A DNA stretch of 32,000 bases. Origin: Coprobacillaceae bacterium. Lineage in GTDB: Bacteria > Bacillota_I > Bacilli_A > Erysipelotrichales > Coprobacillaceae. This document shows, piece by piece, positions 1-32,000 of the stretch. The stretch covers positions 1,740,001 to 1,772,000 of the forward strand of contig OY780959.1 in the NCBI GenBank assembly GCA_963675915.1. Direction: 5' to 3'. Numbering within the stretch: the first letter of the stretch is position 1; each line of letters opens with the position of its first letter. Both the position numbers and the translations under genes were made by a program. Below the pieces are notes generated by a model. The model was not told where the DNA came from and ran no database searches. It saw only the letters and a program-made list of their open reading frames with translations.

Positions 1-766
1 CCATGATGGCATAATCGATTGAAATCGATTCGCAGCCCGGATAAATGTCAAAAAGACGATCTTTGAAACCAGCTGATGATACTGATCCGATTTCACTTAA
101 TTTTTCATAGGTGTCTGCCATATGGAGTTGAGCCAATTTTTCAACATAATTGACATTCCACATGAAGATCCCGGCATTCCAGAAATAACCGCCTTCTTCA
201 AGATACTGTTTGGCTGTAGCCAAATCAGGCTTTTCCACGAAGCGTTCAACCTGTTTGATTGTATAACCGTTGACTTCACTCTGGTTGGCAGTCTGTTTGA
301 TGTAACCATATCCGGTTTCCGGACGGGTTGGTTCGATTCCGATTGTCACAACTGATTCTTCATTCTCATTCAAGAAAGCATCTCCGGCTTTCAAAACATT
401 GCAGAACTCTTCGACATCCTGAATCAGAGCATCAGAAGGTAAAACCACCAGATTCCCACCTGGGAACTTGGCATTGACTTGCATCGCCCCAAATACCACG
501 CATGGCGCCGTATTGCGGCCAACCGGTTCCACCAGGATGTTTTCTTCAGGCAAGTCCGGCAATTGTTCTTTGGTAAGATCAACATATTTGTCACCGGTTG
601 CGATGAAAATCTGTTCAATCGGCATTATTTTCAAAAGACGGTCAACCGTCATTTGGATCATTGTTTTTTCTCCAATCAGATTCAAAAACTGTTTTGGATG
701 TTCATCGGTAGACAAAGGAAAGAAACGAGTTCCTCTTCCACCGGCCATAATTAAAGCGCTTAACAT
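1..766 (-). CDS. manC: Mannose-1-phosphate guanylyltransferase (GDP-mannose pyrophosphorylase), N-terminal ~255 aa; 3' end lies beyond the window edge
   Basis: Not in the ORF track because no stop lies in the window. Hand translation of the minus strand from ATG 766-764 gives MLSALIMAGGRGTRFFPLSTDEHPKQF...LPSDALI...GYGYI...FVEKPD...GGYFWNAGIFMW...SIDYAIM with no stop down to nt 1. GGAGG RBS at 772-776. The nucleotidyltransferase G-loop (GGxGTR) and the SIDYAIM motif are typical of ManC/CpsB. Confidence 0.85.
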   Translation of the reverse strand, partial: MLSALIMAGGRGTRFFPLSTDEHPKQFLNLIGEKTMIQMTVDRLLKIMPIEQIFIATGDKYVDLTKEQLPDLPEENILVEPVGRNTAPCVVFGAMQVNAKFPGGNLVVLPSDALIQDVEEFCNVLKAGDAFLNENEESVVTIGIEPTRPETGYGYIKQTANQSEVNGYTIKQVERFVEKPDLATAKQYLEEGGYFWNAGIFMWNVNYVEKLAQLHMADTYEKLSEIGSVSSAGFKDRLFDIYPGCESISIDYAIM

Positions 767-797
767 AAAAGTCCTCCATTACTCAGTAATATGAATT

Positions 798-806
798 AGT
801 ATACCA
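798..806 (-). promoter_or_regulatory. Extended -10 element (TGgTATACT on the minus strand), candidate internal promoter for manC
   Basis: The minus strand reads tgtGGTATACTaat about 30 nt upstream of the manC ATG, inside a 226-bp gap after the epimerase gene. No good -35 is present. Confidence 0.35.
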
Positions 807-992
807 CAACAACAACAATAATAATATAAAGATAATCTAAATTCCCATCATTTCCCCCGCTTTCTTGTCATCAAAAAATGACCAGGGAAATAGGATTAAT
901 TTCTCGTCTAGATGCAAAAAGCTAATACCACAATGTACCAGCTCTTCATCTATCATCAAACATCTTGGGGCGTATTTTTTTCGGTAGACCCA

Positions 993-2018
993 TTATCTTT
1001 TTAAATCGATATCATAATATTTTTTGTACCAATCTACAAACTTCGCTACGCCTTCAGCGACAGTCACAGTTGGTTTGAACCCGATTGTTTTCTCCAAATC
1101 TAAAACATCGGCATAAGTTTTCAATACATCACCGGGCTGCATATCCATGAAGTTCATTTGGGCTTTGATTCCCAGGGATTTCTCAATTGCTTTGATGAAA
1201 TCCAACAACTGGACCGGATTATTGCTGCCGATATTGTAAATTTTGTATGGCGCAAAACTGGAACTTGATTCACCAGTGATATCGTTCCATTCAGGATTTG
1301 GCAACGGCGGTTTATCAATCAGACGGAATATTCCCTCGACAATATCATCGATATATGTGAAATCCCGCTCCATCTGACCGTGATTGAAAACTTTGATCGG
1401 CTTTCCGGCGGTGATGCTTTTGGCAAACAGAAAGTAGGCCATATCCGGTCGTCCCCAAGGGCCGTAAACCGTGAAAAATCTCAGTCCAGTAGTCGGAATG
1501 TCATAGAGATTGCTGTAGGCATGAGCCATGAGTTCATTGGATTTCTTGGTAGCCGCATAAAGACTCACCGGATGATCGACTTTGTCATTAGTCGAAAAAG
1601 GAACTTTGGTATTGCCACCATAAACCGAACTTGATGAAGCATACATCAGATGCTTGACCGGATGATTCCGGCAGGCTTCCAAGACATTCACAAAACCAAG
1701 CAGATTGGAATCAACATAGTCATATGGATTGGTGATACTGTGTCGGACTCCAGCCTGGGCGGCCAGATGAACCACAACATCAAAATTGTTTTTAGCAAAC
1801 ACTTCATCCAGACCAGTTCGGTCAGCGATGTCGATTTGATGGAATGTAAAACCGTCAAATTTGTCAAGAAGCGTCAATCGGTCCTCCTTTAGGACAGGAT
1901 CATAATAATCGTTCATATTATCAATCCCGACAACCTCAAAAGACCTTCCCAACAGTAACCGGCACAGATGAAAACCGATAAAACCGCTTGATCCGGTAAC
2001 CAGAATTTTAGTAGTCAT
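993..2018 (-). CDS. UDP-glucuronate 4-epimerase (NAD-dependent SDR epimerase, Cap1J/LpsL type)
   Basis: MTTKILVTGSSGFIGFHL (Rossmann GxxGxxG), YASSSSVYG, YAATKK (catalytic YxxxK) and RFFTVYGPWGRPDMA are hallmarks of the UDP-GlcA 4-epimerase subfamily. I moved the start from the track's TTG at 2048 to ATG 2018, the canonical N-terminus. Confidence 0.85.
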   Translation of the reverse strand: MTTKILVTGSSGFIGFHLCRLLLGRSFEVVGIDNMNDYYDPVLKEDRLTLLDKFDGFTFHQIDIADRTGLDEVFAKNNFDVVVHLAAQAGVRHSITNPYDYVDSNLLGFVNVLEACRNHPVKHLMYASSSSVYGGNTKVPFSTNDKVDHPVSLYAATKKSNELMAHAYSNLYDIPTTGLRFFTVYGPWGRPDMAYFLFAKSITAGKPIKVFNHGQMERDFTYIDDIVEGIFRLIDKPPLPNPEWNDITGESSSSFAPYKIYNIGSNNPVQLLDFIKAIEKSLGIKAQMNFMDMQPGDVLKTYADVLDLEKTIGFKPTVTVAEGVAKFVDWYKKYYDIDLKR

Positions 2019-2116
2019 AATTTTCCAACCGTATTCATGGTCTATCAAATGAAATGATAACCGAATACGCTCCTTTCCTTTGAATTCGTTACTGTTTTTA
2101 CCGTTTGGATGACAAT

Positions 2117-3100
2117 CTATTTATGCGACATCACCTGGACAAACGGATTTCTATGAACATTGGATCCCAAGGTAGTGATTCCTTTTGGTTCAGCACCATT
2201 TCTAACCAAAACTATCGGTAGATAAAGCTGATCGCGCTTGACCTTACCGTGATAGAATTCATGCCACCAGTCATCCATGATTTTGATCACACTTTCCAGA
2301 TTATGTCTTCTTGCCAAAACATTGCATTCGAACAAGCCATATTCGCGAGGCATCGCCGCTTCTTCAAGATACTCCAAATAGGGCTTGACTTCTTTTTTGG
2401 AAATCTTGCCGATAACACTGGCAGCCTTCACTTCCTCATAAACACAATTGCGGTCACAGTGGGAGTGGAGCGCAATCCCAACTTTACCGATTTTGTTGAC
2501 TAGAGCAGTGAAATCACCGACAGCCTGAACATTGGCATCAATGTAAACCGAATATTTGTAATCAGGAAACAGCAGATGCGGCATCATTTTGAAAAAGCGG
2601 TTTTTTTCAACATTTGAATAACCACTGACCAAATGATCAAAATCATCAATATCATATTTGCACCAAACCCCACCTGGTTGAACATCCTGGTCGGTGATCA
2701 GATAAAAATCACAGTTATCCGGAACAAAGAGTGGTTCCTGCACCGAATCATAGTTCCCGAAAAGGACCGTATATACCGCAATCCTCTCATCTGAGAAATA
2801 ATCATTCACTTGGTTTTTGATATCAATCTTTGCTCTTGGATGACTGGCTGGTAATTTGGTTATTTTCAGACGAATCAAAAAATATTTGATGATATAAATG
2901 AATTCCTTATAAAACCCCTGAAAATCCTTTTTTTTCAGAGGACCTGCCATCCGGCCCATCCGTTCCCCAAGCAACTTAACTACCGATTTTTTAGCCTGAG
3001 ATTTATTATTCGCTTCAATCAGTTCCTGATTGACCTTGAGAATCGCATCAAGGGTTTGGGTCAATTTGGCTTTACAACTGCCGTCACTGACATCATACAT
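2117..3100 (-). CDS. DUF616-type (TOD1/MUCI70-like) putative glycosyltransferase of polysaccharide loci
   Basis: The core YTVLFGNYD...DFYLITD...KNRFFKMMPHLLFPDYKYSVYIDANV...RDQLYLP matches my recollection of the DUF616 signature. The ATG at 3100 follows GGAGGTG with a 6-nt spacer. The track start at 3115 lies inside that RBS. Confidence 0.7.
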   Translation of the reverse strand: MYDVSDGSCKAKLTQTLDAILKVNQELIEANNKSQAKKSVVKLLGERMGRMAGPLKKKDFQGFYKEFIYIIKYFLIRLKITKLPASHPRAKIDIKNQVNDYFSDERIAVYTVLFGNYDSVQEPLFVPDNCDFYLITDQDVQPGGVWCKYDIDDFDHLVSGYSNVEKNRFFKMMPHLLFPDYKYSVYIDANVQAVGDFTALVNKIGKVGIALHSHCDRNCVYEEVKAASVIGKISKKEVKPYLEYLEEAAMPREYGLFECNVLARRHNLESVIKIMDDWWHEFYHGKVKRDQLYLPIVLVRNGAEPKGITTLGSNVHRNPFVQVMSHK

Positions 3101-3197
3101 CTCTCTCACCTCCATGTTACCTAGATCATTTGTAAAAACTCACAAATGTTCTTTCATCACTACAACAATAATTTGGTATTCACCATGACTGTCCTGT

Positions 3198-4277
3198 TCA
3201 ATACTCATGTTTTTCCAAAAGGATCAGCCATGCTTTTATCAATTCTTCCGGGGCATATTCTCGAGACTGTTTCAGAGCATTTTGATGGAGTTGCAGGTAT
3301 TCTGCCGACTCCATCTCCAGACTTCTAGAAATCGCCGCCTCAAAATTCGCAAACTCCTTTTGATAATTATCATCCAGTTCAAAACTCAAGCCAGTGCTTT
3401 CATCAATGATTTCACTGGGCCCGACAGCGTTGGAAACAATACAGGGCACCCCGGCAGCCAATGCTTCAAGCAAGACAATTCCATAAGGCTCCTGTTTGGA
3501 TGGTAAAACCAGAAAATCGTAATTGGCCAAAGTCGCTTTGATTTGCGACTTGGTCAATTTTCCCAGATATTTCACCCGCTTGTCTTCCCGGGCCAGATTA
3601 ACCAGTTCCGCTCGATAATGACCATAACCCGCAAAAGAAAATTCGAAAGATGCCCTGCTTTTTTTGATCCAGTCAATCAACAGGGGAATATTTTTCCGAT
3701 CATTGAACACCCCCATGAATATATACTTTTTGGTCTTTCCAATCTGATCAGGGTGGCGCTTGTAACTTTTCACGTCGATTGAGTGTCTGACTACCGAGGT
3801 GTTCGCAACAATCTTGCCAATACCATCTTGCGTTCTTTCACTGACACAAAAAGCTCCTAGAAAATTATCGGTTAGAATCGCTTCGAAATTTTGTCGGTTG
3901 TTGAGTTTCCCTTTGGCGAATTTATCAGTCCCCCAATAATCCCACGAAGTGAAATAAAAAGATTTGTTTCTTTTAAAAAGTTTGGCGTAGCGGTTCATCA
4001 GGTTGTTGTATGGAGCAATTCCGACTATCAGAACTTTTCCCTTCAGGAAGTGGACGGTAAAGTGCCGATACTCATGTCTGAGAAAATAGATGATTGCCTG
4101 AATTATTTTACGCTCGCGAATAATCATCCGCAACACATCCATAACAATGGATTTATGTGACAATATAATCGAACTGCGGACCCGGTATCCGTACTTCTCA
4201 CATTCATCAATCAATGCTTTGAAATGGGAATCAGCCCCGTATTCATGCAAAATATAAATATCTTTCAACAGTTCCAC
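3198..4277 (-). CDS. Glycosyltransferase, GT-B fold, family 4 (group 1)
   Basis: C-terminal EPYGIVLLEALAAGVPCIVSNAVGPSEIIDE is the EX7E-type motif of GT4 enzymes. The start is uncertain: GTG at 4277, or TTG at 4268 preceded by GAGGTG. Confidence 0.8.
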   Translation of the reverse strand: MELLKDIYILHEYGADSHFKALIDECEKYGYRVRSSIILSHKSIVMDVLRMIIRERKIIQAIIYFLRHEYRHFTVHFLKGKVLIVGIAPYNNLMNRYAKLFKRNKSFYFTSWDYWGTDKFAKGKLNNRQNFEAILTDNFLGAFCVSERTQDGIGKIVANTSVVRHSIDVKSYKRHPDQIGKTKKYIFMGVFNDRKNIPLLIDWIKKSRASFEFSFAGYGHYRAELVNLAREDKRVKYLGKLTKSQIKATLANYDFLVLPSKQEPYGIVLLEALAAGVPCIVSNAVGPSEIIDESTGLSFELDDNYQKEFANFEAAISRSLEMESAEYLQLHQNALKQSREYAPEELIKAWLILLEKHEY

Positions 4278-4330
4278 CTCTACTCTATCGACATTCGTCT
4301 AGTTAGATCATAATTGGGTTAACCGGATTA

Positions 4331-5182
4331 TCAGCCGAAATTATCAATTTCAACCAAATAACGGCTCAACGCATCCTGCCATTCTGGGAGTCGGGAAAAT
4401 CCGTTTTCAACAAGTAGCGACTTATCCATGCGACTGTTGTAAGGACGCTTAGCCTTGGTCAAAAATGCATCTGAGGTGACCGGGTTCACTTTCACGTCAA
4501 TATTTGCCTGTTTGAATATTTCACAGGCGAATTCATACCATGAGGTTTCCCCTTCATTAGATGCATGGTATGTCCCATAGCGGTCGCTTTGAATCATTTC
4601 GACAACCAATTTTGCAAGATCATATGTATAAGTAGGCGAGCCGACCTGGTCAAAAACAACATTCAATTCTTTGCGTTCTTGACCAAGTTTGAGCATTGTC
4701 TTGACAAAGTTGCTGCCATTGATCCCAAATACCCAGGATATCCTGATTATAAAATATTTTTCAATCAAGTTTCTGATTGCCTCTTCTCCCAAGTATTTGC
4801 TTTGACCATAAACATTCAGCGGCGCCGGCTTGTCGGTTGGCTGCCAAGGTCTTATCCCTTGGCCGTCGAAGACATAATCAGTCGAAAAATACATCAACTT
4901 GATATCAAGATCCAGGCAGACCGTGGCGATATTTCTCGTTCCTTCGACATTTACCTCATTACAGGCATCAATATCATCTTCAGCCCGATCGACAGCAGTG
5001 TAGGCACTGCAGTGGATTACAGCATCGACTTTGGAATCGGATATCACTTTTCTCACCTGGATTCCATCAGTTATATCCATTTCCTCGAGATCAACTCCGA
5101 TTGCTTCAATCCCCTCTTCATGGCAGACTTTTACAATATCATGACCTAATTGCCCTTTTACTCCAGTTACCAATACCTTCAT
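4331..5182 (-). CDS. rfbD: dTDP-4-dehydrorhamnose reductase
   Basis: MKVLVTGVKGQLG..., STDYVFDG and YGQSK are RmlD signatures. AAGGGAGA RBS. Lies immediately downstream of rfbB. Confidence 0.9.
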   Translation of the reverse strand: MKVLVTGVKGQLGHDIVKVCHEEGIEAIGVDLEEMDITDGIQVRKVISDSKVDAVIHCSAYTAVDRAEDDIDACNEVNVEGTRNIATVCLDLDIKLMYFSTDYVFDGQGIRPWQPTDKPAPLNVYGQSKYLGEEAIRNLIEKYFIIRISWVFGINGSNFVKTMLKLGQERKELNVVFDQVGSPTYTYDLAKLVVEMIQSDRYGTYHASNEGETSWYEFACEIFKQANIDVKVNPVTSDAFLTKAKRPYNSRMDKSLLVENGFSRLPEWQDALSRYLVEIDNFG

Positions 5183-5193
5183 AGCTGTCTCCC

Positions 5194-6216
5194 TTAAATC
5201 TTTTTTGAATACATGTTTTTGAAATAGTTCTGATATTCACCCGAAATGATATGACCCCACCAGTCCTTGTTGTCAAGGTACCATTGGATTGTCTGTTTGA
5301 TTCCGGTGTCAAAATTATATTTTGGTTTCCATCCCAATTCAGTCTCCAACTTGGTCGGATCAATGGCATAGCGTCGGTCGTGACCTTTACGGTCTTCGAC
5401 AAATCGTATCAGACTATCCGGTTTATCAAGCTGTCCCAGAATAGTCTTTACCACCTCGAGGTTGGTCCGTTCGTTATGACCACCTACATTATAAACTTCT
5501 CCGACCCGGCCTTTTTTAATAATCAAATCTATGGCCACGCAATGATCATATACATGAAGCCAATCTCTGACATTGTCACCTTTTCCATAAACCGGCAACG
5601 TCTCATTATCCAGCGCCCGAGATATCATTAGCGGAATCAACTTCTCTGGAAAGTGGTATGGTCCGTAATTGTTCGAACATCTCGATATTGTCACCGGCAA
5701 ACCGTATGTCCGATAATAAGCCAGGACAAATAGATCGGCACTTGCCTTCGAACTGGAATAAGGACTTGAAGTATGCAAAGGAGTCGACTCAGTGAAAAAA
5801 AGGTCCGGGCGATCAAGTGGCAGATCGCCATAGACTTCATCAGTGGATACCTGATGGTATCTTTGAATCCCGAATTTATTGCATGCGTCCAGTAGGGTCG
5901 TCGTTCCCATGACGTTGGTTTTCACAAATATTTCCGGATCTTCAATCGAGCGGTCAACATGGGACTCGGCTGCAAAATTGACCACCATGTCGAATTTTTC
6001 TTTTTCAAAGAGATCGAAGATAAATTTCCGATCAGCGATATCCCCTTTGACAAATTTGTAGTTGGGCCTGTCTTCCACACTCTTGCAAGTTTCCAGATTT
6101 CCGGCATAGGTGAGCAAATCCAGATTGACAATCATATCACCAGGATATTTGTCGACCATATAATGAACAAAATTGCCCCCGATAAATCCGGCACCGCCGG
6201 TAACTAATATTTTCAT
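5194..6216 (-). CDS. rfbB: dTDP-glucose 4,6-dehydratase
   Basis: MKILVTGGAGFIGGNFV, HFAAESHVDRS-like (NFAAESHVDRS), STDEVYG and YSSSKA are the canonical RmlB motifs. Confidence 0.92.
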   Translation of the reverse strand: MKILVTGGAGFIGGNFVHYMVDKYPGDMIVNLDLLTYAGNLETCKSVEDRPNYKFVKGDIADRKFIFDLFEKEKFDMVVNFAAESHVDRSIEDPEIFVKTNVMGTTTLLDACNKFGIQRYHQVSTDEVYGDLPLDRPDLFFTESTPLHTSSPYSSSKASADLFVLAYYRTYGLPVTISRCSNNYGPYHFPEKLIPLMISRALDNETLPVYGKGDNVRDWLHVYDHCVAIDLIIKKGRVGEVYNVGGHNERTNLEVVKTILGQLDKPDSLIRFVEDRKGHDRRYAIDPTKLETELGWKPKYNFDTGIKQTIQWYLDNKDWWGHIISGEYQNYFKNMYSKKI

Positions 6217-6236
6217 AAATTTCTCCTTACCAAATT

Positions 6237-7403
6237 TTAATCACAGGTATATAAATCTCGCGTATATACTTTATCTTCAATATCTTTCAGGTCATCATGC
6301 ATCCTGTTGGTAATAACGACATCACAAATCCGTTTGAATTCATCAAGATCGTTGATAACTCGCGAATTATAGAATCTTTCCTCTTTGAGTGTCGGTTCAT
6401 ACACTACCACTTCGATACCCTTGCCTTTGATCCGTTTCATTATCCCTTGGATGGCTGATTTTCGGAAATTATCAGAACCGGTTTTCATCGTCAGCCGATA
6501 AACACCGACAATTTCGGGGTTTTTATTGATAATCATCTGGGCAATGTGGTCCTTGCGGGTCCGATTCGAGTCAACTATGGCTTTGATCATATTTTGGGGA
6601 ACATCGCTATAGTTGGCCAAAAGTTGCTTGGTATCCTTAGGCAGACAGTATCCGCCATATCCAAAAGAAGGATTGTTGTAATGAGTTCCGATTCTTGGAT
6701 CCATCCCGATCCCTTCAATTATTTGTTTGGTGTTTAATCCTCTTACCTCGGCATATGTATCCAATTCATTGAAATAAGATACCCTCATGGCCAGATAAGT
6801 ATTGGCGAACAATTTGATTGCTTCGGCCTCGGTACTGTTCGTGAACAAGACGTCCACCTCATCTTTCACAGCCCCTTCTTTAAGCAAATCCGCAAACTTC
6901 GTTGCCCGTTCGCTGATTTCTCCCACTACAATCCTTGAAGGATATAAGTTGTCATATAATGCTTTGCCTTCTCGCAGGAATTCAGGAGAAAAAATGATGT
7001 TGTCAATTCCGTATTTCGCCTTCATATCATTCACAAATCCGACCGGTACAGTTGATTTGACCACCATCGTGCAATCCTGATTGGAGTCAATGACTGTCTC
7101 GATGACATCTTCGACCGATGAGGTATCAAAGAAATTCAATTCATCATCATAATTGGTCGGCGTCGAGATGATTACATAATCCGCCCCCTCAAGAGCTTCC
7201 TGCTTATCAAGAGTCGCTTTAAGATTCAAATTCCGGTTTTCCAAAAATTTCTCGATTTCATCATCTTTGATCGGTGATATCCGGTTGTTGATCATCTTCA
7301 CTTTTTCTTCGATGATATCAACAGCAACCACCTCATTGTGTTGGGCCAGCAATACCGCTATCGACAGGCCTACATATCCGGTCCCAAATACTGCAATTTT
7401 CAT
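6237..7403 (-). CDS. ugd: UDP-glucose 6-dehydrogenase
   Basis: [14 protein letters not shown] (NAD-binding loop), [11 protein letters not shown] (catalytic Cys) and FNELD. The start was moved to ATG 7403, which is preceded by GGAGG. The track start at 7469 adds 22 non-conserved residues. Confidence 0.9.
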
Positions 7404-7490
7404 ACCATTTCCTCCAATATCAATGTATACTTCCATATTTTTTACTCGTTTGGTAATTATACCACTCAACTCGCTCTATTGCAAAATTCA

Positions 7491-8987
7491 CTAGTGGCGC
7501 AAGCGCTTGAGCCGCGAATACATCATCGTGATCTTTTCCCGGTAGAATATCGTATTGATTGCAAAGCTGACGCCAAACATCACCAATGATACTTTGATTG
7601 CCAGGATGATCCAGTCAAGATAGCTGATCGCGGTCATTTCAAACAATCCTGCAATCAGTGCGCATATCGCAATGGTCAGGATATCAATAACCACCTGTTT
7701 GATGAAATTTTTGAACGGCCATTGAATCAGATTTTTCGAATTGTATAAGGCCATCCAAATCGTCTGATAAGTCATCGCAATCAAGGTTCCGATTGCGACA
7801 CCAATCAGGCCTAAATACGATACCGTGATTACTGAGACAACAATATTCAAAACAGCGGCAATAATATAATTGCTTTGGGTTTGTTTATAATGCCCTCCGG
7901 CTAGAATCATGATGTGATAAGGCAATCTGAGACAATGCCCCGAATGCGCCAGAGTCAAAACCGCCGCAAACAACGGTTGAATGTAATTGGCGTCATTTAT
8001 TCCCTGGGTATATACCGCCACAAACGGCAAGATCAAAACTCCGACACAACCAAAGACGAAGGTTGTTCCGGTATGAATCGTCCATTCAACCCAACCGAAT
8101 ATCTGGTGCAACTCGTCAATTTCCTGCTTGGCCCACAGTTCCCCAATCAATGAACGGACTCCGCTGGACATCGCCAGAAAAAGCTGCTTGACCCCGGAAA
8201 TGACCAGATTGAAAACCGAATAGATCGAGACATCGGAAAGGGTTGCAAAAACAGTCAGGACAATCGGATCGGTTGTTCCTAAAATCACATCGGCCACGTG
8301 CTGAGATACCCCATTCCATTTTTGGCTGATTGGCTCATGTTCATAGCTGACTTTCCGGTCAATTGAGTAATTTCTTCTGACATAGATAATCATAAACGCC
8401 GGGCGCAAAAGGAAAAACAATGATGTCACCAACTTCACAAGATGAATTGAGTAGCCAGTGGCAATCAATATGGCACAGGCAGCTGTATTCAAAATCAGAG
8501 TGACAGTTTTCACAGTGTATTGAATATAACCGCGCTGATCCGCAGAAAGCAGCAGGCGATCAACTATCCCAAAATAATATTCCGCGAATGAGCTGATGCT
8601 CATGGCTCCAATCAAGGTAGCTGTATAAACCCATCCAAAATCCTGGTTGGATATGTACGGATAAATAAAAACAAGCACAATCACATAAACAAAAAGGATC
8701 AGACCCAATTTTCTGAAAAACTTATGGGCCGAGGCGATTATTTCACTAATTCCCTGCGTATCCTTATTTGCCAGTGGCTTGTATAAAGCCGACTGGATCA
8801 CCGATCCCATCCCCAGTTCCAAAAATGCAATAATAGCCAGAAATTGGGTAATCGAGTTTACCAGACCATTGACTTCCGAACCATAACTTTGGAGAATCAA
8901 TCGCGGCAGAATGAATCCACTTATTATCAGACAAATCTGGTATGTGAATGATGAAATTGTATTTCGAATTAAAAGAATTTTTCTCAT
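7491..8987 (-). CDS. wzx: Oligosaccharide flippase (Wzx-like, MOP/polysaccharide biosynthesis protein family)
   Basis: About 498 aa and highly hydrophobic, with multiple predicted TM segments throughout and an MRKILLIRNTISSF... N-terminus typical of Wzx/PST proteins. AGGAAGG RBS before ATG 8987. The track start at 9116 adds a non-hydrophobic 43-aa extension. Confidence 0.75.
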   Translation of the reverse strand: MRKILLIRNTISSFTYQICLIISGFILPRLILQSYGSEVNGLVNSITQFLAIIAFLELGMGSVIQSALYKPLANKDTQGISEIIASAHKFFRKLGLILFVYVIVLVFIYPYISNQDFGWVYTATLIGAMSISSFAEYYFGIVDRLLLSADQRGYIQYTVKTVTLILNTAACAILIATGYSIHLVKLVTSLFFLLRPAFMIIYVRRNYSIDRKVSYEHEPISQKWNGVSQHVADVILGTTDPIVLTVFATLSDVSIYSVFNLVISGVKQLFLAMSSGVRSLIGELWAKQEIDELHQIFGWVEWTIHTGTTFVFGCVGVLILPFVAVYTQGINDANYIQPLFAAVLTLAHSGHCLRLPYHIMILAGGHYKQTQSNYIIAAVLNIVVSVITVSYLGLIGVAIGTLIAMTYQTIWMALYNSKNLIQWPFKNFIKQVVIDILTIAICALIAGLFEMTAISYLDWIILAIKVSLVMFGVSFAINTIFYREKITMMYSRLKRLRH

Positions 8988-9233
8988 GATTAACCTTCCT
9001 AAAAATGTCCGATCACCAAAAGGATATCTGGTGATGGCCCCAGTCCGGGCCCCCTTGGAAAATATCGGGGGATTTCCACTGAAAAGAATAATAGTTTGTA
9101 TTTCTGCTTTTTGCAATCATTTATTTGATTTGTAATTGAAAAGTTTAGTTTATTTGCTTTGGTTTACCATCCCAACAGCGTCCAGTCTTCTTTAAGATTC
9201 CCATAACGGGACAGTTTCATAGCGCCTTCGCTG

Positions 9234-9806
9234 TCATTTATCTTCATATTGGAAATTACAGTCGGATTCTAAAAGCGTTGGTCCATTCATGTCCTTTTGC
9301 GAAAGAATCGGCTCAATACCGTCCAGCAGCATGCCCCAGTCAACATTGATATCAGGATCATTGTATCGAATCCCCCGGTCATGTTCTTTTGAATATAAAT
9401 TATCAACTTTATACCTGAATTCCACATTTTCGCTAAGCGTCAAAAAACCATGGGCAAAACCGCGGGGAATATAGAAGAACCTTTTGTTCTCTTCTGACAA
9501 TTCAACCGCTACCCATTGCTTATAAGTCGGTGACCCTTTGCGGATATCGACCGCGACATCAATCACTTTCCCCCGGGTGCACGATACCAGCTTGGCTTGG
9601 GCCATCGGTTCATTTTGAAAATGCAACCCCCTCAATGTCCCCTTGGCGGCACTAAAAGACATGTTATCTTGAACAAAATCATTGGTTATGCCGATTTGGG
9701 CATATTTGGCTTTATTATATGTTTCCATAAAATAACCACGATGGTCACCATGAACATCAGGTTCGATGATCACCACTCCGGGGATTTTGGTTTCTATTTT
9801 CTTCAT
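9234..9806 (-). CDS. rfbC: dTDP-4-dehydrorhamnose 3,5-epimerase
   Basis: DHRGYFMETY, RGLHFQ, VAVDIRKGSPTY and PRGFAHGF are RmlC cupin signatures. ATG 9806 sits 6 nt after an AGGAG that overlaps the rfbA stop. Confidence 0.92.
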   Translation of the reverse strand: MKKIETKIPGVVIIEPDVHGDHRGYFMETYNKAKYAQIGITNDFVQDNMSFSAAKGTLRGLHFQNEPMAQAKLVSCTRGKVIDVAVDIRKGSPTYKQWVAVELSEENKRFFYIPRGFAHGFLTLSENVEFRYKVDNLYSKEHDRGIRYNDPDINVDWGMLLDGIEPILSQKDMNGPTLLESDCNFQYEDK

Positions 9807-9815
9807 CACTAGCTC

Positions 9816-10694
9816 CTATACAATATATTTACCATCAAGAACATCTTGAAGGTAAGCTCCATACTGATTCTTTTTGTAAAGTTCGATCGCTTGGCGGACT
9901 TTTTCTTCGTCAATCCAACCATTCGAATAGGCGATTTCCTCCAAACAAGCTATCTTACGGTTTTGATGCTTCTCGACGGTATAAACAAAATTAGTGGCCT
10001 CCACCAGTGAGTCGTGGGTCCCGGTATCCAACCAAGTGAACCCTCTTCCCAAAAGTTCAACATCAAGCGTCCCTTTTTCAAGATAAATCTTGTTTAAGTC
10101 GGTGATCTCCAACTCTCCTCGAGGTGACGGCTTGATGCTTTTGGCATATTCGACCACATTCTCGTCATAGAAGTACAATCCGGTTACCGCATAGTTTGAT
10201 TTTGGTTCCAGCGGTTTTTCCTCCAACGATACTGCCACTTTGTTTTGATCGAATTCAACCACCCCGAATCTTTCAGGGTCTTCGACATAATAGCCAAAAA
10301 TAGTGGCACGACCTTTTTTATTGGCAGTAAGTTGCAATCTTTTAGTCATTCCTTGGCCATTGAAAATATTGTCACCTAAGATCATGGCACATGCTTCTCC
10401 GGCTATGAATTCCTCTCCGATAATAAATGCCTGAGCCAGTCCATCCGGACTAGGTTGGACCTTATAGGACAATTCAATCCCAAACTGGGCTCCATCACCC
10501 AACAGTTCTTGGAAACGGGGGGTGTCGTCGGGTGTGGATATTATTAATATCTCCCGGATCCCTGCCTGCATCAGAATGCTTAGCGGATAATAAATCATCG
10601 GTTTGTCGAAAACCGGCAATAACTGCTTACTTGTAACCTGGGTCAGCGGATACAATCTGGTTCCACTCCCCCCTGCCAACACAATTCCTTTCAT
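9816..10694 (-). CDS. rfbA: Glucose-1-phosphate thymidylyltransferase
   Basis: [35 protein letters not shown] and WLDTGT are RmlA motifs. ATG 10694 is preceded by GGAGGG. The track's TTG at 10706 lies inside the RBS. Confidence 0.92.
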
Positions 10695-10788
10695 AAAGCC
10701 CTCCAATATATTACTTAATTCAATTTACATTTTCATTTTTGTTTACGTCTATTCAAAGCACCTTAGACGATGCGGTACTTACCCTACA

Positions 10789-10794
10789 ATTATA
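10789..10794 (-). promoter_or_regulatory. Candidate -10 box (TATAAT on the minus strand) for the rfbA-led polysaccharide operon
   Basis: The minus strand reads gcgtgTATAATtgtagg about 95 nt upstream of the rfbA ATG. The -35 is weak. Confidence 0.3.
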
Positions 10795-10981
10795 CACGCT
10801 ATAAGCTGGTTCATCTAGTTTTTTATTACCCAATCCAATTTATACTCAGACAATAAATACCGGCATTTAATAGCTTGACGATATTTTGGCACTGGTTTTA
10901 GTTGTACCATCATCTTAAACCGATGCAACATCGTCTCCCTCCTTCACAAGGCTATCAATATGATCTAGTTGATTTTCTGAT

Positions 10982-11003
10982 TTTGAAAGAATCCGCTTTC
11001 AAA
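10982..11003. promoter_or_regulatory. Inverted repeat TTTGAAAG-aatccg-CTTTCAAA, candidate operator upstream of the AraC-family gene
   Basis: 8-bp perfect arms with a 6-bp spacer, 40 bp upstream of ATG 11043 and just upstream of a TAGAAT -10-like box at 11016-11021. Confidence 0.35.
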
Positions 11004-11042
11004 GCCAAAAAATTATAGAATTATCAATGGAAGGAGATTTCA

Positions 11043-11867
11043 ATGAACCAATTAGTTTATGAGAAAATTTCACGAATGCCCCAACAATTTGTAAGAATTC
11101 TATATTTCAATCATGAACAGAATCCTAAACAGGTCCCCAAACACTGGCATCGTTCAATCGAATTGATTTATCCTAGACAAGGTTATATGCATCTTTGGGA
11201 TAATGGGGAATCCTACAAAGTTGAAGCCGGTGATTTCCATGTGATCAATTCACAAGCAATCCACGCCTGCAATCGCGGCAGTCTTGACTATGATGGTTTC
11301 GCCATCCAAATAGATATAACTTTTATCAAAATACTCTACCCGCAAATAGAGTTGATTGCTTTTTCCAATGAACATACACCCGAACTAAAGCACGATATCC
11401 TGACGATTCTTGATAAAATGGTCTCTGTCAAGCCAAGCGAAACCAGCGAAATCGAAATCAATGGCTATGCTACTGTTTTGATCAGCAAGCTTCTATCCGG
11501 GACAACCACCAAAAACAGCGGCATTGAACTGCAAAACAACCAATATTCCCAATTGATCATGGAGATAATGGCTTTTATCGACGCTAACTACTATGAGAAA
11601 CTTTCGTCACGGGAAATCGCGGACAAATACAACCTGTCATATGGATACCTGGCTAGAATTTTCAAAGACACAACTGGAATGACATTGAGCCAGTACATCA
11701 AAAATCAACGACTCGAGAACGCCATCAATGACCTTAGATTCAGTTCGCTGAACATTACCCAGATTGCTTTGAAAAATGGATTTAGCGATTATAAGTCTTT
11801 TGACAAAATGTTTAAAGAACGTTATAAGATGAAACCATCAGCCTATAAAGAAAAAATTGGAAGTTAA
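11043..11867 (+). CDS. AraC/XylS-family transcriptional regulator (N-terminal cupin sensor plus C-terminal double HTH)
   Basis: The N-terminus has HWHRSIELIY...GDFHVINSQAIH (AraC-type cupin). The C-terminus has SSREIADKYNLSYGYLARIFK...ITQIALKNGFSDYKSFDKMFKERYKMKPSAY (HTH_18/AraC signature). GGAAGGAG RBS. Confidence 0.9.
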   Translation: MNQLVYEKISRMPQQFVRILYFNHEQNPKQVPKHWHRSIELIYPRQGYMHLWDNGESYKVEAGDFHVINSQAIHACNRGSLDYDGFAIQIDITFIKILYPQIELIAFSNEHTPELKHDILTILDKMVSVKPSETSEIEINGYATVLISKLLSGTTTKNSGIELQNNQYSQLIMEIMAFIDANYYEKLSSREIADKYNLSYGYLARIFKDTTGMTLSQYIKNQRLENAINDLRFSSLNITQIALKNGFSDYKSFDKMFKERYKMKPSAYKEKIGS

Positions 11868-11882
11868 TAATTATTCACCTTA

Positions 11883-11909
11883 AGATGAACTATTGGGTTC
11901 ATCTTTTTT
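11883..11909 (+). terminator. Rho-independent terminator after the AraC-family gene
   Basis: AGATGAAC-tattgg-GTTCATCT (8-bp stem) followed by TTTTT. Confidence 0.75.
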
Positions 11910-12019
11910 GATTTCATGTCATTAAGTGATAAAATTACCCCTAATTTGTAATTTATTGGAATGCAAACCAGCTAAAATTGGATTAAAATTTAATCATTAT
12001 AAATAAAGGGGAAAATATT

Positions 12020-13273
12020 ATGACTTACCATAACAATTCAAAAATCATTTTAAACGGAACCTATCAGATGCATGTAGGCGCCTATGACTGGGGGACTGGG
12101 ACTGACCGGATTATCATCATATTTGACGGTGAAATTTCTACCATATCGAAAGAGAATCTCACAATCACTGAGACAAAACAGACAACAATCTGGGATGGGG
12201 AGGATTTTCCCATCGAAATAACTTCCAGTCAACGCATTATCGAAGCAGCTTATCTTTGCGACATTGACGGGAACCGAACTCAGCAGCCTAGCTGTCGGGT
12301 ATTGGTCAAATTGAAAGTCAGCCCTACTGAAGGATCGCCGTTTTTGTTTTCGATGAAAACATCGAAAAACTCCTGGTCTGATCCCTATCACCTGGAAATT
12401 CAACTTGCCCAGGGAGCTGTAATCATGCAAGGTGAAAACATCATCAAATCCCTGGCAATCCCGAAGATTGCGACTAAAATCACTACCGCTGGCGAAATTT
12501 TCAAACCTGGACATTTCAAAACTCCAGCAGGAGCCACATACGATTATGTCGCTTTCGAACCCGATGTTAACTTTGACACCCTGGTTGTCTGGCTTCATGG
12601 CCTAGGCGAGGGCGAAATTGAAGGATCAGATCCCTACTTCCCAATACTGGGGAATAAGGCGGTTGCCCTGGGTGGCAGCGAATTCCAACGCATCGTCGGA
12701 CCAGCGGCAATCCTGGCACCGCAATGCCCGACAATGTGGATGGATGACGGGAGCAAAAAGGAAACGGCAGATGGTTCAAGCAAATACACCAAAAGCCTCT
12801 TCTTACTGATTGACCATTACAAACAAAAAGTCCAGGCGACTAAAATTGTCTTGGCCGGATGTTCCAATGGTGGCTACATGTCACTGGAACTGTTAAGGAA
12901 TTATCCGAACTACTTTACTTGCACCGTACCTGTGTGTGCTGCAATGGAGAGTAACTGGATCAGCAATGACGAAATTGACAATATCAAACATCAACCCTTG
13001 TTTTTCATTTACTCAAACGATGATCCGCTTGTAATACCCGACCAGTACGAAGCCCCGATAATCGGCCGCCTGCAAGAAGCAGGAGCTTCCAAACTCACAG
13101 TATTCACTACCGACAAGGTGATTGACACTACTGATAAATATCATGATTCCACTGGCGCTCCATATCGATACAATGGCCATTGGTCTTGGATCTATTTCCA
13201 TAACAATACCGCCATTGATCCCCGAACCGGTCTGGACGTCTGGTCGTGGATTGCTGCTCAGGTAAATTCATAG
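12020..13273 (+). CDS. Two-domain alpha/beta-hydrolase (serine esterase), paralogue 1, no signal peptide (predicted cytoplasmic)
   Basis: N-terminal ~190-aa module (GAYDWGTG...YLCDIDGN...VSPTEGSPF), then a hydrolase core: VVWLHGLGEG, nucleophile elbow GCSNGG, SNDDP (Asp) and NGHWSW (His). AAGGGGA RBS. By eye it is roughly 45% identical to the two downstream paralogues and begins exactly where their mature domains begin. Confidence 0.75.
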   Translation: MTYHNNSKIILNGTYQMHVGAYDWGTGTDRIIIIFDGEISTISKENLTITETKQTTIWDGEDFPIEITSSQRIIEAAYLCDIDGNRTQQPSCRVLVKLKVSPTEGSPFLFSMKTSKNSWSDPYHLEIQLAQGAVIMQGENIIKSLAIPKIATKITTAGEIFKPGHFKTPAGATYDYVAFEPDVNFDTLVVWLHGLGEGEIEGSDPYFPILGNKAVALGGSEFQRIVGPAAILAPQCPTMWMDDGSKKETADGSSKYTKSLFLLIDHYKQKVQATKIVLAGCSNGGYMSLELLRNYPNYFTCTVPVCAAMESNWISNDEIDNIKHQPLFFIYSNDDPLVIPDQYEAPIIGRLQEAGASKLTVFTTDKVIDTTDKYHDSTGAPYRYNGHWSWIYFHNNTAIDPRTGLDVWSWIAAQVNS

Positions 13274-13393
13274 CCGGGCTTTCGTGATTTCCGCTAATCA
13301 CCCCGCCAAAAGAACACATTTTCCACTTTTGATTCATAAGTCGCAATAAGATTCGCAACTATTTTCGCTTAATAAATCAGGTTATTTAACACC

Positions 13394-13409
13394 TTGAAAT
13401 CGGTTACAT
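13394..13409. promoter_or_regulatory. cre-like (CcpA/LacI-family) operator TTGAAATCGGTTACAT upstream of esterase paralogue 2
   Basis: Fits the published cre consensus WTGNAANCGNWNNCW at every constrained position. Lies 66 bp upstream of ATG 13475. The core AATCGGTTACAT recurs upstream of paralogue 3. Confidence 0.5.
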
Positions 13410-13474
13410 TTTGGAAAGACTCCTTTTTTTATATGATGTATAATTGATTTATCTTATTTTAGGAGGAGAATTAA

Positions 13475-14779
13475 ATGAAAAAATCAAGATTGATTTTATC
13501 AAGTTTTTTAGCCCTGGGACTCGTGGCTTGTTCAAGCAGCGATACTGGAAGCGATACTATTACCGGAACTTACAGTTACATGGTAACCGGTTACGACTGG
13601 GGAGCTGGTGTAAACAAAGCGGTACTGGCACTAGATTACAAAATCAGTGAAATATCAGCTGATGATTTGGCCGTAATGGAGACAAAATCAGCAACTGACT
13701 GGACTGATCCTAATTTCGAAGTAAAAGTAACTGACTTCGATAGAGAAGTTACCGATATCTATTTATGTGACGCTGATGGAAATCCAGTCGACGGAGACAG
13801 TGAATACGTGGCGGTAGAATTGTATGTCAGCCCTAATGACGGTAACCCGATCAACTATTCAATGACTACATCAAGAAATACTTGGTCTGATCCATATACC
13901 CTGACTTTCACTTTGACTGACACAGCTGAAGTTGACTCTTTAGGTGAGGCTGTAACTTCATTTACAATCGATGCTGATGCTACTGGATACACAACTTCGG
14001 CTGATATGTTTGAAGCTGCGACATTTGAAGCCACCGATGGAATTACTTATGATTATGTGACTTACGAACCGGCAGAAAAATCAGATACTTTGGTTGTTTG
14101 GTTACACGGTGCTGGTGAAGGATATGCAGATGGAACAGATCCATATATTCCGGTTTTGGCAAACAAAGTAACTGCTTTAGCTGGGGAAGAATTCCAAAGC
14201 ACAATTGGCAGTGCAGCTATCTTGGCGCCACAATCACCTACTATGTGGATGGATGACGGTACCGGAGGATACACTTCAGACAATTCAAGCATGTATACTG
14301 AAAGTCTGATGGAACTGATCGACAGTTATAAAACCGAGTACGGAGCTACTCAAGTTGTTGTAGCCGGATGTTCTAATGGTGGATTCATGACTATGGATAT
14401 GTTGATTAACTATCCTGATTACTTCGTAGCCGGAGTACCTATCTGTCAAGCAAAAACCGATGCATTGATTACAGATGATCAAATCGCCGCACTTAAAGAC
14501 CAAGCAATCTTCTTTATCTACTCTGAAGATGATCCAACTGTAATCCCTGGAAATACTTCAATTCCGACAATTTCAAGACTTCAAGCTGCTGGAGCCCAAA
14601 ACATTATGGTTTACTCACCTGAACATGTAATCGACACTTCAGGTATGTATACTGACGCTGATGGAAATCCATACCAATACAACGGTCACTGGTCTTGGAT
14701 CTATTTTGACAACAATGATGCTGTAGATGATGTCACTGGTCAAGATTCATGGTCTTGGATTGCTGAACAATTAGATTAA
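13475..14779 (+). CDS. Lipoprotein, two-domain alpha/beta-hydrolase (serine esterase), paralogue 2
   Basis: MKKSRLILSSFLALGLVAC|SS is a signal peptide with lipobox L-V-A-C. The hydrolase core has VVWLHGAGEG, GCSNGG, SEDDP and NGHWSW. AGGAGGAG RBS. Confidence 0.85.
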   Translation: MKKSRLILSSFLALGLVACSSSDTGSDTITGTYSYMVTGYDWGAGVNKAVLALDYKISEISADDLAVMETKSATDWTDPNFEVKVTDFDREVTDIYLCDADGNPVDGDSEYVAVELYVSPNDGNPINYSMTTSRNTWSDPYTLTFTLTDTAEVDSLGEAVTSFTIDADATGYTTSADMFEAATFEATDGITYDYVTYEPAEKSDTLVVWLHGAGEGYADGTDPYIPVLANKVTALAGEEFQSTIGSAAILAPQSPTMWMDDGTGGYTSDNSSMYTESLMELIDSYKTEYGATQVVVAGCSNGGFMTMDMLINYPDYFVAGVPICQAKTDALITDDQIAALKDQAIFFIYSEDDPTVIPGNTSIPTISRLQAAGAQNIMVYSPEHVIDTSGMYTDADGNPYQYNGHWSWIYFDNNDAVDDVTGQDSWSWIAEQLD

Positions 14780-14812
14780 CCCTACTGAAAAGTTAATATA
14801 CTTCCTTATCGT

Positions 14813-14862
14813 AAAGGTGCCCCTTCAATTCGCAACTGTTTTAGGGACACCTTTTATTTATT
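14813..14862 (+). terminator. Probable terminator after esterase paralogue 2
   Basis: AAAGGTGCCCCT ... AGGGACACCTTT pairs 11 of 12 positions with an 18-nt loop, followed by T-rich TATTTATT. The long loop lowers confidence. Confidence 0.45.
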
Positions 14863-14927
14863 GAAACATTATTTTCTATACCGTAGATAAAAGTTACACC
14901 AGAGTAATATTAAAGTGATATTTTGCC

Positions 14928-14943
14928 ATGTAATCGGTTACAT
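14928..14943. promoter_or_regulatory. cre-like (CcpA/LacI-family) operator ATGTAATCGGTTACAT upstream of esterase paralogue 3
   Basis: Fits WTGNAANCGNWNNCW at all constrained positions and is near-palindromic (TGTAATCGGTTACA). Lies 66 bp upstream of ATG 15009, the same offset as the paralogue-2 site. Confidence 0.5.
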
Positions 14944-15008
14944 AATGGAATGATTACCAGCTTTGGTTAAGTTATAATTAATTTATCTAATTCAAGGAGG
15001 AGAATTGA

Positions 15009-16316
15009 ATGAAAAAATCAAGATTGATTTTATCAAGTTTTTTAGCACTTGGACTTGTTGCCTGTTCAAGCAATGAGACCGGGAGCGACACCATCACCGG
15101 TACCTACAGTTACTACGTTGGTGGTTATGACTGGGGAGCTGGAGTTGACAAAGCCGTTTTGAGTCTGGATTATAAAATCAGCGAAATTTCCGCTGATGAT
15201 CTCGACGTAATGGAAACCAAAGAACAAACTGATTGGAGTGATCCTGAGTTTGCCGTTAAAGTTGTTGATGTCGACCGCACCGTTACTGATATTTATTTAT
15301 GTGATGCTGACGGTAATCCGGTTGACAGTGACAGTGAATACGTAGCAGTTGAACTGTATGTCAGCCCTGATGATGGTAACCCGATCAATTATTCGATGGT
15401 TACGTCAACCAACACTTGGTCAAGTCCTTATACTTTGACTTTCACATTGACAGATACTGCCGCAGTTGACTCACTCGGTGAAGCAGTAACTTCATTTACG
15501 ATTGATGCAGAAGCGACTGGATACACTACCGCTGCTGATATGTTTGCAGTATCGACTTACGATGCCCAAGACGGTACTTCATATAATGTTGCCACATACG
15601 AACCTGCAGAACAGGCTGATACCCTATTTGTCTGGTTGCATGGTGGTGGTGAAGGACAAGCTGACGCTTCAGATGCCTATGTGCCACTATTGGCCAACAA
15701 AGCAACTGTATTTGCCAGCGAAGAATTCCAAACTGAAATCGGTGGTGCGGCAATTCTGGTTCCTCAATCACCAACTATGTGGATGGATGGTACCGGGAAC
15801 CGAGAACGAGTTGAAGATGATTCATCAGTCTACACTGAAAGTCTAATGGAACTGATCGACAGTTACAAAACAGAATACGGAGCTACTCAAGTTGTTGTAG
15901 CCGGATGTTCTAATGGTGGATTCATGACATTGGATCTGATGATGAATTACCCTGACTACTTCACTGCAGGTGTCCCTATCTGTGAAGGTAAATTGGATGA
16001 AAAAATCACTGATGCTCAAATCGACATCTTAAAAGACCAAGCTATGTTCTTCATCTATGCAGAAAATGATACTACTTTGACACCAGAAATCTATTCAGTA
16101 CCTACCCTTGAAAGATTGAATGCCGCTGGAGCTTCAAATCTGATGGTATTCAGTCCTGAGAATGTAATTGATACTTCAGGTATGTATACTGATGCTGATG
16201 GAAATCCACATCAATATTCAGGTCACTGGTCTTGGATTTACTTCTACAACAATGAGGCTATGGATGACACTACTGGTCAAACAGCATGGTCTTGGATTGC
16301 TGATCAATTAGACTAA
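15009..16316 (+). CDS. Lipoprotein, two-domain alpha/beta-hydrolase (serine esterase), paralogue 3
   Basis: Signal peptide and lipobox identical to paralogue 2 (MKKSRLILSSFLALGLVAC). GCSNGG nucleophile elbow, AENDT and SGHWSW. By eye it is roughly 75% identical to paralogue 2. Confidence 0.85.
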   Translation: MKKSRLILSSFLALGLVACSSNETGSDTITGTYSYYVGGYDWGAGVDKAVLSLDYKISEISADDLDVMETKEQTDWSDPEFAVKVVDVDRTVTDIYLCDADGNPVDSDSEYVAVELYVSPDDGNPINYSMVTSTNTWSSPYTLTFTLTDTAAVDSLGEAVTSFTIDAEATGYTTAADMFAVSTYDAQDGTSYNVATYEPAEQADTLFVWLHGGGEGQADASDAYVPLLANKATVFASEEFQTEIGGAAILVPQSPTMWMDGTGNRERVEDDSSVYTESLMELIDSYKTEYGATQVVVAGCSNGGFMTLDLMMNYPDYFTAGVPICEGKLDEKITDAQIDILKDQAMFFIYAENDTTLTPEIYSVPTLERLNAAGASNLMVFSPENVIDTSGMYTDADGNPHQYSGHWSWIYFYNNEAMDDTTGQTAWSWIADQLD

Positions 16317-16350
16317 CCATACTAAAAATTAATATATTTCCTTATCTAAA

Positions 16351-16378
16351 AAGATGATCTTCACGGATCATCTTTTTT
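16351..16378 (+). terminator. Rho-independent terminator after esterase paralogue 3
   Basis: AAGATGATC-ttcacg-GATCATCTT (9-bp stem) running into a T-tract. Confidence 0.85.
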
Positions 16379-16404
16379 CATCTCAAATTTTTGACAAAGA
16401 AAAA

Positions 16405-16425
16405 GACAACTAGTAACTAGTTGTC
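16405..16425. promoter_or_regulatory. Perfect 21-bp palindrome GACAACTAGT-A-ACTAGTTGTC, candidate dimeric-regulator operator
   Basis: 10-bp perfect arms around a single central base. Centred about 26 bp upstream of the -35 box at 16441. A 1-nt loop makes an RNA hairpin unlikely, so a DNA-binding site is the more natural reading. Confidence 0.4.
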
Positions 16426-16440
16426 CCAAGAACGAATAGG

Positions 16441-16469
16441 TTGAAAATCAACCTTGTACCAATTATTAT
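16441..16469 (+). promoter_or_regulatory. Sigma-A-like promoter TTGAAA-17 bp-TATTAT in a gene-free convergent spacer
   Basis: -35 TTGAAA at 16441-16446, an exact 17-nt spacer, and -10 TATTAT at 16464-16469. No annotated plus-strand gene lies downstream. A terminator sits ~200 nt downstream at 16646-16676. Confidence 0.4.
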
Positions 16470-16576
16470 GCAGTACAGAAATTTTCCTTAACTATAAAAG
16501 CCAATCCCCATCAACTTTCCATAGATACTACATATATAATTCCCGAGCAAAAATTTAGCCCCAACTAAATTTAGTA

Positions 16577-16624
16577 ATGTGGTTTGGTATTATTATTACC
16601 ACATCACCTATTATTATTCTATAG
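16577..16624 (+). CDS. Hypothetical 15-codon hydrophobic small ORF (MWFGIIITTSPIIIL)
   Basis: ATG 16577 to TAG 16622-16624. It lies between the promoter at 16441 and the terminator at 16646. No recognisable Shine-Dalgarno. The ATG is part of a 7-bp stem (ATGTGGT 16577-16583 / ACCACAT 16598-16604). Coding status is unproven. Confidence 0.2.
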   Translation: MWFGIIITTSPIIIL

Positions 16625-16645
16625 TAATAATCAACTAAATTCAAC

Positions 16646-16676
16646 CTGTCACGGTCAATGTGACAAGTTTTTTCGT
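16646..16676 (+). terminator. Intrinsic-terminator-like hairpin plus T6 on the plus strand
   Basis: TGTCAC-ggtcaat-GTGACA (6-bp stem), then AG and TTTTTT. It is plus-strand specific, because the minus-strand reading has no trailing U-run. Confidence 0.45.
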
Positions 16677-16704
16677 GTTTGCCGCACAGGAATCCATCAA
16701 CTAT

Positions 16705-16729
16705 TTAACACTTGAAGTAATAGTGTTAA
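16705..16729 (-). terminator. Hairpin immediately after the last gene of the HTH operon (weak terminator candidate)
   Basis: TTAACACT / AGTGTTAA forms an 8-bp stem with a 9-nt loop, 5 nt beyond stop codon 16734-16736. The trailing sequence is only moderately U-rich. Confidence 0.35.
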
Positions 16730-16733
16730 TATT

Positions 16734-18173
16734 TCACAAATATAGATTCATCAACTGTTTCAAAACTATGATTGTGTCATCTTTTGAAAACGCCAAACCA
16801 TCGTCACGCAGCGAGTCGATAAAATCGCAGAACTGTTTTCCGATTTCGGCATCATCGATATAAAAAGCGAAATTCTTGTCATTTTTTTTGAAGTCCGCCG
16901 CAAAAGAAATAATCACGCCGTCTGTTTGTGAGGGAATAATCAATAGTTCCTTAGGAAATGTAATGACATCAGAGTTGACCAGCACCAATTCATAGACACC
17001 CCGCTTGATGTCCTCAATCATCCGATTGATTATCTCGCGCCGGTCAACCGGACTGAAAATCACATCGCCAAATGGCGGCATGGAAATATTTATCCCGTTT
17101 TTGATAAATTCGATGAAGCCCTCAATAGTGCTCGCAACATGATATGATTTTTTTTTGACATCGGTTCCCAGGAATCCTGCCATATGATTGACCGAATTTT
17201 CCACATCATTGCTGTCTCGCACATAGTACTTTTCAAGCATTTCCCGGGTCAGATAATTATTGATATAAATACCCGGTTCCACGGAATAGACTGTATCAAC
17301 AGCAAAAAGCTTCTTGTATATCTGCTCATATTTCCCATTTTCTTCAAAACTATATATCAATGGCTTGAAAAGGTCAACACTGCGGTCAAACTTTTTAGCA
17401 AAAAGTTCAACCTGACTATCTCCGGATATCAAAAGTCCATTGCCCATATCATCACTGAAAATAAAGATCTTGTCGTTGACTATCATATAGTTGCTGAAAT
17501 CTCCGGCTGACAATTTCACTATTTCATTATTATAGTAGCAGCTGTATTGGCATTTTGATGATATTACCAAAGGAATCAAATACATCAGAATATTCATTGC
17601 ACTATCCCCGCTTTTTAGCGAATTCAAGGTGGTCAGATGATTAATTTGAAGATTAACGTCATAACACGAATAAAGCTCATAGAAATACGCCAACAGGAAT
17701 TCATCTTTTATATCATAAGCCAATTTGATTTTGGTTCTTTCATCATTGCACAGTGACCACGCAATAACTCTTTTCATCGCCATAATCAAAGCAATCCGAC
17801 TATCATATTGGTATATACCTTCAAAATAGGCTCCTTTACTGATAGCCGTACTTTCACAAAAATAACGATCTTCCCTGATTGAATCATAGTCAATTGTGAT
17901 CTGATCGATAAACTCTCTGATTTTGGCTCTAAATCCATATTCATCTTCACCGGTGAGATAAATATCGAAAAGCTTTTCAAACTCTTTTTCTTCCATAAAA
18001 TTGAGCTGAAGCAGACCGACCAGATTTTCAAAATCCTTGGGAGTTATTTTGATTGTCTTATCATAGATAAGTCCCAGTTCCAGCTTACTGACACCAAGGC
18101 ACTTGGCCAAATCAGCGGAAGAAACATTGCTTCTTTCAACCAAATCCTGAAGCTTATTTACAAACCTTGACAT
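16734..18173 (-). CDS. XRE-type HTH protein with a large uncharacterised C-terminal region (paralogue C, 479 aa)
   Basis: N-terminal SSADLAKCLGVSKLELGLIYDK is a helix-turn-helix. A linker helix EEKEFEKLFDIYL follows. The block YMIVNDKIFIFSDDMGNGLLISGDSQVELFAKKF is shared with the two upstream genes and reappears in degenerate form near the C-terminus (VLVNSDVITFPKE...FAFYIDDAEIGKQFCDF). AAAGGAGA RBS and an ATG lying inside the last 20 nt of the upstream gene. Confidence 0.8.
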   Translation of the reverse strand: MSRFVNKLQDLVERSNVSSADLAKCLGVSKLELGLIYDKTIKITPKDFENLVGLLQLNFMEEKEFEKLFDIYLTGEDEYGFRAKIREFIDQITIDYDSIREDRYFCESTAISKGAYFEGIYQYDSRIALIMAMKRVIAWSLCNDERTKIKLAYDIKDEFLLAYFYELYSCYDVNLQINHLTTLNSLKSGDSAMNILMYLIPLVISSKCQYSCYYNNEIVKLSAGDFSNYMIVNDKIFIFSDDMGNGLLISGDSQVELFAKKFDRSVDLFKPLIYSFEENGKYEQIYKKLFAVDTVYSVEPGIYINNYLTREMLEKYYVRDSNDVENSVNHMAGFLGTDVKKKSYHVASTIEGFIEFIKNGINISMPPFGDVIFSPVDRREIINRMIEDIKRGVYELVLVNSDVITFPKELLIIPSQTDGVIISFAADFKKNDKNFAFYIDDAEIGKQFCDFIDSLRDDGLAFSKDDTIIVLKQLMNLYL

Positions 18174-19080
18174 ATATATCTCCTTTACCGAAATACTCCT
18201 TCAGATCGTTTTGAAACTGGGTATCCAAGTGAATCAGACAGTTGCCCTTGGCAATATAATAATTGCTTTCATCACTCACAAAACTGGCTTCCGGTGAGAT
18301 ATCCATTTCATTGACAAATCCTTTTCCGCGATGTTGAACCCGAAAATACTGGTTTGCCCGATCAAGCCTTTTAAAAAAAACATTTTTAAAAAATTCAATT
18401 CTTTTAGGATTAGTGGTATATCCCAAATTATTCATCTCGTTATCATACATCAGCAGCTTATCATCAACCAGGACATAGTTGTCATAGACAGATAAATTGA
18501 TGGTCGGATCTACCGTATAATAACCTTGGTAGTTTTCGTTTTTCAAATAAGCCGCCAGCATTGAGTTCAGGTAATTGGTCTTTTTTTCAGTAGAGTTGAT
18601 GTTCTTGATTTGAATGATATTTTCACCGTTTGCCGGAAGATATGATTCCACATCCGAGGATTCTTCATTCAAGATCAAAATCCGTTGTTGGCATCCGGAA
18701 ATTTCCCCAAACACTATCTTTCTGATCTCATCGCGATCGTTGAACATCTTATAATCCAATCGTGGTTCCAACTGTTCCGGCAATCCTGTGGGCACTTGGT
18801 CAAAGTTATTGACTTGGTCGATAAACTTTTGAATCCGCAGGTTCACATGATAGATGTGGCTATATTCCCTGTTGGAGAGATAGGCCCTAATCAATTTATT
18901 CTTTTCTTCTTCATCAAAACAATCCACCGCAATAAGACAGTCGAACTTGGTCTGGTTCATTTCCGTCTCGCCATTGATTACTTTATGGAGCAGCGACCTT
19001 GAAATTCCTGATTCCCGGCTCAATTTTGATATCGAGGCACCGCTATTGGCAATAGTTGATTTCAAAACTTCAGCAAACAT
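18154..19080 (-). CDS. XRE-type HTH protein with an uncharacterised C-terminal domain (paralogue B, ~308 aa)
   Basis: HTH is ISKLSRESGISRSLLHKVINGE, linker EEKNKLIRAYLSN, shared block YVLVDDKLLMYDNEMNNLGYTTNPKRIEFFKNVFFKRL. The preferred start is ATG 19080, 5 nt after AGGAAGAG. The track uses GTG 19086. Confidence 0.8.
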   Translation of the reverse strand: MFAEVLKSTIANSGASISKLSRESGISRSLLHKVINGETEMNQTKFDCLIAVDCFDEEEKNKLIRAYLSNREYSHIYHVNLRIQKFIDQVNNFDQVPTGLPEQLEPRLDYKMFNDRDEIRKIVFGEISGCQQRILILNEESSDVESYLPANGENIIQIKNINSTEKKTNYLNSMLAAYLKNENYQGYYTVDPTINLSVYDNYVLVDDKLLMYDNEMNNLGYTTNPKRIEFFKNVFFKRLDRANQYFRVQHRGKGFVNEMDISPEASFVSDESNYYIAKGNCLIHLDTQFQNDLKEYFGKGDIYVKVCK

Positions 19081-19091
19081 ATTCACTCTTC

Positions 19092-20252
19092 CTATTCTTT
19101 TATCTGTAAATTGATGGTACTGTTGTGGGCAAAGTCCAATACATGGTTGACAAAAGTCGTATTTTTGACCACATAATATTCCCGGCTTCGCTTTCCGAAT
19201 GAAAACACCACACCCTCTTCACTCACAAAAACATAAGTGTTTTTTTCAATTTCAAGACCTACAGGAACATTTTTTTGGCGATTATCACCATTATGCTCAA
19301 ACAAGTGGTAATCCATGTCTTTCTTGATATTATAAACCGGGCAGTTTTCCAATCCCGGCAAGTCCGGTACTTGGTGAGGACTATCAGTAAAGATATACTG
19401 ATAGTGATAATCCGGAAATTTACTTTTCAGGGTAATCAGATTTTTTGAGGACATCCTGTGCACACTCGTGACTTTCTTGTAATACCTGATTAACTCCAGA
19501 TCGTGTTCAATCCTCATGCACTTGAAGTCCCGGGAAATAAACAATGCCTTATCGTTTAAAATGACATAGTAGGGAAAAATATTGAAATCACTTTCCAGCA
19601 GGAAAGCATCGAAATAATAACTGTGATATTTTTCTTTGCCAAAATATTTCAGGGTGATGATACTGTCAATGATATTGATCGAATTGAATTCCTCATTGAT
19701 CATGCTATCCTCGATATTAACCGGCACAATGTGGTTGATATTATAGTGATTTTTCAAATCAAAAACCAACTCGATAAAGAAAAAACGCAGTACTTTGTCC
19801 TTCATCGGCAGGTTGAGCGTGATATTGATTTCCCGGTCATCTTTACACCCCGATCTAATCGCCCGGATTATAGTGGTAACTACATTTAATTTCCCGAAAA
19901 CAATCTTGTTTTCGATTGAAATATTTTCAATCGGGGAGACAACTATTTGATTATGCCTGATTTTGGATAATTCAGTGATATTATTGAACATCCGGTCAAT
20001 CAAAGCGAAATTATCTAATTGGGTCTTCGACAGATTCCGACGCAAAAATGAAACTTTGAGGATCTCCTTCTGTCTTTTTGACAGACTGAGATATTCCATC
20101 AATGTTTCCAACTCCTGAAATGTCAGGTTACGCTGGCCACTCAGGCAGCGATTCAACTTGGTTCTTGAGATTCCGACATCAGCAGCAATCTTGGTCTGCG
20201 TGATTCCAGAATCATCAACAATTTGATTCAACAAGGTAGTAAATTTATTCAT
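19092..20252 (-). CDS. XRE-type HTH protein with an uncharacterised C-terminal domain (paralogue A, 386 aa)
   Basis: HTH is TQTKIAADVGISRTKLNRCLSGQR, linker KRQKEILKVSFLRR, shared block YYVILNDKALFISRDFKCMRIEHDLELIRYYKKV. GGAGA RBS 7 nt before ATG 20252. Confidence 0.8.
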   Translation of the reverse strand: MNKFTTLLNQIVDDSGITQTKIAADVGISRTKLNRCLSGQRNLTFQELETLMEYLSLSKRQKEILKVSFLRRNLSKTQLDNFALIDRMFNNITELSKIRHNQIVVSPIENISIENKIVFGKLNVVTTIIRAIRSGCKDDREINITLNLPMKDKVLRFFFIELVFDLKNHYNINHIVPVNIEDSMINEEFNSINIIDSIITLKYFGKEKYHSYYFDAFLLESDFNIFPYYVILNDKALFISRDFKCMRIEHDLELIRYYKKVTSVHRMSSKNLITLKSKFPDYHYQYIFTDSPHQVPDLPGLENCPVYNIKKDMDYHLFEHNGDNRQKNVPVGLEIEKNTYVFVSEEGVVFSFGKRSREYYVVKNTTFVNHVLDFAHNSTINLQIKE

Positions 20253-20284
20253 AAGAAATCTCCAAACTTGTAGTCTATATCTTA

Positions 20285-20313
20285 ATTTTACTAATTCTAA
20301 CCCTGACTTTCAA
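20285..20313 (-). promoter_or_regulatory. Sigma-A-like promoter of the three-gene HTH operon (TTGAAA-17 bp-TAAAAT on the minus strand)
   Basis: -35 at 20313-20308 and -10 at 20290-20285 with a 17-nt spacer. This leaves a ~25-nt leader before ATG 20252. Confidence 0.5.
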
Positions 20314-20320
20314 CCGTTAC

Positions 20321-20347
20321 AGTCAAATTCCTGTCATTAACATGTCA
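20321..20347. repeat. Three helically phased direct repeats (A/T)GTCA spaced 11 bp apart in the divergent control region
   Basis: GTCA at 20322, 20333 and 20344 (aGTCAaattccTGTCAttaacaTGTCAgaag). An inverted TGACT sits at 20304-20308, and TGTCAC recurs as the -35 of the opposing promoter (20399-20404). Confidence 0.4.
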
Positions 20348-20397
20348 GAAGTTTGAATTCCGGCTAATTCGCATATCTGCGACATTTTCAATTCCAT

Positions 20398-20427
20398 TTG
20401 TCACCAATATTGAAAATATGGTAGAAT
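20398..20427 (+). promoter_or_regulatory. Sigma-A promoter of the TPR gene: TTGTCA, 18-nt spacer, extended -10 TGgTAGAAT
   Basis: -35 at 20398-20403, TG at 20419-20420, -10 TAGAAT at 20422-20427. The track's ATG at 20426 overlaps this -10, which argues for the downstream start at 20450. Confidence 0.55.
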
Positions 20428-20449
20428 GTTAGTAAGAGAGGTGCTGCTT

Positions 20450-22132
20450 ATGGATGATATGCTGAAAAAAATCGAATATCTTGAAAATCAGCCGATGACC
20501 GATGAAACGGCCGGTGAATTGATAATTATGTACGAAGACCTCCTGCTGTCAAATAAACTGACCAAGGAAGGACAAATATTTTTTTCAATTAAATACGCCT
20601 CACTTTTGAATGCCTTTGAAGCGTACGAGGAAGCATACGAAGCTTTGGTCCATCTTGACTTAAGCGCCTTGCCCCTATCTGACAAAGCCTACATCAACAG
20701 TTTGCTTGGGAGTCTGTCATTAAAACTTAATTTTGAACAGCACTGCGAACAGTATCTGGCTGAAGGAGCCCGCGCCTACCATCAGCTTATTGAAGAGAAC
20801 GATATTTATACCTCGATGTACGCCAACGCCCTGTTGAACCTGGCCAACTATTATCATAACAAGAAAATGCATAGCCCGTTCACCGAAACCCTGGATTCCC
20901 TGAATCTCATCGATCCAATTTTACTCAAGCCAATCCAGATTCATGAGATCTGCTTCAATAATATCATTCAGGCTAACGAGATGATCAACCACGAAAAATT
21001 CAAAGAAGCCAAAGAAGCCCTTGAATATAGTGAGTTGTATCTTGACTTATTTGAATCCAAGCATAGTCGTTACTACTATCTGTATTCAGCAATCCATTAT
21101 CAGCAAAAGACCCGTTTGTTATCTAAGACCAACCTGATTACTGAGGCGATTGTCGCTGCTGAGAAGTCGGTTTCCTGTCGGATCAAGGTCTATGAAATTG
21201 ATGAAGAGAGCCAGGAAAGCCTGTCGCATTTGACCGACAGTTATCTGGCCCTGGCCACCTTGCAGCGAAACGCCAACGAGAACAAGGGTCTGATCAACTC
21301 TTTGGAAGAATCAATCAAATATCTGTTGAAATCATATCAGCCTGACGACTATCAGCTGGCACCAATCTACTTGACCTTGTGCGAGGCCCTGAGCAATGAG
21401 GACGAACACTTAAAAGTAATCGGTTCAGGATTGCAGGCTTTGGCCGCATTTGACAATTACCCCGAATCCGAAGCATATAACGATCAGTGGTTTTATGATC
21501 GGGCGATTGTCAACCGCTTGATTTCAATATCCCATCTGGGGCTGAAAAATTATCAAAGCGCCCTCGATTACAGCCTGGACGCCCTTGAAAACCTGACCCA
21601 ACTCACCAATTTGGACAGCCGCCATCACTTTATTTTGGGTAGCCAGCATTTGGTGATCGGCGAAGCGAATTATTATCTGGGCAATTTCGAAAAATCACTA
21701 CATTACCTCGATGAGGCAATTCGCCAATATGACATAATCAAAATTGTCAGTTTCCAATACATGCCGTTGATCCGGCTAAAATGTCAAAACTACCTGGCCT
21801 TGAAACAGTATCCCGAAGCCCGGATTTGCCTGGAACGGCTCAGCCAAATCCTGGAAACCGCCCCCCAGAACGACCAGGAATATCTTTGGGAGGAACAGGT
21901 TAAAACCAATAAACTCTACACGAAATATTATCAGCAACAGCAGGAATTCGACAAAGCTATCGAATACTGCCTGATAGCCCTGGATTTCAGTCGAATGCTT
22001 CAGAACATCGATGAAAGTTATCTCGAGCTAGTTCTGGTTGTTTATCAGGAACTGGCCTTTCTTTATCACGAAAACGATGATGCCAGATATCACGACATCC
22101 AGGATTTGATTGTTCAGTTAACAGAACAATAA
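20450..22132 (+). CDS. Stand-alone tetratricopeptide-repeat (TPR-like) protein, ~560 aa, no other recognisable domain
   Basis: The composition looks all-helical, with repeated TPR-like units such as LGSQHLVIGEANYYLGNFEKSLHYLDEAIRQY, YANALLNLANYYHNKKMH and LYTKYYQQQQEFDKAIEYCLIAL. There is no Walker A, no HTH, no signal peptide and no TM segment. ATG 20450 is preceded by AGAGAGGTG. Confidence 0.75.
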   Translation: MDDMLKKIEYLENQPMTDETAGELIIMYEDLLLSNKLTKEGQIFFSIKYASLLNAFEAYEEAYEALVHLDLSALPLSDKAYINSLLGSLSLKLNFEQHCEQYLAEGARAYHQLIEENDIYTSMYANALLNLANYYHNKKMHSPFTETLDSLNLIDPILLKPIQIHEICFNNIIQANEMINHEKFKEAKEALEYSELYLDLFESKHSRYYYLYSAIHYQQKTRLLSKTNLITEAIVAAEKSVSCRIKVYEIDEESQESLSHLTDSYLALATLQRNANENKGLINSLEESIKYLLKSYQPDDYQLAPIYLTLCEALSNEDEHLKVIGSGLQALAAFDNYPESEAYNDQWFYDRAIVNRLISISHLGLKNYQSALDYSLDALENLTQLTNLDSRHHFILGSQHLVIGEANYYLGNFEKSLHYLDEAIRQYDIIKIVSFQYMPLIRLKCQNYLALKQYPEARICLERLSQILETAPQNDQEYLWEEQVKTNKLYTKYYQQQQEFDKAIEYCLIALDFSRMLQNIDESYLELVLVVYQELAFLYHENDDARYHDIQDLIVQLTEQ

Positions 22133-22147
22133 CAGCGACAAAATCAT

Positions 22148-22187
22148 AAGAGCTCTGCTTTCATAATTGAAAAAGCAGAGCTCTTTT
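22148..22187. terminator. Bidirectional rho-independent terminator between the convergent TPR and aminopeptidase genes
   Basis: AAGAGCTCTGCTTT-cataattgaa-AAAGCAGAGCTCTT forms a 14-bp perfect stem flanked by A/T runs on both sides. Confidence 0.85.
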
Positions 22188-22191
22188 AGTA

Positions 22192-23424
22192 TTAAATATT
22201 TGCGTAGTTACCGTCTTTGAAGATCACCACTTCGGTCCCATCTTCAAGAGTTGCGATGATATCAAGGTCGCTTGTTCCAACCATGAAATCGACATGAGTC
22301 AATGAATTATTGATATCGACTTCGGCTTTTTGTTCCTTACTCATCCCGATACCGCCTTTGATACATTCCGCATATGAATTACCGATGGCAAAATGACATG
22401 AGGCATTCTCATCAAGCAGTGTCATATAGAATAAGGTATCAAGGTTGCTGATGGGACTGTCAAAAGGAACCAGGGCGACTTCACCCAAATAACTCGCCCC
22501 TTCATCAAGGGTAATCATATCCTTGAGTACGGATTCATTTGTTTTGGCCCCGAACTCGACAATCTTCCCATCTTCAAACTTGAAAAAGAAGTCTTCAATA
22601 AGATTGCCATTATAATTCAAAGGCATCGAAGAATAGACAATTCCGTTGACACCATGCTTTTTCGGAACCGAGAATACTTCCTCGGTTGGAATATTCGGGA
22701 AATTATATACGCCATTGTTCAAATAGCTGCCACCACCGGCAAAAAGGTAGTTATCAGGCAATTCGACAATCAAGTCGGTTCCCAGTGAATTTTTGTAGTG
22801 CAATGATTTTATTTTAAGATTATTCAAATAATCAACCCGCGATTCAAAGTTGATCTTGTTTTGTTGATAAAACGCAATCGGGTCCTCTTTGGTCGTATAG
22901 GATACTTTGAATATAGCCTGCCAAAGAGCTTCCATGGCCTCATGGGTTGCCATATCGGGATAGACTTTATTAGCCCATTCCGGTGTTGGAACAGCTCCGA
23001 TGCACCAGGCCAGATCCATGCTGTCACGCTTGTCATTGAACGGTTTAAGCACTTGCATTATCTCTTTGGTGTAGGTTGCCACCTTTTCACTGTCGCATCC
23101 TTTGAGCAATTCCGGATTGTCGCCTCTTAATGCCAGGAAACAGGCATCCTCAAGAGCCAACTCGTTTCTGAATTCACTGATATACTTTGGAACGTTTTCA
23201 AAAACTTCCTTGTCTGCATTCAAGTATTTCTGACGGGTAACAAAACAGTCTTCATACATTACCCGGACTTCTCGGGCTTGGGCCTTATAGGCTTCTTTGG
23301 TCACCTCACGGACCAGTTCAACCGCTTCAACCGGAGCTGAAATGGCTACTATCTGATCAGGTTGGACATTCAGTCCGCTTCTAACCAGCAGTTGAGCATA
23401 TTTTTTTAAATTTTCTTTAAACAT
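22192..23424 (-). CDS. pepS: Aminopeptidase, M29 family (PepS/AmpS type)
   Basis: 410 aa. The N-terminus MFKENLKKYAQLLVRSGLNVQPDQIV, then NFPNIPTEEVF and a THVDFMVG-type C-terminal block (LTHVDFMVGT), are typical of thermophilic-metalloprotease M29 aminopeptidases. GGAGG RBS. Confidence 0.85.
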   Translation of the reverse strand: MFKENLKKYAQLLVRSGLNVQPDQIVAISAPVEAVELVREVTKEAYKAQAREVRVMYEDCFVTRQKYLNADKEVFENVPKYISEFRNELALEDACFLALRGDNPELLKGCDSEKVATYTKEIMQVLKPFNDKRDSMDLAWCIGAVPTPEWANKVYPDMATHEAMEALWQAIFKVSYTTKEDPIAFYQQNKINFESRVDYLNNLKIKSLHYKNSLGTDLIVELPDNYLFAGGGSYLNNGVYNFPNIPTEEVFSVPKKHGVNGIVYSSMPLNYNGNLIEDFFFKFEDGKIVEFGAKTNESVLKDMITLDEGASYLGEVALVPFDSPISNLDTLFYMTLLDENASCHFAIGNSYAECIKGGIGMSKEQKAEVDINNSLTHVDFMVGTSDLDIIATLEDGTEVVIFKDGNYANI

Positions 23425-23447
23425 AAAGATACCTCCAAGTATGGAAT

Positions 23448-23456
23448 ATTATATCA
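23448..23456 (-). promoter_or_regulatory. Extended -10 promoter element TGATATAAT (minus strand) for pepS
   Basis: A perfect TGnTATAAT about 25 nt upstream of the pepS ATG, in the 58-bp gap after the upstream small gene. Confidence 0.5.
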
Positions 23457-23482
23457 TGTTTGATCAAATTTAACATTAAATA

Positions 23483-23674
23483 TCACTCACTTTTGACATC
23501 CTTTGTGACTACAACTTCCCCTTTATCATCAAGCAGTGGCGTGATTCCCAAGCCTGTCATTCCTTCTCTGGCAAGATAGTTGACCCCGGTTTGGGTATCG
23601 ACAATGATCTGGGCGGTTCCAATCCCGCAGTTTTCTTCAAACACTTTAACAAAACGTTTCTTGTCGGAAAACAT
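23483..23674 (-). CDS. Small conserved hypothetical protein (DUF6440-like), 63 aa
   Basis: MFSDKKRFVKVFEENCGIGTAQIIVDTQTGVNYLAREGMTGLGITPLLD resembles small DUF6440 proteins (KRF..., D..TGVNYL, G..GGLTPLLD) as I recall them. ATG 23674 is 6 nt after GGAGGTG. The track start at GTG 23683 lies inside the RBS. Confidence 0.6.
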   Translation of the reverse strand: MFSDKKRFVKVFEENCGIGTAQIIVDTQTGVNYLAREGMTGLGITPLLDDKGEVVVTKDVKSE

Positions 23675-23752
23675 GTTTTCCACCTCCTACCCACAGTATA
23701 CGCCTGCTGTTACCAAAAAACAACAACACAATTGTCCATCAATTCCAAGCCA

Positions 23753-23781
23753 ATAAAAAAATCCCGAAAAAATCGGGATTA
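23753..23781 (-). terminator. Rho-independent terminator after the AEC transporter gene
   Basis: The minus strand reads AATCCCGA-ttttt-TCGGGATT followed by TTTTTTT. The stem overlaps the stop codon. Confidence 0.8.
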
Positions 23782-24702
23782 TGTCAAGAACAGTCCCACT
23801 ATCAGCGGGATAGTGAAAATTGAAAATAGTGTTGTAATAAAAACCGTCTTGGCCGCCAGACCGACATCATGATCATACTGAGTCGCAAACAACACGGCAC
23901 TGTTTCCAACCGGCATCGCCAAATTGACCAGGGTAATTCCCTGAACCAGGGGATCCTTGATGAAATAAGCAATCACCGGATAAGCGATAATCGGCAAAAG
24001 AATTTGTTTGGCAAAAGTGAACGGGTAGACCATAAAGTCATTGAAGACTTCCTTAACATTGATTATCGCCAGATTGGCCCCAATCAGAATCATCGCCAAT
24101 GGTGCAGTCATGTCACCAACCATATCCGCGGTTTCCACCAGCAAGGACGGCATCTGAACATTGGTAAAGAAGATTATGATCGACACAATCGCCGCCACCA
24201 CTCCTGGTGAAAGCAAATTTTTAAAATCGATACTAGCTTTTTCGCCTTTGTCATGATTAATCAGCACCACTCCCAGGGTGTATACCTCCAGGTTGAACAG
24301 CAAATTGAATATTGCTGTGTAGAAAACGGCAGTATTACCAAATATCGATTGCATGACCGGAAATCCAATGAAACCGACATTTGAAAATATTGTCATAAAT
24401 ATGAATAGCCCTTCACGTGGCTTTTTGATTCGCAAGCCCTTGATTAGAATCACCGATACTATCGGCAAAGTCACATAAAAGATAATTGAAACTACGAAAA
24501 CATAAAGCACGACATCCATCGAAGCGTTGTTGTCGCCACAAACCGATGCAAAAATCAAAGCTGGAGTAGTGATGTATAATACAATCCTGTTTAATTTTCT
24601 TACCGTCTCATCATTCAAAAACTTTTTCTTCATCATGAAATAACCTAAACCTATTATCAAGAAAAGTTTAAGCATGACATTGATCACTACCATTAAATCC
24701 AT
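23779..24702 (-). CDS. AEC (auxin efflux carrier / malate permease-like) family transporter
   Basis: 307 aa, about 10 hydrophobic segments. The N-terminus LKLFLIIGLGYFMMKKKFL...LNRIVLYITTPALIF is typical of the AEC/Mem_trans family. GGAGGGAC RBS 10 bp after the GH1 stop. Confidence 0.8.
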   Translation of the reverse strand: MDLMVVINVMLKLFLIIGLGYFMMKKKFLNDETVRKLNRIVLYITTPALIFASVCGDNNASMDVVLYVFVVSIIFYVTLPIVSVILIKGLRIKKPREGLFIFMTIFSNVGFIGFPVMQSIFGNTAVFYTAIFNLLFNLEVYTLGVVLINHDKGEKASIDFKNLLSPGVVAAIVSIIIFFTNVQMPSLLVETADMVGDMTAPLAMILIGANLAIINVKEVFNDFMVYPFTFAKQILLPIIAYPVIAYFIKDPLVQGITLVNLAMPVGNSAVLFATQYDHDVGLAAKTVFITTLFSIFTIPLIVGLFLT

Positions 24703-24712
24703 TTAGTCCCTC

Positions 24713-26293
<1,581 letters not shown>

Positions 26294-26367
26294 TTATCAT
26301 GGCACCAAACAGTCAATATATGAATTGTATCAAACCTTAGTCTCTCGATGCTTTTTTTTAATAATCT

Positions 26368-26391
26368 GAAAAAGCCCCGAGGGACTTTTTC
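26368..26391 (-). terminator. Probable terminator after adenine deaminase
   Basis: The minus-strand RNA GAAAAAGUCCCUCGGGGCUUUUUC has a GC stem (one G-U pair) with a 4-nt loop and a U5 tail. It pairs better on the minus strand than on the plus strand. Confidence 0.5.
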
Positions 26392-26431
26392 TAAAACATT
26401 TAACCTGACCGCAGGATCTATTTCCTTTTCT

Positions 26432-28147
26432 CTAGCTGATAAACTCATATTCATTCACATCGAACAATCCTTTTGGGGTGATTCGAATTTCCGGAATCAC
26501 CGGCAAAGCCATAAATGATAATTTGACCACTGGTTCATCTTCAGTTATGTTCAAAACATCTTTGCAGACATCATGAATTTCTTTAAACTTGTTCATAACA
26601 GTGACCGGATCCTGATCGGACATCAATCCGGCAATCGGCAAATCAAGAGACGCCAACACTTTTTGATCACAAACCACAGCAATTCCCCCACCACTGGAAA
26701 TAAGATATTCAATCGCAACCGCCATATCTTCATCACTATGCCCGACTGCGATCAGATTGTGGGAATCATGAGCGATGGTCAAAGCAATTGCCCCCCGCTT
26801 GATATCCAAACCTTTGATCAGACCCAGACCAATTTCACCACTGCCCTGATGGCGCTCAACTACCGCTATTTTGCTGATCCTATCATCGCTGTACTGGAAA
26901 AATCCCGAAGAATCCAATTGGACATCAACTTCCACTTTTCTGGTGAGAATCGAATCCGGAATTGTCTCAATGGCATATTGATGGGATGAATCGAGTTTCA
27001 AGCGCAACCGGTCCTTGGTAAAACCTCTCACATTCATCGTTCCGGAAACCTTGGTATGATCGGTATTATCAATAGCTATCAGACATTTTCCGGAGTCAGC
27101 TACCGGTTTGCCATCCACAAAAACCTTACTTACTTTAAAATCAGTAAGATTATCGAAGAAAACCAGATCGGCTTTCTTTCCCGGGGCAATAGCGCCACGG
27201 TCTTCAAAACCATAGCAAGTGGCAATGTTGATCGTTGCCATCTGGATAGCCGTATAAGGATCGACTCCGTTGGCCACGCATATTCGCAGACAATCATCCA
27301 TATGCCCTTTTTCCAATACCGTTTGGGGTTCTTTATCATCACTGCAAAGCAGGCAGTATCTGGAATTGGCTTCGGTCACCCCGGGAAGCAGATTGACCAA
27401 ATCCTTGGCGGCAGAACCGTTACGCAATTGGACATACATCCCCCGGGATATTCGTTCGTTCATCTCCTTAGGGGTTGTGCATTCATGATCGGTACCTACT
27501 CCCATCGCGACATAACCATCGAGCAGTTGTCCCGATATGCCCGGAGCATGACCATCGATGAACAAATCATTATCATGGGCGAAGATAATCTTGTCCAGGA
27601 CATCATCCCGACCCGATATCAATCCGGGATAGTCCATCATTTCCCCCAATCCTATTACATCAGGATTGCCTAAATAAGAAGCCATGTCCTTGGCCGTGAA
27701 CGGTTCCACTGACGTTTCAATGCTGCAGGCCGGCACACATGAAGGAAGCATGTATTTGATACTGATGGGACTTTTGCGCCCCGCCTCAATCATATAGTCC
27801 ATCCCGGCACAACCGCAGACATTGACAATTTCATGAGGGTCGGCGATGATGGTAGTCGTCCCTTTAGCCACCAGCATTTTTGAGGCCTCTTCAACACTCA
27901 GATATGTCGACTCGAGATGAATATGACTGTCCATCAGCCCGGGTGCGATATAACATCCCTTGGCATCTATTTCCTGGATTCCCTCATAATCGCCGATTCC
28001 AACTATTTTGCCATTATGAACAGCAAGATTCCCTTCAAGCGTTCTTTTTTGATAAACGTCGACAATCCGGCCGTTTTTTATGACAAGATCCGCCTTCTTG
28101 TTTTTTTGGGAAACTTCCAGAAAATCCCTGATTCTACTTTTATCCAT
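26432..28147 (-). CDS. ade: Adenine deaminase
   Basis: 571 aa. DLVIKNGRIVDV...GLMDSHIHLESTYL (amidohydrolase metal-binding HxH), DGHAPG and GTDHE. The length and motif order match AdeC. GAGGTGA RBS. Confidence 0.88.
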   Translation of the reverse strand: MDKSRIRDFLEVSQKNKKADLVIKNGRIVDVYQKRTLEGNLAVHNGKIVGIGDYEGIQEIDAKGCYIAPGLMDSHIHLESTYLSVEEASKMLVAKGTTTIIADPHEIVNVCGCAGMDYMIEAGRKSPISIKYMLPSCVPACSIETSVEPFTAKDMASYLGNPDVIGLGEMMDYPGLISGRDDVLDKIIFAHDNDLFIDGHAPGISGQLLDGYVAMGVGTDHECTTPKEMNERISRGMYVQLRNGSAAKDLVNLLPGVTEANSRYCLLCSDDKEPQTVLEKGHMDDCLRICVANGVDPYTAIQMATINIATCYGFEDRGAIAPGKKADLVFFDNLTDFKVSKVFVDGKPVADSGKCLIAIDNTDHTKVSGTMNVRGFTKDRLRLKLDSSHQYAIETIPDSILTRKVEVDVQLDSSGFFQYSDDRISKIAVVERHQGSGEIGLGLIKGLDIKRGAIALTIAHDSHNLIAVGHSDEDMAVAIEYLISSGGGIAVVCDQKVLASLDLPIAGLMSDQDPVTVMNKFKEIHDVCKDVLNITEDEPVVKLSFMALPVIPEIRITPKGLFDVNEYEFIS

Positions 28148-28286
28148 ATTATTTCACCTCATCATCTTTATTATTACTGTCCCAGCTTGAATGATAATCG
28201 CCAGTCATTATATTATTGTTCCTACTTTTATTTTACCACATTCCCGGGCAAATCAAAGCCGCAACAAGTTCCCAGTTTGATAATAC

Positions 28287-28316
28287 AAAAAAAAGACTCC
28301 GGGCAAGACCGGAGTC
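28287..28316 (-). terminator. Rho-independent terminator after the transketolase genes
   Basis: The minus strand reads GACTCCGG-tcttgc-CCGGAGTC followed by T8. Confidence 0.85.
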
Positions 28317-28343
28317 ATGATAATATCATCGCAAAACTGATTA

Positions 28344-29282
28344 TTATAATTTGCTTTTGATTTGGTTGTAGATACCTTGAGGGTCAAGTTCGTATTTGCA
28401 TAACATATCTGCAGCAGGTCCTGATTCACCAAAGCAATCGTACACCCCGATTTTAGTCACTTTAGTTGGATATTCTTCACTCAAAGCCGCAGCTACTTGT
28501 GATCCCAATCCATTGATAACTGAATGTTCTTCAACAGTGAACACACGGTTTGTTTTCTTGGCTGATTCGATAATGATATCTTTATCCAAAGGTTTGATTG
28601 TATGGATATTGATCACTTCGACACTGATTCCGTCAGCTTCCAGCATGGCTGCGGCTTCCAAAGAGTTTCCTACTGCGATTCCAGTAGCCACAATTGTGAT
28701 ATCATTACCTTCTTTAAGTTTGACACCTTTACCGATTTCGAATTTATATCCTTCGAAATCATTGATGATAGCAACCGGAGCACGTCCGAATCGCAGATAC
28801 ATCGGTCCATAAGTCTCATACGCAGCACGAGTCGCAGCACGAGCTTCGATATCATCAGAAGGAACAATTACAGTCATTCCCGGGATTGTGCTCATCAAAG
28901 CCAAGTCTTCATTACATTGATGAGTCGCACCGTCTTCACCGACTGTGATTCCGGCATGCGTAGCCCCGATTTTAACATTAAGATGAGGATATCCGACTGA
29001 GTTACGAACTTGCTCGAAAGCACGTCCAGCAGCAAACATCGCAAATGTCGAACAGAAAGGTACTTTACCACAGGTACTCATCCCAGCCCCGATACCAATC
29101 AAGTTAGCTTCCGCAATCCCGACATCAATAAAACGGTCAGGGAATTCAGCTTTGAACATCGCAGTTTTGGTAGCTGCTGCCAAATCGGCATCAAGAACCA
29201 CTAAATCTTCATGCTCTTTACCAAGTTCAATTAATGTTTCACCATAACTAATTCTGGTTGCTATTTTTTTTACTGTTGACAT
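28344..29282 (-). CDS. tkt: Transketolase, C-terminal (pyrimidine-binding plus C-terminal domain) subunit
   Basis: 312 aa. ISYGETLIELG, DADLAAATKT, GIAEANLIGIGAG and HAGITVGEDGATHQ are split-transketolase B-subunit motifs. The ATG overlaps the end of the upstream subunit gene by 13 nt. Confidence 0.9.
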   Translation of the reverse strand: MSTVKKIATRISYGETLIELGKEHEDLVVLDADLAAATKTAMFKAEFPDRFIDVGIAEANLIGIGAGMSTCGKVPFCSTFAMFAAGRAFEQVRNSVGYPHLNVKIGATHAGITVGEDGATHQCNEDLALMSTIPGMTVIVPSDDIEARAATRAAYETYGPMYLRFGRAPVAIINDFEGYKFEIGKGVKLKEGNDITIVATGIAVGNSLEAAAMLEADGISVEVINIHTIKPLDKDIIIESAKKTNRVFTVEEHSVINGLGSQVAAALSEEYPTKVTKIGVYDCFGESGPAADMLCKYELDPQGIYNQIKSKL

Positions 29283-30106
29283 AATGATTCCTCAACTTTC
29301 TTCAAATCTTGCATTGCTTGTTCAAATTGTTCATCATTTGGTGCACTACCGTGCCAAGCAGCGTTGTTTTCCATGAAAGAAACACCTTTACCTTTAATTG
29401 TTGTGGCAATAATCGCTGTCGGTTTCCCTTTGAACTCACGAGCTGCTTTGAATGCTGCTTCCAATTCATCGAAATCATGACCGTCGACTGTAATCACATT
29501 AAAGTTGAAGGCTTCAAACTTTTTATCGATAGGATAAGGTGAATTAACTTCTTCGATAGTTCCGTCAATTTGAAGGTTGTTGTTATCAATGATAACAACC
29601 AAGTTATCCAAATTGTTAGAACCTGCGAACATTGAAGCTTCCCAAATCTGTCCTTCTTGGATTTCTCCATCACCGCAAAGGGCATAGACACGATTGCTTT
29701 TACCGTCCATTTGGAATGCTTTTGCCATTCCTACTGCAGTAGACAATCCTTGTCCCAATGATCCTGATGACATGTCGATTCCAGGAATGTATTGCATCGC
29801 CGGATGTCCTTGTAATTTAGAACCGATTTTTCTAAAAGTCGGCAAGTCTTCAACTGCAAAATATCCACGATGAGCCAAAGTCGCATAATAACCAGGTGTT
29901 ATATGTCCTTTTGACAATACAAAACGATCTCTGCTTTCCATTTTTGGATTTTCAGGGTCAATGTTCAATTCTTGGAAATATAAGTAAGCTAAGATATCAG
30001 CTGCCGATAACGATCCTCCCGGGTGTCCGGATGATGCCGCATGAACAGCAGTAACCGCACCTATACGAATCTTATTAGCTACTTTTTGTAATTCTAACTT
30101 ATCCAT
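29270..30106 (-). CDS. tkt: Transketolase, N-terminal (thiamine-diphosphate-binding) subunit
   Basis: SSGHPGGSLSAADIL, LSKGH and GDGEIQEGQIWEA (GDG-x-E-G ThDP motif). The start was moved to ATG 30106 after GAGGAG. The track start at 30205 adds 33 residues not found in this family. Confidence 0.9.
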   Translation of the reverse strand: MDKLELQKVANKIRIGAVTAVHAASSGHPGGSLSAADILAYLYFQELNIDPENPKMESRDRFVLSKGHITPGYYATLAHRGYFAVEDLPTFRKIGSKLQGHPAMQYIPGIDMSSGSLGQGLSTAVGMAKAFQMDGKSNRVYALCGDGEIQEGQIWEASMFAGSNNLDNLVVIIDNNNLQIDGTIEEVNSPYPIDKKFEAFNFNVITVDGHDFDELEAAFKAAREFKGKPTAIIATTIKGKGVSFMENNAAWHGSAPNDEQFEQAMQDLKKVEESLCQQ

Positions 30107-30223
30107 TTCAGTCTCCTCTATATTTTTACCGTAATTTAGATCAGTGCCACTCGAAAACAGCCATTGAGCTGATATATCCATCCCTTTTTCCAAGGGGGCC
30201 TCCAAGGGCGCTAAGCATGTAAT

Positions 30224-30252
30224 ATATTAACATAAACCGGCTTGACATTCAA
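30224..30252 (-). promoter_or_regulatory. Sigma-A-like promoter for the transketolase operon (TTGAAT-17 bp-TAATAT on the minus strand)
   Basis: -35 at 30252-30247 and -10 at 30229-30224 with an exact 17-nt spacer. This predicts a ~110-nt leader. Confidence 0.5.
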
Positions 30253-30412
30253 ACAACTTAAACAACTATTTTCAAATTTTTGAAAAAATTAAAATCTTGC
30301 GAATAAATCAGGATAAATTATTAGAAAAATCACCCTGTTGACACTAAATTGGCGGGCTGAAAAGTTGCAATCAACTCGGTTTTGTGCAGTTAATATCCGC
30401 CCATGTCCGATG

Positions 30413-30450
30413 ATAAAAAAATAAGGAAGTGATACTATATTATCACTTCC
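30413..30450 (-). terminator. Rho-independent terminator after the NUDIX gene (stem overlaps the last codons)
   Basis: The minus strand reads GGAAGTGATA-atatag-TATCACTTCC (10-bp stem) followed by TTATTTTTTT. The TAG stop lies in the loop. Confidence 0.8.
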
Positions 30451-30890
30451 AGCAATTCATCCTTCGAGTAGATGAATTTATAGTCAATCGGCTCTTTCAA
30501 GTCACCCTTGATGATCGGTTCAAGAAAATAACGGTCACCGGCCCAGAGATTCAAATCCAGGACTTTATCCTTGTCGACCCAGACCAGATCCCCCTCATCA
30601 CACTCATGCATGGTTCCTGAGAATTCCTTGACCAGATAAATGAAAATAAGTTCCGTCTCACAGATATCATTCACAAAGGTAATCATACCCTGATATTTAA
30701 GATCGAGGGCATCGAGGTTGGTTTCCTCCTTGATTTCCCGGATGCATCCATCACGAGGGGCTTCATCAGGTTTCAGTTTGCCACCGACTCCGACATACTT
30801 TCCCTCATTGATGTCATTTTCCTTTTTGTTGCGATAAAGCATCAGATATTGGCCGTCTTGCTCCAGATAAGCCAAAGTAGTTAATATCAT
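30435..30890 (-). CDS. NUDIX hydrolase (MutT/8-oxo-dGTP diphosphatase-like)
   Basis: Nudix box GGKLKPDEAPRDGCIREIKEETNL (Gx5Ex7REUxEExGU). 151 aa. AGGAGA RBS. Confidence 0.85.
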   Translation of the reverse strand: MILTTLAYLEQDGQYLMLYRNKKENDINEGKYVGVGGKLKPDEAPRDGCIREIKEETNLDALDLKYQGMITFVNDICETELIFIYLVKEFSGTMHECDEGDLVWVDKDKVLDLNLWAGDRYFLEPIIKGDLKEPIDYKFIYSKDELLEVII

Positions 30891-30921
30891 AATTTCTCCT
30901 ATTATCCTGATTATTGAAATT

Positions 30922-30960
30922 TAAAAAAACAAACCCATAAAGTCGCCCTTATAGGTTTGT
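30922..30960 (-). terminator. Rho-independent terminator after carboxynorspermidine decarboxylase
   Basis: The minus strand has ACAAACC...GGTTTGT (7 bp, extended by 4 more A-T pairs) followed by TTTTTTT. Confidence 0.75.
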
Positions 30961-30966
30961 TACAGG

Positions 30967-32000
30967 TTAAGATAAGCGGTTTTTGAAATCCTCATAGCCA
31001 AATTCTTTGACCAGTTCGAATTCATCACCATCCTGCAGATAGATCGATGGCAGGTTCATCCCGTTGAAGGTATTGTTTTTCACCATCGTATAGATTGCCA
31101 TATCCTCAAAAACAACTGTATCTCCTACATGCAAAGGTTCATCAAAACTGTAATCGCCGATGATATCCCCGGCCAGACAGGTAGGTCCGCCAAAACGATA
31201 GGTATAAGCCCCCTCAGGATTTTCACCGACAACTCTTGGCCGGTACGGCATTTCGATAACATCCGGCATATGGCACGCCGCCGATGTATCCAGGATTGCA
31301 TTGACGATTCCATGATTGTCATTGAAATCAAGAATAGTTGAATAAAGATCTCCTGCATCAAGCGCAACAGCTTCACCAGGTTCGAGAATCACTTGAACGT
31401 CATACTTTTCTTTGATTTCCCTGATCAGCCTGATTAACAGTTCAAGATCGTAATCATCCTTGGTAATATGATGACCGCCCCCGAAATTGATCCATTTCAA
31501 GTCCGGCAGATATTGGCCGAACTTTTCTTCGAATGCCCGTAAGGTCTTTTCAAGATCTTCGCTTCCCTGTTCACATAAAGTATGGAAATGGAACCCATCG
31601 ATTCCTGAAAGGTCCTTACCTTCGATACTCTCAGCCAAAAGCCCTAGCCGCGATCCAATCGCACACGGGTCATAGATTCCATGATCCTGAGTCGAACACT
31701 CAGGATTGACTCTAAGACCAACCGAAATTTCCGGTGTCAGCATATCTTTGTATCTTTCATATTGACCATAAGAATTGAACACAATATCATTTGAGTATTT
31801 CACAATATCGGCAAACTCATTGGGATAGAAGGCCGGTGAGAAAGTATGGACTTCCTTGTCCATTTCCTCACGCCCCAGCCGGGCTTCATTGATTCCCGAA
31901 GCACAAACTCCGTCGAGATACTCGCCAATCAGCGGGTAAACCCGAAACATCGAGAAACATTTCGATGCCAGCAGGATTTTGCACCCGGTCGCATCTTTGA
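30967..32000 (-). CDS. nspC: Carboxynorspermidine/carboxyspermidine decarboxylase, 5' end beyond the window
   Basis: GINEARLG, GFHFHTLCEQ, INFGGGHHIT, ILEPGEA and GGPTCLAGD match the NspC (alanine-racemase-fold decarboxylase) pattern. The reading frame stays open upstream of the track's Met (…KDATGCKILLASKCFSMFRVYP…) to nt 32000. Confidence 0.85.
   Translation of the reverse strand, partial: KDATGCKILLASKCFSMFRVYPLIGEYLDGVCASGINEARLGREEMDKEVHTFSPAFYPNEFADIVKYSNDIVFNSYGQYERYKDMLTPEISVGLRVNPECSTQDHGIYDPCAIGSRLGLLAESIEGKDLSGIDGFHFHTLCEQGSEDLEKTLRAFEEKFGQYLPDLKWINFGGGHHITKDDYDLELLIRLIREIKEKYDVQVILEPGEAVALDAGDLYSTILDFNDNHGIVNAILDTSAACHMPDVIEMPYRPRVVGENPEGAYTYRFGGPTCLAGDIIGDYSFDEPLHVGDTVVFEDMAIYTMVKNNTFNGMNLPSIYLQDGDEFELVKEFGYEDFKNRLS

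Follow-up and report, generated by a model that had tools for sequence, protein, structure and literature searches.

Regulators of the XRE type usually act as homodimers. In Bacillus subtilis, the paralogous XRE-HTH regulators SinR, SlrR and SinI, some of which are truncated, form hetero-oligomers and thereby alter each other's DNA binding. A different architecture is found in the archaeal regulator TrmB, whose sugar effector binds at the interface of a PLD-like subdomain and a second subdomain (PMC4158304). We analyzed a 32,000-nt window of a Coprobacillaceae genome in which three consecutive genes, A, B and C, encode members of one protein family (Table 1). Most likely, they function as a set of TrmB-like regulators that respond to a ligand and probably work together.

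Table 1. Positions in the window of the three coupled genes, the domains of C and the neighboring elements.
Feature	Position (nt)	Strand	Description	Basis
Gene A	19092-20252	-	386 aa	ORF
Gene B	18154-19080	-	308 aa, counted from ATG	ORF and junction sequence
Gene C	16734-18173	-	479 aa	ORF
C HTH	18173-18000	-	aa 1-58	
C linker helices	17999-17877	-	aa 59-99	
C PLD-like domain 1	17861-17340	-	about aa 105-278	
C PLD-like domain 2	17339-16737	-	aa 279-479	
A-B-C operon promoter	20285-20313	-	sigma-A-type, TTGAAA-17-TAAAAT	consensus scan
Gene T	20450-22132	+	TPR-like, about 560 aa, without HTH	ORF
T promoter-like site	20398-20427	+	TTGTCA-18-TAGAAT, TG upstream	
Imperfect palindrome/hairpin	16643-16669	-	TGTCAC-N7-GTGACA, conserved	
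Candidate structured sRNA	16394-16609	-	about 215 nt	

The initial annotation described three tightly coupled minus-strand genes, and the junctions agree with this description. The AGGAAGAG Shine-Dalgarno sequence overlaps the TAG stop codon of A and is located 5 nt upstream of the ATG of B. The ATG of C is located 20 nt inside B, with AAAGGAGA just upstream. The list of open reading frames contains a longer frame for B (18154-19086, GTG start, 310 aa). Based on the Shine-Dalgarno sequence, the N-termini of the B orthologues (MFGEV...) and the 308-aa length of the database copy P0007, the ATG at 19080 is the real start. The coupling is kept in the orthologous loci, with an A-B gap of 19 nt and a B/C overlap of 20-38 nt. 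The promoter proposed for the operon is also borne out as sequence, its -35 and extended -10 boxes being invariant in four lineages (the window, L001, L003 and L005). The repeats at 20321-20347, singled out earlier for binding experiments, are not conserved in the orthologous loci, and a comparison of these loci identified no conserved operator in the T-A intergenic region. Every peptide motif quoted in the initial annotation is present in the reading frames. The operon had also been called much more AT-rich than its neighbors; the direction is correct but the size was overstated (37.8% GC in the trio versus 41.4% outside it).

The structure of C was modeled with AlphaFold from an alignment of 93 sequences (pLDDT 89.8, pTM 0.89). 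The model contains an HTH, a helical linker and two tandem phospholipase D (PLD)/nuclease-fold domains. In a Foldseek search of the PDB, the top match is TrmBL2 (5box, E 5e-5). Additional matches include two enzymes with two PLD domains, PssA (3hsi/8yr5, E 7e-5, alignment of about 450-500 columns) and PPK1, as well as the TrmB effector domain (2f5t). Nucleases with a single PLD domain (NucT, Nuc, Zucchini and BJ-TSA-9) were matched too, with TM values of 0.45-0.60 on the target. Two-PLD-domain proteins were also matched in a viral structure library (E 6e-7). In the predicted structure, the domains adopt the alpha/beta sandwich that characterizes the phospholipase D/nuclease superfamily. A degenerate second copy of a conserved sequence block had been noted near each C-terminus. 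It is not significant in the sequence (hhalign of domain 1 versus domain 2, E 0.038); a second PLD-like domain in the modeled structure accounts for it.

Both PLD-like domains are predicted to be catalytically dead. The HxK(x)4D(x)6GSxN (HKD) motif is absent from both domains across 93 family members, no His/Lys pair is conserved in domain 2 across the family, and Pfam PLDc matches neither A, B and C nor any of the 93 members. From the motif spacing and the strands at residues 228-232 and 235-239 of the C model, the conserved 'hhhhNDKhhhhS.D' block would sit at the location of the PLD HKD motif. The equivalent hairpin reads F-P-Y...S-x-D in the family and F226-S-N228...S240-x-D242 in C. Residues conserved in the family are H179, N192, Y210/213/214/216, P227-Y-Y, S240, D242, G352, G360, R378, E441 and D450. 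The loss of HxK...D speaks against the idea that these proteins are active PLD nucleases or phosphodiesterases in an HTH-controlled defense, toxin-antitoxin or mobile-element module. PLD-fold nucleases (Nuc, NucT, Zucchini and the NgoAVII R-protein) are indeed among the structural matches, and the gene block evolves fast and has a slightly lower GC content. However, matches to the PADLOC collection of anti-phage defense systems are confined to the HTH of A (PDC-M69A, control proteins; E 1e-4 to 7e-3), with none for B, C or T. No plasmid or phage homologues were found, and the chromosomal position is syntenic, amid housekeeping genes, with no integrase or transposase. We consider an active enzyme extremely unlikely.

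Homology of the three proteins beyond the HTH, as claimed initially, is supported by two comparisons. With the HTH removed, A and C align over 264 columns in hhalign (90% probability, E 1.5e-6). A family HMM built from 92 distant members only matches C over positions 1-484 (E 5e-75), A over positions 1-311 (E 3e-54) and B over positions 1-294 (E 3.5e-28). It also matches A without the HTH (E 1e-30) and B without the HTH (positions 180-313, E 1e-11); in the B orthologues it detected nothing beyond the HTH. Judged by these profile matches, C is a typical full-length member of the family, and A and B are partial members. The description of the three as mutually paralogous is correct in that they belong to one family, but they are not close mutual duplicates: each has higher scores with distant members of the Lachnospiraceae type than with the two other proteins of the operon.

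In a joint profile search, 1078 representative clusters were matched at E<=1e-3, of which 343 reached E<=1e-10; most come from Lachnospiraceae-type gut bacteria. Nearly all matches are 470-510 aa long and aligned across the whole profile. Where short matches occur in other taxa, they come from frameshifted genes or from the ends of contigs, and no stable truncated forms were seen. Pfam, NCBIfam, PADLOC and PHROGs recognize nothing but the HTH in the family, and the C-terminal parts match no family in these databases. The Pfam HTH models (HTH_31 PF13560, HTH_26 PF13443 and HTH_3 PF01381) match 53-55 of 93 members at E<=0.01. We conclude that this is a large, unannotated and unnamed family of about 480 aa, composed of an XRE-HTH and tandem PLD-like domains. 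Most of the distinct distant loci inspected contain a single copy and one contains a pair, in line with the earlier remark that a tandem trio is unusual.

Each copy in the trio has lost a different part. A contains a canonical XRE-HTH that passes the Pfam cut-offs (HTH_31, 27.2 bits, cut-off 27; HTH_26, 26 bits, cut-off 22) and has the family-invariant R30, G39 and R41; the helical linker and the whole of PLD-like domain 1 follow. Most of domain 2 is gone, leaving a C-terminal remnant of about 80 aa; the C-termini of A orthologues (L001, L003) weakly match the family HMM at positions 427-461 (iE 7e-4). B, the shortest copy, contains an XRE-HTH without R41, the linker and the second half only of domain 1. 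In C, the HTH has K30, K39 and I41 where the family consensus is R, G and R, and has drifted at these three near-invariant positions. The initial annotation saw a clear Cro/CI-type HTH in each protein. This holds for A, but the Pfam score of B is below the cut-off (14.9 bits, E 0.03), and in C no HTH model of Pfam matches significantly; C retains the fold only, in the AlphaFold model. The model of the C N-terminus contains helices at residues 2-14, 19-26, 30-37, 45-55 and 59-74 with pLDDT above 92. Despite the missing Pfam match, this region is predicted to be a five-helix Cro/CI-like domain, which superposes in Foldseek on 434 Cro (2cro, TM 0.63) and C.AhdI (1y7y, TM 0.68); C.BclI is a further match. 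The recognition helix of C starts with a basic residue, K30, and C may still bind DNA.

Since distant family members are at least as close to each of A, B and C as its operon partners are, the three could be independent regulators sharing an operon. They would then be homodimers made from a shared transcript, each with its own operators and signals, that do not interact physically. This possibility is consistent with the HTH-like N-terminus kept in all three and with a family that is normally a single gene that must work alone. However, A and B lack the complete second PLD-like domain present in all full-length members, no such stable truncated forms were seen in other taxa, the HTH of C has drifted, and the tight translational coupling is kept in four lineages. 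We regard independent homodimers as a possible but unlikely explanation. Probably, A, B and C are cooperating one-component regulators of one family, whose parts are split among the copies and which form mixed oligomers.

The initial annotation proposed a survey of gene neighborhoods for the trio together with the TPR gene, here called T. The four-gene block, the trio and the divergent T, is syntenic between the window and three other lineages, namely L001/L002/L004 (Erysipelotrichaceae MAG), L003 and L005 (Coprobacillaceae MAG). All four belong to the Erysipelotrichales; elsewhere, family members nearly always occur as single genes, and the three-gene arrangement was seen in this one small bacterial clade only. 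The B orthologues are 37-39% identical to B. Values of dN/dS are 0.06-0.15 for A, B and C, and the four-gene block evolves fast, under purifying selection. These data bear on the suggestion that A and B arose by tandem duplications of a C-like gene and are now decaying without a function, leaving C as the only working regulator. A and B do fall below the length norm of the family and have internal losses, and other genomes often contain family members that are frameshifted or decayed. However, both frames are intact in the four lineages at similar lengths (376-386 aa for A, 308-314 aa for B) with synonymous sites saturated, and dN/dS is 0.07-0.15 for these two genes. Their ribosome-binding sites and coupling are conserved, and the HTH of A is the best preserved of the trio. 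Decay of A and B is thus highly improbable.

T is conserved as well (dN/dS 0.03-0.09), and its homologues are found only beside the trio. The mechanically called frame of T starts at 20426, and M9 at 20450 agrees with the promoter and with the 559-aa orthologues, which align from residue 9 of the window protein. The promoter-like site is flanked by an inverted repeat, ATTTTCAAT/ATTGAAAAT, that is specific to the window; its -10 region is conserved among orthologues. T could be the receptor of an RRNPP-like peptide-signaling module and act on A, B and C as Rap acts on response regulators. Its TPR-like character (the Pfam matches are faint), its lack of an HTH and its restriction to the trio locus would be expected, and A and B have NCBIfam AimR matches within their HTHs. 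However, the AimR match covers residues 8-72 only, at 22-27 bits versus a cut-off of 70. T has no match among Rap, NprR, PlcR and other RRNPP models or PDB sequences. No conserved ORF for a small secreted peptide was found in the flanking intergenic regions, and the conserved stretch downstream of C is RNA-like and non-coding. We consider such a module very unlikely. Nor are A, B and C themselves RRNPP receptors (Rgg, PlcR, AimR, Rap, NprR): consistent with the initial description of their C-terminal parts as mixed alpha/beta and not TPR-like, the C model is alpha/beta and the AimR match is limited to the HTH.

The conserved stretch downstream of C behaves as RNA rather than coding sequence in our alignments, and contains a candidate sRNA, one copy per trio locus. 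The candidate has a promoter-like sequence (TTGAAT-17-TAGAAT, 16644-16616) and invariant sequence blocks in four lineages. RNAalifold predicted 50 pairs, with 96.4% of cells paired. Compensatory pairs number 11, compared to 3.4+/-1.5 in shuffles and 0-4 in slid controls. It ends in a terminator hairpin at 16427-16403 with a T-run and compensatory changes. The palindrome at 16405-16425, suggested earlier as a target for binding experiments, corresponds to this hairpin and is not an operator. Rfam gave no match; the candidate is new and adjoins the trio. A second palindrome, TGTCAC-N7-GTGACA, directly follows the coding sequence of C and lies next to the -35 box of the sRNA promoter. This palindrome may terminate the operon weakly or bind a protein.

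These observations suggest a model for the cooperating set. The three genes are translationally coupled and transcribed from the single conserved promoter, and their products probably form mixed oligomers. The tandem PLD-like domains of C and other full-length members most likely pack together as a pseudo-dimer, with an intervening cleft whose walls carry the family-conserved residues. A small ligand or a partner would bind in this cleft and thereby control the HTH. A would be the main DNA binder, C the sensor, and B an adaptor or antagonist. Likely targets are the operon's own promoter, the divergent T gene and possibly the adjacent sRNA. A stricter version, which we hold to be doubtful, is that the trio is an obligate mixed-subunit regulator. 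Here the half-sensors of A and B would be completed by the intact tandem dead-PLD sensor of C, by analogy to single-domain PLD proteins that pair to form one cleft. If true, DNA binding (A) and sensing (C) are divided between co-translated paralogues, and the clade-specific T and the sRNA are further parts of one fast-evolving regulatory module. Independently of this, the parent family would be a widespread, undescribed bacterial counterpart of TrmB-type regulators.

With our analysis, a regulator family of more than 1000 sequence clusters in gut Firmicutes, currently labeled only 'helix-turn-helix' or 'hypothetical' in Pfam and NCBIfam, gains a fold assignment and a working model that can be tested. 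The trio is a natural experiment in which regulator parts are spread over three co-translated paralogues, and it could show how paralogous regulators separate sensing from DNA binding.

Comparison with known systems places these proteins closest to TrmB in layout. The initial annotation had instead pointed to the actinobacterial XRE-DUF5753 (Scr1/WhiJ-type) proteins, in which an uncharacterized domain of about 200 aa likewise follows an N-terminal XRE HTH of the HTH_31 type. This is not supported at the sequence level: DUF5753 (PF19054) matches neither A, B and C (E<=1) nor the 93 family members (E<=0.01), and the predicted fold of C is PLD/nuclease-like with a TrmB-like layout. SinR, which is among the HTH-level PDB matches, and its partners SlrR and SinI provide a precedent for the mixed oligomers that we infer here. 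However, they oligomerize via a small helical hook rather than PLD-like domains, and are not encoded by three coupled genes in one operon. PssA (3hsi/8yr5) and the C1-C2 domains of PPK1 (2o8r) resemble C in having tandem PLD-fold domains in one chain, and Foldseek aligns 450-500 columns of the C model to them (E about 1e-4). The strand-turn-strand of the conserved block would correspond to their HxK(x)4D(x)6GSxN site. Unlike these enzymes, the family has F-P-Y, and C has F-S-N, in place of the catalytic His and Lys, with no alternative HKD conserved, and an HTH is fused at the N-terminus. The global TM of about 0.23 indicates that the domain arrangement differs. Archaeal TrmB and TrmBL2 (5box, 5bpd, 2f5t) share with C an N-terminal DNA-binding domain, a helical connector and a PLD-like alpha/beta effector; the TrmBL2 alignment of about 300 columns covers the DNA-binding domain, the helix and domain 1. 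The likeness is one of fold and architecture only, since neither PF01978 nor the TrmB effector-domain model PF11495 matches A, B and C (E<=1) or the 93 members (E<=0.01). The DNA-binding domain is a winged helix (PF01978) in TrmB and an XRE/Cro-type HTH here, and the second subdomain is a beta-barrel in TrmB and another PLD-like domain here. The combination of a dead PLD effector and a DNA-binding domain described in archaea also has a bacterial version in gut Firmicutes, with another DNA-binding head and a duplicated sensor.

Genes A, B and C, three consecutive minus-strand genes (the trio) with an XRE-type helix-turn-helix (HTH) at each N-terminus, encode members of one protein family. BLASTP alignments extended over residues 1-242 for A and C and over about residues 1-270 for B and C. 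With the first 75 residues removed, hhalign of ortholog profiles aligned A and C over 264 columns (probability 90%, E 1.5e-6). For B against A and C, the corresponding alignments (E 0.003 and 0.017) were confined to a motif of the form hhhhNDKhhhhS.D ... F..K, hereafter the block, which the initial annotation had pointed out. A family HMM built exclusively from 92 distant members matched C at positions 1-484 (E 5e-75), A at 1-311 (E 3e-54) and B at 1-294 (E 3.5e-28). HTH-less A and B were also matched (E 1e-30, positions 80-311, and E 1e-11, positions 180-313). B orthologues of other lineages were not detected by this HMM once the HTH was removed, which indicates that B is the most eroded copy. 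The A-C hhalign result and the 92-member HMM bear out the earlier claim of paralogy beyond the HTH, and the peptide strings quoted with it are all present in the trio ORFs. Each of A, B and C scores higher against distant members than against the other two. The trio is therefore ancient or assembled, and a recent triplication is rejected.

Word-indexed searches of 5.8e9 proteins returned orthologues only, which wrongly suggested a tiny family. When 1.84 billion representatives were searched exhaustively with a profile, 1078 proteins were found at E<=1e-3, of which 343 reached E<=1e-10. Almost every one of them is 470-510 aa long and aligns across the entire profile, so C is an ordinary full-length member, and A and B are shortened. 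Where the source gave a name, it was of the kind 'hypothetical protein [Lachnospiraceae bacterium]' or 'helix-turn-helix transcriptional regulator [Blautia sp.]'. Pfam, NCBIfam, PADLOC and PHROGs produced only HTH-level or faint TPR matches for A, B, C and T, the divergent TPR-like gene beside the trio. In 93 family members, Pfam and NCBIfam recognized the HTH alone. A sequence-profile search of the PDB with the family found nothing beyond HTH proteins, and T matched no PDB sequence.

An AlphaFold model of C from a 7-sequence alignment was poor outside the HTH (pLDDT 42). The 93-sequence family alignment gave a model with a pLDDT of 89.8 and a pTM of 0.89. In this model, a five-helix HTH (aa 1-58) is followed by two linker helices (aa 59-99), with a kink at the near-invariant G75, and by two alpha/beta domains with parallel secondary-structure patterns (domains 1 and 2, about aa 105-278 and 279-479). 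Foldseek against the PDB matched the model to TrmBL2 (5box, E 5e-5) and to the TrmB effector domain 2f5t. Among PLD enzymes it matched phosphatidylserine synthase (3hsi/8yr5; 450-500 columns aligned, E about 1e-4) and PPK1, which have two PLD domains, and the nucleases NucT, Nuc, Zucchini and BJ-TSA-9, which have one (TM 0.45-0.60 on target). Two-PLD-domain proteins were matched in a viral structure library (E 6e-7). The model shows a predicted family fold of an HTH followed by tandem dead PLD-like domains.

In the C model, the block consists of strands 228-232 and 235-239, strand 246-250 and helix 252-268. Judged by its spacing, it would be equivalent to the hairpin bearing HxK(x)4D(x)6GSxN in PLD enzymes. 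The family consensus in the block is F-P-Y...S-x-D, which in C reads F226-S-N228...S240-x-D242. No conserved His/Lys pair was found in domain 1 or domain 2 across the family. The domains are dead PLD-like, as in TrmB-type regulators. An active nuclease or defence module, to which the nuclease matches could point and against which the missing His/Lys pair speaks, is scarcely credible. A degenerate second copy of the block, also proposed initially, has a structural equivalent in domain 2 (strands 410-415, 419-424 and 435-439, helix 442-454 of the C model). As an internal repeat it is not significant by sequence: the duplication test of domain 1 against domain 2 gave E 0.038, with the best local alignment in the right register.

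The losses of protein parts in A, B and C complement one another. The near-invariant HTH positions of the family are R30, G39 and R41. All are kept in A, the sole trio member above Pfam HTH cut-offs, and R30 and G39 are kept in B. These positions read K30, K/E39 and I41 in C and its orthologues, and a significant Pfam HTH match is absent. The sensor part runs in the opposite direction. In C both PLD-like domains are present; A retains domain 1 and a remnant of about 80 aa, and B just the second half of domain 1. In A orthologues, the remnant shows a weak match to the final hairpin and helix of domain 2 (HMM 427-461, iE 7e-4).

In PLD-fold proteins, a pair of PLD domains makes up a single cleft. 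In TrmB, the sugar effector binds where the PLD-like subdomain meets another subdomain (PMC4158304). By analogy with PLD-fold proteins and TrmB, the HTH of full-length members may be controlled through a cleft between the two domains that binds a ligand or partner. Such a cleft would be beyond A or B alone, which leads us to propose that they pair with themselves or with C. A would serve as the DNA-binding subunit, C as the sensor, and B as an adaptor or antagonist. We lean slightly towards this general view, in which TrmB-like sensory regulators act as a set, and we put forward physical hetero-oligomers of A, B and C only tentatively. The alternative that the three are independent homodimeric regulators sits less easily with the complementary losses; we consider it unlikely.

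On sequence evidence, A, B and C are predicted to be co-transcribed and translationally coupled. Junction sequences display the tight A-B and B-C coupling and the start of C inside B that had been described before. The TAG stop of A overlaps the Shine-Dalgarno sequence AGGAAGAG, which is 5 nt upstream of the ATG of B. The ATG of C lies 20 nt within B, with AAAGGAGA upstream. The operon promoter proposed in the initial annotation has -35 and extended -10 boxes that are invariant in four lineages; the sequence separating this promoter from that of T, with the repeats that it listed at 20321-20347, lacks conservation in orthologous loci. No conserved palindrome or shared operator was found in the T-A intergenic region across these loci. 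The -10 region of the T promoter is conserved among them, and the mechanical start of T falls within this promoter's own -10 box. An inverted repeat at 20376-20392 and 20409-20425 (core ATTTTCAAT / ATTGAAAAT, 16 nt apart) flanks the -35 box of the T promoter; it is window-specific, with no conservation in the orthologous loci. The AT-richness ascribed to the trio corresponds to a real GC dip, which is only modest (37.8% versus 41.4% in the rest of the window).

Features of the trio region, in window coordinates
Feature	Position	Strand	Basis or detail
Gene T	mechanical ORF 20426-22132; likely start 20450 (M9)	plus	start assigned from 559-aa orthologues, promoter position and AAGAGAG ribosome-binding site
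A-B-C operon promoter	20313-20285	minus	TTGAAA-17-TAAAAT
Gene A	19092-20252	minus	ORF, 386 aa
Gene B	18154-19086 from GTG; real start ATG at 19080, 308 aa	minus	ORF and junction sequence
Gene C	16734-18173	minus	ORF, 479 aa
Imperfect palindrome TGTCAC-N7-GTGACA	16669-16643	minus	arms conserved across lineages
sRNA promoter-like site	16644-16616	minus	TTGAAT-17-TAGAAT, conserved
Candidate structured sRNA, about 215 nt	16609-16394	minus	blocks, predicted helices, compensatory pairs
sRNA terminator hairpin, then T-run	16427-16403	minus	the palindrome noted at 16405-16425

T and the divergent A-B-C operon occupy the same chromosomal slot, with an M29 aminopeptidase gene on one side and esterase lipoprotein genes on the other, in the window, in Logan contigs L001 and L002 (equivalent to Erysipelotrichaceae MAG locus L004), in an ENA contig (L003) and in a Coprobacillaceae MAG chromosome (L005). 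Gene lengths and tight junctions are kept in the trio loci, and the co-occurrence of trio and TPR gene outside the window is found there. In a species-representative genome collection, gene C search patterns found only 44%-identical Erysipelotrichaceae and Coprobacillaceae MAGs. In comparisons of the three closer lineages, A, B and C have a dN/dS of 0.06-0.15 and T one of 0.03-0.09, values that are approximate because dS is near saturation. Between the window and other lineages, dN is 0.48-0.63 for the four genes and 0.16 for the neighboring M29 gene. These values indicate that the genes are functional yet fast-evolving, and A, B and C are under purifying selection. That A and B are relic genes, as their shortening might suggest, is very unlikely in view of this selection.

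T homologues are found exclusively next to the trio. A TPR-like neighbor could suggest an RRNPP-like module with T as receptor; RRNPP membership fails, and we regard this explanation as improbable. A plasmid and phage search with T and a typical family member found no homologues, and the surroundings in the window are ordinary chromosomal metabolic genes. The plus strand carries three paralogous genes in tandem for esterases or alpha/beta-hydrolases, at 12020-13273, 13475-14779 and 15009-16316, the last two with a lipoprotein-type signal start (MKKSRLILSSFLALGLVACSS) and an EstA Ig-like N-terminal domain. An AraC/cupin regulator gene (11043-11867) is located upstream of them.

A related-locus search with a narrower family alignment returned 7 loci. 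In their own loci, distant members are nearly all single, with unrelated neighbors: riboflavin genes, EPS glycosyltransferases, MBOAT/DHHW genes, an FHA/kinase cluster and zinc-ribbon membrane proteins. L009 contains a tandem pair in which the first copy is frameshifted and an intact member follows immediately downstream. The remaining short matches are frameshifted genes or contig ends. The single copies and frameshifts elsewhere suggest that stable truncated paralogues in one operon are specific to this Erysipelotrichales clade. In metagenome assemblies, a frameshift that divides a full-length gene accounts for many of the short members, as at L009 1122-4107 (407+99 aa), L011 5965-7436 (367+112 aa), L023 6986-8283 (376+79 aa) and L024 6998-8352 (317+139 aa). 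Single-copy members in L011, L020, L021 and L022 adjoin envelope or signaling clusters (EpsG/glycosyltransferase, DHHW-MBOAT-DHHW, FHA/VWA/PP2C/Ser-Thr-kinase, zinc-ribbon membrane proteins) with no consistent theme.

The 418-nt stretch 3' of C is 55-61% identical between the window and other lineages, compared to 39-46% for the T-A intergenic region, and contains long invariant blocks. RNAalifold of four sequences gave five helices with 50 pairs. The observed proportion of cells paired is 96.4%, versus 90.6+/-1.0% in shuffled and 38-51% in slid-register controls; 11 pairs show compensatory change, versus 3.4+/-1.5 and 0-4. The conserved stretch contains a candidate sRNA, present in a single copy at every trio locus. 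The palindrome at 16405-16425, previously listed as a target for binding assays, is instead the terminator hairpin of this candidate. For the conserved RNA, no credible Rfam match emerged in either gathering or E-value mode. Inspection by eye for conserved small-peptide ORFs 3' of C showed candidate ATG-led frames that vary in length and frame between lineages, and a coding role was rejected. The TGTCAC-N7-GTGACA palindrome lies between the C stop codon and the sRNA -35 box, abutting the latter, and may serve either as a weak terminator of the operon or as a site bound by a regulator.

The family resembles TrmB and TrmBL2 in its working mode. However, it does not belong with them: the type of DNA-binding domain and the second subdomain differ, and the TrmB models PF01978 and PF11495 do not match the family. 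With the PLD superfamily it shares the fold but not the defining HKD motif. The likeness to DUF5753 raised initially fails at the sequence level, and literature searches on PLD-like XRE regulators and DUF5753 yielded nothing relevant. An XRE-HTH fused to tandem dead-PLD domains was not described in the family libraries or literature searched, which is not proof of novelty. In kind, these proteins are one-component regulators with a PLD-like effector domain, and their unusual feature is the clade-restricted operon of three paralogues.
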